From Bacillota bacterium (GTDB lineage Bacteria > Bacillota > Ch66 > Ch109), in NCBI GenBank assembly GCA_050952625.1, contig JBMNLH010000001.1, positions 384,001 to 448,000 on the forward strand: 64,000 bases of DNA. The letters are read 5' to 3'. The notes beneath the pieces are model-generated. The model did no database searches and was not told the DNA's origin. It saw nothing but the letters and a program-made list of their open reading frames with translations. The position numbers were made by a program, and so were the translations under genes. How positions within the stretch are numbered: position 1 is the stretch's first letter; every line of letters starts with the position of its first letter. Below, one piece after another: positions 1 to 64,000 of the stretch.

Positions 1-637
1 CCTTGACATAATCGTCGGCGACATAAACCTGAATGGTCTCTTGATTATTCATAAATCTGAAGACGCCATTATTAAAATCCGTACCTGTTTCCTTGAAGAA
101 AATACCCTCATAGACAACATCATTGGTATGGTTAAAGTTTAGGCGATAAGATTCTCCCTCTTTAACTAAATAAGCGCGCACTCCCTTCTCATAACGATCT
201 TCTCTGCTTTCTAAATGTCGTGGTACAGAAACAATGTGCAGGTCAATAAAGGGAATTTCGCGCAATAGAATATTGATGATAGACCCCTTGGTAATCTCCT
301 GCCAGCGGCTTTTGGCGGTTTGGCCTAAAACGATCTGAGTGATATTCTTTTCGCGGGCTACCTCTGCAATAACCGTTGCCACGGGACGTTTTTCATTATC
401 TTTAATTATATATTCTTCTGCATTATGTTCTTGGGCAAGCTGCTGCCACCTTGTAATATAGTCAATTTTCTCTGCACTAAATTCTTCAAGGGGCAGTGGA
501 TCAATGGTAAGTATATAAAGGGGACAGTCCAACAAAGTTGCCAGCCTACATCCCCGGCGAATCAAGCGTTCACCATTAGGACCATAATATACACAGACGA
601 GAATGCTTTCATCCATATGTGTTTTAACGATTCTCAT
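1..637 (-). CDS. Universal-stress-protein / KdpD USP-like domain protein (runs off the window edge)
   Basis: Not in the ORF track. Manual translation: MRIVKTHMDESILVCVYYGPNGERLIRRG...ITQIVLGQTAKSRWQEITKGSIINILLREIPFIDLHIV. GGAGGTG RBS upstream; divergent from mrp. Confidence 0.8.
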   Translation of the reverse strand, partial: MRIVKTHMDESILVCVYYGPNGERLIRRGCRLATLLDCPLYILTIDPLPLEEFSAEKIDYITRWQQLAQEHNAEEYIIKDNEKRPVATVIAEVAREKNITQIVLGQTAKSRWQEITKGSIINILLREIPFIDLHIVSVPRHLESREDRYEKGVRAYLVKEGESYRLNFNHTNDVVYEGIFFKETGTDFNNGVFRFMNNQETIQVYVADDYVK

Positions 638-875
638 CAACTCACCTCCAGTTATATTTTTAACCTTGTCTAGGTTTTCTGCAGCAGTAATTTCTCTTAT
701 CGTTATATGATATAACATGTTTTTCATCGCTGAAAGCCCTGATAATAAAGGATTAACTTTACTAAACTCAATAACGTAGTACAACTGATTTCTGGTTTCC
801 CTTGTCAATGATTGATTCTTTAAGGATTTCAAGATACAATTTCTTTATAATCTAATCGTTGATAGGCGGTGAAGC

Positions 876-1136
876 TTGGTGTTTGTAAAAATAACTAAAG
901 CCAAGAATTACGAATACGTCAAACTGGTTGAATCCTACCGTGATGGCGATAAGGTTAAACACCGGGTTCTGTTTAACTTCGGCCGCCGTGACTTAATCAA
1001 AAATGACCAAATGTTTATTAATATAGTGAAAAAGCTTTGTGAAATTGCTGAACTGCCTTTGGCTAAACCAGGGGAAGCCCTACCTAACTGTTCGGAGGCA
1101 GCGATGCTATCCTATAGCCTAAAAGATGCTGAATAA
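876..1136 (+). pseudogene. IS1634-family transposase, N-terminal fragment
   Basis: YVKLVESYRDGDKVKHRVLFNFGR resembles the IS1634 N-terminal motif; only 86 aa, no DDE domain. Confidence 0.7.
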
Positions 1137-1252
1137 TCCAAGGGCTTGATCAGTTGAGCTGCCTAAACTAGGGATAATATAACATAATATAGCATTTAGG
1201 CTGAATGTTCAATCGAATTTAAAATTTTAATTAAAAAAGGGAGGCTGCCTTA

Positions 1253-3664
1253 TTGTTCGGGTTGTTTCTAATCATTCTTATTCCATTTTTATACGCAGTT
1301 ATTGTCCCATTTATTTTTAAGCGTATTCCGCAGCTTCATACCGGATGGTTTGTACTGCCTATACCCGTGGTGTTGTTTGTCTATCTAGTTAAGCACATCA
1401 CTCTTGTGGCAGAGGCAAGCCCCTTTATCTATACTGTCCCGTGGATTCCCTCTCTGGGAATAAACTTTACAACTTATGTAGACGGGTTAGCACTAATATT
1501 CGGGCTGATTATCTCGGGTATAGGTGCTTTGGTTACCCTGTATTCTATCTATTATTTGTCAAAAGAGCGGGAAGCCTTGGATAACTTCTATGTCTATTTA
1601 TTATTATTTATGGGCGCGATGCTCGGAGTGGTTTTTTCAGACAATATCCTTGTTTTATACTTGTTCTGGGAGCTTACAAGCATATCTTCCTTTTTATTAA
1701 TTGCTTACTGGTACCAAAGAAAAGGCTCTCGTTACGGGGCACAAAAGGCACTATTGATTACCATTTTTGGAGGATTTGCCATGCTGGCAGGCTTCCTTCT
1801 GCTTGCAAATATTACTGATACATTCAGTATTCGCGAAATGATCCTGGAGGCCGGCGAAATAACTGCCCATCCGCTGTTTTTAACCTCCATGATATTAATA
1901 CTGCTGGGGGCCTTTACGAAGTCCGCCCAGTTTCCCTTCCATATCTGGCTGCCTGATGCCATGGAGGCACCAACGCCAATTAGTGCCTATCTTCATTCAG
2001 CCACAATGGTTAAAGCCGGAATTTACCTTATTGCCCGCTTTACCCCTATCTTTGGCGGAAGTATGGAATGGTTTTGGATAGTTTCCGGAGTGGGGCTGAT
2101 AACCTTATTCTGGGGTTCATTTTCAGCGGTTAAGCAAAAGGATTTAAAAGCTATGCTGGCTTTTTCCACCATCAGTCAGCTGGGACTCATTATCTGTCTG
2201 CTTGGGTTAGGTTCAGCAGCCATGTATTATGGACCGGGCGAAAATGCTGCTCTGTATATCCCGGCGATCCTGGCAGCTATCTTTCATCTAGTTAACCATT
2301 CAACTTTTAAAGGTTGTTTATTCATGGTAGTGGGAGTTATAGACCATGAGACCGGAACTCGTGATCTTCGAAGACTGGGTGGCCTTATGGGTTTGATGCC
2401 GGTTACCTTTACCCTGGCGGTTATCGGCAGTTTTTCCATGGCGGGTCTTCCCCCATTTAACGGTTTTCTCAGCAAAGAGTTGTTCTTTAAAGGGGTGCTT
2501 AATGCTTCCCGACTGGATATTTTTCGTATGGAAACATGGGGTATGTTGTTTCCGGCTATCGCCTGGATTGCCAGTATTTTTACCTTTATCTACTGCATGA
2601 TTTTTGTTTTTAAAACATTTACGGGTAAGTATTATCCTCAGAGATTGGAAAATATTAAGCCAAAAAAGCCATGGGGAATGCTCTTCCCACCGGCAGTACT
2701 AGCCTCATTGGTGATCCTGTTTTTCTTCTTTCCAAATCCTCTGGCTCAATACCTTCTTCTGCCGGCGGTGGCCTCCGTTTTGCCTGGCTTTGCTGAAGTG
2801 GGCCTTGGGCTTGAACCGATTAAAGCTTGGCATGGTTGGACGCCTGAATTGTTTATGACTATGGGTGTTGTTGGAATTGGTGTTTTTTTGTACATTAATT
2901 TTCCTAAATGGTCCGGGATCTACGGTCGGCTTCCTGGGAAATTCAGGTTGAATTATATTTATGATAGCCTGCTGAGAATAACCGAAAAATCTTTTGACCG
3001 AATAACTCGAGGGTATATGACCGGATTTCTCCGTGACTATCTATTTTACATTTTTGCTTTCTTTGTCCTTGTGCTGGCTGGAGTAATGTTCGTGTTGAAA
3101 AGCTTTGCGTTTAACCCTGCCCTCAATAATTCTATAAGCATATACGAGGTCGTTTTAGCTCTTGCTATGGTTGGAGCTGCTTTGATGATCTTATTCAGCC
3201 GCACTAAGCTGGTTGCCATTATAAGCCTGGGGATAATGGGTTATCTTGTCGCCATGTTTTTTGTGGTTTTTAGGGCCCCGGATCTAGCCTTAACCCAATT
3301 GGTTGTGGAAACAGTAACTACCGTCCTGTTTTTACTGTGTTTTTATTTCCTGCCGGAGCTAACACCGGAGATAGGGAAAATAGGTTTTAACGCAGCCAAT
3401 ATGGCAGTAGCCCTTGGGGTTGGCCTCCTTGTGACAGCCATGGCTATTTCTGCTCAAAGCAATCGTTTTTTTGCACCCATCTCTTGGTTTTTTGAGAATT
3501 CCCATGAATTGGCGGGAGCAAAGAACATAGTCAATGCCATTCTTGTTGATTTTCGTGGATTTGATACGATGCTCGAAATCCTTGTTTTTTGCATTGCGGG
3601 AATAGGTGTCTATACATTGATAAAACTGTGTTTAACGGAGGGGGAGCGCAATGAAAACAAATGA
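1253..3664 (+). CDS. mrpA: Na+/H+ antiporter subunit A
   Basis: 803-aa membrane protein with TKSAQFPFHIWLPDAMEAPTPISAYLHSATMVKAG and DFRGFDT motifs. Confidence 0.97.
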   Translation: MFGLFLIILIPFLYAVIVPFIFKRIPQLHTGWFVLPIPVVLFVYLVKHITLVAEASPFIYTVPWIPSLGINFTTYVDGLALIFGLIISGIGALVTLYSIYYLSKEREALDNFYVYLLLFMGAMLGVVFSDNILVLYLFWELTSISSFLLIAYWYQRKGSRYGAQKALLITIFGGFAMLAGFLLLANITDTFSIREMILEAGEITAHPLFLTSMILILLGAFTKSAQFPFHIWLPDAMEAPTPISAYLHSATMVKAGIYLIARFTPIFGGSMEWFWIVSGVGLITLFWGSFSAVKQKDLKAMLAFSTISQLGLIICLLGLGSAAMYYGPGENAALYIPAILAAIFHLVNHSTFKGCLFMVVGVIDHETGTRDLRRLGGLMGLMPVTFTLAVIGSFSMAGLPPFNGFLSKELFFKGVLNASRLDIFRMETWGMLFPAIAWIASIFTFIYCMIFVFKTFTGKYYPQRLENIKPKKPWGMLFPPAVLASLVILFFFFPNPLAQYLLLPAVASVLPGFAEVGLGLEPIKAWHGWTPELFMTMGVVGIGVFLYINFPKWSGIYGRLPGKFRLNYIYDSLLRITEKSFDRITRGYMTGFLRDYLFYIFAFFVLVLAGVMFVLKSFAFNPALNNSISIYEVVLALAMVGAALMILFSRTKLVAIISLGIMGYLVAMFFVVFRAPDLALTQLVVETVTTVLFLLCFYFLPELTPEIGKIGFNAANMAVALGVGLLVTAMAISAQSNRFFAPISWFFENSHELAGAKNIVNAILVDFRGFDTMLEILVFCIAGIGVYTLIKLCLTEGERNENK

Positions 3665-4091
3665 TGTGATTTTGCAAACGGTAACAAAGGTTGCTACCTT
3701 TATTATTTTAACCTTTTCCGTATACCTTTTTTTAGCGGGTCATCACAATCCCGGAGGGGGATTTATCGGTGGATTGGTGGTAGCTTCAGCCATTACCCTG
3801 CTATTTTTGGCTTATGATGTTAAAACAGTACGGGCGGGTTTACCTCCCGTAGATTTTAAGATTCTGGCAATTGCCGGTGTTTTGCTTGCAGTTATAACCG
3901 GAATGGGATCTTTTGTCTTTGGCAAACCCTTTTTAAGTCATGCCTTTGGCGAACTCGATCTGCCGTTTTTTGGGAATACTGAATTTGCCACATCAGTCAT
4001 TTTTGATGTTGGGGTAGCGTTGGCGGTTTTTGGAACAGCCCTGTCAATTATTTATACCATAAGTGAGGATATGTGCATATGGAGACGTTAA
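3651..4091 (+). CDS. mrpB: Na+/H+ antiporter subunit B
   Basis: GHHNPGGGFIGGL motif; overlaps the mrpA stop. Confidence 0.95.
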   Translation: MKTNDVILQTVTKVATFIILTFSVYLFLAGHHNPGGGFIGGLVVASAITLLFLAYDVKTVRAGLPPVDFKILAIAGVLLAVITGMGSFVFGKPFLSHAFGELDLPFFGNTEFATSVIFDVGVALAVFGTALSIIYTISEDMCIWRR

Positions 4092-4417
4092 TGGCCGTAA
4101 TCATTGGCATTCTTTTTTCGATAGGTGCATACCTTATTCTTTCTAAAAGCCTGCTGAGAATTATTTTGGGATCTTCCGTTATAGCCCATGGCACGCACCT
4201 TTTGATAATTACAATGGGTGGGTTAAAAACAGGCGGACCGCCTATATTAGGCGGAAGGGCTGATTCCTATACCGATCCTCTTCCGCAAGCACTTATTCTT
4301 ACGGCGATTGTCATTAACTTTGCCTTAACTGCCTTTTTATTGGTGTTGGCTTACCGATCTTATGCAAAGTTAGGCACAGATAACATGGATCAACTGAGAG
4401 GTATCAATGATGAATAA
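4079..4417 (+). CDS. mrpC: Na+/H+ antiporter subunit C
   Basis: DPLPQALILTAIVI motif. Confidence 0.95.
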   Translation: METLMAVIIGILFSIGAYLILSKSLLRIILGSSVIAHGTHLLIITMGGLKTGGPPILGGRADSYTDPLPQALILTAIVINFALTAFLLVLAYRSYAKLGTDNMDQLRGINDE

Positions 4418-5909
4418 TCTTGTTGTTCTTCCATTGCTTATACCACTGCTGGCCGGACTTATTATGGTAATGTTTAGAAAAAATATTCCCTTTCACCGAT
4501 GGTTTAGCCTTTTTTCTTTTTCTCTAACCTTTGCTGTTTCTCTTTATCTGATTCATCAGGTATCTATTGAAGGAATTCAAATTTTAGAGCTTGGGGGGTG
4601 GCCGGCTCCCTTTGGAATTGTGCTGGTTGTGGATATGCTTTCGGCACTTCTTCTGACGACTACCAGTTTTGTCGGTATTGCTTGTATTTTATTTGCCTTT
4701 AAATCTATTGGTGAAGAACGAGAGCAATTCTATTTTTATCCATTGTTCCAATTCCTTATTACAGGAGTAAACGGTTCATTTTTAACAGGCGACCTGTTTA
4801 ATCTCTTTGTCTGTTTTGAGGTGATGCTCATTTCGTCTTATGTGCTGCTTTCGCTGGGAGGAACCAGGATTCAATTTAGGGAAACCATCAAATATGTTGT
4901 AATCAATTCCCTTTCTTCAACCCTCTTTCTGGTAGCAGTAGCTTATTTATATGCGTCTGTCGGCACGCTGAATATAGCCCATCTCTCGATCCGCGTTGCA
5001 GAAGCCGGGCAGACCGGTTTTATGACGACTATTGCCATACTCTTTTTAACCGTCTTTAGTTTAAAGGCAGCCCTTTTTCTTTTTTTCTGGCTTCCGGGAT
5101 CTTATAGTGCTGCGCCGACAGCTATTGCCGCTGTCTTCGGAGCACTTTTGACTAAAGTTGGTATTTATGCAATTTTTCGTATGTTTTACCTGGTTTTTTA
5201 CCACCAGCCTGAGATTACCCATGCGCTGATGGGCGTGATGGCAGCCTTGACTATGCTGTTGGGAGGAATTGGTGCGGTTGCCCATTGGGACATTCGCAAT
5301 ATACTGGCTTACAACGTAATTATCGGTGTGGGCTTTATTGTATCGGGATTGGCGGTTTTTACCTATGTAGCCTTAATAGGTGTCATTTATTACATTATTC
5401 ATGATATGGTCATGAAAGCACTTTTATTTCTCCTAGGCGGAACCATGATTAGAATTGTTGGGACAAGTAAACTAAAGGAAATGAGCGGACTTATCCGCAA
5501 TCATCCATTATTAGGCTGGTTGTTTTTTATAGCTGCTTTTTCCTTGGCCGGAGTTCCTCCACTAAGTGGGTTCATCGGGAAAATTTTGATTATCCAAGAA
5601 GGGTTGGCCAAGGGTGCAGCTAATGCCGGTTTTTACTGGTTGGCCGCAATTGGCCTATTATCCAGCTTAATGATTATTTATTCGCTAATGAAGATATTCA
5701 TCAATGGTTTTTGGGGAGAAACCTTCCTTACTCGGAATATGGAAAAAGGAAGCACGAAGGGGCTGCTGCTTCCCTGTGTGCTTTTGACAACTGTTGGAAT
5801 TCTTTGGGGAGTTGGGGCAGAAATCTTTTATCCGGTTATTGAACAGGCGGCCAAGAGCATGTTGAATCCTAATTTTTATATTGAAGCTGTTTTGCGTGAG
5901 GTGGTTTAA
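4407..5909 (+). CDS. mrpD: Na+/H+ antiporter subunit D
   Basis: FLTGDLFNLFVCFEVML and GVPPLSGFIGK motifs. Confidence 0.96.
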   Translation: MMNNLVVLPLLIPLLAGLIMVMFRKNIPFHRWFSLFSFSLTFAVSLYLIHQVSIEGIQILELGGWPAPFGIVLVVDMLSALLLTTTSFVGIACILFAFKSIGEEREQFYFYPLFQFLITGVNGSFLTGDLFNLFVCFEVMLISSYVLLSLGGTRIQFRETIKYVVINSLSSTLFLVAVAYLYASVGTLNIAHLSIRVAEAGQTGFMTTIAILFLTVFSLKAALFLFFWLPGSYSAAPTAIAAVFGALLTKVGIYAIFRMFYLVFYHQPEITHALMGVMAALTMLLGGIGAVAHWDIRNILAYNVIIGVGFIVSGLAVFTYVALIGVIYYIIHDMVMKALLFLLGGTMIRIVGTSKLKEMSGLIRNHPLLGWLFFIAAFSLAGVPPLSGFIGKILIIQEGLAKGAANAGFYWLAAIGLLSSLMIIYSLMKIFINGFWGETFLTRNMEKGSTKGLLLPCVLLTTVGILWGVGAEIFYPVIEQAAKSMLNPNFYIEAVLREVV

Positions 5910-6392
5910 TTGTCCATCCAATTGGTATTAAATATCTTTATCGCTTTTCTCTGGATGCTGCTCAATGATGGGTGGAGCAGCCTTGATTTCTTAATTGGCT
6001 ATATAATAGGATTAGGTCTAATTTTTATCATGAGACATTTTTTTCCAACACCTTTCTATCTTAGAAAGCTCTGGGCCGTGGTCAAATTTATGGTTGTAGT
6101 TACCAGAGAGCTTATATTATCCAGCATTTTTGTGATTCGATTAGTCGTTAGCCCGCGGTTAACTTTTGCACCGGGTATTTTTTCATTAGAAACAAAGTTA
6201 GAAGGCGACTGGGAAATTACGGTCTTGTCCCTGCTCATTACACTTACCCCAGGCTCGGTGGTGATGGAAGTTTCACCTGAGGGAAAAATTCTTTATGTCC
6301 ATGCTATAGATATACCTGACGCAAAGCGTACGGTTATCAAATCAATCCACGCCTTTGAAAAGGCTATTATGGAGGTGACTCGTGATGTTTAA
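5910..6392 (+). CDS. mrpE: Na+/H+ antiporter subunit E
   Basis: LITLTPGS and LYVHAID motifs. Confidence 0.95.
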   Translation: MSIQLVLNIFIAFLWMLLNDGWSSLDFLIGYIIGLGLIFIMRHFFPTPFYLRKLWAVVKFMVVVTRELILSSIFVIRLVVSPRLTFAPGIFSLETKLEGDWEITVLSLLITLTPGSVVMEVSPEGKILYVHAIDIPDAKRTVIKSIHAFEKAIMEVTRDV

Positions 6393-6669
6393 AATTCTCT
6401 TGCTGGCCTCGATGTTTTTAATTGCTGTTTCCATTGCAATTTTCCTGTATCGGGCGATAATAGGCCCATCCATTCCGGATCGTATAATTGTAATGGATGC
6501 TATCGGGGTTAACCTGATTGCTATCATGGCCATTTTATCCATTATATTGAGAACATATGCTTTTTTTGAGGTAATTCTTTTGTTTGGCATTTTATCTTTC
6601 ATTGGTACAGTTGCCTTTTCCAAGTATATTGAGAAAGGGGCTTTGGTTGACTATGAGCTTGATAGGTGA
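6385..6669 (+). CDS. mrpF: Na+/H+ antiporter subunit F
   Basis: GPSIPDRIIVMD motif; operon position. Confidence 0.94.
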   Translation: MFKILLLASMFLIAVSIAIFLYRAIIGPSIPDRIIVMDAIGVNLIAIMAILSIILRTYAFFEVILLFGILSFIGTVAFSKYIEKGALVDYELDR

Positions 6670-7048
6670 AATCTTGGCAGTTAGTTTCATCATTATAGGG
6701 GCTGTGGTATGTTTTTTAAGTGCTATTGGGGCACTGCGTTTTCCAGATGTTTACACAAGATCACACGCAGCTTCTAAAAGTGTCGCGTTAGGGGTTCTTT
6801 GTGTTTTATCAGGAGCATTCTTTTATTTTGCGTTTGTTGACGGTTTTGTCAGTATCCGTTTGCTGTTAGGGATTTTCTTTATATTTTTAACTGCACCGGT
6901 CGGAGCACATGTAGTTTGTCGTGCTGCCTATCGTTCTGGGGTAAAGCTTTCTGAAACGAGCTGTCAAGATGACTTACGCAGCCACGGGGACGGTTCTTCC
7001 GGCCGGCTGCGGCCACGGGGACGCGGCTCCCTTTTGAAGCCACATTAA
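6653..7048 (+). CDS. mrpG: Na+/H+ antiporter subunit G
   Basis: RFPDVYTRSHAASK and FLTAPVGAH motifs; C-terminal tail reads through REP-like repeats. Confidence 0.93.
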   Translation: MSLIGEILAVSFIIIGAVVCFLSAIGALRFPDVYTRSHAASKSVALGVLCVLSGAFFYFAFVDGFVSIRLLLGIFFIFLTAPVGAHVVCRAAYRSGVKLSETSCQDDLRSHGDGSSGRLRPRGRGSLLKPH

Positions 7049-7274
7049 AACCCACTAACCTCAAATATCAGGTATTAACCTCTTGCGGCAGAGATCGCTA
7101 CGGCGAAAAGCAAATGCTACCAGCCTGTGACATCAGGCATCAACAACCTCTTACAGCAGAGATAGCGTTTTTCCATTGTGCCGGGTAAAGTTTAATCACC
7201 GAGCGGCAGTTACGAACCCACGCGGTCAACTTCCCGGGCCGCAATTCTTGCTCCACCAACCAGGTTTACCGAAA

Positions 7275-7376
7275 CGTGCCGTAAAGCCCCTGCCTTTAGG
7301 CATGGGGATATAAGGCACGGCGGCCAATAGGCCGCAATTTTATTGGTAATATAACCCCCATTCTTATATGGGGGTC
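7275..7376. mobile_element. IS200/IS605-type terminal hairpin remnant
   Basis: CGTGCC-GTAAAGCCCCTGCCTTTAGGCATGGGGATATAA-GGCACG, followed by an ACCCCCATTCTTATATGGGGGT hairpin; no transposase nearby. Confidence 0.55.
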
Positions 7377-7480
7377 TTTCGGAAAATTTCAGTTGAGAAC
7401 AGCCTCACTGAAACTGTGCTATTAGCGAAATTGTGCTCTCAGCTTCAGGTAACCGATTCCACTTCAACCTGGCTGCAATT

Positions 7481-8137
7481 TTATCTGTTTTTTCGCCGAT
7501 CGGTTCCGGTCAGAATCAGAAATAAAAACAGCCCGACTCCTATCAAGGAAAAAACCATTAAAGATGCAACAGCAATATACATTTCACCGGTTGAATAACG
7601 GGAAGCTATACCTGTAAAAACTGCAAAAAGCAGGAAACCTATTGATAAAGCATAAAGACCGGCTCGGATTTTGTTCATGGCATATTTTTTGGATGTTTCC
7701 CTTGTCAATAAACTATAAGTGATTAACGTCCCGCCAGCAACAATGAATATTCCGTTACCGGTAATAGCTAATGCATCTTGAGGCATAAAATACAGCATTG
7801 TCGCCGTAAATATCCCAAATAACACCAGCAGAACTCCAGCAATAATTCCTGCCGTTGAAATACGTGCAGTCATCGTAGAATAGACGGAGAGTTTTGCGTT
7901 ATCCTGGCTAATTATCCGCATATCATCAACCAGTCCCCTTAGATCACCCATCGATATAACAGCTTCTTTAAAAGCTTGCTCATCATCCATACCTCGGGAT
8001 TTATAATCTGCAATTTTTTCTTTCATGTTAGTGGTGAGTTCTTCTTTAAGCTCAAATAGCTGTTGACTTGCTCCAACATCAGAAAAGAGAGCATCAAAGT
8101 GTTTTCTCACTTTACGGTCAATAAGATTATTAGTCAT
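7481..8137 (-). CDS. Membrane protein with permease-prefix domain (PadR partner)
   Basis: ELKEEL...EQAFKEAVISMGD N-terminus followed by about 4 TM helices; overlaps padR. Confidence 0.8.
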   Translation of the reverse strand: MTNNLIDRKVRKHFDALFSDVGASQQLFELKEELTTNMKEKIADYKSRGMDDEQAFKEAVISMGDLRGLVDDMRIISQDNAKLSVYSTMTARISTAGIIAGVLLVLFGIFTATMLYFMPQDALAITGNGIFIVAGGTLITYSLLTRETSKKYAMNKIRAGLYALSIGFLLFAVFTGIASRYSTGEMYIAVASLMVFSLIGVGLFLFLILTGTDRRKNR

Positions 8138-8477
8138 TATTAAGACCCCCTTTGATTAATTTATCGAGAATTTCCTTGGCAAAGTTCCAATCCTTTTTGT
8201 ATTGCTCATATTGTTTTTTTCCCTCTTCGGTAATTCGATAGTACTTGCGGCGGCCTCCTTGGGTTTCATCCCCCCAATAGGAGATGATATGTCCCTCCTG
8301 TTCCAGACGGCGAAAAGCTGTGTATAAGGTTGCTTCTTTCAATTCATACTGGTTATCGCTCAAAGCGATAATTTTCTTGTATATTTCGTATCCATAGCTA
8401 TCACCTTGTCGTAAAATGTTTAAGATGATCGTATTGGTGTTTCCCCGGATAAGATCAGTCGAAATTGTAGCACTCAT
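8130..8477 (-). CDS. PadR-family transcriptional regulator
   Basis: YGYEI...EATLYTAFRRLE...RRKYYRIT motif. Confidence 0.92.
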   Translation of the reverse strand: MSATISTDLIRGNTNTIILNILRQGDSYGYEIYKKIIALSDNQYELKEATLYTAFRRLEQEGHIISYWGDETQGGRRKYYRITEEGKKQYEQYKKDWNFAKEILDKLIKGGLNND

Positions 8478-8693
8478 AACTCCTCACCTCCCGAAATATA
8501 TTTTATAAAATATTACTATGTCTGTCAAGGTAATGTGTCATAAGAACTATTTTGTTATACAGGATAATAACTTTGTCCATGGTAGCAATGTTAAAGGGGA
8601 ACCTCAGGACAATGTATCCGTGAGTCACCTTACTCATTCTTGCCCCATATAATTATTTAGTAATAATTTACTAATAATTAGGAAATTGGGGAG

Positions 8694-9128
8694 GTGTTTT
8701 TTGTGCAATATTATTACGGGAATAAAACTCCGCTAAGTGTGTTGGATGAAATAGAGTTTTGGAAGCATCAAGAAGGTGAGCATACGGTAGTCATCCGCCA
8801 AATTGCCGGAAACCTCGAAGAAAATTTTGTGGAGGAACTTAAAGAATGGGAACAGGCATTTGCTCAAACGGAAGCAGTGGCGGTCCGTTATATTGAAGCA
8901 GTAATTAGATCGAAGAGAGAAATTAGCCCTGCCTTATTAGAAAACATTAGAAAGTTCACGGTTTATGCCAAAAATCAGAGCTTGAGCTTTGTCGCTTTTT
9001 TAAACCAACTGGCCGCGGAAAGTGAAGCAATACGCAATAATCCCGTAGCCGGAGCAGTAATTAATCATATCCGTCGGGAATCTGAATATCTAATCGGCAT
9101 CATTACGGCAGCCCTGAATTACTTTTAA
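8694..9128 (+). CDS. DUF2935-like protein
   Basis: EIEFWKHQEGEH and NHIRRESEY motifs; GGGAGG RBS. Confidence 0.75.
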   Translation: MFFVQYYYGNKTPLSVLDEIEFWKHQEGEHTVVIRQIAGNLEENFVEELKEWEQAFAQTEAVAVRYIEAVIRSKREISPALLENIRKFTVYAKNQSLSFVAFLNQLAAESEAIRNNPVAGAVINHIRRESEYLIGIITAALNYF

Positions 9129-9151
9129 GGTGTTCCTTTGGTTAAACCAGT

Positions 9152-9895
9152 TCACTTGAACAAATACCTCGCGGCTAAGTTTGGGTAGGCGGACCCCGAC
9201 CCCGTTATCTGCCACACGTGGTTTGGTTTGTGCAGGGTAAGCTCTAAAATATCTCCTGTTTGAATCAAAGGCCAGGCTAGGGCGGGTATTTGGACCGGGG
9301 ATACCGGCCCCATATTGTGAAGATCGTAAAAACTGCAACAATAGCCAGGATCAAGGCAACCTGGTTCCGGCAAATTCTCGACCGGTGGATTGACCGCCGG
9401 TTTGTTAAGCTTACTCTTAACCTGAAACAAAGAACTGAGGACTGGTGGTACGGATAAGGGCAATAAAGGTTCGAGACGTTTTTTGGGTATCTCATCGTCT
9501 ATACTAATCCTAATCGTGTGAGCAAGCTGCAGCAAGCGGGGGAGCATTGGCTGCAGGGATTCAATAGCCTGTTTTAATTCCGCATCAAACTCTAACAGAT
9601 CCTGCTTGGCAAACCAGGCCAGTAGAAGTTTGATCCCGCTTAGATGGTCAAGAGCATCTGCCGGACTTTTCTCCCCAACCTTGCGCAGGTACCAGAAAGA
9701 GAAGTACTCTTCAAAATGGCTGATGGTTAGTTCTTCGACCAGGTCGAGGTTAGCAAATTCGATAGCGTAGATTTCAAACCAGCCCAGGATCTGACCTAAA
9801 CGGCCCGGGTCGAGTACTGGCTTTTCCTGGTTAAGCTTGTTATAATCTTCGACTGTCTGTTCAAAGAACTTTCTTAATGCCAAAGGTATATCCAT
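9152..9895 (-). CDS. Hypothetical protein
   Basis: 247-aa ORF with GGAGGG RBS; helical N-terminus (FSFWYLRK). Confidence 0.65.
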   Translation of the reverse strand: MDIPLALRKFFEQTVEDYNKLNQEKPVLDPGRLGQILGWFEIYAIEFANLDLVEELTISHFEEYFSFWYLRKVGEKSPADALDHLSGIKLLLAWFAKQDLLEFDAELKQAIESLQPMLPRLLQLAHTIRISIDDEIPKKRLEPLLPLSVPPVLSSLFQVKSKLNKPAVNPPVENLPEPGCLDPGYCCSFYDLHNMGPVSPVQIPALAWPLIQTGDILELTLHKPNHVWQITGSGSAYPNLAARYLFK

Positions 9896-9948
9896 TATCG
9901 TGAATCCCTCCGGGTACTAGGGAAGACAGGGATTGATCTGATTCGAAA

Positions 9949-10049
9949 GACGCCCATTTCTATTTAAGTAGGTGTTACCTTGTTTAAACTTCAGGTGGAG
10001 TATAGTCTTCAAATCAAGCCTTGCTGTTTAGTAAAACTGAACAAGTTCA
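9949..10049 (-). repeat. About 100-bp MITE-like repeat, copy 1
   Basis: Reverse complement TGAACTTGTTCAG...CTCCACCTGAAGTTTAAACAAGGTAAC matches 38837-38936 and 56813-56889. Confidence 0.75.
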
Positions 10050-12011
10050 TTAAAACCTCGGTCGATAATAATTTTAGTCAATACTTTGGCCAGCATTTCT
10101 CCCTCAAAGATTGCGGCCTCAATCCCGCGCACCCGACTGGCGTCCCCGATTATCCGGACATCCGGGACCAGTGCAAACAGTTGTTCGTACAGCGCGTTTT
10201 CCGGAGTGTAGCCGGCTGCCGGCACCACTGCGTCCGCTTGCAGGATTACTTCCGTTTGCGATTTAAGATCAATCGTTTTAACCTGGCCGGACTCAATCGC
10301 CTGTACCCGGTGATTGACCAGCCAATTGACCTGATGTTCCTTTAAACGATTGAGCAGATCACGCCGGTTCTTTTTCTCCATGTCTTCAGCCAGAGCATCC
10401 TTCATTTCCACAATAGTTACTGTATTCCCCCGGGAAGCCAAGACTTCCGCGACTTCACAGCCATTACGACCGCCGCCAACAACCACGATCTGCTTATTCT
10501 GGAGTTGATCGGGTGATTTTAAGACATCTTCAATGGCAAAAACATCAATCTCCTGCCAACCTTTAATGGCCGGGGTCAAGGGAATCGAACCGGTAGCCAG
10601 AATCACCACATCTGGCTGATGAGCCTGGACGTAGGCCAGGTCAAAATTGGTATTTAGTTTAACCTGGATCGGCAGTTTGGCTACTTCACGAACCAAGTAA
10701 TCCTTAAGCAGACCTAGGCGTTGCTTATGGGTCGGCAATTGAGCCACATTTACCAAGCCGCCAAGGCAATCACTCTTTTCAATCAGTTCCACCCGATGAC
10801 CTTTTCGGGCCAGCGCGATGGCTGCCTGAAGTCCAGCCTGGGCCAGCCCCGACGATACAAATAAACTTTGGGTTTTCTGTTTTGCGTGGTTTAAACTGGG
10901 CTTCTCGACCGGTATAAGGATTAACGGCACATCGAATTCGCAGACCCATAAAGTCCCGGTTAATGCAGGTGTTGCAGGAGACACAGGGACGAATATCTTT
11001 TACCCGACCGGCTCTAGCCTTATTAGGCCAATCTGGATCAGCCAGAAGACCTCGACCAATAAAAACGAAATCAGCTTTTTCTTCGCGCAGGACCGTTTCA
11101 GCATACTCAGGAGAACGAATTACGCCTCCAGTAATGACCGGAATGTTAACCGCTTTCTTGACCGCTTCCGCCAGGTAGACCCGCCAGCCTTCCGGATAGG
11201 AGATAGATTCGATACTAGTTAGACCAGACTCATACATCCCGGAAGAAATACTTAAAGCATTTACCCCGGCTTGTTCGAGCCGCTTGGCTATCTCTATCCC
11301 TTCGGTTAATTCAATCCCACCGGTTAGAAAATCAGAGGCATTAAACCGAACGCTGAGCGGCATTTCTCCAACCGCCTGGCGAATCCCTTCAATAATCTCC
11401 AGCAAGAAGCGAAGCCGGTTTTCCAGGCTACCGCCATAAAGATCCTGGCGCTTATTGCTGAAGGGAGAGAGAAAACCGCTGAGCAAATAGCCATGGGCTG
11501 CGTGCAGTTCAATTCCGTCAAACCCGGCTGCTTTGGCGTGGAGCGCGCCAGTGATGAATTTTTGTTCGAGTTGTTTGATTTCTTCTATTGATAATTCGCG
11601 AGGCGTGGCCCCAATCACTCGGCAGGCGATTGGTGAAGGGGCTACCGGTTGCTGACCGTGGGTAATTATTGGCGAGGTCTGCCGACCAGCATGGAAGAGC
11701 TGGACAAAAGCCCGAGTTTGGTGGGCGTGGATTGCCTCGACTAAATCATTCAGCCCGGCCATAAAACGAGGGTCATCCACTCGCAGTTCGTTATGGCCTT
11801 GCTTGCTGGTTGGATAATCGATGCTGGCTACCTCAACCACGATTAAGCCCACACCGCCTTTGGCCCGGGCGGCATAGTAATCAATCATCTGTTTTGTAAC
11901 CTCACCCTCGACTGAGGCCAAATTAGTAAACATTGAGGGCATGATCAGCCTATTTTTAATCATTAGCGAACCGATTTGACCGGGTGTGAAAAGGCGCGGA
12001 AATGCAAGCAT
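10028..12011 (-). pseudogene. NADH:flavin oxidoreductase (OYE / 2,4-dienoyl-CoA reductase-like), split by a +1 frameshift near 10838
   Basis: ELHAAHGYL, CVSCNTC...CAVNP, then the GAGPAG motif broken across the 410-aa and 318-aa ORFs. Confidence 0.88.
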
Positions 12012-12273
12012 TGTTTAAACAATCCTCCCTGATATGTCTTTTGAATATAGCAAAAATAAATCCAAGAATACAAATTTATCAATGTATCAATTTTACTACC
12101 AATAATGTGTTTTGTCACATGGTTGGGCAATCTTAAGCGAGGCAAGTATTCAAATAAAAAAGGGTATTTATCGTAACTAAGTGTGATGCCGCCACGTTAA
12201 ATAATGTGAAATATCTTCAAGCTATTATAATGATGTAGTAGATATAATTGCATGTAAGAGGAGATGTTTTCAG

Positions 12274-12570
12274 TTGCTTGAATTGACTATTTTATTATGT
12301 GGAGTAATTGTTTTCTTATTTTTAGTTTTATTATTATCTATCCTGCTTAAATGGAATAAGGCAAGATTAATTACCGGAATTCTAATGTCAATTACCTCTA
12401 TAATTACAATGATATTATTTATTGATATTCAAATATCAAATGGCAACCCAGATGCAGGAATGGAATTTGTGCAATTTTATTTTCCGATATTAGTTTTTCT
12501 TGGATTTACAACAGTAGGAATTTTTTCTACGGTTAAATTAGCTAAAGGGAATATAAATGATGTGGCATAA
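12274..12570 (+). CDS. Small AT-rich membrane protein
   Basis: 98 aa, 3 hydrophobic segments, GAGGAG RBS. Confidence 0.65.
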   Translation: MLELTILLCGVIVFLFLVLLLSILLKWNKARLITGILMSITSIITMILFIDIQISNGNPDAGMEFVQFYFPILVFLGFTTVGIFSTVKLAKGNINDVA

Positions 12571-12765
12571 TTCGTAGTGTCAGCCGAGAATTTAGCTGCC
12601 TAGGAAACAATTAGCAATCAAAAATAAAGCCGTCAACTTCATAATTTAGCTGACGGCCGGAGAGGATACGCGTTTATAATAGCATTTATCATTACGTCCC
12701 AAACACCTACATTTGCGATTCTCGAAGAGCTATTGGCTGTCAAAATTGTCATACAAAAATGGTTT

Positions 12766-12831
12766 CACTTCTAATGCCTCACACTTAACGTCTTACCCCT
12801 ACACCTCACTCCTTACACCTCACCCCTCACG
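12766..12831. repeat. Degenerate tandem heptamer repeat (CACCTCA-like) after the glnA stop
   Basis: ...GCCTCA CACTTAA CGTCTTA...CACCTCA CTCCTTA CACCTCA CCCCTCA CG. Confidence 0.65.
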
Positions 12832-14259
12832 CTAAAGATCATAATATAAGCCAAACTCAGCTGGATGAGGAGCCAGAGATACTCTGCTGGCTTCTTTGCG
12901 TTTTCGGTCAACCCAGATTTCTAATAATCGTTTAGGAAAGACGTTGCCAGCCAGCAGGAATTCGTAATCTGCTTCCAGGGCGTCTAAGGCAGCATCCAGG
13001 GAGGTGGGTAAACCCTTAACCTTTTTCTTTTCTGCCTCAGGTAAATCGTAAAGGTTTAAATCATAGGGACCATAACCCTGTTCAGTAGGATTAATCTGGT
13101 TGAGTATACCGTCGATGCCGGCCATCAACATTGCCGAATAAGCCAAATATGGATTGCAGGTGGCATCACTAGCCCGGTATTCAAACCGTTTCTGATGTGG
13201 CAGTTTAGCGTAATCAGGAATTCGAATCACGGCACTGCGGTTAGCGGTGGCAAAGCAAATGCTGACCGGTGCTTCGTAGCCGGGTACTAATCGTTTATAA
13301 CTATTGGTCGAAGGATTAGTTAGAGCGCACAGAGCCGGCGCGTGTTTCAGAATTCCGCCAATAAAGTAAAGGGCTTGTTGACTAAGGCCGGAGTAGCCAG
13401 CCTCATCATAGAAAATCGGTTGGCCGTTTGTAAATAAGTGCATGTGCACATGCATGCCGTTTCCGGCTTCGCCCATAAGCGGTTTAGGCATAAAGGTGGC
13501 TGTTTTGCCAGCTTGGAAAGCGGCATTTCGGACAATATACTTAATCAGCATAGTTTTATCCGCCATTTCCCGCAGCGAGCCAAACTCAACTTCAATCTCT
13601 ACTTGGCCTGGACCAGCTACCTCGTGGTGGTGGTATTTTACTTGAACCCCGCACTCTTCAAGAAGCAGGCACATCTCACTGCGTAGGTTATATAAAACGT
13701 CAAAAGGAATATCAATATGATAGCCGCCTTTGTGTGGAATCTTAAAACCAAGGTTCCATTCGTCATTGCCGCTATTCCATTCAGCCTGTTCAGCGTCAAT
13801 TCTATAGCCAGTTCGATGGGGTAGGGTTTCGTAGCTAACATGGTCAAAAACAAAAAATTCAAATTCCGGTCCTATTATCATTTCGTCGGCTATACCAGTT
13901 GAGCGCAGGTAGGTTTCCGCTGCTTCAGCAATAGTCCGGGGATCCTGTTCAAAACGCCGGTGCGGGTTACCAATAACAAAAATATCACCGATCATGCTGA
14001 TAGTCGGTACTTCGCAGAATGGATCGGTGAAAGCAGAACGGAGGTCGGGAATAAACACCATATCGCTTTTTTCCACTGGGGCGTAGCCGTAGTTCGATCC
14101 ATCAAACCCAATGCCGCTGGTTAAGGTTTCGGGTGTAAAGCGACTAGCCGGAATGGTTAGGTGTCGCCAACGGCCAAGTAAATCAATCATTTTAAAATCA
14201 ATCATTTTAATTCCAAATTGCTGGCAGTATTTTTGTAATTCGTTAAAACTATTAAACAC
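12832..14259 (-). CDS. glnA: Glutamine synthetase type I
   Basis: HHHEVAG, ATFMPKP...GNGMHVH, NSYKRLVPGYEAP and NRSAVIRIP motifs. Confidence 0.97.
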   Translation of the reverse strand: MFNSFNELQKYCQQFGIKMIDFKMIDLLGRWRHLTIPASRFTPETLTSGIGFDGSNYGYAPVEKSDMVFIPDLRSAFTDPFCEVPTISMIGDIFVIGNPHRRFEQDPRTIAEAAETYLRSTGIADEMIIGPEFEFFVFDHVSYETLPHRTGYRIDAEQAEWNSGNDEWNLGFKIPHKGGYHIDIPFDVLYNLRSEMCLLLEECGVQVKYHHHEVAGPGQVEIEVEFGSLREMADKTMLIKYIVRNAAFQAGKTATFMPKPLMGEAGNGMHVHMHLFTNGQPIFYDEAGYSGLSQQALYFIGGILKHAPALCALTNPSTNSYKRLVPGYEAPVSICFATANRSAVIRIPDYAKLPHQKRFEYRASDATCNPYLAYSAMLMAGIDGILNQINPTEQGYGPYDLNLYDLPEAEKKKVKGLPTSLDAALDALEADYEFLLAGNVFPKRLLEIWVDRKRKEASRVSLAPHPAEFGLYYDL

Positions 14260-14575
14260 CTTTTTTCCCCCTCGTGTGTCATAAACTGCTTTAAAATATC
14301 GAGATACATTATAGCAATGTTGTCGAAAACTGTCATTAGCTTTGTTGTTGTGTTAGATGGGAGTTGTAGAAATATACAGTATTCAGGCACAGCAGAAAAG
14401 CATAAGCATATGTGCACAGTCATAAATAAATATAATATTCATTAATATGGATAAGACCGTCAAAAAATAGTTATCTCCTGCATTGACGTGTGCTATAATA
14501 TAATCCGTAAGATGCTATATTGAATCTGCTTTTATTATCAAAACTATTAGTGTATTTTTGGGGAGGAATAATCCG

Positions 14576-14977
14576 GTGGCAAAGCAACAATCAGAGAAGA
14601 CTGTCAAATGTGCTGATTTGTATCAAAGCTCAAGTACGCGCAGTAGTAGATCGGGAAAATTGGTTGAACCCTGTCTCTTGTTACTTCTTCATGAGAAACC
14701 ATCGCATGGCTATGAATTGATTGAAAAGTTAGTAGAATTCGGCTTTGATGATGATGCGCCAGATCCAGGCACAGTATACCGCAACTTGAGGAGAATGGAA
14801 GAAGACGGACTGGTTAAATCGTCCTGGATGACTAATGGGCCGGGGCCGGCTAAACGGCTATATGAAGTAACCCCGGAAGCAGCTGATTTACTAGCCACTT
14901 GGGCCGATGATATACGAAAGAACATTGAACGATTAGAAAACTTTCTGGTAAGGTATAAAAATTTTAGTCAAGTCTAA
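14576..14977 (+). CDS. PadR-family transcriptional regulator
   Basis: SHGYELI...PGTVYRNLRRME...GPAKRLYEVT; GTG start after GGGAGG. Confidence 0.9.
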   Translation: MAKQQSEKTVKCADLYQSSSTRSSRSGKLVEPCLLLLLHEKPSHGYELIEKLVEFGFDDDAPDPGTVYRNLRRMEEDGLVKSSWMTNGPGPAKRLYEVTPEAADLLATWADDIRKNIERLENFLVRYKNFSQV

Positions 14978-15162
14978 TACGGTTTGGTTTTGAATTTAAA
15001 CTTCTTTCAGCGTTACGATATATCTTATTATTGTCTCTCGGTTAAACATAATTCCTGAGCTAAAAAGAACATAACCTAAAAAAGAAAACCAAAGGGCAAG
15101 TTGCGGATTATTTTACTACCGGCTATCCCTTTGGTTTATTTATTCACTAATTATTAGAAAAA

Positions 15163-15621
15163 CTACTTAATAACTAGCACTGGACACTTAGCCAAAGAGG
15201 TAACTTTACTGCTGATACTGCCCAGGAATAGTCTTTGTAGTTTATTTAGACCACGATTGCCAATAATAATCAGACCGTAATTTTCAGAGTGGGCGATATC
15301 ACAGATGGTTTCTGCCGGAGGACCGTACTCAATCACGGTTTCAACCTTCAAACTAGAGTCAAAACTAACCAAGGCTTGATCCAAAGTCTGTTGGGCGATC
15401 TCCTGAACCTTTTCCATCAGTTCCTCGCGAAAACGCGGTAGGTCCGGCCGGGTGTAGAACCCTTCCAATTGAAGGGCATATTCCTGAGGGTTAAGGGCAA
15501 CATGCAACAAGGTAACACTAACAGCACAACCTTTTCTCAGAAAATCGCTGGCGATTTTGGCTGCCTTCAGGGAAGCCGGTGAACCATCGATGGGGACCAG
15601 TATCCGACCAAACATTGGCAT
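15163..15621 (-). CDS. Universal stress protein
   Basis: ILVPIDGS...IIGNRG...LGSIS...CPVLVIK. Confidence 0.92.
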   Translation of the reverse strand: MPMFGRILVPIDGSPASLKAAKIASDFLRKGCAVSVTLLHVALNPQEYALQLEGFYTRPDLPRFREELMEKVQEIAQQTLDQALVSFDSSLKVETVIEYGPPAETICDIAHSENYGLIIIGNRGLNKLQRLFLGSISSKVTSLAKCPVLVIK

Positions 15622-15851
15622 CACTCTCCTTATATTATATTTTAACATGACTAGACCGCGGCCTCCAAGGATTTGGTGCCAAAAGATACTTTTTATTTTT
15701 TTTTTGGATAGATTTGATTCTATGAGATTCTTTCTGCCCTATTTGTTTTTTTGTGTCTATTATTTAATGATTAGAACTCATTAACAAGCAGGAACATTTA
15801 GGGATCAAGTAGTATATACTATATGACACAACTGTTGGAGGTGAGGGGCTT

Positions 15852-16460
15852 TTGTTAATTATCGGGCTCAATGGGAGTCCAGATAGCAAAGGTAATACAG
15901 CGTATCTATTGGAAAAGGCTTTAGAAGAGGCCCGGCTGCTGGGGGCAAAGACTGAACTAATCCACTGTTCCAGAGTGCTCAGGGATTTGAAAAACCCTTT
16001 TTGTTTAAACTGTAGTTCTCCTTGCTCGGGTAAATGCTATCAGGATAAGGAACTGGAAAGGGTTTTTGCTCGTTTGGTACAGTGTGATGGAATAATGTTA
16101 GGCAGTCCCGTTTATTTTGGTACAGTATCGGGTCAAATGAAGTCTTTTTGGGATAAAACGCGGGCTCTGCGGACCAGTAAAGCCCTGCTAAATGTGGTTG
16201 GAGGAGCACTAGCTGTAGGGGGATCTCGATTTGGCGGCCAGGAAACAACTTTACGGGCATTACAGGATATAATGCTGGTTCAAGGTATGATTGTGATCGG
16301 AGACGGGTATATAGATGATGACTGTGGTCATCATGGAGTGGCAGCTCAGAAACCATCGGAGACTGATGAGAATGCTATCCAGAGGGCTCGGATATTAGGC
16401 CGGCACCTGGTACAGGTCTGCGAAGCGACCATGAGTATTCGTTCTAGAAAAACGAATTAG
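15852..16460 (+). CDS. Iron-sulfur flavoprotein / flavodoxin family protein
   Basis: GSP..GNT, CLNCSSPCSGKC, GSPVYFG and GGQE motifs. Confidence 0.9.
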   Translation: MLIIGLNGSPDSKGNTAYLLEKALEEARLLGAKTELIHCSRVLRDLKNPFCLNCSSPCSGKCYQDKELERVFARLVQCDGIMLGSPVYFGTVSGQMKSFWDKTRALRTSKALLNVVGGALAVGGSRFGGQETTLRALQDIMLVQGMIVIGDGYIDDDCGHHGVAAQKPSETDENAIQRARILGRHLVQVCEATMSIRSRKTN

Positions 16461-16509
16461 CCCTTACGATATCTAAATAATAATTGTTAATAAAGATGCT
16501 CAGGTGTTA

Positions 16510-16641
16510 GCAGGATTTTGTTGTTTTTTATCGAATTAGAGTAACCTCGACAGCGATATCAAGCAACTTCATTTTTTGGACAAGCTTGAATACGTTAAAT
16601 TAACCTAAGAATAAGCAGGAAATTGAGGATATTTAGCGAAT
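16510..16641 (+). promoter_or_regulatory. Two sigma-H-like promoters upstream of yqxD-dnaG-sigA
   Basis: GCAGGA-N17-GAAT at 16510-16536 and at 16615-16641; the B. subtilis sigA operon also has sigma-H promoters. Confidence 0.6.
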
Positions 16642-16669
16642 TAAATTAAGGAGTGAGCTAGATTAACTG

Positions 16670-17122
16670 ATGAAGATCCTGGTCGATGCCGATTCATGCC
16701 CAGTCAAGGAATTGATTAGCCGGATTGCCAGTGAGTACCAGGTCCCGGTCTGGTTGGTAGCCAGCTTAAATCATCAGATGCCTCATGGACCAGGAATTAG
16801 AGTGGTTCAAGTGGATGCTGAGGCACAGGCGGTTGACTTGGAAATTATTCGTCAGCTTAAACCAGGAGATGTGGTTGTAACCCAGGATTTTGGCTTAGCG
16901 ACGGTGGCTTTAGCTCAAGGAGGGCGTTGCTTATCGCCCCGAGGGATGGTGTATTCTCAACAGAATATTGACAGTTTGCTTATGCAACGTCATCTAGCTC
17001 AGCGGTATCGTCGGGGTGGTGGTCGGTTAAAAGGCCCTTCCGCTATTCAACTGCCGGACAAAAAAAGATTTGAACTCGAACTGCGGCGACTACTTGATGA
17101 AATGGGTGAGACGAATGAATAG
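16670..17122 (+). CDS. yqxD: YaiI/YqxD family protein
   Basis: MKILVDADSCPVK and VVTQDFGLA; directly upstream of dnaG. Confidence 0.92.
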   Translation: MKILVDADSCPVKELISRIASEYQVPVWLVASLNHQMPHGPGIRVVQVDAEAQAVDLEIIRQLKPGDVVVTQDFGLATVALAQGGRCLSPRGMVYSQQNIDSLLMQRHLAQRYRRGGGRLKGPSAIQLPDKKRFELELRRLLDEMGETNE

Positions 17123-18974
17123 ACTTGATCGAGAACAACTGGTGGCAGAAATCGTCTCACGTGTAGACATATTAGAGATAGTCTCCGAATACGTAGTATT
17201 AAGTCGGAAGGGTAAGGATTACTGGGGGATATGTCCTTTTCATCAAGAAGATACTCCGTCCTTCTCCGTCTCTCCAGACAAACAATTTTTTTATTGTTTT
17301 GGCTGTCAGACGGGGGGGAACGTTATTACTTTCCTGAGAAAGAAAGATAATCTATCTTATTCTGAAGCATTGTCCATTTTAGCTGAAAAAGCTGGGGTAA
17401 GTTTAGAATTTGGGCCCGAATCACCGGTTCGACGTCAATCTCGCAGTGAGAAGCAACGATTTTATCGCCTTAATGAACTTACTGCTAATTACTATCATGA
17501 ACAATTGTTGCATTCTTCGGAAGGGGACGTGGGACGAGAATATTTAGCCCAGCGCGGAATTAATCAAGATAGTATCATTAAATTCCGATTAGGGTATGCC
17601 CCTCAGAGTTGGAATGTTTTATTAAACTATCTAACCCGGCAAGGGTTTTCCCCGGCTGAATTGGAACGCAATGGATTAGTTGCGGCTCGAAGCAGTGGTG
17701 GGTACTATGATCGTTTTCGCCACCGGCTGATATTTCCGATATCTGATCATACCGGCCAGGTGGTTGGGTTTGGCGGCCGGGTCATCGGCAAAGGTAACCC
17801 GAAGTATCTAAACTCGCCAGAGAATCGTTTTTTTGATAAAGGAAAAATACTGTTTGGGCTGCATTTAGCCCGACAATCAATCCAGACGCAACAGCAAGCA
17901 GTAATCGTCGAGGGTTATGTAGACGTTTTAATGTGCCATCAGCATGGAATCAACAATGTCGTTGCCTCTATGGGAACAGCCTTAACTGCCTCTCAAATTC
18001 AACTCATTCTTCGTTATGCCCCGGAGGTGATTCTGGCTTATGATACAGACGCCGCTGGACAGGTTGCTGCTTTACGGGCTAGCGGACTAATCAGAAGCCT
18101 AGGTGGTAGGGTGCGGATAGTTGCCCGGTTTGAGGATAAAGACCCAGACGAAATTATTAAAAAACAGGGAGTTGACTACTTCCGAAATTTAGTTGGGCAA
18201 GCACAGGATTATTTTACCTTCAAACTGCAAAAACTCTTGTTAAAGGCGAACCTGCGTACTGCTGAAGAAAAAATTGGTTTTCTTGCGGAGTTTTGGGAAG
18301 ATTTTCAGCAGTGTGATAGTGAGTTAGAGCGCCAAGAGTATTGTGAAAAACTTTCTGTTGCCTTGCAGGTGCCGGAAACGTTTATTCGGGAAGAATTTCG
18401 TAAAAACTTGGTAAAGACGAGAAGGGGCAGGAGACAACTGGATAAAAATACAAATACTGTCCATACTAAAAATGGACAGTTAACCTACAATATCTCTGCC
18501 TGGGAACTAGCAGAACGCAACCTGCTCCGCCTTATGCTCGAAGATTTTAAACTATTCGAACGGGTTGAGAAGGAATACGGTCTAGAATTATTTGCTAACT
18601 CAGAATTACGTCAAATTGCGGAAGCTTGCCGTGATGTAATAGCTTCTATGGGTCTTGAAGGGTCAAGAGAAGGACAAGGTATAGTATCCCTGGCAAGTTT
18701 ATTGGAGGAGTTCGGCAATGATTCAGTTCGTGATCTATTGTTAAAGATTTATCTAGAAAATTCCTCTTTCCCGGTGTTTAATAAGTTGCAAAAAGAAAAA
18801 GCGGTTCAGGACTATATATATACCATCAATCAGAATAGGCATCGGAAGGAATTGGAAAAGATACAGCTAGAGCTTAGTCGGGCTGGTCAGGCAGGCGATT
18901 TGCAGCGCAGTCTAGCCCTGGCTAAGGAATTGGAAAAGATTAAAGCGATGATGACCAGGGAGAGTTTCCACTAA
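17115..18974 (+). CDS. dnaG: DNA primase
   Basis: [11 protein letters not shown] zinc finger, KYLNSPE, VEGYVD and YDTDAAG TOPRIM motifs. Confidence 0.98.
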
Positions 18975-19000
18975 TTACCTCGAAAAGGGGGGAAGAGGCT

Positions 19001-20101
19001 ATGAAAGGGAAAGAGGAACAGCAAAGAATAGAGGCAGTCAAGAACCTGATCCAAAAGGGAAAGAAACGGGGTAAACTTACTTACCGTGAGATTATGGATG
19101 CCCTCCAGGGAATTGAATTGAGTACCGATCAGATAGAGGAGGTTTATGAGCACCTTGGCGGAATGGGTGTGGCAGTTACCCCGGAAAGCGGGGAAATTGA
19201 AGCCCTGGAAACCACGGAAGCAGAGCCTCACCCGGAGGATATTGAGGTGGATCTCTCGGTTCCTGAAGGAATAGGCATTGATGATCCGGTCCGTATGTAT
19301 CTAAAAGAAATTGGTCGGGTACCCTTATTGGCCGGAGAAGAAGAAATAGAACTAGCGAAACGAATGGAAAAAGGTGATGAGGAAGCCAAAAGGCGATTAG
19401 CTGAGGCTAATCTGCGGTTGGTCGTAAGTATTGCCAAGCGGTACGTTGGTCGCGGCATGCTCTTTTTAGATTTGATTCAGGAAGGCAATCTAGGTCTAAT
19501 TAAAGCGGTTGAGAAATTCGATTACCGCAAGGGATTTAAGTTTAGTACTTATGCTACTTGGTGGATTCGTCAGGCGATAACCCGAGCGATTGCTGATCAA
19601 GCCCGGACCATTAGAATACCAGTTCATATGGTGGAAACCATCAACAAGTTAATCCGCATTTCGCGGCAGTTGCTGCAGGAATTAGGGCGGGAGCCTTTAC
19701 CGGAGGAAATTGCCAAAGAGATGGATATCCCGGTGGAACGGGTGCGGGACATCATGAAGATTGCGCAGGAACCCGTGTCACTGGAGACGCCAATCGGTGA
19801 GGAAGAAGATAGTCATCTGGGTGACTTTATTGAGGATGAAGACGCACCGGCACCAGCCGAAGCAGCCTCGTTTATTCTTTTGAAGGAACAACTGGAAGAG
19901 GTCCTGGAAACCCTGACCCCCAGGGAAAAGAAGGTGCTTCGTCTGCGCTTTGGCTTGGACGACGGCCGGGCTCGCACCCTGGAAGAGGTAGGACAGGAGT
20001 TTGGCGTTACTCGAGAAAGGATTCGGCAGATCGAAGCCAAGGCCTTGCGAAAACTTCGCCACCCTAGCCGGAGCAAAAAGTTAAAGGATTATCTTGAATA
20101 G
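19001..20101 (+). CDS. sigA: Primary RNA polymerase sigma factor SigA/RpoD
   Basis: [40 protein letters not shown] and TRERIRQIE motifs. Confidence 0.99.
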
Positions 20102-20115
20102 AACAAAATAACCGC

Positions 20116-20143
20116 TTGACTTTTGAGGCGGAAATGCTATAAT
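20116..20143 (+). promoter_or_regulatory. Sigma-A promoter of the tRNA cluster
   Basis: TTGACT-N16-TATAAT with TG extended -10, followed by a GC-rich stretch. Confidence 0.75.
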
Positions 20144-20159
20144 AATTCCTGCGCGGCTT

Positions 20160-20234
20160 TCCTCGATAGCTCAACGGTAGAGCATCCGGCTGTTAACCGG
20201 AGGGTTGCTGGTTCGAATCCAGCTCGGGGAGCCA
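20160..20234 (+). tRNA. tRNA-Asn(GTT)
   Basis: Cloverleaf, anticodon loop CTGTTAA, GTTCGAA, CCA end. Confidence 0.96.
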
Positions 20235-20251
20235 TTTTACGAAAACTGTTT

Positions 20252-20326
20252 GGGCCTATAGCTCAGCGGTAGAGCCACCGGCTCATAACCGGTCGGTCCC
20301 TGGTTCGATCCCAGGTGGGCCCACCA
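20252..20326 (+). tRNA. tRNA with CAT anticodon, probably tRNA-Ile2 (lysidine)
   Basis: GGGCCTATAGCTCAG...CTCATAA...CCA; the body resembles Ile2 more than Met. Confidence 0.88.
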
Positions 20327-20371
20327 TCATATAGAAGATACAATTTTATTAATACTAAAGTCGGAAAAACT

Positions 20372-20446
20372 GGCCCCTTGGTCAAGCGGTTAAGACACCG
20401 GCCTTTCACGCCGGCAACACGGGTTCGAATCCCGTAGGGGTCACCA
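20372..20446 (+). tRNA. tRNA-Glu(TTC)
   Basis: Anticodon loop CTTTCAC; CCA end. Confidence 0.96.
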
Positions 20447-20449
20447 TGT

Positions 20450-20525
20450 GGGCGATTAGCTCAGTTGGGAGAGCGCTTGCCTTACAAGCAAGATGTCGGC
20501 GGTTCGACCCCGTCATCGCCCACCA
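20450..20525 (+). tRNA. tRNA-Val(TAC)
   Basis: Anticodon loop CTTACAA; CCA end. Confidence 0.96.
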
Positions 20526-20629
20526 TTTTTGAAATGATGAATCTGGTATAAAGCCGGGTTCTTTTTTGTTTACCAGTAGTTGTGTTTAGCGGGCACAGGG
20601 GTTAACAAATTAACGGATGGGAAGGTTTT

Positions 20630-21406
20630 TTGGTGAAAAGACTCTCTATTCGACTACAAGCCTTAGCTGATCAGGTTATCCCGGGTAGTATAGTAGTGGA
20701 TGTCGGAACTGATCATGCCTATCTGCCACTATACTTGGTCGAGCACGGAATATGTCCCCGGGTGATTGGCATCGAGATAAACCCAGGGCCACTCCAAAGT
20801 GCCCGAAATCAGGTAGCGTCAGCCGGTCTAACTCACCTGATCTTGATTCGGGAAGGAAATGGGTTGCAGGCGATTTGCCCAGGGGAAGCCCAGGTTGTCG
20901 TGATCGCGGGGATGGGGGGCAAGACGATTTGTGAAATCCTTGAGGCAGCCCCAGCGGTATTAGCCGGTATTCAGCGCCTGATTCTCCAACCCATGGGAGC
21001 AGATAAGCTGGTCAGAGAATGGCTTGTTGCGCACTCCTGGCAGATTGTCCAGGAGGATTTGGTCCGGGAAGATGGGGTTTATTACATAATTATTATCGCA
21101 GAACCGAGTACACTGACCGTCCGCTGGCCGGAGAATGAAGCTTTAGTTTATAATGCAGTCAAAGACGAACTTGAAGACGATACTAAGGACAAAATGAGAA
21201 ATCTAATGGAATTAGAAATTGGCCCGGATTTAATTAACCGACACCACCCTTTATTGCCTGAATATTTAAACTATCTCCTGGAGCGAGAGCAACGGATTTA
21301 CGATCATTTAAAACGAAGTCAAAATCCGGAGGCGTTGTTGGAGCAGGCCAGACGGCAGGAGCGGATAGAGGCTCTGCAAGAGATTATTCAGAGACAGTTA
21401 AGCTAA
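20630..21406 (+). CDS. trmK: tRNA (adenine22-N1)-methyltransferase
   Basis: DVGTDHAYLP, IAGMGG and LILQP motifs; conserved position after sigA. Confidence 0.93.
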   Translation: MVKRLSIRLQALADQVIPGSIVVDVGTDHAYLPLYLVEHGICPRVIGIEINPGPLQSARNQVASAGLTHLILIREGNGLQAICPGEAQVVVIAGMGGKTICEILEAAPAVLAGIQRLILQPMGADKLVREWLVAHSWQIVQEDLVREDGVYYIIIIAEPSTLTVRWPENEALVYNAVKDELEDDTKDKMRNLMELEIGPDLINRHHPLLPEYLNYLLEREQRIYDHLKRSQNPEALLEQARRQERIEALQEIIQRQLS

Positions 21407-21530
21407 AGCCACCCCTGTAGTGAAGTAAAGAAAGGTTGACCAAATCCAAGGCCCTTGGCACATAGGAATTGATCCAAAGCCTTAATATAGTGCCGAAGGC
21501 TGAGATTGATGATTAAGAGGTGATATAATT

Positions 21531-22634
21531 ATGTCAGTTAAAGCTAGAGAAGTGACGAGACTGATTGAACGGCTGGCCCCACTCGAGCTGGCCGAGGACT
21601 GGGATAACGTGGGGTGGCAGGTTGGTGATCCGGACGCTCTGATCCAGTCAGTCCTGGTAACCCTTGACTTTACTCCGGCAGTCCTCGAGGAAGCGCGGCG
21701 TGAGAAAGCGGATTTGATCATTACGCACCATCCTTTTCTTTTTAAGCCCTTGCGCCAAGTAAGATATGACCAGCTTTCTGGACAACTGCTCCGGGAACTT
21801 GTTCAGAATCGCATTATGCTTTATTCTGCCCATACTAATCTGGATAACGCCCCGGAGGGGGTTAGCCAAGTGCTTGGTGAAAGGTTGGGGTTGAGTAATA
21901 TGCATGTCTTTGGGTCAAACCGGCAAGAGAAGCTCTATAAACTCGTGGTTTTTGTGCCGGAAGGCCATGAAGATGAAGTGCGGCAAGCGGTCAGTGAGGC
22001 AGGGGCCGGCTGGATTGGCAACTACTCGCACTGTACCTTTCAGATTCCTGGGACCGGGACGTTTTTACCACGGGAGGGGACCTCGCCGTTTATTGGCCAG
22101 CAAGGAAAACTAGAAAAAGTGGCAGAATACCGTCTGGAAACGATCGTCCCGGAACGAATACTTAATTCGGTTGTTCAGGCGATGATTGAGGCCCATCCTT
22201 ATGAAGAGGTGGCTTATGACGTATATCCTCTGCACCTGTCCGGCCAGTCGTTAGGTCCGGGCAGGTTAGGAATTTTGCAAGAGCCTATGAAGTTAGGTGA
22301 GCTAATCGAACAGGTTAAACAGGTTTTACGGATAGCCGCGGTTAGGGTTATTGGTGATCCCAGCCGATTGGTCCAAAAGGTCGCGGTCTGTGGAGGTAGT
22401 GGGGCATTTCTGATTCCCGCAGCCGCTTCCAGTGGGGCTGAGGTGCTGATCACTGGGGATGTAAAGTATCATGAAGCCCAGGAAGCGGCCAATCGGGGTC
22501 TAGCAATAATCGATGCGGGACATCAGGCCACGGAATTACCAGCGGTTGAATTTTTATCGGATTACTTGCAAAAGAGACTGCCATCTGTCAAGTTTATTGT
22601 AGCCGAACCGTTTCGCGTTGAAAGTTGGCTCTAA
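21531..22634 (+). CDS. Nif3-like dinuclear metal centre protein (YqfO)
   Basis: WDNVG, ITHHP, HTNLD, HPYEEVAYD and DAGH motifs. Confidence 0.95.
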   Translation: MSVKAREVTRLIERLAPLELAEDWDNVGWQVGDPDALIQSVLVTLDFTPAVLEEARREKADLIITHHPFLFKPLRQVRYDQLSGQLLRELVQNRIMLYSAHTNLDNAPEGVSQVLGERLGLSNMHVFGSNRQEKLYKLVVFVPEGHEDEVRQAVSEAGAGWIGNYSHCTFQIPGTGTFLPREGTSPFIGQQGKLEKVAEYRLETIVPERILNSVVQAMIEAHPYEEVAYDVYPLHLSGQSLGPGRLGILQEPMKLGELIEQVKQVLRIAAVRVIGDPSRLVQKVAVCGGSGAFLIPAAASSGAEVLITGDVKYHEAQEAANRGLAIIDAGHQATELPAVEFLSDYLQKRLPSVKFIVAEPFRVESWL

Positions 22635-22665
22635 GGATCAACTATAATACGGATATTTAGTAGTG

Positions 22666-22716
22666 ATAAATAAATGAGAACCCCGGGTAATTAAGCTGGG
22701 GTTCTCATTTATTTAT
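22666..22716. terminator. Bidirectional terminator hairpin
   Basis: ATAAATAAATGAGAACCCC...GGGGTTCTCATTTATTTAT between convergent genes. Confidence 0.8.
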
Positions 22717-22792
22717 AGTTTACTTAAAAAAACCTGGTTGAATAATTTTGATAAGGAGTTTCGCAATCTATTGAGGTATAACCAGAAAGTTT

Positions 22793-23449
22793 TTAAACCC
22801 AGGGTCCAAAAGGTTTTCCGAGAGGAACGATTTGTTTTTTGTAATGAGTATTCAATACATTACCCGCTACTCCAATAAAGGAGAAAATAGAAATCAAAAG
22901 TTCAGACCAGGCAGCTAGGTTGTGCCAGAAACCATGAGGCTGATTTGTGAGAACACTCATTGAGAGTCCCAAAAATAGTAAGTCAATAAGGAAGAAAATA
23001 GTAAAAAGAACTTTGGTGGTGCCCATAGCACCTATTGTCATAATGATGGTAAAGATAAGATAACCAAGAAAAGCGTAACCGAGTTGCGCTCCGGAGTTTG
23101 ACAAGCCCTGAACTGCTGTTGCTCCAAACATACCATGCTTTATCATCCAGGTCATTGCTACACCAAACCAGAAAACACCGTATGCGCAAAAAGCGGTAGC
23201 CCCGAAGGTATTGTTGTGTTTAAAATCCATAATTCCTGCAACAAATTGGGCCAAGGCTCCTAAAAAAATCGCCCACGGGATAACGCCTACCTCGGCTGGA
23301 CCTGTCCAACCCAGTTTTTGTGATGAAGCTACTAAAGTAACCATGGCTAGACCAAACAGTCCAAGCGCGGATGGATTAGCGACTAGTTCCTGAACATGTC
23401 CAGAAACCTCTACCTTTCTGAGATCAGCTTCTTTTACTTCTTTTGCCAT
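22793..23449 (-). CDS. satP: Acetate uptake transporter (GPR1/FUN34/YaaH family)
   Basis: ANPSALGLFG and NTFGATAFCAYGVFW motifs. Confidence 0.88.
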   Translation of the reverse strand: MAKEVKEADLRKVEVSGHVQELVANPSALGLFGLAMVTLVASSQKLGWTGPAEVGVIPWAIFLGALAQFVAGIMDFKHNNTFGATAFCAYGVFWFGVAMTWMIKHGMFGATAVQGLSNSGAQLGYAFLGYLIFTIIMTIGAMGTTKVLFTIFFLIDLLFLGLSMSVLTNQPHGFWHNLAAWSELLISIFSFIGVAGNVLNTHYKKQIVPLGKPFGPWV

Positions 23450-23979
23450 AATAACCTCCCCATTACTCTCCCCAAAATAAGTAAATCCGGACATTCAACC
23501 AGGTTTTTTATGCTTTATTAGTTTAATTATGCCTAATGCTGTTTTTTCATCTATGCCCTCCTTCAGTAAAACCTTATTGTATACTTAGTCGCAATTTTAC
23601 ACTAAGACACAATTTTGTACCAAGAATAGCATGTTTTAAGCTGATCGTCAACTACAGAAGAAGGCGGTGAAATGAGGGGTAAAACGGCTTTAGGCCGTTA
23701 ACTAGCTTAGCTCAAACCCAAATCTCGGACTATTCTTACAGGCATAGTTTTCGAATCAATGCGACATTTCTAAAATTTTTGGCATTTTCTAAAAAGCAAT
23801 TTATTCATGAAGAATTAAAACGTGACTGAATAATAGGCATAGAATAACCCGGGAAAAAATCGAAAAACCCGGTTTTTTTGTAATATCAGTAGTATATTAC
23901 TGGAATAATAACCATGAACGAAAGCAATCCATTGGGTTTGCTTTTAGAAATATATCCATATTTTTAAGGAGGTAAGCAG

Positions 23980-24708
23980 ATGTATCAAATGCAACTACAT
24001 CAACAAATTCAAGCATCCCGTCAAAGCCTGGAACAGATCAATCAAATGGTCAGCCAAATGGAACAGTCAGAGCGGAACAACCAGATTCAACTTCAGCAAT
24101 TAGCGCAATCCGAAAACAATACGGCTCAGCAGTTGCAGCGGTTGGGGGCTGCGGAGCAAAACGCGGTCCAGCAACTCGGGCAGCTTCGGCAGATGTGTAA
24201 TTCAATCAGCCAACAGTTAAACCAACTTAGTAATATGACTTCTTCGGCAACCACTCCGTATTTTTCTGGACAGTCTTATATCAGTCCCGCTTTTCAAACA
24301 GGGATGACCGGGCAAACCATTCCGAGCTATCAGACCGGAAGCCAAATTGGTACTGGCACAACCAGTTATCCCTTTAATCAAATAGTTGGAGTATCCCCGG
24401 GTTTTAGTTCACAATCGGGATTTGGCGGCCAGCTTTATTCTCAAGCAATGCCGCAATATCAAACCCCGGGAATCGGCAGTGGAGCTGATAGCTTCAGCAG
24501 TGTTAACAGACCAATTTCCAGCTCCAGTTTCAGTCCGCAAATGGCCTCCAGTTTTAGTAACCAGTCTTTTACCCCAGCAATGGGGCAGCCCATGTCTCCG
24601 AGCATTGGGGCTATTAGCCCGACAATGACATCTAGCCTAAATCAGTCACCTAGCTCGTCCATCGGCCAAAGCCAATATCAGACTTCTGGAATCGGCTATG
24701 GATTCTAG
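23980..24708 (+). CDS. Gln/Ser-rich low-complexity protein (possibly spore-associated)
   Basis: AAGGAGG RBS; Q-rich coiled-coil N-terminus and S/Q/G/P-rich tail; downstream hairpin. Confidence 0.75.
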   Translation: MYQMQLHQQIQASRQSLEQINQMVSQMEQSERNNQIQLQQLAQSENNTAQQLQRLGAAEQNAVQQLGQLRQMCNSISQQLNQLSNMTSSATTPYFSGQSYISPAFQTGMTGQTIPSYQTGSQIGTGTTSYPFNQIVGVSPGFSSQSGFGGQLYSQAMPQYQTPGIGSGADSFSSVNRPISSSSFSPQMASSFSNQSFTPAMGQPMSPSIGAISPTMTSSLNQSPSSSIGQSQYQTSGIGYGF

Positions 24709-24930
24709 CCTTTTAGAAGACTAACTTTGAGATAAAGGGGGCTCTCCCTTAAGGGCCCTCTTGCTTTTCTTTAGTATTAGAGCAAATTATAACACTAGGG
24801 AAACACTTGGAATATAGAAATTGTTTGCTCAAAAATAAAGGAATTAAGTTTAAAGTTGCCGAATAATAAACCTGAGCATGGATTATTATGGAGAGGGGGG
24901 GAATCTGGCGGTGACCGCCAGAAAAAAACT

Positions 24931-25218
24931 ATGAGTAATAGTAATCATAATGAACGGGACAAAAAAAATAATAGTAATTCTGGGGAGCCCAGTAAAGGTG
25001 TTCTGCGCTTGACTGACCCAGATATCGCCCCGTCGGTTCGGGGACTGATCGTGATCCTTATTCTGTTTAAGTTGATCACTGTCAATGCGCTTAAAGGCAG
25101 GGAATCGTTATTCTTGGCTGGGCTGGATGGCGTAGCCACTTTTGGATTTATTGTCTCTTTGCTCTTGTTAGGGATGCTGCTGTGGCGAAAGTATGGTCAA
25201 CGCTGGATGCGGCCTTAA
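24931..25218 (+). CDS. Small 2-TM membrane protein
   Basis: Two hydrophobic segments; start codon uncertain. Confidence 0.6.
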   Translation: MSNSNHNERDKKNNSNSGEPSKGVLRLTDPDIAPSVRGLIVILILFKLITVNALKGRESLFLAGLDGVATFGFIVSLLLLGMLLWRKYGQRWMRP

Positions 25219-25270
25219 GCAGTTTTAACGGACATGGGTGGCTGATAAGCATTAATAGGTTTGATTAGCC

Positions 25271-26113
25271 TTAGTCTAAATTGACTGCTAGGTCCTGGCA
25301 ACAGCCTAAGTGTCCGATATATAGTTTTTCTTCTTGATACCCTAGGAAAGATTCCTCGCTTGGATGTATCGGATTTCCGCAGATAAAGCAAGTTGAATTG
25401 TCGTCCTTACAAGGCCGGATAACGCCGGTTATTTGATCCTGAACGGTGATCGTAAGGGTCTTTAGTTTATTTTTTCCGGGTTTAACGGGTGAGCAATCAG
25501 GATGAAAGTACCAGCGTTGTCGACTGCCATGATGCTTAAACTGGTATTCTACTAGCGGTATATAGGGCTGAATCGGCTTTTTACATTGATTACAGATTCG
25601 TTTGCGGTGATTATTTGCTTTTAATGTATAATGTTGTTCGATCGGTTTGCTTCTTTTTTGCCGGTCTTTTAGGTGCTTTTGCCGTGCCATATCCTGAGCA
25701 ATCCATTTTTCCACAAATGAATAATAAAGGCGGTAATTTCCCTGTGAAGGGTGAACGAAGGAGGGGAATCCTGCGTCTAGCATCTGCTGGTAGAAGGTTT
25801 GTTCCGCAACTTCGTGGGCTAATCCATCCATTTTATGATAATTCCATTGGTAACCCTCTTCGGTTAACCATTGGTGGAAGTCATTGAAGATATTACCTGA
25901 ACAAACTAATAATTGATCATTTTTAGAGACACCGGCTTCTTCCATCATCTTAATAACCAAACGGTTAGCCATCTGTTCCAGAGTTAAGTCATCTTCCCAG
26001 GTTAAGGGAACTCTTGCTATATATACTTCCTGCGGGTTCTCGCAAACCAGCACCAATACCTCGGAAAAAGCAAGGCATCCTCCGCCAGCATCTTCAACGT
26101 ACCAGGTTTTCAT
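25271..26113 (-). CDS. Hypothetical protein: possible RNase H-like N-domain plus two CxxC...HxxC zinc-binding motifs
   Basis: VEDAGGG near the N-terminus; CNQC...HPDC and CFIC...HLGC; AAAGGAGG RBS. Confidence 0.65.
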   Translation of the reverse strand: MKTWYVEDAGGGCLAFSEVLVLVCENPQEVYIARVPLTWEDDLTLEQMANRLVIKMMEEAGVSKNDQLLVCSGNIFNDFHQWLTEEGYQWNYHKMDGLAHEVAEQTFYQQMLDAGFPSFVHPSQGNYRLYYSFVEKWIAQDMARQKHLKDRQKRSKPIEQHYTLKANNHRKRICNQCKKPIQPYIPLVEYQFKHHGSRQRWYFHPDCSPVKPGKNKLKTLTITVQDQITGVIRPCKDDNSTCFICGNPIHPSEESFLGYQEEKLYIGHLGCCQDLAVNLD

Positions 26114-26482
26114 TGGCGGCCTCCTTTCTTTGAACATATTTCGGCATAAAGGTGCGGAAATCCTGCAACCAAATTTGACTTAAGGGGTTTCTAAATAATC
26201 TCACGGCTAACAAAATTCTAAGCGGCGACCATTTTTTGAGGTGCCGCAACTAGTTCACGGAATAAAAAAACTGTGTTATTCTGAAAAGAACATTGAACTA
26301 TTATCTAATAACCTTACGTTTCACCTTAGTTTTCAGAGTAACCTGCCGCAGCACCATCAGAACATGAAAAAGCATAACCGTAGTAATACACAAGAATGAT
26401 TGTAGTTACGAAGCAGAGGCCAAAGAGACCCGGAACCTGTTTGTATAAACTGGTAGTAGTGTTTGAAAATGAGGCGGTAGTG

Positions 26483-27463
26483 ATGCGTTTTCTATATTTC
26501 ACAGATTCCCATTGCCGGGGAACCTCGCCAACAAACCGCAAAGATAATTACGTAAGCTCTCTGATGTTAAAGCTGAAAGAGGTAGCTTTCCTGGCTCAAG
26601 AATGGGAGGTAACCGCTATTTTGCACGGGGGGGACCTCTGGGATCTGCCAAACCCCTCCTTGTCTGTCGCTGATTCTTATCTCTCACAATTAGAGGCTGC
26701 CGGGGTTCCAATTTATGTTATTGCCGGCAACCACGATCTGCATAGGCAAGATCTGAGTAGTATCCCTTATACTATGCTGGGCTTGCAGGCCGCACAGGGT
26801 AGGCTGCGGATTATTAACTCACGAGACCGCTTGTATTTTCAAAATAGTAACGTTCGGGTGCAAATAACCGGTCAGCCTTATCATTTGGAAATTGATCGGC
26901 GTGATCCGGGGCTTGATTACTGCGTAACCAAGCAGGACTGTGATTATGCCATTCATCTGGTTCACGGCAACCTGATGGCCGGCTGTGACTTCCCTGGGTC
27001 CATCCATACCCATTTTTCCCAGGTATATAAGACGGAGGCTGATTTAACCCTGGTTGGTCATATGCACTTTGGCTTCCCGGACTACTTCTATGAGGGAAAG
27101 TGGTTCATTAATATCGGTGCCTTGGCCCGTTTAACCAACCACCTGGAAGAATTCAAGCGAACCCTGCAGGTTTTGCTCATTGATTTATCCTTGGGTCACA
27201 CTGAATTGCGGAAGTTGCCGCTAAAGTCAGTATTGCCGGCGAATCGGGTTTTAGATCGAAACAAAGCCGAGTACACGGCCCGGCAGGTTCAGTGCTTAAT
27301 TGAGTCAGTCCTTGAGGCCAGGAATGAAGAGGAGTTTATCAACAGCGAGCTCAAGGAGGTTGTTGATTTCATCGGCATCCAGGAAGGGATGAGCCGGGAG
27401 ATTCGGCAGGAAGCCTTGCGCAGTGTTCATGCGAAATTAGGAACCGGTCAACGCGACTCCTAG
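26483..27463 (+). CDS. SbcD/Mre11-like metallophosphoesterase
   Basis: DSH, GD, GNHD, HG and GHMH motifs; no sbcC adjacent. Confidence 0.85.
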   Translation: MRFLYFTDSHCRGTSPTNRKDNYVSSLMLKLKEVAFLAQEWEVTAILHGGDLWDLPNPSLSVADSYLSQLEAAGVPIYVIAGNHDLHRQDLSSIPYTMLGLQAAQGRLRIINSRDRLYFQNSNVRVQITGQPYHLEIDRRDPGLDYCVTKQDCDYAIHLVHGNLMAGCDFPGSIHTHFSQVYKTEADLTLVGHMHFGFPDYFYEGKWFINIGALARLTNHLEEFKRTLQVLLIDLSLGHTELRKLPLKSVLPANRVLDRNKAEYTARQVQCLIESVLEARNEEEFINSELKEVVDFIGIQEGMSREIRQEALRSVHAKLGTGQRDS

Positions 27464-27596
27464 CATACTCTCAAATTAATAACCCGAATATTTTCAGCCT
27501 AATAACCCTTGCTGCTATGGCATTGGGTTAATGATAACTATATATTTTGATACTCTGATTATGCCAGTTAAACTAAATGAATGGAGATGCAATTGA

Positions 27597-28934
27597 ATGA
27601 AACCACAAATTATCACCGAATTACCTGGCCCTAAATCTAAAGAACTATTGGAATTAAAAGAGCGTTATGTAGCCCGGGGGTACGGAAACGCCAGTTCAAT
27701 GATTGCGGATCAGGCCGCGGGAGCCTTGGTACAGGACCTGGATGGCAACGTTTTTATCGATTTTGCTGGGGGTATTGGCATTCAGAATAGCGGGCACTGC
27801 CCGCCCGAAGTAGTTCAAGCCCTGAAGGAGCAAATAGATCGCTATATCCATACCGGGCACATTTTTCTGATGGAGTCCTACATTAAACTGGCCGCCTGTC
27901 TGGCCGAGATTACGCCAGGGGCGTTTCCCAAAAAGGTTCTCTTGGTCAACAGTGGGGCGGAGGCAGTCGAAAATGCGGTTAAAATCGCGCGTAAATATAC
28001 CGGTCGAACCGGTATTGTTGCCCTGGAATGTGCTTTTCATGGGCGAACTTATATGGCGATGACCTTAACCAGTAAAGTTAAACCTTATAAGGCCTCATTC
28101 AATCCATTATGCCCGGATGTATACCGGACCTATTCCGCCTATTGTTACCGTTGTCCCTTTAACTCGACTTATCCGGGCTGTGGTATGCACTGTCTGGAGC
28201 ATTTAAAACGTCTTTTTGTGGCTGAATTTGCCCCGGAGAATATCGCGGCGATTATTGCCGAACCGGTGCAAGGAGAGGGCGGTTTTATCGTCCCGCCACG
28301 AGAATTTTTGACCGGTCTTAAAGAAATCTGTGACCAGCACGGGATTTTGTTTATTGCCGATGAGATTCAGACCGGGTTTGCACGCACCGGTAAGATGTTT
28401 GCTAGTGAGCACTTTGGTTTGGAACCGCACCTGATCACTGTTGCCAAATCGCTCGGTGCCGGTCTGCCGATCGGCGGGGTAGTGGGCCGGGCGGAAGTAG
28501 TTGATGCCCCGGAAAAGAGTGAAATTGGTACTACTTTTGGCGGTAGTCCGTTGGGCTGTGTGGCTGGACTGGCGGTTATCGATAAGATTCGGCAGGACGG
28601 TTTAAATGAAAAAGCCCAACGAATCGGGGGTATTATGCGGGAAAGACTCCTGCAGATGCAGGAACGCTTTGCTTTAATCGGCGATGTCCGTGGTTTGGGC
28701 GCAATGATGGCTATCGAACTGGTTAAGGACCGGCAGACTCGCGAACCAGCTTCGGAAGAAACCGGTCAAATAATTGCAGCTTGCTATCAAAAAGGACTAA
28801 CAGTGCTTAAAGCAGGGATTTACGATAATGTTATTCGAATCCTGGTTCCTTTGGTGATCAAAGATGATGAGCTCTATCGTGGGTTGGAAATCTTAGAGGA
28901 AGCGATCGCCGAGATAACCGGCCATGCTCAATAA
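27597..28934 (+). CDS. gabT: 4-aminobutyrate aminotransferase (class III PLP enzyme)
   Basis: DFAGGIG, NSGAEAVENAVK, EPVQGEGGF, DEIQTGFARTG and AKS motifs. Confidence 0.93.
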   Translation: MKPQIITELPGPKSKELLELKERYVARGYGNASSMIADQAAGALVQDLDGNVFIDFAGGIGIQNSGHCPPEVVQALKEQIDRYIHTGHIFLMESYIKLAACLAEITPGAFPKKVLLVNSGAEAVENAVKIARKYTGRTGIVALECAFHGRTYMAMTLTSKVKPYKASFNPLCPDVYRTYSAYCYRCPFNSTYPGCGMHCLEHLKRLFVAEFAPENIAAIIAEPVQGEGGFIVPPREFLTGLKEICDQHGILFIADEIQTGFARTGKMFASEHFGLEPHLITVAKSLGAGLPIGGVVGRAEVVDAPEKSEIGTTFGGSPLGCVAGLAVIDKIRQDGLNEKAQRIGGIMRERLLQMQERFALIGDVRGLGAMMAIELVKDRQTREPASEETGQIIAACYQKGLTVLKAGIYDNVIRILVPLVIKDDELYRGLEILEEAIAEITGHAQ

Positions 28935-29033
28935 CATGATTTGTATATGGTAGCAGATATTACTTGATTCGAATATTAGAAGTTTTTCAGGAACGAATGA
29001 CTATTATGCTATAATGAGGCAGGAGGTGAAAGC

Positions 29034-29195
29034 ATGGCTTGGTTTATTGCTTTATTAGGGTTGCTCGGTGTTTTTGTCTTTTTTCTAGGTGCTGCCATCA
29101 GTATGTTTAAATTAAATAAATCTTCATTTAAGAAATGTATGATCGGTTTTATGGTCAGTTTTATCGTGGCCTTTATCGCCGTGGGTCTACATTAG
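29034..29195 (+). CDS. 53-aa two-helix membrane protein (below the ORF-track cutoff)
   Basis: AGGAGGTG RBS and TGCTATAAT -10 upstream; MAWFIALLGLLGVFVFFLGAAISMFKLNKSSFKKCMIGFMVSFIVAFIAVGLH. Confidence 0.75.
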   Translation: MAWFIALLGLLGVFVFFLGAAISMFKLNKSSFKKCMIGFMVSFIVAFIAVGLH

Positions 29196-29201
29196 TTCAT
29201 A

Positions 29202-29277
29202 TTAACCACCTTGCTCCAAAGACACAACCACCTATGGAAATGGCGGACATGTGTCATCCTGAGCTTAGCGAAGGATC
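29202..29277 (+). repeat. REP-like repeat (TGTCATCCTGAGC...GAAGGATC type), copy 1
   Basis: Matches the reverse complement of 39196-39272. Confidence 0.75.
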
Positions 29278-29339
29278 AAATAACACACACAACAATAAAC
29301 GTGTTATCATAAGTAGTACCGGGGAAGGGGGCTTTTCAG

Positions 29340-30188
29340 ATGAGCAGCAAACTGGATGACTTTCTTACTCCGGCCCAGGTTTGTCAGGTCCTAAAGGTTA
29401 CGCCAAATCAAGTTCGCCAATTGATTCAGGACGGTTGGTTAGAAGTTGCCCGGACCACGAAATATAAACATGGTGCTATGGAATTGTTTTATCAGCATCA
29501 GGTTTGTGCTCTGCGTTCGGACATGCCCAAAATCCGTCGCGGCTGGGAATCGCTTGTTAATCATCGCCTAGGAGCCAGCAAAGCAGCCGCGGCGCGGGAA
29601 GCCAATCGTCATGTAGCAGTGGCCTTAAAACGGCGGAAAGAACAGTTTTTAGAATCTTTGGATGAACTATCTGAACGAACAGGGAATACCCTGCGGGTTT
29701 GTTTTTTTCTCTATCATCTTAATCATTATGCCAAGAACGGTCATACTTACCTGTACGAATTGAAAGAGCGGGTTCTACGTAAGCTTTGGACCGAATACTG
29801 TCCTCAAGAATTGTTGAACGTCACCTTTGTCCAGGGGGGACCCCGTGTCCGATTGTGCCCGGGTTGCCGATTTTTGGCTCGTCAACAAAGAAAAAGTTAT
29901 CTTGAGTACCTTAGGACCAATGGTGGATGTCCAAAGTGCACTCGGGATGAACAATATTATAGTCTGTATGAGTTTACTGTGGCTTATGGTGAATATCGTT
30001 TTTGTTTTCACATTCCTTATTCAGTTGCCAGAAAATGGTTGGTCAATCCTGCAGACATACCCATTAAGGAGTCGGCTTTGGAACGAGAAGGATTTTACGT
30101 TTATGGTCGTTCAATTTTTGAGCCTGAGGCTATGGCTTTTGAAATGTTGGAGGTAGTTCGGGAGATAGAACAGTTCTTGTTATTATAA
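29340..30188 (+). CDS. Excisionase-like HTH fused to a YkyB-like domain with a Cys4 insert
   Basis: FLTPAQVCQVLKV HTH; LNHYAK...LYELKERVL...FCFHIP; CPGC/CPKC. Confidence 0.6.
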   Translation: MSSKLDDFLTPAQVCQVLKVTPNQVRQLIQDGWLEVARTTKYKHGAMELFYQHQVCALRSDMPKIRRGWESLVNHRLGASKAAAAREANRHVAVALKRRKEQFLESLDELSERTGNTLRVCFFLYHLNHYAKNGHTYLYELKERVLRKLWTEYCPQELLNVTFVQGGPRVRLCPGCRFLARQQRKSYLEYLRTNGGCPKCTRDEQYYSLYEFTVAYGEYRFCFHIPYSVARKWLVNPADIPIKESALEREGFYVYGRSIFEPEAMAFEMLEVVREIEQFLLL

Positions 30189-30268
30189 ATTATTTTGTTT
30201 AATTGCAATATATAGTAGTTAATAACTAAATCAATAACGATATTTTTATAGTATCAGGGGACGCTACA

Positions 30269-30673
30269 TTGATGAATACGATTTATAAAAGCTTTCGATC
30301 ACAAACGGTTAGAGCGGCCAAAAAGGTTTTAATAGTAGATGATTCTAAATTTGCGCGAAATACTTTAGCCCTGATCTTGACCAATCAAGGTTATGACGTT
30401 GTGGGTGAGGCTAAGAACGGGATAGAAGCGTTGCATCTTTTTCGTTTATTGAGGCCGGACCTAGTTATGTTGGATATTAATATGCCAGAGATGGATGGGT
30501 TAGAGACACTACGGGCGATACGCCTGATTGACGATCGAGTAAAAGTAATCGTTGTTTCGTCAATGGACCAGGAGTTTTTAATTAAGGATGCTTTAATTGT
30601 CGGAGCAGTTGGCTTTGTAACTAAGCCGATTCGCCAGAATATGCTCGTAAAACTGCTGGGTAAGATAGATTAA
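30269..30673 (+). CDS. CheY-like single-domain response regulator
   Basis: VLIVDD, LDINMPEMDG and FVTKP motifs. Confidence 0.9.
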   Translation: MMNTIYKSFRSQTVRAAKKVLIVDDSKFARNTLALILTNQGYDVVGEAKNGIEALHLFRLLRPDLVMLDINMPEMDGLETLRAIRLIDDRVKVIVVSSMDQEFLIKDALIVGAVGFVTKPIRQNMLVKLLGKID

Positions 30674-30691
30674 ATCGAAATATCGGGCCGC

Positions 30692-30838
30692 CTAGCCGGT
30701 AATCTTGGGTCCAATAGTAGTTCCGTCAGCCGCTTTTTCCTCAGTTACGGCAGGAATCGCGGTTGAAGGAACTTTTTGTTTTTCACGCCGGGACCGAATC
30801 TCGGAATCGGTTTTTTTGCATTTATCCTTTCGCGGCAT
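30692..30838 (-). CDS. 48-aa basic small protein
   Basis: GGGAGGTG RBS; MPRKDKCKKTDSEIRSRREKQKVPSTAIPAVTEEKAADGTTIGPKITG. Confidence 0.6.
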   Translation of the reverse strand: MPRKDKCKKTDSEIRSRREKQKVPSTAIPAVTEEKAADGTTIGPKITG

Positions 30839-30952
30839 TTTAATACACCTCCCGTTTTTGATTGTCCATGCATATTATTATCTGTTTGATTATTAAATTT
30901 TATAAGTGGGACACGTTAAGGCACTTTGAGATAAATTGACGTAATTTGGACC

Positions 30953-30980
30953 GTTACGTTTTACCCTTTCGATCCGTCTA
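30953..30980 (+). promoter_or_regulatory. ECF-type promoter (probable autoregulation)
   Basis: GTTACG-N16-CGTCTA just upstream of the ECF sigma gene. Confidence 0.55.
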
Positions 30981-31009
30981 TATAAATGGATAGTTTGCAT
31001 GGATAGGAG

Positions 31010-31552
31010 TTGGCAACGATGCAGGCAAATAATCAACCTGGCTCAGAAAGCGGAATGCAGTTTGCTGATGTTTATGATCAGCATTTTGATGCGGTTAACC
31101 GGTATCTCCGTTACCGGGTGGAAAACCCTTGGGATGCTGATGATTTAACAGCGGCTGTATTCTTGAAGGTTCTCGAAAACTGGCACCGCTTCCGGGGGGA
31201 GGCTCCTTGGGCCGTTTGGATTTTTCGGATCGCCCATAACCTTTATATTGACTATCTCCGTGGGCGTCAAGGAAAGGTTTTTTCGCCGAAAGAGTTGCAT
31301 CATTTGGGCGGGGGAGGCTCCGGTCCAGAAGAAAAAATGCTGCAGGGTGAAGAAGCGCAGCGTTTAAGGGCCATGCTGGCCCAATTGGCCCCGGAACAAA
31401 GGGACGTGATCTCACTCCGCTACGCTGGGGAGTTAAAGTATGGTCAGATTGCCGCGGTATTAAATAAATCTGAACCAGCGGTGAGGATGATCCACCATCG
31501 AGCCCTCAAAGCCCTAAGGGCCGAATATCAAAAAGATAGTGAAGGCAGGTGA
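31010..31552 (+). CDS. ECF RNA polymerase sigma factor
   Basis: DADDLTAAVF, WIFRIAHN and IAAVLNKSEPAVRMIHHRA motifs. Confidence 0.93.
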   Translation: MATMQANNQPGSESGMQFADVYDQHFDAVNRYLRYRVENPWDADDLTAAVFLKVLENWHRFRGEAPWAVWIFRIAHNLYIDYLRGRQGKVFSPKELHHLGGGGSGPEEKMLQGEEAQRLRAMLAQLAPEQRDVISLRYAGELKYGQIAAVLNKSEPAVRMIHHRALKALRAEYQKDSEGR

Positions 31553-31559
31553 GTAAAAA

Positions 31560-32960
31560 TTGTACGAAAAGGATGGCAACAAGGGAGATGTTCATGAGAA
31601 TTCTCTAGAAAATCTCCTAGTCCACATGCGTGGAGTACGTGCAGCCATTCCAGTGAACCAGCACTTACGGGAAGAACTTCGTCAGCACCTGCTCCAACAG
31701 CAATTAACTGAGGCTGGCGATGACGCAGCGACCGGTCAGGCCCCTCATAAACCAGAGGCAGCACCATCACCGGGCGTAGACTGGAATAAGGCGGTTCCAG
31801 ACGAGCCTTATTCCAAAAGGTCAAGCCGGCGAAAACAGTGGTGGTGGGGGGTTGCTGCTGTTTTACTGTTAATGGTTGGGGGTTGGGTCTGGTGGTCAGT
31901 TATCGCTCCTCTAACTCTGGAAGCCGGCCACTCTCGCGAAATAACTCGTTACTTGGCTGATGGTTCGCCAGTCGATCTTGTAGTGGGGGCCAAAGGACAA
32001 GGAATGTTAGTAGTCAAAAGTGGCGTTATAGAATTACTAGACAATCAGGGACATCAGTTTGGGCAACTTAAATCACCGACTAATCAGTCATGTATTTCCG
32101 CTGCCTGGTCTCATCAAACAAATCAACTGGCGTTGGTGCAGCGAGCGGACGGGGGAATTGATGCGATAATCAAAGTGCCCATCTCAATTAATCGAGAGCA
32201 GCAACGAGTGGACTTGGCGAAGTTACAGGCTGATTTAGGGGAAGCGGAGCTAATCTTTAAAGCTCAGGCCGGACAGCAGTTGAATGACTTGAACTGGTCG
32301 CCGGATGGAAGGGATCTAGTTTTCACCCTGAAACAAAATCAGGGAACAGCGGAGGTCTATGTCTTAAACGACAAAAACGAGGCAGTCAACCTTGGGCCGG
32401 GTAAGAATCCGACCTGGTCTCCAGATGGCAGGCGGCTTGTCGTTGAACGGCCAGGTGAAAAAGCCGATACCTCAGATCTATGGCTGATTCAGCGTGACGG
32501 TAGTAATCCAGTTCGTTTAACTTCCGGGCAAAAACCAGTCTGGGGAAGAAATGGCTATCTAGCCTACATTGAGGTAAAAGATACGGAAAGAGTATTAACC
32601 TACAATTTAGACGGGTCGCCTCTGTTTTCAGTGCAGCAGCGGTTAGGAGAAATCCGCGTCCTTTACCTGGGCAAGGCCGGCACGGCCGCGGCCAAAGCCA
32701 GTCCGGAGGACATTTTAGAAAACAGTCAGTTGCTGATTGCCTCGGATAACCGACCCGGTCCATCTGAGTTAAACTGGCTGCGATATTTGGAGTTAACCGG
32801 GGTTCAGGAGCCCAGAACTTTACGCCTGGATCAGGTTAATCGGTTTCAGCAAATCGAGTTCGGGCCTGAGGGTAAAACCTTACTGATTGCCCGCCAGGAC
32901 GGCGGCATGGTGGTGCTGGAACAGATCGGCTTACGGGAAAAGTTGATAAAGGCGAGGTGA
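31560..32960 (+). CDS. Probable anti-sigma factor with a TolB/PD40-like beta-propeller
   Basis: Short cytoplasmic N-terminus, one TM helix, repeated WSPDG motifs. Confidence 0.75.
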   Translation: MYEKDGNKGDVHENSLENLLVHMRGVRAAIPVNQHLREELRQHLLQQQLTEAGDDAATGQAPHKPEAAPSPGVDWNKAVPDEPYSKRSSRRKQWWWGVAAVLLLMVGGWVWWSVIAPLTLEAGHSREITRYLADGSPVDLVVGAKGQGMLVVKSGVIELLDNQGHQFGQLKSPTNQSCISAAWSHQTNQLALVQRADGGIDAIIKVPISINREQQRVDLAKLQADLGEAELIFKAQAGQQLNDLNWSPDGRDLVFTLKQNQGTAEVYVLNDKNEAVNLGPGKNPTWSPDGRRLVVERPGEKADTSDLWLIQRDGSNPVRLTSGQKPVWGRNGYLAYIEVKDTERVLTYNLDGSPLFSVQQRLGEIRVLYLGKAGTAAAKASPEDILENSQLLIASDNRPGPSELNWLRYLELTGVQEPRTLRLDQVNRFQQIEFGPEGKTLLIARQDGGMVVLEQIGLREKLIKAR

Positions 32961-32988
32961 TTGGCCGGTGATAATAGGAGAGTGGAAA

Positions 32989-35379
32989 ATGGAAAAAGAG
33001 AAACGGTTAAGCCTTTTCTTCCCCCTGGTTCTGGCTCTGCTCATGGTCCTGTCCTGCCCGGGGATAGCGCAAGCAGCAGTCAGCCTTAACGTACGTCCGG
33101 GACTGAATGGTCTGTATAAAACAGAACAACCGGTTCCCCTGACCATAGTGATCGATAACCCAGGGCCTGAGTTTGCGGGCTATATTGAGGTAAGGCCCTA
33201 TAATCCGCGTCAATTAGATAGGGATTTGAACCAGACCGTTTATGTAAGTGGACCGTATTCCTCGTTTGATGGGCGTTACCGGACCGCGGTCAAGGTACCC
33301 GCTCAGAGCCGGCAAGAACTGCGATTAGTTATTCCGGGCGAAGTGGTCGCCTCCCTACCAGTCGTTGAGCTGATTTCCGAGGAGGTGGTCCTGGCTAAAG
33401 CCGGGGTGGAAGGGACCTCCGTGAGCGGAGGGCAGATCGTCCTGGCCTTGAGTGAGGAGATTATGGGCAGTGGTTTGCAGTCCTCTGTTTCGGAGCAAAG
33501 GAATTCGTCGATAAATCTGAAGTATCTGCCGCCGCAGAGTCTGCCGATCGGGCTTGAGGAACTAAACATCCTGGATATAATTATGGTCGACCCGGTCGCC
33601 GTCTTAGGTTTAACTGAGTCCCAGGCTAAAGCCATTAAAGAGTGGGTTTATCTTGGCGGCCGGTTAGTTCTCCTTGGCGGAGCCGGAGCGAATGAAGGAG
33701 CTCCTTTTGCCGACCTAACGCCGGTCCGGCCGACTGGAGAAAAGTTAGTGGACGGATCCCTGAAGGGGCTGCGGACTGGCGGGCCGTTACCGGTCGCATC
33801 CGGAGATCTGATTGCCGGGGAGATTGTTTTAGCCGATAATGGGGTCACGGTCCTGGCTCAGCGTGAATTGGGCCGCGGCCAAGTCGCCTACTGTGGGGCG
33901 GTTCCGGCAAACTTGGGTAAGGGAGCGACCGGGGTTTGGTCCTTCCTAGCCGGATTGTCACCTGGCCTAAGTATCTTAGAGGATGGTTCGGTTCTGCGTT
34001 ATATCCCTCTGGACAAAAGGCCATATCTGCAGAACCAGCAAAATTTGGTCGATGCGAGTTCCTATATCCCTCAGTTGAAGGGTCCGGCAGTGAAATGGCT
34101 GATGGGACTGTGGGTGATTTATTTACTTATCATTGGTCCGTTATTATACCTGATCCTGCGGCGTTTTGACCGGCGGGACTGGGCCTGGGGGCTGATACCG
34201 GCGGGAGCACTTTTAGCGGCTTTCGGTTTCTATATGTTAGCTCCTTTCCACCGTTTGCCCGGCCAATTAATCCAGACGTTGACCACCGTGGAAATCCTCT
34301 CCCCCCAACTGGCAGAGGTTAAAGCCGGGGCCACAGTCGTGGCTTCGAAAAAGGGAGACCTGGCAGTCCAGGGAGTAGAGGGGATGATGGTTATTCCAAG
34401 CCAAAATATGTATGGACCAGTGAATAACCAATCCACCCTGATTAATCAGCAGGATAATTGCTACCAGGTAGATTTCCACGAGGTGCCCTTTTCGGCCGCG
34501 CGGCAAGTGGCAGTCGCCGGCATTCAACGGAACCGGGGGAGTATTGAAGGAAAAATGTACCTGGAAGGGAGTAAGATAAAAGGCGATCTGATTAATCGAA
34601 CCGGGTTTGACCTGCAGGATGTTCGGCTAGTATGGGGAGGCAAGGTTATTGAAGCGGCTGAGTGGCCGGTTGATGGTAGCCTGACTATTGAGGAAACAGT
34701 TGCGACTTTGAAAACCGGTGCTTATTCAGATTGGTTTGGTCCATGGCGTCCGGATGATCCCTATTATCGCGAACGTCGGATGTTGAACAATCCGTTGAGT
34801 GGTCCAGTAGTGGTGGAGACGAAAGCAGTTTCTGCTATTGAATCGGTCTGGAGAACCGGGCTGCCGGAAACGGTACAGTTTATCGGCTGGCATAAGGGTT
34901 CGCCCGGATTGCTGACAGTGCAAGGACCGGAAAGGGTTACTCAGGAGTACGGACTGGTGCTGCTCACCCAAGACCTACCCTTGGAAATGGTCCCCGGTGA
35001 GATTAGTTTACCGGCTGGCAGCATCACGCCTTTGTTTGGCAAGGGAATTGAATTAAGGCCAGAAGGAATTATCGTTTACGAAAACAGCGGGAATTTAACT
35101 TATGACTTAAATAATCTAGAAAAGAAGTATGATTTTAAAATAACGGGACTGAGTTTTCCCGCTTGGGTAAGTGCTGAACAGTATAGCATTGAATTGCTTA
35201 ACCAACAAACCGGCAATTGGGAGCCTCTGCCGGAAAATGGTCGAAAGTTTGAAGCTGAGGAAGTTAATCAGTATCTAACCAAAGATAGGCAATTGGAGAT
35301 TCGGATAAATAAAAGAGGCAATTACAGAGATATGCTGCCCGGATGGATCGGCCCGGCAGTGGAAGGGGTGGTGTCCTGA
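32989..35379 (+). CDS. Large exported/membrane protein (glutamine-amidotransferase-like domain, 2 central TM helices)
   Basis: Signal peptide; AIKEWVYLGGRLVLLGG; YLLIIGPLLYLIL...WGLIP. Confidence 0.7.
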   Translation: MEKEKRLSLFFPLVLALLMVLSCPGIAQAAVSLNVRPGLNGLYKTEQPVPLTIVIDNPGPEFAGYIEVRPYNPRQLDRDLNQTVYVSGPYSSFDGRYRTAVKVPAQSRQELRLVIPGEVVASLPVVELISEEVVLAKAGVEGTSVSGGQIVLALSEEIMGSGLQSSVSEQRNSSINLKYLPPQSLPIGLEELNILDIIMVDPVAVLGLTESQAKAIKEWVYLGGRLVLLGGAGANEGAPFADLTPVRPTGEKLVDGSLKGLRTGGPLPVASGDLIAGEIVLADNGVTVLAQRELGRGQVAYCGAVPANLGKGATGVWSFLAGLSPGLSILEDGSVLRYIPLDKRPYLQNQQNLVDASSYIPQLKGPAVKWLMGLWVIYLLIIGPLLYLILRRFDRRDWAWGLIPAGALLAAFGFYMLAPFHRLPGQLIQTLTTVEILSPQLAEVKAGATVVASKKGDLAVQGVEGMMVIPSQNMYGPVNNQSTLINQQDNCYQVDFHEVPFSAARQVAVAGIQRNRGSIEGKMYLEGSKIKGDLINRTGFDLQDVRLVWGGKVIEAAEWPVDGSLTIEETVATLKTGAYSDWFGPWRPDDPYYRERRMLNNPLSGPVVVETKAVSAIESVWRTGLPETVQFIGWHKGSPGLLTVQGPERVTQEYGLVLLTQDLPLEMVPGEISLPAGSITPLFGKGIELRPEGIIVYENSGNLTYDLNNLEKKYDFKITGLSFPAWVSAEQYSIELLNQQTGNWEPLPENGRKFEAEEVNQYLTKDRQLEIRINKRGNYRDMLPGWIGPAVEGVVS

Positions 35380-36320
35380 TGATTAAATTAAAGGGGGTAA
35401 CCAAACAATTCGGGACTACCCGGGCTCTGGATAATTTTAGCCTGGAAGTAAAGGAAGGCTTGGTTTACGGTCTGATTGGGCCGAATGGGGCCGGGAAAAC
35501 CACGGCCATGAGCATCCTGGCCACCTTATTGCTGCCAGATGCAGGCACTGCTCTAGTTAACGGCCGGGATGTAGTGCAAGACCCTCAGGAGGTGCGGGGG
35601 CTAATAGGATATATGCCGGACTTTTTTGGGGTTTATGATGGACTGCGGTCAGCCGAATACTTGGAGTTTTTTGCCGCAGCCTACGGGGTGCCGGCAGCGA
35701 AACGACCCCAACTCATCAAGAGTTTGCTGGAATTAGTTAACCTGCCAGATAAGGGCGAAGTTTATGTGGATACCTTGTCCCGCGGAATGAAGCAGCGTCT
35801 GTCTTTGGCTCGCTGCCTGGTTCACGATCCTCGGGTGTTGATCCTGGATGAGCCCGCCTCCGGTTTGGATCCCCGGGCGCGGGCGGAACTGAAGGAAATA
35901 ATCCGCCAGCTAAAACACTTAGATAAGACGGTGCTCATTAGCTCCCACATTTTACCGGAACTGGCGGAAATGTGTGACGAGGTCGCCATTATCGAACACG
36001 GTCGATTAGTCACCTGCGGCCCAGTTGACCAGATTACCAGGAGTGCCAAAGGGGCCAGACAATTGAGGGTAGGCGTAGCGGAACCAGTGCCAGATCTAGC
36101 CGGGTTTTTAAATCAGCAGCCAGGGGTTAGCAGCCCTTGGGTAGAAGGACTGACGGCACAGTTCTTTTATCAAGGAGACCAGAGCCAGCAAGCCCAGTTG
36201 CTGCAAACTTTAGTGGCCAGCGGGTGGCCGGTGATCGAATTCGGTGAAGTACGACGCAATTTAGAAGAGGTCTTCATGGCCATTACCGGGGAGGAGGGGC
36301 TGCCGAATGGCGGAAATTAA
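35379..36320 (+). CDS. ABC transporter ATP-binding protein
   Basis: GPNGAGKT, LSRGMKQR, LDEP and SSH motifs. Confidence 0.96.
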   Translation: MIKLKGVTKQFGTTRALDNFSLEVKEGLVYGLIGPNGAGKTTAMSILATLLLPDAGTALVNGRDVVQDPQEVRGLIGYMPDFFGVYDGLRSAEYLEFFAAAYGVPAAKRPQLIKSLLELVNLPDKGEVYVDTLSRGMKQRLSLARCLVHDPRVLILDEPASGLDPRARAELKEIIRQLKHLDKTVLISSHILPELAEMCDEVAIIEHGRLVTCGPVDQITRSAKGARQLRVGVAEPVPDLAGFLNQQPGVSSPWVEGLTAQFFYQGDQSQQAQLLQTLVASGWPVIEFGEVRRNLEEVFMAITGEEGLPNGGN

Positions 36321-37197
36321 CCCTGTTTTACTAAAGGAACTACGCCAGCGTTTCCGGCGGGGCAAGACTGCCTGGCTTCTGGCCCTGTACCTTTTCACCA
36401 TCGGTGGATTTGTCTTGGCTTTCATCTATTTGAATTGGCAAAACGGGCCGGGCTACTATCAACCTAATCGCAGCCTGGAGATATTTATTACTCTGAGTGT
36501 GGTTCAATTATTTTTGCTGGCTTTTGTCGCCCCCGGTTTAACCGCCAGCGTAATCAGCGGGGAGCGGGAGCGGCAAACCCTAAATGTTCTGCTGACCACT
36601 CGGTTAAGTACCTGGTCGATTGTCTGGAGCAAACTGGTGTCTTCGACCGCATTTGTTGTTGTCTTAATTATTGCTACCCTGCCGTTATACAGCATTGTGT
36701 TTCTCTATGGAGGGATCGCTCCCGGTCAGGTCCCCGGGGTATTCGGGTTTTACCTGCTGACCATGTTTCTTTTTGCCTCATTGGGTATAGTTTGTTCTGC
36801 ATTTTTCAAACGCACCGGGGTCAGTACCCTGACTACTTACGGTTTGGTTTTTGCTCTCACTGGCGGCACTGGCTTCCTGGCCGCCTTCCTTACGGAAGTT
36901 GGCAGAATAAACCGGCCGGAAACCCTGGTTAACCCAGGTTTCCTTAACTGGATAGTTGAGTTTTTGCAGCAAACCAATCCAGTTTTTGTATTATTGAAAA
37001 TCCTGGCGGCCGAGGATGGTATCCAGACCGGGGTCAGTTTTGGCCTCCCCTACTGGGCCAACTACACCATCTTCTGCCTGGGACTAGGTCTGCTGCTGTT
37101 GTTTTGGAGCAGCCGATTGCTATTGCCCCGGCCACAGGGACGGTTCTCCCGGCCGGCAGACAAGCACAACCACAGGGGCGGTTCTCCTAATTGCTAG
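36307..37197 (+). CDS. ABC-2 type permease
   Basis: NPVLLKELR and ISGERERQTLNVLLTT motifs; multiple TM helices. Confidence 0.92.
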   Translation: MAEINPVLLKELRQRFRRGKTAWLLALYLFTIGGFVLAFIYLNWQNGPGYYQPNRSLEIFITLSVVQLFLLAFVAPGLTASVISGERERQTLNVLLTTRLSTWSIVWSKLVSSTAFVVVLIIATLPLYSIVFLYGGIAPGQVPGVFGFYLLTMFLFASLGIVCSAFFKRTGVSTLTTYGLVFALTGGTGFLAAFLTEVGRINRPETLVNPGFLNWIVEFLQQTNPVFVLLKILAAEDGIQTGVSFGLPYWANYTIFCLGLGLLLLFWSSRLLLPRPQGRFSRPADKHNHRGGSPNC

Positions 37198-37405
37198 ACA
37201 AGCGCAGCCATGGGGACCGGTTCTTCCATCGGATGGCAGACAAGCGAAAACAAGAAACGGTCAAGGGGGTCTCCTGGATAGAAGATAAGTAAGACACGTC
37301 ACTGTGGATGAATACGAGTCCCGGGCCAGGAAGCGGTCTCCTGGATAGAAAGATAACTAAGACAAGGAGACAGTTCTCCAAAGGGTCAGGCGGAGAACTA
37401 TCTGC
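37131..37405 (+). repeat. Cluster of degenerate GGGACGGTTCT REP-like repeats
   Basis: CACAGGGACGGTTCTCC, CACAGGGGCGGTTCTCC, GGGGACCGGTTCTTCC and two copies of GGTCTCCTGGATAGAA. Confidence 0.65.
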
Positions 37406-37682
37406 ATCTTCTCAAATAATCTAAACATAAGACCCCCACTTTCATTAGGTGGGGGTTACCTATTTAACTTTTAACTATGATAATAAACTAAACACCGCGC
37501 GTTCTTGATGTTCTAGTCGTGTTGCCTAGTGGCATGAGGGTCCACGCTGCTCTGACTGTAATAAATGCTTATTCTAATTCGGTTAGTTGCTTTTTCAGGC
37601 CTTTTATATGCCGCAACCTGATAAAGTATGTTACAATAACTACAAATGTAAATTATGGAAAGCTAAGAAAGGGGGAAGATTT

Positions 37683-38804
37683 GTGTATACGCCGAAGTTT
37701 TTTGTGGGAAATATTCCGAAAAAGGTGCGTTTGGGTGATATCACGGTCCGGGATGGGTTTCAGCACGAGGAGTTTTATGTCCATCCGGACGCAAAAGTCT
37801 GGTGTATTGAACAAGCCATTAAGTGTGGTTTCAAAGACATTGAAACAACTAATTTTGGAAACCCCCGAATCATTCCTCAGTTTGCTGACTGCTGGGAAAT
37901 TACCGAGCGAGCCAACCGGCTTCGCGAAAAATATGGTGCTGATGTAGAATACACGGCCATTACGATTGCCAAGGATCGCGTTTACCCGGTTATTGAAGCG
38001 AAAAAGGCCGGCAAGCCAGTGCCGGATCGCCTCTTGATCATGGTGTCTACAAGCGAGGCCCACCAAAAAACAAACAGTGGCTTAACCCACCGGGAGTATC
38101 TAGGCAACAGTGAAATAGTCACCCGGGATTTACGGGAAGCCGGGTTTAAGGTATGTGGCGCGGTCAGTACAATCTGGGGCTGCCCGGTCACCCAGTCTGC
38201 GACTGATCTGGACTGGGCCGTGGATTTAACGGAAATCTTTCTGCGGATGGGTGTATCGGACCTAGAACACGCTGATCATGATGGGCAGGCTAACCCGGTG
38301 GCGGTTTACGACTACTTTGCCCGGATCATGGACCGATTCCCCAATCCTGACCTGCATGTCGCTCATTTTCACGTCACTCGAGGTTGGGGTCTGACCAACG
38401 TCTACGCCGCGATGCAGGCGGGTATTACGCGAATTGAAGCCACCTTTGGCGGCATTGGCGGCCAGCCGGCCAATTTTGTCGACGGTCGGCCGGTCAAGGG
38501 TACGGGTAAATACTACTACACCAACCCGGATGCTGTTGGGCTGGTAACTATGGAAGACCTGCTAGTGATGTTAAACGGCATGGGGGTAGAGCACGGAATT
38601 GACATGGATCTGGCGTTTGAATACGGCCACATGGTGGAAAAAATTTGCAAACGGACTTTGCGGTCTTCCGCCCTCCATTTTGGCGATCTGCCGAAGTATG
38701 GGGAAATCAAGACAACTCGAGATTACTCTGTAGAAGAATGGAGAGCCAAGTATCCGCAACCGGTGTATCCGGTCCCTGGGGTACCGGAGGAGATATGGCG
38801 GTAA
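37683..38804 (+). CDS. HMG-CoA lyase-like DRE-TIM metallolyase
   Basis: DITVRDGFQHE, HFHVTRG and GGIGG motifs; GTG start after a GGGGG RBS. Confidence 0.88.
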   Translation: MYTPKFFVGNIPKKVRLGDITVRDGFQHEEFYVHPDAKVWCIEQAIKCGFKDIETTNFGNPRIIPQFADCWEITERANRLREKYGADVEYTAITIAKDRVYPVIEAKKAGKPVPDRLLIMVSTSEAHQKTNSGLTHREYLGNSEIVTRDLREAGFKVCGAVSTIWGCPVTQSATDLDWAVDLTEIFLRMGVSDLEHADHDGQANPVAVYDYFARIMDRFPNPDLHVAHFHVTRGWGLTNVYAAMQAGITRIEATFGGIGGQPANFVDGRPVKGTGKYYYTNPDAVGLVTMEDLLVMLNGMGVEHGIDMDLAFEYGHMVEKICKRTLRSSALHFGDLPKYGEIKTTRDYSVEEWRAKYPQPVYPVPGVPEEIWR

Positions 38805-38836
38805 GGCGGGCAGGAAACAATAGGTTTATGGGTGAG

Positions 38837-38936
38837 TGAACTCGTCCAGCTTCGCTGAACATCAGGGCTTCAGGTGTAAACCCTACTCTGCCTGAAGTTT
38901 GAACAAGTTAACCCCCATTCATAGAAGCAGGGGGCT
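38837..38936 (+). repeat. About 100-bp MITE-like repeat, copy 2
   Basis: TGAACTCGTCCAGCTTCGCTGAAC...CCTGAAGTTTGAACAAGTTAACCCCC...GGGGG. Confidence 0.75.
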
Positions 38937-39153
38937 TTTCAGCTTAGATAAACTTATAGGCGAATACAGCAGCCTTGTTTTTGGAATTATAGAGAGCCAG
39001 GAGAGGCTCTCTTTTTTATCGTTTGTGGTATTTTTAACATTAGTTTGTGCCCTGCGGGAATGGGCGGTTAACAAGAAAATAAGACCTTACTTCGACTGTC
39101 GTTGCTATGAATATAACCATTTATTCGTTTATCGTGGTGCAGGTAACGCGTGA

Positions 39154-39272
39154 TTATTCTGAGCGAAGCGAAGAATCCTTCTCGCTGAGAAGCAAGATCC
39201 TTTGCTCACGTTCAGGATGACATATGTCCGCTATTTTCATAGGTGGTTGTGTCCTTGGACCATGGGCGGTTA
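39154..39272 (-). repeat. REP-like palindromic doublet, copy 2
   Basis: TTATTCTGAGCGAAGCGAAGAATC...GATCCTTTGCTCACGTTCAGGATGACA plus the flank shared with 29202-29277. Confidence 0.75.
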
Positions 39273-39279
39273 GGCGGTC

Positions 39280-39712
39280 AGTAAGGCAGGACCACCGGAA
39301 TACCTAAGTGCTGCCCGATGTCCGAATAGTGTTGGCCGCGCAGGTCCCGCCCATTGCTGTCAAAGGCAATCGGCGGAACAATGATTAAATCACCTTGCCG
39401 ACCGGCCAGACCCTGAATGAAATCTTCCACCATGAGCAATCCCGCACAACGGATATTCCCGCCAAAGAAACGATTCTAAATCTCCATTACCTGTGTTTTC
39501 TCAACCCTTATTTGAACGGTAAAGGCAGCGGCCATAACCGGATAAGCTAGGGTAGAAGTAGCGATAATAGGCTTTTGAGCCTGATGATGTTTAATGAGGT
39601 CAAGTATCTCTTGAATAACTAAGGGATGAAGATCATACTGCTGTAAAGCAGGGTTTGGGTGTAAAATGGAGAAAATAATGGAAAAGATGCATTGAGTAAA
39701 ATAATAGGCCAA
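39280..39712 (-). pseudogene. C-terminal fragment of a DUF512-like protein
   Basis: After an in-frame stop: NRFFGGNIRCAGLLMVEDF...DLIIVPPIAFDSNGRDLRG. Confidence 0.6.
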
Positions 39713-40062
39713 TTAGTACCTGGTGGCAAAAAGAGGTTGGGAAAGCCTATGATGATTTTTCAAGTCGGATCTTAAGTAGCCTGTATCCTTTCCAAAGTGC
39801 AGATTTAGAAAAACAGTTTTACGAGATGTTTGACGGGGCCGAGGTTTTACCCCTGGATTTGCTGGAGGATTATCGGATAGCTATGGAGGATGAGCCCTTA
39901 GAAGCGGCGGAATTAATGGTTCCGGTTACCCGGGGACAGTTCTGGCAGCTTAAAAAGGATATGATCCCGCAGAAGGAACCGGGATTGTATGTTGTACGAA
40001 GGCCGTACAGTAAAGAATATGGACTTGTTTTGAAGCGGGAGATTCTTAATGAGGGTGTTTGA
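39712..40062 (+). pseudogene. Probable Cas3 C-terminal fragment
   Basis: Frame is open upstream of the listed ATG: WQKEVGKAYDDF...FQSADLEKQFYEMFDGAEVLP...EPLEAAELMVP...PYSKEYGL. Resemblance to type I Cas3 C-termini is from memory only. Confidence 0.5.
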
Positions 40063-40161
40063 CGTTACACTTCTTTTTCGAACAGGGAAGTCAATAGGTT
40101 TCCCTTAGATGAATTTAGGGGCAACGTGATAATGACTTTTTAGATTAGAGGGATAATATCA

Positions 40162-40572
40162 GTGTATCTGAGTGAAAATGATATCAATTTAATCAAACAG
40201 TTCATGTTGGAAAAACTATCTCCCTTTCTTATTATTATCTTTGGCACTGCCGGTCGTGACGAGATGCGCCCGGACAGTGATATTGACATCGCTTATTTAA
40301 GTGACCAACATTTTGCTCCTTATGAGCTTTTTCTGCTCAGTCAGGAGTTAGCCAGGAAACTAAACCGAGAGGTCGATCTGATTGATCTGGCGACTGTCTC
40401 CACAGTCTTCCAAGCTCAAATTGTTGGGACAGGTAGAGTTATTTACTGTCGGAATGAGTACCAGCGCATGATCTTTAACCTGACGGTACTAAAAAAATAT
40501 GCCAGATTAAATGAGGAACGCCGGCCTATTATCGAGAAGATAAAAGAAAGAGGAAGCGTCTATGCAAAATGA
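40162..40572 (+). CDS. mntA: MNT nucleotidyltransferase antitoxin (MntA-like)
   Basis: IFGT...DSDIDIA...EVDLIDL motif. Confidence 0.88.
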   Translation: MYLSENDINLIKQFMLEKLSPFLIIIFGTAGRDEMRPDSDIDIAYLSDQHFAPYELFLLSQELARKLNREVDLIDLATVSTVFQAQIVGTGRVIYCRNEYQRMIFNLTVLKKYARLNEERRPIIEKIKERGSVYAK

Positions 40573-40966
40573 TGTAATCTTGAACAAGATTCAGGTTATT
40601 GAGCGTTGCATCAAGCGGATCAGGGAAGAGTATGCGGGTGACCCGCGCAATCTAGCTAATCTAACCAAGCAGGATTCCATGGTGCTTAACATTCAACGGG
40701 CTTGTGAAGCCTGTATTGACCTGGCTATGCACCTTGTGTCTGAAAAAGGGTTGGGGATCCCTCAGAGCAGCCGTGAAGTTTTCGACATCCTCCAAAAAAA
40801 TGGACTTATCGATGAAGCACTTGCTGTTATTCTTATGGCTATGGTTGGTTTTCGAAATATCGCAGTTCATGATTATCAAAAGCTTAACCTGAAGATTGTG
40901 CAAAGTATTATCGAAAGACACCTGGATGACCTAATAAGATTCACTGAGAGAATCCTAAAAATATAA
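40562..40966 (+). CDS. hepT: HEPN (DUF86) RNase toxin (HepT-like)
   Basis: GFRNIAVHDY RX4HXY motif; overlaps mntA. Confidence 0.9.
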   Translation: MQNDVILNKIQVIERCIKRIREEYAGDPRNLANLTKQDSMVLNIQRACEACIDLAMHLVSEKGLGIPQSSREVFDILQKNGLIDEALAVILMAMVGFRNIAVHDYQKLNLKIVQSIIERHLDDLIRFTERILKI

Positions 40967-41026
40967 AGATCCAATAATCAAAAGTAAATAAACCTCAGAA
41001 AACATTCCCTACTCCCGAAACAGTCG

Positions 41027-41055
41027 GAAGCAAGAGGTCCATCCCTCTTGCTTCC
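41027..41055. repeat. REP-like hairpin
   Basis: GAAGCAAGAGG-TCCATC-CCTCTTGCTTCC; near-copy at 62111-62139. Confidence 0.65.
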
Positions 41056-41080
41056 GTTTCACGTTAACAGCTTAATTAAA

Positions 41081-41206
41081 CTACCGGCAGGAACCAAAGC
41101 CCCCAAAGCCCCCAAAGCAACATTGAATTACTAGCAGTATGGCTACACAATAAGTGAGGTTACAGAAGTTAAAGCCTCCAAATCCGAATCCAGATACCTC
41201 TGACAT
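41081..41206 (-). CDS. 41-aa Gly/Phe/Cys-rich peptide (reminiscent of YjcZ/SscA small sporulation proteins)
   Basis: GAAGGAGG RBS; MSEVSGFGFGGFNFCNLTYCVAILLVIQCCFGGFGGFGSCR. Confidence 0.7.
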   Translation of the reverse strand: MSEVSGFGFGGFNFCNLTYCVAILLVIQCCFGGFGGFGSCR

Positions 41207-41383
41207 TGTAAATTCCTCCTTCAATTATTAATTTAACTGCCTATCTGTCAACAGTATATTCTTTAACAAACCTTATGGTTACACTGAACTTGGCTTGCGA
41301 TATGCGAATAGCCAGTACTGATACAAAGATGACAATGTCTTTTATTAAGATTGGTATTCACCCTGGTATGGGTACTTCATATT

Positions 41384-41532
41384 TATGATTCCACTGCGAA
41401 AACCCCATGGAGTAACAAAATAGTTCCAAAATTAGCAGGAAAACAACAATAAATGTTGAAATACAATATAAGCATCAAATATATATAGGCATATCCAACT
41501 ACTATATTTTGTTCCAGGAGGATCCGAATGTT
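41384..41532 (+). mobile_element. 149-bp IS left end, copy A (ends just after the transposase ATG)
   Basis: Direct repeat of 51635-51783 with about 4 mismatches. Confidence 0.85.
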
Positions 41533-42227
41533 ATATGGAGAGGTAACTACAGGCTTTCCGAAGATGGTGTTATCTGAAGAATACCACAGATAACTGCCGC
41601 TTGTATCTTTAAGGGTTCTGAGAAGCATGGCTGTATTATCGTGCATAATAAACACAGCGTTATTGCGATATTCATCTTTTAATGAAAAATACAGAGAGAT
41701 AATCTCGTCAAAAGAGATGGTAGCACTATCTGCTGTAGTTACATCTGCATCTGCCGTAAGGATACCTGTTGGCTGTGTTGTGCCATTTCCATTAAGCAAT
41801 GCATTTTCCTCAGCCTTGCCAAAACGCTTCGTAAAATCACCCATCAGATATTTTTTAAGATTAAAGTTCATATCGGTGACAAATGAGCGGTTTAGCTTGA
41901 CAAGAGATGCCAGCTTGTATGATTTCACCTGAAACTGTGTAAATGTATCGGTACTTTCGGGGATTGGATCTCCATCTTCAACCCAATCTGCTATACCCGT
42001 TGAGGATACCGCTTGAATTTACCTTCTGCAGAAGATAGATTGATAACAGTAGCAAATCTGCGGAATATATTCTCTTTTGCCAAAGCAGTGTTAAAGCCTT
42101 CTCTGAACTCATCTGGTGCGACATAGGCTCCTGCATTATCAAAGCCCTCGCTTAGATTTTGATTATTTTCTTCTTTTCCTTTCATAACATTCCAAAACGC
42201 TCTATTATAAGTTGTTGATGTTGCCAT
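41533..42227 (-). pseudogene. HK97-fold major capsid homolog, frameshifted near 42020 and 3'-truncated by the IS end
   Basis: GAYVAPDEF, EENALLNGNGTTQPTGIL and LRTLKDTSGSYLW motifs. Confidence 0.85.
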
Positions 42228-42269
42228 AATCGTTTACCTCCTAAATTAAAATTGATTATGGGGTATATA

Positions 42270-42356
42270 CCCCGTTTGAAACCGCATTTTTTTACGCGTT
42301 GCCCCACGCCCGTTGTCCAGATGAAAAGGTGTGGAGATTTAACCTCCCCTAGGGGG
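42270..42356 (-). other. cos-like packaging site
   Basis: Reverse complement GGGGAGGTTAAATCTC...AACGGGCGTGGGGCAACGCGTAAAAAAATGCG resembles cos regions of Firmicutes HK97-type elements. Confidence 0.5.
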
Positions 42357-42406
42357 TAGGTATCAACACATAGGGTTGTTTCAGTGTTTTTTGTGGTTTT
42401 AAGCTT

Positions 42407-42494
42407 TGTAGCAAGATGTAGCAGGTAAAAACTAAACTCTCTATACGAGAGCGATTTTTTATATAACCTGTTTTTCTTGCTACAAGCTGCTACA
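42407..42494. other. Putative replication origin (inverted iteron pairs around an AT-rich core)
   Basis: TGTAGCA at 42407 and 42417, TGCTACA at 42478 and 42488, immediately downstream of the primase gene. Confidence 0.65.
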
Positions 42495-42500
42495 CTGTGT

Positions 42501-44075
42501 TTAAATAAGAAAAAATTCTTCTTCGGTCAGTTTATATCCGATAAGCATTGTGGTCATTCCACCACCAGAACGTGGTCGTTTCCGTTCTACACGGGCAATA
42601 GCTGTTAATGCTTGTTTGAAGTTTCTTGCATTCTCTGAATAACATCCATTGGCACTGCACCAACGCTGATACCGGGCATACACTTCGGATGTCCGCACCT
42701 CACTGTTAGGACTTTCCTCCAAGGCATCCTCGAAAAATAATGCTATTTTGTCGCTGTCACGCTTATAAGCCTCCGTTGCTGTCTTAACGGAATCAGGTAA
42801 AGTCAAGCCTTCTTTCTTTAACAACTGATAGCCTTCAATTAGCCAGTTGAGGATAGCACTCTGATTCTTCGCTTTGGCGAATTCACGTTTTAAGTTTTTA
42901 TCCTGCTCGCTTTCATCAAAGTGTCGTTCAAAAGGGATAATCACCACTCTGCCACTGGAAAATAGCGTCATATCCGTAATAACGGGCAGATAATTGGTGT
43001 TGATATACAGCTTAAACTTTGGCGAAAAGTCAAAAGAATTCTCATGTAGAAACCTTGCGTTGATGGTGTCACCACCCGTCATGCTTTTTACCTGTGCAAC
43101 ATTTAGGACAAGTCCTCTGCTAGGTTCTGATATATTCACAAAGCGTACTCCTGCAAGCCGGGCAATATCTTCACTTGGACTTGAACTGTTATTGTTCTTT
43201 TTCAGACTGATAGTCTCCGGCCTTGCGGTACAGCCATAACTGCCTAATACCTTAAGAATGCTCTCACATAGCGTACCTTTACCGTTTCGAGTTGTAGCAC
43301 CATAGAGAACAAACAGGCATTCATACCGAGTGTCTCCGCTGATACTGTAGCCAAAGGCTTTTTGGAGGAATTTTGCCTTTTCCTCATCCCCGCTCATAAT
43401 CTCATGAATAAATCTATCCCATCGCTCGCTTTTTGCTTCCGGGTCATATTTAACACCAGATATCTTTGTAAGTCTGTCCTCGCTGTTGTGGGAACGAAAA
43501 TCCATGGATATTAAAAACAAGGTGCCATTGGCACAGTTGAGCACAAGCAGGTCTTGGTCAAATTCAGCCATTGATATGGGATATACGCTCTGTGCATCCC
43601 TAAGCACCGTTTCCCTGTATCTTCTTGACTGCCACTTTCGGCAATAGTCAATGTATGCCTTTCTTTGATGTTCATCCTGAATAGTCAAAGCATAGGTTAG
43701 CAGTTGGTTAGCCAATGATTTACACATTTCCATCACTTTGAGGTTACCGACATCGGGAATCCAAATGCCATTCTCATAGCAAAACCACATCTTCCTTTCG
43801 GGAACAAAGCGAGCAAAAGATTTATGATAATCAGCAAACAGCCTGCTTGCCCCAATATCCGTCCAAGGGTAGCGACCGTTACTCTCAGGCTTAAAGTCAG
43901 CAAGGGAACATTCTCCAAAATCTTCTACAGCTGATGAACACTTACCACCTGGTTTGTATATTTCAGTAGCATTTGCGATAGCTTTTTCTATGGTTATCAT
44001 TCCATAAGTACTGCCAGACTGCGGTCTATTCCATTTATCTCGCATTAGGGCCGCTCTGCCGGAAAAGTCTGACTC
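42501..44075 (-). pseudogene. P4-family/D5-like primase-helicase lacking its N-terminal part
   Basis: WTDIG, GATTRNGKGT Walker A, TGGDTINARFL and TNYLP motifs; upstream RLFRQSG lies in another frame and the N-terminus is missing. Confidence 0.85.
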
Positions 44076-44514
44076 GGAAGGTCATGCAAAGTATTTTCCT
44101 CTCACCTTATAGCCTTGGTAGAACACATTAGTTGAGGATTTTCTAAAAATATTTTTTTTCCTCATCAATAAGCGAAGAATTCTATTGATTCGAACCCCTA
44201 AAATAAAAAAACAGCCTGTCTTTTTTCTAAGGTAAAGACAGCTGTAATGTTTATGCTTTTGCTCAAATTTGAGCGAAAGTGGTATTAAATTTAAGAAGGC
44301 TTAATGTTATAACTTTGCCTTTGGTTTTACAAATAGACTTACAGACTTTTTTGTCTAAAAGTATTTATTTAAATAAAAATCAAAAATAAAGGCATACACA
44401 ACTATCATCATCTTTGTTAATATTGTAAAATTACTTCACAAACACAGAATTATCATGTTATGTTTGAAGAAAATGTGCTATAATGGAAAAAACATATATA
44501 AAGAGGTGACCAAA

Positions 44515-44736
44515 GTGTCCGTTAGCTATAAAAAGCTTTGGAAATTGTTGATAGACCGCGATATGAAGAAGAAAGATTTACAAGCTGCTGCGGGTATAAG
44601 TCCATCGTCAATTTCAAAGCTTTCTAAAAACGAATATGTCAGTATGGACGTTCTTGTAAAGGTTTGTACGGCGCTTGGCGTTGATTTTAAAGATATCATG
44701 GAATTAGTGCCGAATATGGTTGAAGAAAGGGAGTAG
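44515..44736 (+). CDS. Xre/Cro-like HTH regulator
   Basis: VSYKKLWKLLIDRDMKKKDL...KVCTAL. Confidence 0.9.
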   Translation: MSVSYKKLWKLLIDRDMKKKDLQAAAGISPSSISKLSKNEYVSMDVLVKVCTALGVDFKDIMELVPNMVEERE

Positions 44737-44740
44737 AGTT

Positions 44741-46309
44741 ATGGAAAACAACAGAAAAGAACAGGAACGGGCGGAATTACACCGCACGATATGGAATATG
44801 GCAAATGATCTAAGAGGCAGTGTAGATGGATGGGATTTTAAGCAATATGTTCTAGGTATGCTGTTTTACCGCTACATATCGGAAAATATTACCGCCTATA
44901 TTAACGCCGGAGAATGGGAAGCTGGCAATAGGGAATTTGATTATGTCAAGCTATCCGACGAAGAAGCAGGACAGGCACGAGAGGATTTAGTTAAGACAAA
45001 AGGCTTCTTTATTTTACCCAGCGAGCTTTTTGAAAATGTCCGAGCTCGTGCAAAGGACGATGAAAACTTAAATGAAACATTAGAGCAGGTTTTCAGTAAT
45101 ATAGAAGCATCTGCGCAAGGAACAGAGAGTGAAGATAATTTCAAAGGTCTGTTTGACGATCTCGATGTTAACAGTAATAAGCTAGGAAACACTGTAGTAA
45201 AGCGTAATGAAAAGCTGGTTAAGCTATTGAATTCTGTCGGAGAAATGAAGCTGGGAGATTACAAAGACAATAACATAGATGCATTTGGTGATGCTTATGA
45301 ATTCTTAATGGGTATGTATGCTTCCAATGCCGGAAAAAGTGGTGGTGAATACTATACGCCACAGGAGGTTTCTGAACTCCTTACCCACCTAACATTAGTA
45401 GGAAAAACTGAAGTCAATAAGGTATATGACCCCGCTTGTGGTTCTGGCTCTTTACTGCTAAAATTTGCAAAAATCTTAGGAAAAGAAAATGTACGTCTAG
45501 GTTTCTTCGGTCAAGAAATCAACATTACAACCTACAACCTGTGCCGAATCAATATGTTCCTGCACGACATTGATTATGACAAATTTGATATTGCCCTTGG
45601 AGACACGCTAACAGATCCGCAACATTGGGATGATGAGCCTTTTGAAGCCATTGTATCAAATCCACCTTACTCTATTAAATGGAAGGGGGCCAGCGATCCG
45701 ATTTTGATTAACGATCCCCGTTTTTCTCCAGCTGGGGTACTGGCTCCTAAATCTAAGGCAGACCTTGCTTTTATTATGCATAGTCTTTCTTGGCTTGCGA
45801 CAAACGGAACAGCGGCTATCGTTTGTTTCCCCGGCGTAATGTACCGTGGCGGTGCTGAAAAGAAAATCAGGCAGTACCTGATTGACAATAACTATATCGA
45901 CTGTATCATTCAGTTGCCGGATAACCTGTTTTATGGCACCAGCATTGCTACCTGCATTATGGTGCTGAAGAAGTCCAAATCAGAAAATAGCACCTTATTT
46001 ATCGATGCATCAAAGGAATTTGTCAAAGTTACGAATAACAACAAACTTACACAAGAAAATATTGAGACCGTTCTTAACGCATTCAAAGATAGAAAAGATA
46101 TTGAGCACTTTGCCAGGCTTGTGCCAAACAGTGAAATTACTGAAGAGGATTACAACCTTTCTGTTTCTACCTATGTGGAACAGGAGGATACCAGAGAAAA
46201 GATTGATATTGTTGCCCTTAATGCTGAGATAGAAAAGATTGTGGCGAGAGAGCAGGTTTTGAGGGAAGAAATAGATAAGATTATAGCGGAAATTGAGGTG
46301 GGCAAATGA
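44741..46309 (+). CDS. hsdM: Type I R-M methyltransferase subunit
   Basis: GEYYTP, DPACGSGSLL and NPPY motifs. Confidence 0.97.
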   Translation: MENNRKEQERAELHRTIWNMANDLRGSVDGWDFKQYVLGMLFYRYISENITAYINAGEWEAGNREFDYVKLSDEEAGQAREDLVKTKGFFILPSELFENVRARAKDDENLNETLEQVFSNIEASAQGTESEDNFKGLFDDLDVNSNKLGNTVVKRNEKLVKLLNSVGEMKLGDYKDNNIDAFGDAYEFLMGMYASNAGKSGGEYYTPQEVSELLTHLTLVGKTEVNKVYDPACGSGSLLLKFAKILGKENVRLGFFGQEINITTYNLCRINMFLHDIDYDKFDIALGDTLTDPQHWDDEPFEAIVSNPPYSIKWKGASDPILINDPRFSPAGVLAPKSKADLAFIMHSLSWLATNGTAAIVCFPGVMYRGGAEKKIRQYLIDNNYIDCIIQLPDNLFYGTSIATCIMVLKKSKSENSTLFIDASKEFVKVTNNNKLTQENIETVLNAFKDRKDIEHFARLVPNSEITEEDYNLSVSTYVEQEDTREKIDIVALNAEIEKIVAREQVLREEIDKIIAEIEVGK

Positions 46310-47322
46310 GTAAAGAACTTCAATTTTTAATATACAACACTCCTGAAGAAAATGTATCGGTTAATGCGGTTATTAAAGACGAATCCATTTGGCTAACCCA
46401 AAAAGCAATGGCAGAATTGTTTGATTGTACAACAGACAATATATCTTTACACCTAAAAAATATATACGCAGATGGTGAGCTTAATGAAAGTTCAACTACC
46501 GAGGAATTCTCGGTAGTTCAACAGGAAGGCAAAAGAAGAGTGAAAAGAAAAACAAAGTTCTATAATCTTGATGTCATTATTTCAGTTGGTTATCGTGTTA
46601 ATTCACGCAAAGCAACACGTTTTAGAATTTGGGCAACTGGTGTATTAAAAGAGTATATGATAAAAGGCTTTGCTATGGATGATGAAAGATTGAAGCAGGG
46701 TAAAACTGCTTTTGGCAAAGACTATTTTCGTGAACTTCTCGAACGTGTTCGCTCAATCAGGGCGAGCGAAAGGCGCATTTGGCAGCAAATCACCGATATA
46801 TTTGCTGAGTGCAGTATAGATTATGACAAGGATGCACAGGTCACACGTGATTTTTATGCCATGGTGCAAAATAAATTTCATTATGCTATCACTGGGCAAA
46901 CAGCGGCAGAGATTATCTATTCAAAATCCGATCGCAATAAAGAAAATATGGGTCTTACAACATGGAAAAATGCACCGGACGGGCGAATATTAAAATCCGA
47001 TGTTACAGTTGCAAAAAACTATCTTGAGGAAAAACAAATAAAGCAATTGGAAAGGACGATTTCCGGTTATTTTGATTATATAGAAGATTTGATTGAACGG
47101 GGAAATGTCTTCACGATGGAAGAGTTTTCCGAAAGCATTAACGAGTTTCTCTCCTTCAGAAAATATAAGATTTTAAAAGATAAGGGAAGCATTTCAAAAA
47201 AACAGGCTGATGCAAAGGCAGAAGAAGAATATACTCACTTTAATAAGACACAAAAAATTATTTCTGATTTTGACCGCCAGGTAAAAAAGCTGATAGCTAA
47301 AGGTGGTGATGGCAATGAGTAG
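46306..47322 (+). CDS. RhuM-family protein
   Basis: WLTQKAMAELF, YNLDVIISVGYRVNS and QNKFHYAITGQTAAE motifs. Confidence 0.9.
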   Translation: MSKELQFLIYNTPEENVSVNAVIKDESIWLTQKAMAELFDCTTDNISLHLKNIYADGELNESSTTEEFSVVQQEGKRRVKRKTKFYNLDVIISVGYRVNSRKATRFRIWATGVLKEYMIKGFAMDDERLKQGKTAFGKDYFRELLERVRSIRASERRIWQQITDIFAECSIDYDKDAQVTRDFYAMVQNKFHYAITGQTAAEIIYSKSDRNKENMGLTTWKNAPDGRILKSDVTVAKNYLEEKQIKQLERTISGYFDYIEDLIERGNVFTMEEFSESINEFLSFRKYKILKDKGSISKKQADAKAEEEYTHFNKTQKIISDFDRQVKKLIAKGGDGNE

Positions 47323-48468
47323 ATTAAATCAGTTGATTGCTGAGCTTTGTCCTGATGGGGTGAAATATGCAAAGTTAAGCGAAATTTCGCCACCAAAAAG
47401 GGGGGTGAGAGTAGTAAAAAGCCAACTCATGTCAGAGGGCGAATACCCTGTATATCAAAACAGTATGACGCCGTTGGGATATTATAAGAAAAGCAATTGC
47501 TCCGCATACACGGTTTTCATTATCAGTGCAGGTGCGGCAGGCGAAGTTGATTACAGCACAAGGGATTTTTGGGCAGCAGACGATTGCTTCTACTTTATAT
47601 GCCCTGAGCAATTGCTTAGCCGATTTCTTTACTATGCGTTAATGTGTCAGCGGGAGTATTTGATTTCTAGAGTTCGTAGGCAAGTGTTCCGCGATTAGCA
47701 CGGTCGGTTATTGAGAACGTAAAAATTCCCGTTCCCCCTCTAGCTGTTCAGCAGGAAATTGTCCGTATTCTGGACAATTTCACAGAGCTTACAGCAGAGC
47801 TTACAGCAGAGCTTACAGCAGAGCTTACAGCAAGAAGAAAGCAGTATGAGTATTATAGGTATTTACTGCTTACGTTTGGTAATAACCCCGATATCAAGTG
47901 GATGACATTGGGGGAAATTGGACCTGTTTGTATGTGTAAGCGTATTATGAAAGCAGAAACAAGTCCAGTTGGTGATGTTCCATTCTTTAAAATTGGGACA
48001 TTTGGAAAAGAACCAGATGCTTTTATTTCACAGGAAAAATATGATGAATACCGAAAAGCATTTTCTTTCCCTAAAAAAGGCGATATTCTTATATCTGCTG
48101 CTGGAACAATCGGAAGAACAGTAATTTATGATGGAAAACCAGCTTATTACCAAGATTCTAATATTGTGTGGATTGATAATGATGAGAGTAAAGTGTTAAA
48201 TAAATATCTATATTATTGCTATGCGATGAAGCCTTGGTCAATATCTACTGGGGGAACTATTGCAAGGCTATATAATGACAATATTTCAAAGGCTAAAATT
48301 CCTGTCCCACCCTTAGAAGAACAAGAGCGCATTGTCGCCATCCTAGACCACTTTGACGCTCTCTGTAACGACTTAACCAGCGGCATTCCTGCTGAAATTG
48401 AAGCACGGCAAAAGCAATATGAATATTACAGGGATAAACTGTTATCTTTCAAGGAGGTGACGGCATGA
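47315..48468 (+). pseudogene. hsdS: Type IC specificity subunit, -1 frameshift near 47680
   Basis: Two IPVPPL..Q motifs, TAEL repeats and RKQYEYYR; CGTAGGCAAGT lacks one G of the expected AGG GCA. Confidence 0.92.
47785..47832 (+). repeat. 4 x 12-bp GAGCTTACAGCA (TAEL spacer-length repeat)
   Basis: Perfect tandem repeat in the central conserved region of hsdS. Confidence 0.95.
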
Positions 48469-51400
48469 GTATATACAACATCGTTGCTAGTACTGACGAA
48501 GCAACGGTTGTTGCTGAATATGCAGCTGAATATAATGTCCGTCCTGAAAAGTATCAGAGTGAGGCAGAACTTGAGCGGGAGTTTATTAGGCAACTGACTT
48601 CCCAAGGATATGAATATATTTCAGTGCACAATGAAGCTGCATTGATAGAAAATCTCCGAAAGCAACTTGAACTGCTTAATGACTTCACCTTTACTGATAG
48701 TGAATGGGATAGATTCTTCACAGAATGTATTGCCAATACCAACGAGGGAATTGTTGAAAAGACCAGAAAAATTCAGGATGACCATATCCAGATTCTGAAA
48801 CGCGAAGATGGAACAACAAAGAATATATACCTTTTGGATAAGAAGAATGTCCATAACAATCGCTTGCAGGTTATTAATCAATACGAAGAAGCAGGCGGCA
48901 AGCATGAAACCCGATATGATGTGACAATCCTTGCAAATGGGCTTCCCCTTGTCCATGTGGAGTTAAAGCGGCGTGGTGTTGCTATCCGTGAAGCCTTCAA
49001 TCAGATAAAAAGATACCAGCGTGACAGCTTTTGGGCGTCTTCTGGTCTATTTGAGTATGTACAAATATTCGTAATCTCAAATGGCACCCACACAAAGTAT
49101 TATAGCAACACCACAAGAAATGCTCATATCAAGGAGCAAAGCAGCAGTGAACGTCGAAGAAGTAAAAAAACAAGCAACAGCTTTGAGTTTACCAGCTTTT
49201 GGGCAGATGCAAACAACAAAATCATTCCTGACCTTGTGGACTTTACTAAAACATTTTTTGCCAGGCATACCCTCTTAAATATTCTAACAAAATATTGTAT
49301 TTTTACATCTGAAGATCTGCTCCTTGTAATGCGTCCTTATCAAATCGCTGCTGCGGAACGTATCTTATCACGTATTGTAGTATCAACCAACTACAAGAAG
49401 ATGGGCACAACTGCAGCCGGAGGATATATCTGGCATACAACAGGCTCTGGTAAGACATTGACCAGTTTTAAGACAGCCCAATTAGCTTCTGCCTTGCCTT
49501 ACATAGATAAGGTACTGTTCGTTGTTGACCGTAAAGACTTAGACTCTGGATTATCAGACCATGAAGGAATATGATCGTTTTGAAAAGGGAGCTGCTAATG
49601 GTAATACGTCCACAAGAGTTCTTCAAAGACAATTGGAAGACAGGGACGAAAAAGGAAATCCTCATGAATACAAAATCATTGTAACCACTATTCAGAAGTT
49701 GGATATATTTATCCGTAAAAACAAACAGCATGATATTTATAAGAAACACGTGGTGCTGATTTTCGATGAGTGTCACCGTTCCCAATTTGGAGAAATGCAT
49801 CAAGCCATTACCAAGAGTTTTAAAAACTACCATATCTTCGGCTTTACGGGAACTCCGATTTTTGCCGCCAATGCCAGTTCCAGCGGCAACCCACTGCTTC
49901 GTACAACCGAGCAGGCTTTTGGAGAAAGGCTGCATACTTATACCATTGTAGATGCCATCAATGATGGGAATGTTCTGCCTTTTAGAATAGATTTCATCAA
50001 TACGATTAAAATGACGGACAATATTAATGATAAAAAGGTTCGTAGCATAGACCGAGAAAAAGCCCTAGCTGACCCTCAGCGAATCAGTGAAATTGTTTCT
50101 TACGTTCTTGAACATTTTGATCAGAAGACGAAGCGTAATAGTTATTACACCTTCTCTGCGAAATGGGAAGAAGCAGATAAGCACAACCCTAAAAAGATGA
50201 TGGAAAAGCGTGAAACAAGGCGAGTTGCCGGTTTCAACTCCATATTTGCTGCTGCCTCCATCCCAATGGCAATCAGATACTATAATGAGTTTAAGAAGCA
50301 GATAGCGGAAAAGAACCGTAACCTTACCATTGCAACTATTTTCAGTTTTAGTGCAAATGAGGAGGAGCCAGATGGACTGTTGCCTGAAGAGGATTTTAAT
50401 ATGGAAAACCTTGACCAAAGCTCCAGGGATTTTCTTGAGGCGGCTATCCGAGATTACAATTCCACATTTAGCACAAATTACGATACTTCCTCGGACAAGT
50501 TCCAGAATTATTATAAAGACCTCTCTCTTCGTGTAAAGAATCGGGAGATTGATATATTGATTGTTGTCAATATGTTCCTTACAGGCTTTGATGCAACAAC
50601 CCTGAATACACTATGGGTAGACAAAAATCTGCGGCAGCATGGACTGATTCAGGCTTTTTCAAGAACTAACCGCATCTTAAACAGCGTTAAGACCTATGGT
50701 AATATCGTTTGTTTCCGAGATTTGAAAGAAGAGACAGACAAAGCTATTGCGCTATTCGGTAATAAGGATGCTGGCGGTATTGTACTGCTAAAAACATACG
50801 AAGAATATTATAAGGGATATGATGAAAAAGGTGAACACAAGCCGGGCTATGCTGAACTGATTGCAACCCTTACAACACAGTATCCCCTGGGACAACCTAT
50901 TCTTGGAGAAGAAGCAGAAAAAGACTTTATCCGGTTATATGGAGCAATACTTCGACTCAGAAATATTCTTACTTCTTTCGATGACTTTGAAGGAAATGAG
51001 ATTTTATCTGAAAGGGATTTTCAGGACTATCAGAGCATTTATATTGACCTATATCAGAAGTTCCGCCCAAAGGACGACAGAGACAAAGAAACTATCAATG
51101 ATGACATAGTTTTTGAGATTGAACTGGTCAAACAGATAGAGGTAAATATTGACTATATCCTTATGCTTGTAGCTAAATATCAACAATCCAACTGCAAGGA
51201 TAAAACCATTCTTACGACCATTGATAAGGCTATCAATTCGAGTATTGAACTTCGAAGCAAGAAAGAGCTTATCGAGCGTTTTATAGAGCAAGTCAATGTA
51301 TCGACCAAAGTGGATGAGGATTGGCGTAAATTCCTCCATGAGCGTAAGGAAGCGGATATTACAGCAATTATAGAAGAAGAAAAATTAAAGCCTGAAGAAA

Positions 51401-51573
51401 CCCGCCGTTTCATCGACAATGCTTTCCGAGACGGAATGCTTAAAACGACCGGTACAGCTATTGATAAAATCATGCCACCTGTATCCCGCTTTGGCGGAGG
51501 CAGAGCTGCGAAAAAGCAAGGAATTATTGAAAAACTGATGTTATTCTTTGAGAAGTATTTAGGGTTGGTGTAG
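48465..51573 (+). pseudogene. hsdR: Type I R-M restriction subunit, frameshift near 49545
   Basis: RYD...VELK, HTTGSGKT, DECHR and FTGTP motifs; DRKDLDYQT split by an apparent 7-bp insertion. Confidence 0.93.
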
Positions 51574-51634
51574 CAAATTGCATTACGATCATTAATAATA
51601 ATTAGCATTATAGTTGCTATGCTAACTAACAATG

Positions 51635-52322
51635 TATGATTCCACTGCGAAAACCCCATGAAGTAACAAAATAGTTCCAAAATTAGCAGGAAAACAACAA
51701 TAAATGTTGAAATACAATATAAGTATCAAATATATATAGGCATATCCAACTACAATATTTTGTTCCAGGAGGATCCGAAGGTTTCGGGAAAACAAAAGCC
51801 ACCTACAACAAGAACTATTTAATAGTTACTCATGGATGAATCCAAAGATCCAAGCTAGTTTGCAAGGAACTTGGGCACCCCTTTTCTATGAGCATGTATT
51901 TTGTAAAATCGACGAAACTCCTTTTGCTTGCTTGTACTGCCTGGACAATGGACGTCCCAATTTCCCCGTGAATATTTTACTTTCCTTAGAATTCATAAAA
52001 CACATGAAAAATTACACAGATGAAGACCTTCTAGAACAATTCCGTTTTAACTATCATGAAAGATGCCTGTCCGGTAAAGTTCCAGAAAAAAAGCACCTCG
52101 TTACGAGTTAACCAAAGTGACATATTTTTGGCCGAAGCTCGTGAACGAAAAGAAGATAAAAAAGCCAGAAAAGAAGCTACTAGTAAACGAGCAGCCATTG
52201 AAGGAACCAATTCCTCGCTAAAATGTTCTCAAGGAGCAGGAAAACTCAAAGTGCGGGGTATAGTCAAAGCAACATTGGTTACGGGAATGAAAATTATTGG
52301 TCACAACTTCAAACAAATCGTC
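51635..52322 (+). mobile_element. Internally deleted IS (IS1182/IS5-like DDE transposase remnant) with left end copy B
   Basis: Start codon mutated ATG>AGG; N-terminal LYCLDNGRPNFP joined to C-terminal RAAIEGTNSSLK...KLKVRG. Confidence 0.75.
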
Positions 52323-53530
52323 CAGGTCTGAAAGAGCTGTCACAGTGGCTTTGTAAAAACGACTGTAAGGATGTTTGTATGGAATCTACCGGGAAGTACT
52401 GGATTCCCGTATTTAATGTACTTGAAGATTCCTGTAACATCGTCCTAGCCCATCCTAAATACGTCAAAGCTATCCGTGGTAAGAAGACTGACAAAAAAGA
52501 CGCTAAATGGATTGCCGACCTATTCAAGCACGACCTTATAACCGGAAGCTTTATGCCCCCTCTTGCAATCAGGCAGCTTCGTGACCTTATGCGCTACCGC
52601 TTTAAACTCACTAACTTTATATCAAGCGAGAAAAACCGTCTGCAAAATTCCTTAACCGTATCCAATATTCAGCTTGGAAATGTTGTATCTGATACCTTTG
52701 GAAAAAGTTCTATGAACATCATTAACAAGCTTTTGGAGAATCCTTTAGATAACAATTTCGACATAGAACCACTTATTCACGCCTCTATGAAGGACAAACT
52801 TCCGGAATTGGAACTCGCCATTGACGGTTTTATTACGCCTGAACAAGCTGGAAAACTTAAGGTAATCAAGCAGCACTTACAAAGACCTTGAGTCACGAAA
52901 GGCTGATCTGGAACGAATTATCCTTTCTCTTTCCGAGCCCTACTCAGAAGAAATCAATCTGATCTTAACTGTTCCGTCCTTTAAGAACATCTTTTCAGCC
53001 ATCACAGTGATCTCTGAAATCGGTGCTAATATGGACGTGTTCCCGACAGCTAAGCATCTTTGCTCCTGGGCAGGGCTTACACCCACGAATAACGAAAGTG
53101 CCGGAAAGAAAAAGTCAGGAAGGATTTCAAGAGCTGGCTGTTATATTAAGCCGCTTCTGGTACAGTGTGCAACCGCTGTAGTTAAAAGCGAGAAGCATCC
53201 TGAAATCCGCAACCGCTATTTGAGACTTAAGCAGCGTCGTGGTCATAAAAAAGCGATCATTGCAATTGCTAGAATGCTTCTTACTGCTATCTACAACATC
53301 CTGAAAAAGAAAGAATCGTATAATGCTGAGCTATATAGAAAGTCGGATGTTCTTCCAGTAAACCGTGAAATCACGGTAGAACAAGCGATTATTTTGGCTA
53401 GAACCCAAGGTTACCGTATTCGCGCAGCATCTTAATTGCTTGCTGATTCAGGTCTCTTTTAGCCATCAACCAATGGCTTGCTTTGCTGTACCCACTTTAC
53501 TTTGTTGGTACCTCAATTAATTATTTCAGA
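52323..53530 (+). mobile_element. IS110-family transposase, 5'-truncated and frameshifted near 52885
   Basis: MESTGKYW, KKTDKKDAKWIA and SWAGLTPTNNESAGK motifs. Confidence 0.88.
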
Positions 53531-53531
53531 C

Positions 53532-53873
53532 TTATTACCTCGCTTGATAGGGACAGCGAAAGCCTTTGAAATGTGTCTTACAGGTGATCCAATTGATATC
53601 CAGGAAGCCCTTCGAATTGGATTAGTCAATCATGTGGTTGAACCGGAGAGACTTATGGAGTTCTCTTTGGATCTAGCTGGCCGGATTGCTAAAAATCCGG
53701 TAGTACCCGCCCGGTTCCTCAACAAGTCTATTTATCGTGGATTGCATACAGATCTAGAAAGTGCCCTGGACTATGAATCATCCGCCCAGGTTATCTGTTC
53801 GTTTACAGAAGATATGAAGGAGGGTTTAGCCGCGGCCCGGGAAAAAAGAATTCCAGTTTTTAAAGGCTATTAG
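53532..53873 (+). pseudogene. Enoyl-CoA hydratase, C-terminal fragment
   Basis: LPRLIG.AKAFEMCLTGDPI...EALRIGLVN...EKRIPVFKG; N-terminus replaced by IS110. Confidence 0.85.
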
Positions 53874-53944
53874 GAAGGTCCTGTTTTTAAAAGAAAATAA
53901 GAAGTCAACCCTGGCCTATGTTAATTTAAAATATTAAAAGAAGA

Positions 53945-53968
53945 AAGTCCCTCTGATGCAGGGACTTT
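53945..53968 (+). terminator. Hairpin terminator
   Basis: AAAGTCCCT-CTGATGC-AGGGACTTT between convergent genes. Confidence 0.6.
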
Positions 53969-54054
53969 CCTAAAATAATAGTTGTTTTGGTTAAAGACCT
54001 GTGATCTAGCCCTTTGGTGAGATAGTCGCAATGGCTCAATCTTATGGCTGAAAG

Positions 54055-54549
54055 CTAATTAACTGCAAGTTTTAGCGTTTTGCCCTGGCACATCAGCAAG
54101 GGTTGTAGGTTCTGTTCGGCAACGTCTGCTGCTACCACTTCGCCAACAAAAAGAGTATGATCCCCAACCAAGTGCCGATCAACTACCTTACATTCGAGGT
54201 TGGCCAGGCAATCCGCAAGGCGGGGAACCCCAATTACTGAAGCCGGAACAGTTTTTAGTCTTAGATGAGCTATTTTATCTATATCACGTCCAGAGCGGAA
54301 ACCGCAAAAGGATGAGATGTCCTTTTGCTCCGAGGTAAGAATGCTAAGCATAAACTCGCCGGAGTGAACAATCATGTCATGGGTATAGCGGGTTGGTGAA
54401 ATTGAGGCAACTACTAGGAGTGGATCGACAGATACCTGGGTCACCCAGGCAATGGTCATAACATTATGTTTTCCTCTGTGTTTAGCACCGATTAGACAAA
54501 TCGGCCAAACTAGGCGGTGTATCGCCGCAACTGTTGATTCTTTTCTCAT
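54055..54549 (-). CDS. Flavin reductase-like protein
   Basis: NVMTIAW, CGFRSGRDIDK and GDHTLFVGEV motifs. Confidence 0.9.
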   Translation of the reverse strand: MRKESTVAAIHRLVWPICLIGAKHRGKHNVMTIAWVTQVSVDPLLVVASISPTRYTHDMIVHSGEFMLSILTSEQKDISSFCGFRSGRDIDKIAHLRLKTVPASVIGVPRLADCLANLECKVVDRHLVGDHTLFVGEVVAADVAEQNLQPLLMCQGKTLKLAVN

Positions 54550-54675
54550 ATTAACTCACCCCCCATATAATATTTGCGAAAAAGTATTCGTTATTCGTCT
54601 CAAGATTCCTCCTGCCGTTGAGATTAATTTCATAAAATTAGAGCACTTTTGTTGTCGAATTTCTGCAAAATGATG

Positions 54676-54830
54676 TTGACACAGGATTAATGCCTGTGCT
54701 ACAATAGCAACTGTCGCGAGCGGGAACCAGGAAAGAATAACCTGAATTACCGACAGCGATCACGTGTAAAAACGAAGTAAAAACTGGCAACAAAAGGTTG
54801 TTGACAGTAGGAGTAGCCCCCTGATAAAAT
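54676..54830 (+). promoter_or_regulatory. Tandem rrn P1/P2 sigma-A promoters
   Basis: TTGACA-N18-TACAAT (54676) and TTGACA-N18-TAAAAT (54801), both with TG extended -10. Confidence 0.75.
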
Positions 54831-55027
54831 AAAATTCCGCCAAGGGCAAAAAGCAAAAGCGAACGCCTGAAGCGAAAGACTGATCCCTGAAAACTGAACA
54901 GTTGTCAAAATGTGCGAAGCCTGATGCAAAAGTCAAGGACCTCGATCAACGAGAGTTTCAAGACAAAGCAAGGCTAGCGACAAGCTAGCGAGAAAGAAAA
55001 TAAGAGCAAGATAAGCTCTTCGATATT

Positions 55028-56715
<1,688 letters not shown>

Positions 56716-56812
56716 AGTAACATCCGCAAGGATGCGAAACTAGGTCGGTCATCAGACTTCGCAACAACTGTTTAGTTTTGAGGGACCAGTAAACTGGAAA
56801 CTCAAAGAAGGG

Positions 56813-56889
56813 TGAACTTGTTCAGCTTTGCTGAACATTGAGGCTTCAGCTAGAGACTCTACTCACCTGAAGTTTAAACAAGATAACCC
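56813..56889 (+). repeat. MITE-like repeat, copy 3, inside the 16S-23S spacer
   Basis: TGAACTTGTTCAGCTTTGCTGAAC...CACCTGAAGTTTAAACAAGATAACC. Confidence 0.75.
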
Positions 56890-57986
56890 TTTGATCCAGA
56901 TAAAAAGCCAAGGCTTCTAACCAAAGAAGCCGCGGTAAAAAGACTTCCCATAAATTTGGCCAAACCCAAAAGAACCAGGCCAAACCAGATGGAAGTCAAA
57001 CTCGACTAACTAAGCGCAAACCGAAAGCTAGTCGAAACTGAACCCTGAAAACTGCACAGCGAATATAAAAAAAGTTCTGTCAAGCGCAAGCCAAAGGATA
57101 AACCGAAACAAACCTTAAGGTAGAAAGACTAAGGTCAAGCTACTAAGGGCGTACGGAGGATGCCTAGGCGCTAAGAGACGAAGAAGGACGCGGTAAGCTG
57201 CGAAAAGCCTCGGGGAGCCGCAAGCAGGCCTTGATCCGGGGATCTCCGAATGGGGCAACCCAACTGGAGTAATGTCCAGTTACGGCTAACTGAATCCATA
57301 GGTTAGTCGAGACAACCAGGGGAACTGAAACATCTTAGTACCCTGAGGAAAAGAAAACAACAGTGATTCCCCAAGTAGCGGCGAGCGAACCGGGAAGAGC
57401 CCAAACCTCAAGAGTGTCAAAGCCTGCCGGCGTTGCTTTTGAGGGGTAGCGGGACCATCCTGGGCAGCGGCAGCAGCCCAAAGGAGTAAGAAACCATAAT
57501 TCTAGGTGAAGCGGACTGGAAAGCCCCGCCACAGAGAGTAACAGCCTCGTAACCGAAAGGATTATGGCTCCTGGATGGGATCCCAAGTACTGCGGGACAC
57601 GTGGAACCCCGTGGGAATCAGGGAGGACCACCTCCTAAGGCTAAATACTCCTTAGCGACCGATAGTGAACCAGTACCGTGAGGGAAAGGTGAAAAGCACC
57701 CCGGGAGGGGAGTGAAAAAGAACCTGAAACCGTATGCCTACAACCAGTCGGAGCTTTTTCGAAAGAAAGAGTGACGGCGTACTTTTTGTAGAACGGACCG
57801 GCGAGTTACAGTAACTAGCAAGGTTAAGGAAACGGAGCCGAAGCGAAAGCAAGTCTTAAGAGGGCGCAAGTTAGTTGCTGTAGACCCGAAACCGGGTGAT
57901 CTACCCATGACCAGAGTGAAGCGATGGTAAGACATCGTGGAGGCTCGAACCAACCGTTGTTGAAACAGCGGTGGATGAGTTGTGGG

Positions 57987-58028
<42 letters not shown>

Positions 58029-58292
58029 CCCGAAATAGCTTTAGGGCTAGCCTCAAGGCATAATTGATGGGGGTAGAGCACTGAATAGGCTAGGGGCCTT
58101 ACCCGGTTACCGAACCTTCTCAAACTCCGAATACCATCAATCGGACCTTGGGAGTCAGACTGCGAGTGATAAGATCCGTAGTCGAGAGGGAAACAGCCCA
58201 GACCGTCGATTAAGGTCCCCAAGTGTGGACTAAGTGGAAAAGGATGTGGGGTTGCCCAGACAACCAGGATGTTGGCTTAGAAGCAGCCATCA

Positions 58293-58328
<36 letters not shown>

Positions 58329-58375
58329 CCTGCGCCGAAAATTCCCGGGGCTCAAGTCCGCCACCGAAATCACGG

Positions 58376-58582
58376 ATTTTGGTGGTTGGCGGTTAGTGGT
58401 TAGTGGTTGGGAGGAAAGGAAATGGCTGGATATCGGACATTGGAAGTGTATCAAAAGGCATATAAACTGTCTTTAGAAATACACCGTGTCACCCAAACAT
58501 TTCCTGAATTTGAAAGGTATGAATTAGGAAGCATGGTCAAACAAATCCCAACGACCAATTACTAACGACCAACCACCAAAAT
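58376..58582 (+). other. 23S helix-45 intervening sequence (207 nt)
   Basis: Lies between CACCGAAATCACGG and GGTAGGGGAGCGTTC; arms ATTTTGGTGGTTGG...CCAACCACCAAAAT. Confidence 0.92.
58422..58565 (+). pseudogene. Internally deleted four-helix-bundle / 23S rRNA IVP (S23-like) protein
   Basis: GGAGGAAAGGA RBS; MAGYRTLEVYQKAYKLSLEIHRVTQTFPEFERYELGS matches the family N-terminus; the QxRRA...NIAEG core is missing. Confidence 0.85.
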
Positions 58583-59044
58583 GGTAGGGGAGCGTTCCCA
58601 CAGCGTGGAAGTCATCCTGGAAGGGATGGTGGAGCGGTGGGAAGAGATAATGCCGGTATGAGTAAGCGAAAAGGCAGGTGAGAATCCTGCCCGCCGAAAG
58701 CCTAAGGTTTCCTGGGGAAGGCTCGTCCGCCCAGGGTAAGTCGGGACCTAAGCTGAGGCCGAAAGGCGTAGGCGATGGACAACCGGTGGAAATTCCGGTA
58801 CCACCCCAAGCCGCTCGAGCGAAGGGGGGACGCAGGAGGGTAGGCGAAGCGTACCGTTGGTCGAGTACGCGCAAGCTGGTAGGGGGTAAGATAGGCAAAT
58901 CCGTCTTACGTGAACCCTGAGAGGTGACGCCGAGGGAAAACTAAGTACCGAAGTCGCTGAACCCAAACTGCCAAGAAAAGCCTCTAGCAAGGCAAAAGGG
59001 TGCCCGTACCGCAAACCGACACAGGTAGGCGAGGAGAGAATCCT

Positions 59045-59076
<32 letters not shown>

Positions 59077-59272
59077 CGGCAAAATGACCCCGTAACTTCG
59101 GGAGAAGGGGTACCCCGTGTAGCGTGACTATGTGCACATATAGAAGCGTGAGGGGGTCGCAGTGAAGAGGCCCAGGCGACTGTTTACCAAAAACACAGGT
59201 CCCTGCCAAAGCGAAAGCTGAAGTATAGGGGCTGACGCCTGCCCGGTGCTGGAAGGTTAAGGGGAGGGGTTA

Positions 59273-59579
59273 TCCAGCACTCAACCTTGTATATCAATAG
59301 AGGAAAATAAATGCATTACGTTTATGTGCTTAAGAGTGGAGATAAGCTCTATATAGGAAGAACAAGCGACCTAAAAACCAGGATAAAGTCACATAACGAA
59401 GGTATAAACCGCTCAACAAAAGGGCATCAGTGGGAACTGATATATTATGAAGCATATAAATCCCTGAAAGATGCCATAAAGAGAGAAAATCAGCTAAAAA
59501 AACATGGCAATGCCAAGCGATGGCTGAAAGAGCGGATTATACACAGCCTCAAAGGTGATATATAGGGTTGAGTGCTGGA
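59273..59579 (+). mobile_element. 23S helix-68 insertion (307 nt) with a 24-bp terminal stem
   Basis: TCCAGCACTCAACCTTGTATATCA / TGATATATAGGGTTGAGTGCTGGA replaces the short apex between GGGGTTA and GAAGCTCT. Confidence 0.9.
59311..59565 (+). CDS. GIY-YIG endonuclease (84 aa) encoded inside the 23S rRNA gene
   Basis: YVYVL...LYIG.T.DLKTRIKSHN...ELIYYE...AIKRENQLK; GAGG RBS; same strand as the rRNA. Confidence 0.92.
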   Translation: MHYVYVLKSGDKLYIGRTSDLKTRIKSHNEGINRSTKGHQWELIYYEAYKSLKDAIKRENQLKKHGNAKRWLKERIIHSLKGDI

Positions 59580-59601
59580 GAAGCTCTGAACCGAAGCCCC
59601 A

Positions 59602-59686
<85 letters not shown>

Positions 59687-59933
59687 TCTGGGCACTGTCT
59701 CAACGAGGGGCTCGGTGAAATTGTACTACCGGTAAAGATGCCGGTTACCTGCGACAGGACAGAAAGACCCCGTGGAGCTTTACTGCAACCTGATATTGGA
59801 TTTTGGTAGGCAATGTACAGGATAGGTGGGAGGCAGAGAAGCAAGTCCGCCAGGATTTGTGGAGCCAACGGTGGGATACCACTCTTTGTGTACTGAAGTT
59901 CTAACTCGGCCCTGTAAACCAGGGTGAGGACAT

Positions 59934-59969
<36 letters not shown>

Positions 59970-60125
59970 CAAAGCGTAACGGAGGCGCCCAAAGGTTCCC
60001 TCAGAATGGTTGGAAATCATTCGGAGAGTGTAAAGGCAGAAGGGAGCTTGACTGCGAGAGAGACATCTCGAGCAGGGACGAAAGTCGGGCTTAGTGATCC
60101 GGTGGTTCCGAGTGGAAGGGCCATC

Positions 60126-60162
<37 letters not shown>

Positions 60163-60191
60163 TATCTCGCCCAAGAGTTCATATCGACGGC

Positions 60192-60275
<84 letters not shown>

Positions 60276-60280
60276 TACGT

Positions 60281-60323
<43 letters not shown>

Positions 60324-60348
60324 TCGCAGGCGCAGGAAACTTGAGAGG

Positions 60349-60386
<38 letters not shown>

Positions 60387-60438
60387 GCTGGTGTATCAGT
60401 TGTTCCGCCAGGGGCAACGCTGAGTAGCTATGTTCGGG

Positions 60439-60470
<32 letters not shown>

Positions 60471-60749
60471 ACCGGCCTCAAGATGAGGTTTCCCATGGAG
60501 TCAATCCAGTAAGACCCCAGCAAGACTAGCTGGTAGATAGGCCAGGAGTGTAAGAACAGCAATGTTTTCAGCTGACTGGTACTAATCGGTCGAGGGCTTG
60601 ACCTAATTTTCTAACAGTAAGGCGTGAGGTTGACGCTAAGCTATTCCCTGAAGTCTTGGGAGCTAAGGATTGACAGACTCAAAATATTCGCTGTGAAGTT
60701 TTGAAGGTTCAATCTAAAATCCAATATCTAAAATCTAAGAATTAGATTT

Positions 60750-60865
60750 TCTGGTGACGATAGCGGAGGGGAAACACCCGTTCCCATCCCGAACACGGCA
60801 GTTAAGCCCTCCAGCGCCGATGGTACTTGGGTGGAGACGCCCTGGGAGAGTAGGTCGTTGCCAGG
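60750..60865 (+). rRNA. rrf: 5S rRNA
   Basis: CCCATCCCGAACAC...GAGAGTAGGTCGTTGCCAGG. Confidence 0.97.
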
Positions 60866-60872
60866 ATATTTT

Positions 60873-60900
60873 AAAGCCTCAGGTTTTTGCCTGGGGCTTT
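60873..60900 (+). terminator. rrn terminator
   Basis: AAAGCCTCAGG-TTTTTG-CCTGGGGCTTT. Confidence 0.75.
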
Positions 60901-61091
60901 AGTTTAATCAGCTTAAATTTATTAATCTACCTTTTGATTCTATTAGCTTAATTAAAGCCCTTTTCTTTTTATTTTGATTTGAATTTTTTATGTGGTATAA
61001 TAACATATATTAGCAATAGCCTGTCTAAGCGACAGGCCTCATTCTTTAAGGTTTGTTGGTATTATACAGTTTTGGATTATAAGGGGTTGAA

Positions 61092-62105
61092 GTGTTGGTT
61101 AGAGTTAATCGAAAACCAAATTTAGAAATAGCGCAACCCAAAACCAACGGTAAAATTCAGAAAAAGAACATTATAAGTGCGGTTAAATGGTTTATTGCAT
61201 TGTTTTCTATCTTTTGTTTATTCTTTATTCATGCAATTAAACAAAACGTCGATAATATACATAATTCACTGAATTCAGTGAGCCAGTATGATATAGCAGA
61301 TTATCCAGAACATCAAATTATAGTAGACGGAAACCTATTTGCCGGTTTAAATAATTCAAACATCAAGGATTTGGCCAAGGTTAGCAAAATGGGACTAACT
61401 ACGGTGCCCGAAATATCTATAATCAACGAAGGAGCAACTATTACCTTAAAGGAAGTATACTACGACAAATCACAAATTGCCCTGGGTCTGGAATTTAAAG
61501 AATTTAGCGATTATAACAGCTTCTATACCGCTTTTTTTCAAAATAATATCGAAATAGTCCCTAAAAGTGCGTTTGGGAAGAATTTTCCGGTTTCCGATAA
61601 CTTACATTACAAAGTGATCCGCTATAGATTCCTTGATAATTTACCAGACAAGTTCGACTTTCACATAATAATTAAAGAACAAGTTGATTTAAAGCGGGAA
61701 TTTGCATTTACGGTCCGCCTGGATCGTACAGCAGCAAATTCTTTAACCAGCGATCTTTTGATCAATAAAACTTATCAAATAGGGGATAACACAGAAGTAT
61801 TTATTAAAAGGCTGTTATTCACTCCGGCCGCTACTTATATCGAGTACGATTTACTAAAGCCAATCCGCCTAATTAATTTTGATAATCTAAATATTGATCT
61901 GAAAATACAGGATAGTCAGGGAAATATAATAGAATTAGCTGGGCTGACGGCTGGAGGTACCTTCAATAATGACCGCCAGGTTGTATCCTATTATGCTTTT
62001 TATAGTCCCTGTGATGAAGTTCCTAGGGAGCTTAAATGTCAATTTTTTAAGCATGGAACTAATAAACCAATGTTTTCCCCGTTCAGTATAGATTTAATCA
62101 GGTAA
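61092..62105 (+). CDS. Membrane-anchored DUF4179-like protein
   Basis: N-terminal TM helix; GATITLKEVYYD and IKRLLFTPAAT; AAGGGG RBS. Confidence 0.65.
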   Translation: MLVRVNRKPNLEIAQPKTNGKIQKKNIISAVKWFIALFSIFCLFFIHAIKQNVDNIHNSLNSVSQYDIADYPEHQIIVDGNLFAGLNNSNIKDLAKVSKMGLTTVPEISIINEGATITLKEVYYDKSQIALGLEFKEFSDYNSFYTAFFQNNIEIVPKSAFGKNFPVSDNLHYKVIRYRFLDNLPDKFDFHIIIKEQVDLKREFAFTVRLDRTAANSLTSDLLINKTYQIGDNTEVFIKRLLFTPAATYIEYDLLKPIRLINFDNLNIDLKIQDSQGNIIELAGLTAGGTFNNDRQVVSYYAFYSPCDEVPRELKCQFFKHGTNKPMFSPFSIDLIR

Positions 62106-62110
62106 AAAGA

Positions 62111-62139
62111 GGAAGCAAGAGGACCGTCCCCTTGCTTCC
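62111..62139. repeat. REP-like hairpin, also a likely bidirectional terminator
   Basis: GGAAGCAAGAGGACCGTCCCCTTGCTTCC followed by a T-run. Confidence 0.65.
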
Positions 62140-62161
62140 TTATTTTTTATGGCAATTAATT

Positions 62162-63814
62162 TTATAGTCTGCCGGTAGCAATAATCGGTCCGGTCGGCAT
62201 ATCCGTATCTGTTTCCCCTTCCACCGAAATAACGATTGCTTCAAAATCACTTAGTGGTTTAGGGCCACGGTAAGTCCATACTTGGTGAGGCGTTCTGTGC
62301 ATTGCATATCCGGTATACCTGCCTCTGGAAATGAGCCATACTTTATAAGTGTTATATTCCCAGCCAAAACTTGCTGGATCTGGGGCCCGATCAAGGTTAA
62401 CCAGGACAATATTTCCGGCATTATCAAGCAGAACATAGGGCATAGCATCTGGTGCGTTTTCGGTTGTCGCTAGAATCAAGGCCCTATTGTCCCCAGCGGC
62501 TGCGGGAAGGCTCCAGTCAGAAAAGGAATCCGTTAAAGACCCGGATGCCGTAATTTCACAACTTATCCCGGGAATGGCTAGTCTTCGGCCTATAGTCAGG
62601 AAATAAGGGGGGCCAATCTCATTGACCCGCGCAATATCCCGCCAATCAACGCCGTAGATATTTCCAATACTCGAGAGGGTTTGGCCGGCGGTTACTGTAT
62701 GCACGCGGACAGGGATGACAATTTCTTGACCAACATAGATAACATCAGGTGAAGTAATATCCGGATTGGCTCGATAGATTAGTCGAATCGGGATTCCAAA
62801 ATTATTGGCAATCGCCCCTAAAGTGTCCCCGGCTCTGACCGTATAGACCCAACCGCAATCAGCTGGCGGCCGGACGGTCGGTGTGGGTGTCGGGGTTGGC
62901 CTCGGTGGAAAAACTCGACAAGTTATTCCCGGAATCGCTAGTCTCTGACCAATTGTTAAGAAATAGGGGGGCCTAATTCCATTGACCCGCGCAATATCCC
63001 GCCAATCAACTCCGTAGATATTTCCAATAATTGAGAGAGTCTGGCCGGCAGTGACCGTATGCACCGGAACAGGGATGAGTATGTTTTGACCAGGAAAAAT
63101 AACATCAGGTGAAGGAAGATTCGGATTAGCATTAATTATAGCCTGTATCGGTATTTCAAAATTATTAGCAATTAACCCTAAGGTATCCCCACTTCTAACC
63201 GTGTAGACCCAGCCGCATTCACGGGGTGGTCTAGGCGTTGGTCTAGGAGTTGGTCTAGGTGTCGGCCTAGGAGTTGGTCTAGGGGTTGGTCTAGGAGTTG
63301 GTCTAGGGGTTGGTCTAGGTGTCGGCCTTGGAGTTGGTCTAGGCGTCGGAGTCGGTCTAGGCGTCGGCCTAGGTCGTACTTGACAGGTTAACCCGGGTAT
63401 AGCTAATCGTTGCCCGATAGATAAAGTATAAGGTGGTGGAATGTTATTAACTCGGGCAATTGTCCTCCAATCAACACCATAGAGATTTCCAATTGCCGAG
63501 AGGGTTTGCCCCGGGGTAACTGTATGGACCCAGATAGGGAGTACTATCCTTTGATTTACACTAAGTCTGTAGGGTGGAGTAAGTTGGGGATTAGCATCCC
63601 TTATCGCTTGAGCAGAGATACCAAATCTCTCAGCAATTCTAAAAATGTTATCTCCAGCACGCACCGTATAGGTCCATCCACATACTGCACCTACCGGAAT
63701 TCTTTGTTCTATTGTGGCAAAATCATATTCATATGGTGGTTGTTGCTGATTCACACTGATCACGCTCCCTTCTATATAAGCTTGCAAAATAGGGGAATAG
63801 ACGTTGCTATTCAA
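62162..63814 (-). CDS. Six-LysM protein with Pro/Arg/Thr linker (SafA-like spore protein)
   Basis: Three YTVRxGD/HTVTxGQ LysM pairs, about 12 PRPT repeats, no signal peptide. Confidence 0.85.
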   Translation of the reverse strand: MNSNVYSPILQAYIEGSVISVNQQQPPYEYDFATIEQRIPVGAVCGWTYTVRAGDNIFRIAERFGISAQAIRDANPQLTPPYRLSVNQRIVLPIWVHTVTPGQTLSAIGNLYGVDWRTIARVNNIPPPYTLSIGQRLAIPGLTCQVRPRPTPRPTPTPRPTPRPTPRPTPRPTPRPTPRPTPRPTPRPTPRPTPRPPRECGWVYTVRSGDTLGLIANNFEIPIQAIINANPNLPSPDVIFPGQNILIPVPVHTVTAGQTLSIIGNIYGVDWRDIARVNGIRPPYFLTIGQRLAIPGITCRVFPPRPTPTPTPTVRPPADCGWVYTVRAGDTLGAIANNFGIPIRLIYRANPDITSPDVIYVGQEIVIPVRVHTVTAGQTLSSIGNIYGVDWRDIARVNEIGPPYFLTIGRRLAIPGISCEITASGSLTDSFSDWSLPAAAGDNRALILATTENAPDAMPYVLLDNAGNIVLVNLDRAPDPASFGWEYNTYKVWLISRGRYTGYAMHRTPHQVWTYRGPKPLSDFEAIVISVEGETDTDMPTGPIIATGRL

Positions 63815-64000
63815 TCCATTATATGGAGAGGTTACCTTAAATGTGCTTGTATATGAATAACAGTTAGGTAATTAAATGTTTGGTGTCGAAGGCGATTCAA
63901 TATATAATTATGTTAATAGTCTGTACCCGCTTAATTTTTTGGAAGAATTTTTCAACTTTGAATTAATCAAATCTGTTTAATAAGGAGCGTTTTTATTTCT

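Follow-up and report, generated by a model that had tools for sequence, protein, structure and literature searches.

A probable mobile hairpin cassette encoding a minimal GIY-YIG nuclease in helix 68 of a Bacillota 23S rRNA gene

Introduction

Bacterial rRNA intervening sequences (IVSs) have been known for decades, with their origin and spread still unexplained, and the rRNA insertions of CPR bacteria are only in part introns. The classical IVSs of 23S rRNA reside in helix 9, 25 or 45. In Salmonella, Leptospira and Coxiella, they replace the tip of a 23S hairpin and have a long stem at their ends, they are sporadic among rrl copies and taxa, and they exist in ORF-less and ORF-bearing forms, some of the latter encoding the four-helix protein 23S_rRNA_IVP. 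The element described here, from a 64,000-nt stretch of a Bacillota genome (the window), shares these traits, and it has relatives at both H25 and H45. It differs from classical IVSs in its location, helix 68 (H68), in its ORF, which codes for a GIY-YIG nuclease and not a four-helix protein, and in its arms, which bear a motif conserved across sites and phyla. As for excision by RNase III, it is established for classical IVSs and presumed for this element. In their passages on rRNA insertions, Pei et al. 2009 (PMC2672173) name H25 and H45 as IVS sites and describe IVSs and transposon insertions in 23S genes, with no GIY-YIG protein among them.

GIY-YIG ORFs have been noted in non-intron rRNA insertions of CPR bacteria (Tsurumaki et al. 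2024, J Bacteriol, PMC11270868, citing Brown et al. 2015). These insertions are spread over several sites whose target sequences are poorly conserved, most of them at the top or base of a stem-loop, and like the window element they match no group I or group II model. They come from CPR bacteria only, and the passages of the main text devoted to them give no element anatomy, terminal repeats, clade structure or hosts other than rRNA. In contrast, the window element belongs to a distinct clade that dwells in 23S genes. An earlier reading of the locus from its letters alone (the sequence-only reading) had stated that no characterised system of this architecture was known, which was too strong in view of the CPR insertions. 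Our literature searches on the architecture found nothing beyond that study, whose supplementary position lists may include a site near 1870; the papers listed for GIY-YIG proteins and RNase P RNA insertions all dealt with organelle genomes, and those on IVSs at helix 68 were unrelated work. GIY-YIG ORFs in non-intron CPR rRNA insertions were already on record; what is newer here is the pattern across the family.

The group I introns of 23S genes that carry homing endonucleases (LAGLIDADG enzymes at about 1917 and 1931, I-TevI-type enzymes in phage introns) are similarly selfish, with a nuclease ORF on the host transcript. Unlike them, the window element has no ribozyme, its enzyme is of the Slx1 type without a DNA-binding domain, and it sits in a variable hairpin tip and not in the conserved functional core; its family has many unrelated targets. 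Enzymes of the I-TevI type consist of a catalytic domain, a linker and a DNA-binding domain and are found in introns or inteins or as free-standing phage genes, and the element protein has neither this make-up nor this setting. It resembles the UPF0213 proteins BH0048 (1zg2) and EF2693 (1ywl), the 'minimal variant' of Dunin-Horkawicz et al. 2006 (PMC1564403), which have about 85-107 aa, no auxiliary domain and no conserved Asn after the catalytic Glu. In contrast, those proteins are described as free-standing genes, and the passages of that paper on them mention no link to a repeat or to stable RNAs.

The element resembles insertion sequences and transposons in that copies at different sites keep conserved terminal inverted repeats. 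An analogy can also be drawn with REP/RAYT (REPIN) systems and MITEs, in which inverted palindromic repeats enclose a small gene of a nuclease type. ORF-less hairpins persist in REP/RAYT systems as they do here, in the form of 81-nt copies and of short solo palindromes beside the ORF at loci L048 and L078. The element enzyme is nevertheless a GIY-YIG and not an HUH protein, and its sites lie in or beside RNA genes instead of being dispersed between genes.

The insertion and its anatomy

The element replaces a terminal hairpin of a stable-RNA gene, in sense orientation (Table 1). Its host 23S gene is 3473 nt long for a model of 2925 positions and thus carries several insertions. Relative to the empty rrl copy of the same genome (G000:C1:1274744-1278183), the 8-nt apex GCGCAAGC, between GGTTA and GAAGC, has been swapped for the element. 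Aligned to E. coli rrl, this apex corresponds to about positions 1862-1869, which in the usual helix numbering is the tip of H68. The sequence-only reading had the right hairpin tip, and its position, near 1866-1876, was a few bases off. No target-site duplication was found at the rRNA sites of the family, and at H68 the host apex is replaced.

Table 1. Features of the H68 insertion and its host gene, in window coordinates.
Feature	Position	Strand	Basis or sequence
Host 23S rRNA gene	57133..60605	+	Rfam RF02541, 2876.8 bits, model 1-2925, full-length bacterial LSU
Element: 307-nt insertion in helix 68 (H68)	59273..59579	+	Comparison with the genome's 4 other rrl copies
5' arm of the 24-bp stem	59273..59296	+	Fold
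Conserved terminal inverted repeat core, 5' arm	59274-59285	+	CCAGCACTCAAC
Ribosome-binding site GAGGA	59300..59304	+	6 nt 5' of ATG, read from the sequence
84-aa GIY-YIG nuclease ORF	59311..59565	+	ORF list, Pfam PF01541
3' arm of the stem	59556..59579	+	Fold, covariation
Conserved terminal inverted repeat core, 3' arm	59567-59578	+	GTTGAGTGCTGG

Direct reading and the computed fold agree on a 24-bp stem between the arms, with 22 Watson-Crick and 2 G-U pairs; the minimum free energy of the fold, -110.8 kcal/mol (z = -8.5), was equalled by 0 of 100 shuffles. Between the arms there is only a 14-nt leader, from the arm to the ATG, and the ORF, whose TAG stop codon (59563-59565) falls within the 3' arm. 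The inserted hairpin of the sequence-only reading is hence real, and its intact ORF with a ribosome-binding site and a stop codon in the stem stands as well. This is the sole ORF of the element and consists of a GIY-YIG domain; no transposase of a known class is encoded. An intron was considered and dropped, as Rfam scans of the 23S region at gathering thresholds, and of positions 57000-60700 with permissive filters up to E <= 10, returned no group I or group II match; the loop had already been judged too small for such a core.

A minimal Slx1-type protein under purifying selection

The 84-aa protein matches the Pfam GIY-YIG family (PF01541) over residues 1-68 with an E-value of 4.5e-15 (56.1 bits for a cut-off of 22.6), and it matches no NCBIfam family at E <= 0.01. 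All 34 sequences compared share residues Y5, Y14, G16, R24, H28, R58 and E59, which presumably represent the catalytic tyrosine-motif, Arg, His/Tyr and Glu residues, while none of the Asn residues after E59 is invariant. There is no auxiliary or DNA-binding domain, and the relatives are mostly as short (81-94 aa). In a profile search of the PDB, structures of UPF0213 proteins came first (1zg2, 9.7e-14; 1ywl, 7.9e-9), followed by weaker matches to SLX1 (5.7e-4) and then to I-TevI (3.3e-3). By these profiles, and by the features that the relevant passages of PMC1564403 give for the Slx1/UPF0213 branch, a minimal domain and no conserved C-terminal Asn, the protein is classified as a minimal Slx1/UPF0213-type GIY-YIG domain and not as an I-TevI-type homing enzyme. 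At E <= 1e-3, 24,296 cluster representatives match the family profile, and 4,616 still do at E <= 1e-10. Our literature search found no test of nuclease activity for prokaryotic Slx1-like proteins. The nearest named protein is from Pelotomaculum propionicicum (80%), which places the window genome outside CPR.

Among 15 pairs of ORFs that yielded a dN/dS ratio, 14 gave values of 0.056-0.314, including 0.196 for the window ORF and that of L112, and a near-identical pair gave 0.75; two further pairs were saturated and one was identical. Such ratios indicate that the ORF is a genuine gene kept by purifying selection, as the sequence-only reading had supposed. In 30 of the 33 aligned elements, GGAG, GAGG or AGGA is present within a 15-nt stretch whose end is 4 nt short of the start codon. 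With a ribosome-binding site of its own and rRNA-resident relatives that are all in sense orientation, the ORF is most plausibly translated from the rRNA transcript, which had been proposed to serve as its mRNA.

Conserved ends and a stem selected as RNA

We aligned 33 elements from four 23S helices (H25, H45, H68 and H98). Mean column identity is 0.86/0.82 for the repeat (0.86 in the 5' arm), 0.72 for the ORF and 0.55-0.62 for the host flanks, and the C-A-C/G-U-G core base pairs are present in at least 28 of the 33 rows. The repeat core is conserved across these four helices and 16S, and the distant relatives in RNase P RNA or adjoining tRNA genes have a related repeat, in which a run of C is followed by CAC. 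It is the ends of the element that are conserved and not a target sequence. Common descent and a constraint at the RNA level could suffice to explain the conservation of the repeat, with no need for recognition by the nuclease.

Compensatory changes affect 22 of the 24 stem pairs, and the observed values were matched in 0 of 500 shuffles; 88.9% of the cells can pair, versus 34-40% in slid controls. The non-Watson-Crick cells, read on the rRNA strand, comprise 55 G-U versus 11 A-C in the 30 rows left once 3 rows out of register are dropped, and 59 versus 23 in all 33 rows. The 3' arm is not in register in L132, L136 and L153, from H25 or H68. Covariation and G-U excess of this order show, at the level of the alignment, that the long helix formed by the element ends is selected as RNA, on the rRNA strand.

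Relatives in 23S, 16S and other RNA genes

Among 160 related loci and the window, 46 are inside rRNA genes, 46/46 of them in sense orientation: 17 in H68, 9 in H98, 8 in H25, 4 in H45, 3 in other places of the 23S gene and 5 in 16S. The best 17 metagenome matches are all in 23S genes. In a tree of 159 rows, a single clade of 41 rows (SH-aLRT 95) contains all 38 H25, H45, H68 and H98 rows, with insertion sites mixed at depth and consistent within subclades; with 86 columns and a quick search behind the tree, it is uncertain how often the site was switched. The unit of repeat and ORF recurs at 23S H25, H45, H68 and H98 and in 16S. The sequence-only reading had advised a search for other H68 insertions with GIY-YIG ORFs and a test of arm covariation; such insertions exist, their arms covary, and the same clade occupies the three other 23S helices as well. 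Carriers at H68 include named Bacillota and a Candidatus Saccharicenans MAG. Named carriers are Lagierella massiliensis at H68, Desulfofundulus thermosubterraneus DSM 16057 at H98 and Deferribacter thermophilus at H25, and Thermoanaerobacterium thermosaccharolyticum and Pelotomaculum propionicicum carry relatives too.

The distant relatives, mostly from CPR bacteria, are found inside RNase P RNA, just 5' of tRNA genes, or in 16S; the CPR members in 23S and 16S are L059, L066, L044, L095 and L109. A CR-I motif is present beside the ORF at 11 scanned loci, 7 of which have an RNase P RNA match (L064, L065, L069, L090, L094, L146 and L166) and 4 of which do not (L043, L092, L096 and L167); L182 has such a match with no CR-I motif flagged. 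L064 is a clean 291-nt insertion in the P9 loop of RNase P RNA and the only one to align cleanly around the insertion. At the P3-type loci the 5' part of the model is forced onto the element, and the P3 placement is a reading of the flanks.

For 24 of the 114 non-rRNA loci, a tRNA gene on the same strand starts between -9 and +44 nt from the stop codon. Loci located 5' of tRNA genes show a partial copy of the 5' end of the tRNA. Five small genomes harbour 4-8 family copies each. Closer to the window genome, the six other genomes of the same class contain no close homologue, and the conserved 23S stretch itself is missing there; 19 weaker homologues (29-49% identity) from the same phylum include none in rRNA and one with a tRNA in the fetched stretch.

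Five rrl copies, four states

Aligning the rrl copies within the genome, a check suggested by the sequence-only reading, revealed sporadic presence, with four states at H68 among the five copies. Beside the intact element, there are two hairpins of 81 nt that have the same arms and lack the ORF (fold z = -8.4), one empty site, and one 169-nt remnant collinear with the intact element (alignment score 123.6 versus 45.9 +/- 5.5 for shuffles). Its GC content is 69%, versus 39% for the intact element. The five copies form a decay series, in which the element decays in place to ORF-less hairpins and GC-rich remnants. On contig C4, the degraded copy is still present with no clean stem (fold z = -1.3), and hence a retained H68 insertion may be tolerated, or that rrl copy may be defective.

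With up to one mismatch allowed, the 12-nt repeat core occurs in pairs only at rrl H68 in the whole genome, its other matches being single ones with one mismatch. The repeat is confined to H68 and an empty allele persists; there is no sign of current mobility in this genome. The genome also harbours a classical IVS in H45. One copy of this IVS has an intact 23S_rRNA_IVP ORF (Pfam, 7.2e-35), and other copies are truncated forms. The arms of that IVS are quite unlike those of the element, which indicates that the conserved motif is not a general requirement of RNase III.

Proposed reading and alternatives

We consider it probable that the insertion is an IVS-like mobile hairpin cassette, composed of a terminal inverted repeat, a leader with a ribosome-binding site and an Slx1/UPF0213-type GIY-YIG gene. 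Such a cassette would have no promoter of its own and would be transcribed within the pre-rRNA, where the 24-bp stem, stacked on H68, might be cut by RNase III as in the classical IVSs, whose H25 and H45 sites the family also occupies. The products would be a fragmented, working 23S rRNA (about 2.1 + 1.0 kb) and an RNA of about 300 nt that could serve as mRNA. The nuclease might drive spread at the DNA level by acting on the hairpin ends of its own cassette or on a hairpin or cruciform structure, and not on one target, and insertions would survive only at terminal RNA hairpins that can be swapped harmlessly and are under strong host transcription. The data support the sequence-only reading in its view of a selfish-looking, intron-less element made tolerable in rRNA by its own stem.

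More tentatively, the family might represent an unrecognised class of mobile elements, hairpin cassettes with a conserved repeat and an Slx1-type nuclease that move among the terminal hairpins of stable RNAs as the nuclease acts on ends or hairpins. Its range would then extend over 23S H25, H45, H68 and H98, 16S, the P3 and P9 elements of RNase P RNA, the 5' side of tRNA genes and the vicinity of tmRNA. If so, a new mobility mechanism would be at hand, together with a concrete origin for at least part of the bacterial IVSs and of the CPR rRNA insertions. A nuclease that acted on cassette ends or on hairpins as such would move DNA in a way not described before, and the widespread minimal Slx1-like GIY-YIG proteins of prokaryotes would gain a first function. 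The window element offers a compact and testable model for the origin and spread of rRNA IVSs. The cassettes add length to the genes of rRNA and RNase P RNA and fragment them, which also affects rRNA-based annotation, binning and measures of RNA integrity.

The sequence-only reading had favoured classical homing, with the GIY-YIG enzyme cutting the empty H68 site of rrl and repair copying the element from an occupied allele. GIY-YIG is a known homing-endonuclease fold, to which the Pfam match assigns the protein, 4 of the 5 rrl copies have the element or a derivative, ORFs resident in H68 form site-consistent subclades, and the rRNA flanks are conserved enough to provide homology for repair across species. 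However, the protein has only 84 aa and no DNA-binding domain, and by profile it groups with Slx1/UPF0213 rather than with I-TevI. The repeat-plus-ORF unit is present at four 23S helices and in 16S, between flanks that have no sequence in common, and conservation lies in the element ends instead of the targets. Moreover, an empty allele coexists with the ORF-bearing one in the genome, though a difference at one covarying base pair close to the site might confer resistance on the empty allele. Homing at H68 is thus unlikely in our view, and Tsurumaki et al. voice the same doubt for CPR bacteria (PMC11270868).

We think it rather improbable, too, that the hairpin is an expansion segment retained in mature 23S rRNA, with a domesticated gene that simply draws on the strong rRNA promoter and whose product serves the host, perhaps in the metabolism of stable RNA or of DNA. 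H25, H45 and H98 are sites of expansion segments in eukaryotes. Purifying selection on the ORF would fit a host function, and the GC-rich remnants resemble structured rRNA more than decaying junk. As for what that function might be, a passage in Dunin-Horkawicz et al. 2006 (PMC1564403) takes a fusion to a tRNA methyltransferase as a hint that Slx1-like proteins of prokaryotes might have a role in RNA metabolism. Against domestication, the element is patchy across the rrl copies of one genome and across distant phyla, small genomes contain several copies, and ORF-less derivatives occur. Genes with host functions are not normally located inside hairpins of rRNA or RNase P RNA, and a 300-nt, AT-rich, mRNA-like loop would be odd as a permanent feature on the side of H68 that faces the subunit interface.

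The hint of RNA metabolism for the family in PMC1564403 also bears on a third alternative, that the protein binds or cleaves the stem in the transcript, like a maturase or the endonuclease of a self-excising IVS, and leaves DNA alone. The G-U excess indicates selection of the stem on the RNA strand, the conserved repeat would offer a specific binding site on RNA, and all hosts are stable-RNA genes. Nevertheless, an RNA role alone leaves the arrival at new sites unexplained, and the genome has an RNase III gene (rnc homologue), whose product would suffice for excision. To our knowledge, the characterised GIY-YIG enzymes all act on DNA, and we regard this alternative as very improbable.

Assembly check and RNA-library contigs

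That the insertion is an artefact of assembly, or an unrelated gene fused to an rRNA contig, can be practically dismissed. Misassembly had been named by the sequence-only reading as a possible refutation. Assembly of rRNA operons is difficult and the genome has one truncated rrl copy, but an independent metagenome contig (L111) has an identical ORF (100% aa) in the same 23S context, the stretch is present in many DNA runs, dozens of homologous insertions occupy the same place in named genomes, and other rrl copies have derivatives with the same arms. In 14 runs labelled 'DNA?' (X1-X14), 0.68-0.84 of the sampled words are present; the 22 rows of runs with the stretch derive from 18 studies, and the best-matching run may be the source sample.

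Metatranscriptome contigs from four runs (X15-X18) were placed on positions 58950-59900. Bins in the flanks reach thousands to hundreds of thousands, summed over the conserved rRNA of many organisms. Contigs of this kind cannot show RNA ends, and they break where the arms are common to other copies. In 4/4 runs, the interior of the ORF is covered by single contigs at a depth of 3.3-10.4. Contig joints that skip the insertion have other apex letters, and hence come from other organisms or copies.

A coding hairpin in helix 68 of 23S rRNA

In the complete 23S rRNA gene (rrl) of the window, a 307-nt block replaces the 8-nt apex GCGCAAGC found in an empty rrl copy of the same genome. Alignment to E. 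coli rrl places this apex at ~1862-1869 in E. coli numbering, presumably the tip of helix 68 (H68). The terminal 24-nt segments of the block pair with each other throughout, two of the pairs being G-U, and the element folds well beyond shuffled sequences (z = -8.5). The stem arms enclose a 14-nt leader, in which GAGGA stands 6 nt 5' of the ATG, and then an 84-aa ORF matching Pfam GIY-YIG (E 4.5e-15). The sequence-only reading had described a 307-nt H68 insertion with a 24-bp stem, an RBS and an 84-aa GIY-YIG ORF, and this proved correct wherever checked. Its claim that a group I/II ribozyme core is lacking also stands, as intron models gave no match to the 23S region even at E <= 10.

Coordinates of the features discussed (G000 is the window's own genome, C1 one of its contigs; L-numbers denote loci of relatives or fetched stretches)
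Feature	Location	Basis
Complete bacterial 23S rRNA gene	window 57133-60605	Rfam match
Insertion, 307 nt, interrupting the helix 68 tip	window 59273-59579	sequence
GIY-YIG ORF, 84 aa, TAG stop within the 3' arm	window 59311-59565	ORF list and Pfam
Classical H45 intervening sequence, window	window ~58378-58581	
Classical H45 intervening sequence, C1	G000:C1:1275988-1276459 = L007:331-802	
ORF-less 16S hairpin insertion, ~146 nt, 16S position ~70-100	window 55099-55244	
Fifth rrl copy	G000:C1:1300127-1301602 (L005)	
Second insertion in 23S of Candidatus Saccharicenans, ~1.47 kb, E. coli 1917-1931	L031:4309-5780	
RNase P RNA locus with a clean 291-nt ORF-bearing insertion in the P9 loop	L064:3898-4550	

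Decay among the rrl copies

The assembly (2.9 Mb, 9 contigs) contains five rrl copies, and the element is intact in one, that of the window. Two others (on contig C7 and at 1.30 Mb of C1) hold an 81-nt ORF-less hairpin with the arms of the intact element (fold z = -8.4). The C4 copy has a 169-nt remnant at H68, 69% GC, which still aligns collinearly with the intact element (score 123.6 versus 45.9 +/- 5.5 for shuffles) and has lost the clean stem (fold z = -1.3). The site is empty in the most divergent of the five copies. These states form a decay series from a single insertion at a single site; a genome-wide search found the paired 12-nt repeat core nowhere apart from H68.

The copy at 1.30 Mb is truncated and adjoins an IstB-like ORF. 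Only its 3' part is present, starting at position 1771 in the numbering of the window's 23S, together with the 5S region, and it has no 16S gene. The ORF, which from its motifs we take to encode an IstB-like ATPase (IS21-type helper), ends ~700 nt upstream, so an insertion sequence or a rearrangement may have truncated the copy.

A clade resident in 23S rRNA genes

A word-based protein search found 33 proteins, the majority from short contigs; among those with a named source, the nearest is from Pelotomaculum propionicicum (80% identity). Alignment-based scans yielded 80 loci each from species-representative genomes and metagenomes; their sites were mapped on the 23S and 16S of this genome and expressed in E. 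coli numbering. Including the window, 46 of 161 rows lie inside rRNA genes, all 46 in sense orientation: 17 at H68, 9 at H98, 8 at H25, 4 at H45 (one assigned by a single flank), 3 elsewhere in 23S and 5 in 16S. The best 17 metagenome matches all fall in 23S. The named carriers have the element at H68 (Lagierella massiliensis, with two copies, and a Candidatus Saccharicenans MAG), H98 (Desulfofundulus thermosubterraneus) and H25 (Deferribacter thermophilus). The assemblies of the nearest relatives of the window's genome lack 23S. The 23S with the H68 cassette of Candidatus Saccharicenans has a second insertion, at a place where group I introns are known to occur.

A quick maximum-likelihood tree of 159 rows, omitting L040 and L061 (stop in the extracted frame), places all 38 H25, H45, H68 and H98 rows in one 41-row clade (SH-aLRT 95). 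Its other three rows are L033, a 350-nt contig, and the identical pair L176/L177. Sites form consistent yet interleaved subclades, with five changes for H68 and three each for H98, H25 and H45, in a tree of 86 columns whose deep branching order is unreliable.

Terminal repeat, stem and nuclease gene

In an alignment of 33 distinct elements from these four helices, the columns of the two repeat cores average 0.86 and 0.82 identity, those of the ORF 0.72 and those of the host flanks 0.55-0.62. The boundaries of conservation are those of the stem, and the arms are part of the element. The core, a C-run then G-C-A-C, plus its mirror, occurs in at least 28 of the 33 rows and also in 16S insertions and spacer copies. 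The element takes the place of the host's entire terminal hairpin at every site, leaving neither remnant nor duplication. The arms of the H45 intervening sequence (IVS) and of one 16S insertion in the same genome are very unlike those of the element, so the motif is element-specific rather than a general requirement of host processing.

Over the 24 pairs, 88.9% of stem cells are paired; sliding the partner by 1-3 columns lowers this to 34-40%. Changes on both sides are seen in 22 of the pairs. None of 500 shuffles matches the observed values; as kinship inflates the shuffle test, the slid control is safer. Non-Watson-Crick cells read on the rRNA strand comprise 55 G-U and 11 A-C in 30 rows, L132, L136 and L153 being omitted because their 3' arm is out of register (59 versus 23 in all 33 rows). 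A pure DNA palindrome would lack this asymmetry; the stem is selected at the RNA level.

Pairwise dN/dS of the ORF is 0.056-0.314 in 14 pairs; of the others, one near-identical pair gives 0.75 at dS 0.04, two are saturated and one is identical. An RBS-like motif precedes the ORF in 30 of 33 elements. The ORF is a living gene under purifying selection.

By the family profile, the closest structures are those of the UPF0213 proteins 1zg2 and 1ywl, followed by SLX1 and then I-TevI; the profile retrieves 24,296 cluster representatives at E <= 1e-3 from the whole library (4,616 at E <= 1e-10). The protein is a bare domain. Dunin-Horkawicz et al. 2006 (PMC1564403) describe prokaryotic Slx1-like proteins as a minimal variant that lacks auxiliary domains.

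Family members outside rRNA genes

We screened 114 sampled loci outside rRNA genes (L088 also omitted). The median flanking-duplex energy of 103 'free' loci is -39.0 versus a control mean of -24.2, most loci beating shuffled controls, and the ends are related (C-run then CAC). A same-strand tRNA gene starts -9 to +44 nt from the stop codon at 24 loci, an RNase P CR-I motif adjoins the ORF at 15, and 75 have neither. Rfam RNase P RNA models match at 8 of 20 loci scanned, and 4 motif-bearing loci are without a match.

In CPR-type genomes, RNase P RNA genes hold or abut a cassette at L064, L065, L069, L090, L094, L146, L166 and L182. Several cassettes ending directly 5' of the CR-I stretch read as replacements of the P3 hairpin. 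Literature searches did not retrieve a description of the cassette in RNase P RNA genes.

Others lie directly 5' of same-strand tRNA genes (L184, L097, L070, L076, L160, L055, L039, L075, L077, L089 and others). Several have a partial copy of the tRNA 5' end upstream and a 3' repeat overlapping the first tRNA bases. In these cases the cassette seems to have entered the tRNA 5' region and the gene to have been regenerated, an arrangement that could hold the clue to the insertion mechanism.

Many 'free' copies on Saccharibacteria- or Paceibacteria-type contigs are without a flanking stem and have nearby one repeat-like motif (ACCCGCACAC...) or a short, lone palindrome of that motif, upstream of the ORF in L048 and L078 and downstream in L038, L054, L062, L130, L140 and L156. 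These may be ORF-less hairpins, or ends that were rearranged.

Five small genomes (0.6-3.4 Mb) have 4-8 copies each. Among 20 loci fetched from them, 13 have tRNA, RNase P RNA, tmRNA or 23S around them or within 200 nt, 1 lies beside a group I intron and 6 have nothing near. A group I intron match (Rfam, 75.4 bits) lies ~120 nt upstream of a more distant member, L209 (G063:C33), so some relatives may be associated with introns.

Proposed mode of spread

Repeat, RBS and ORF constitute a discrete unit that replaces terminal hairpins of stable-RNA genes, always in sense orientation, and decays in place. We think that it is probably a mobile hairpin cassette. The element would be transcribed along with its host RNA, RNase III would cut the stem as in classical IVSs, the released RNA would be the mRNA for the nuclease, and the nuclease would promote DNA-level spread via the conserved ends or the hairpin structure. 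We infer cleavage by RNase III from the presence of rnc in the genome and from the occupation of classical IVS sites by family members.

The sequence-only reading had proposed classical homing, with the nuclease cutting empty H68 alleles. An empty site does exist in this genome, and the family occupies several helices; we consider such homing unlikely. GIY-YIG ORFs in non-intron rRNA insertions have been reported from CPR bacteria, where homing was judged unlikely as a means of spread (PMC11270868). A retained, domesticated segment is slightly less likely still. That the protein acts at the RNA level is improbable. An artefact is hardly credible.

Neither literature searches nor the accessible text of PMC11270868 yielded an H68 site in a non-CPR genome, a clade resident at four 23S helices, conservation of the terminal repeat, the stem's signature on the RNA strand or an association with genes for RNase P RNA and tRNA. 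The possible interpretation of the whole family as mobile cassettes would be more novel than the window's element alone.

Other rRNA insertions in the genome

A classical IVS occupies H45 in all four full-length rrl copies. Its 130-aa ORF, for the four-helix protein 23S_rRNA_IVP (Pfam 7.2e-35), is intact in the divergent copy and truncated in the window's and C4 copies; in the C7 copy, GC-rich sequence has taken the place of the interior. The H45 and H68 systems thus behave alike, sharing a pattern of decay.

Three of four 16S copies have the ORF-less hairpin of ~146 nt, presumably in the helix 6 region, where the divergent copy has 28 nt. Its arms are GGTTAGTGG-type repeats, as in the H45 IVS arms of the same genome, which places that IVS type at two rRNA sites. 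Near its 3' end, the divergent 16S copy carries a separate insertion of ~115 nt.
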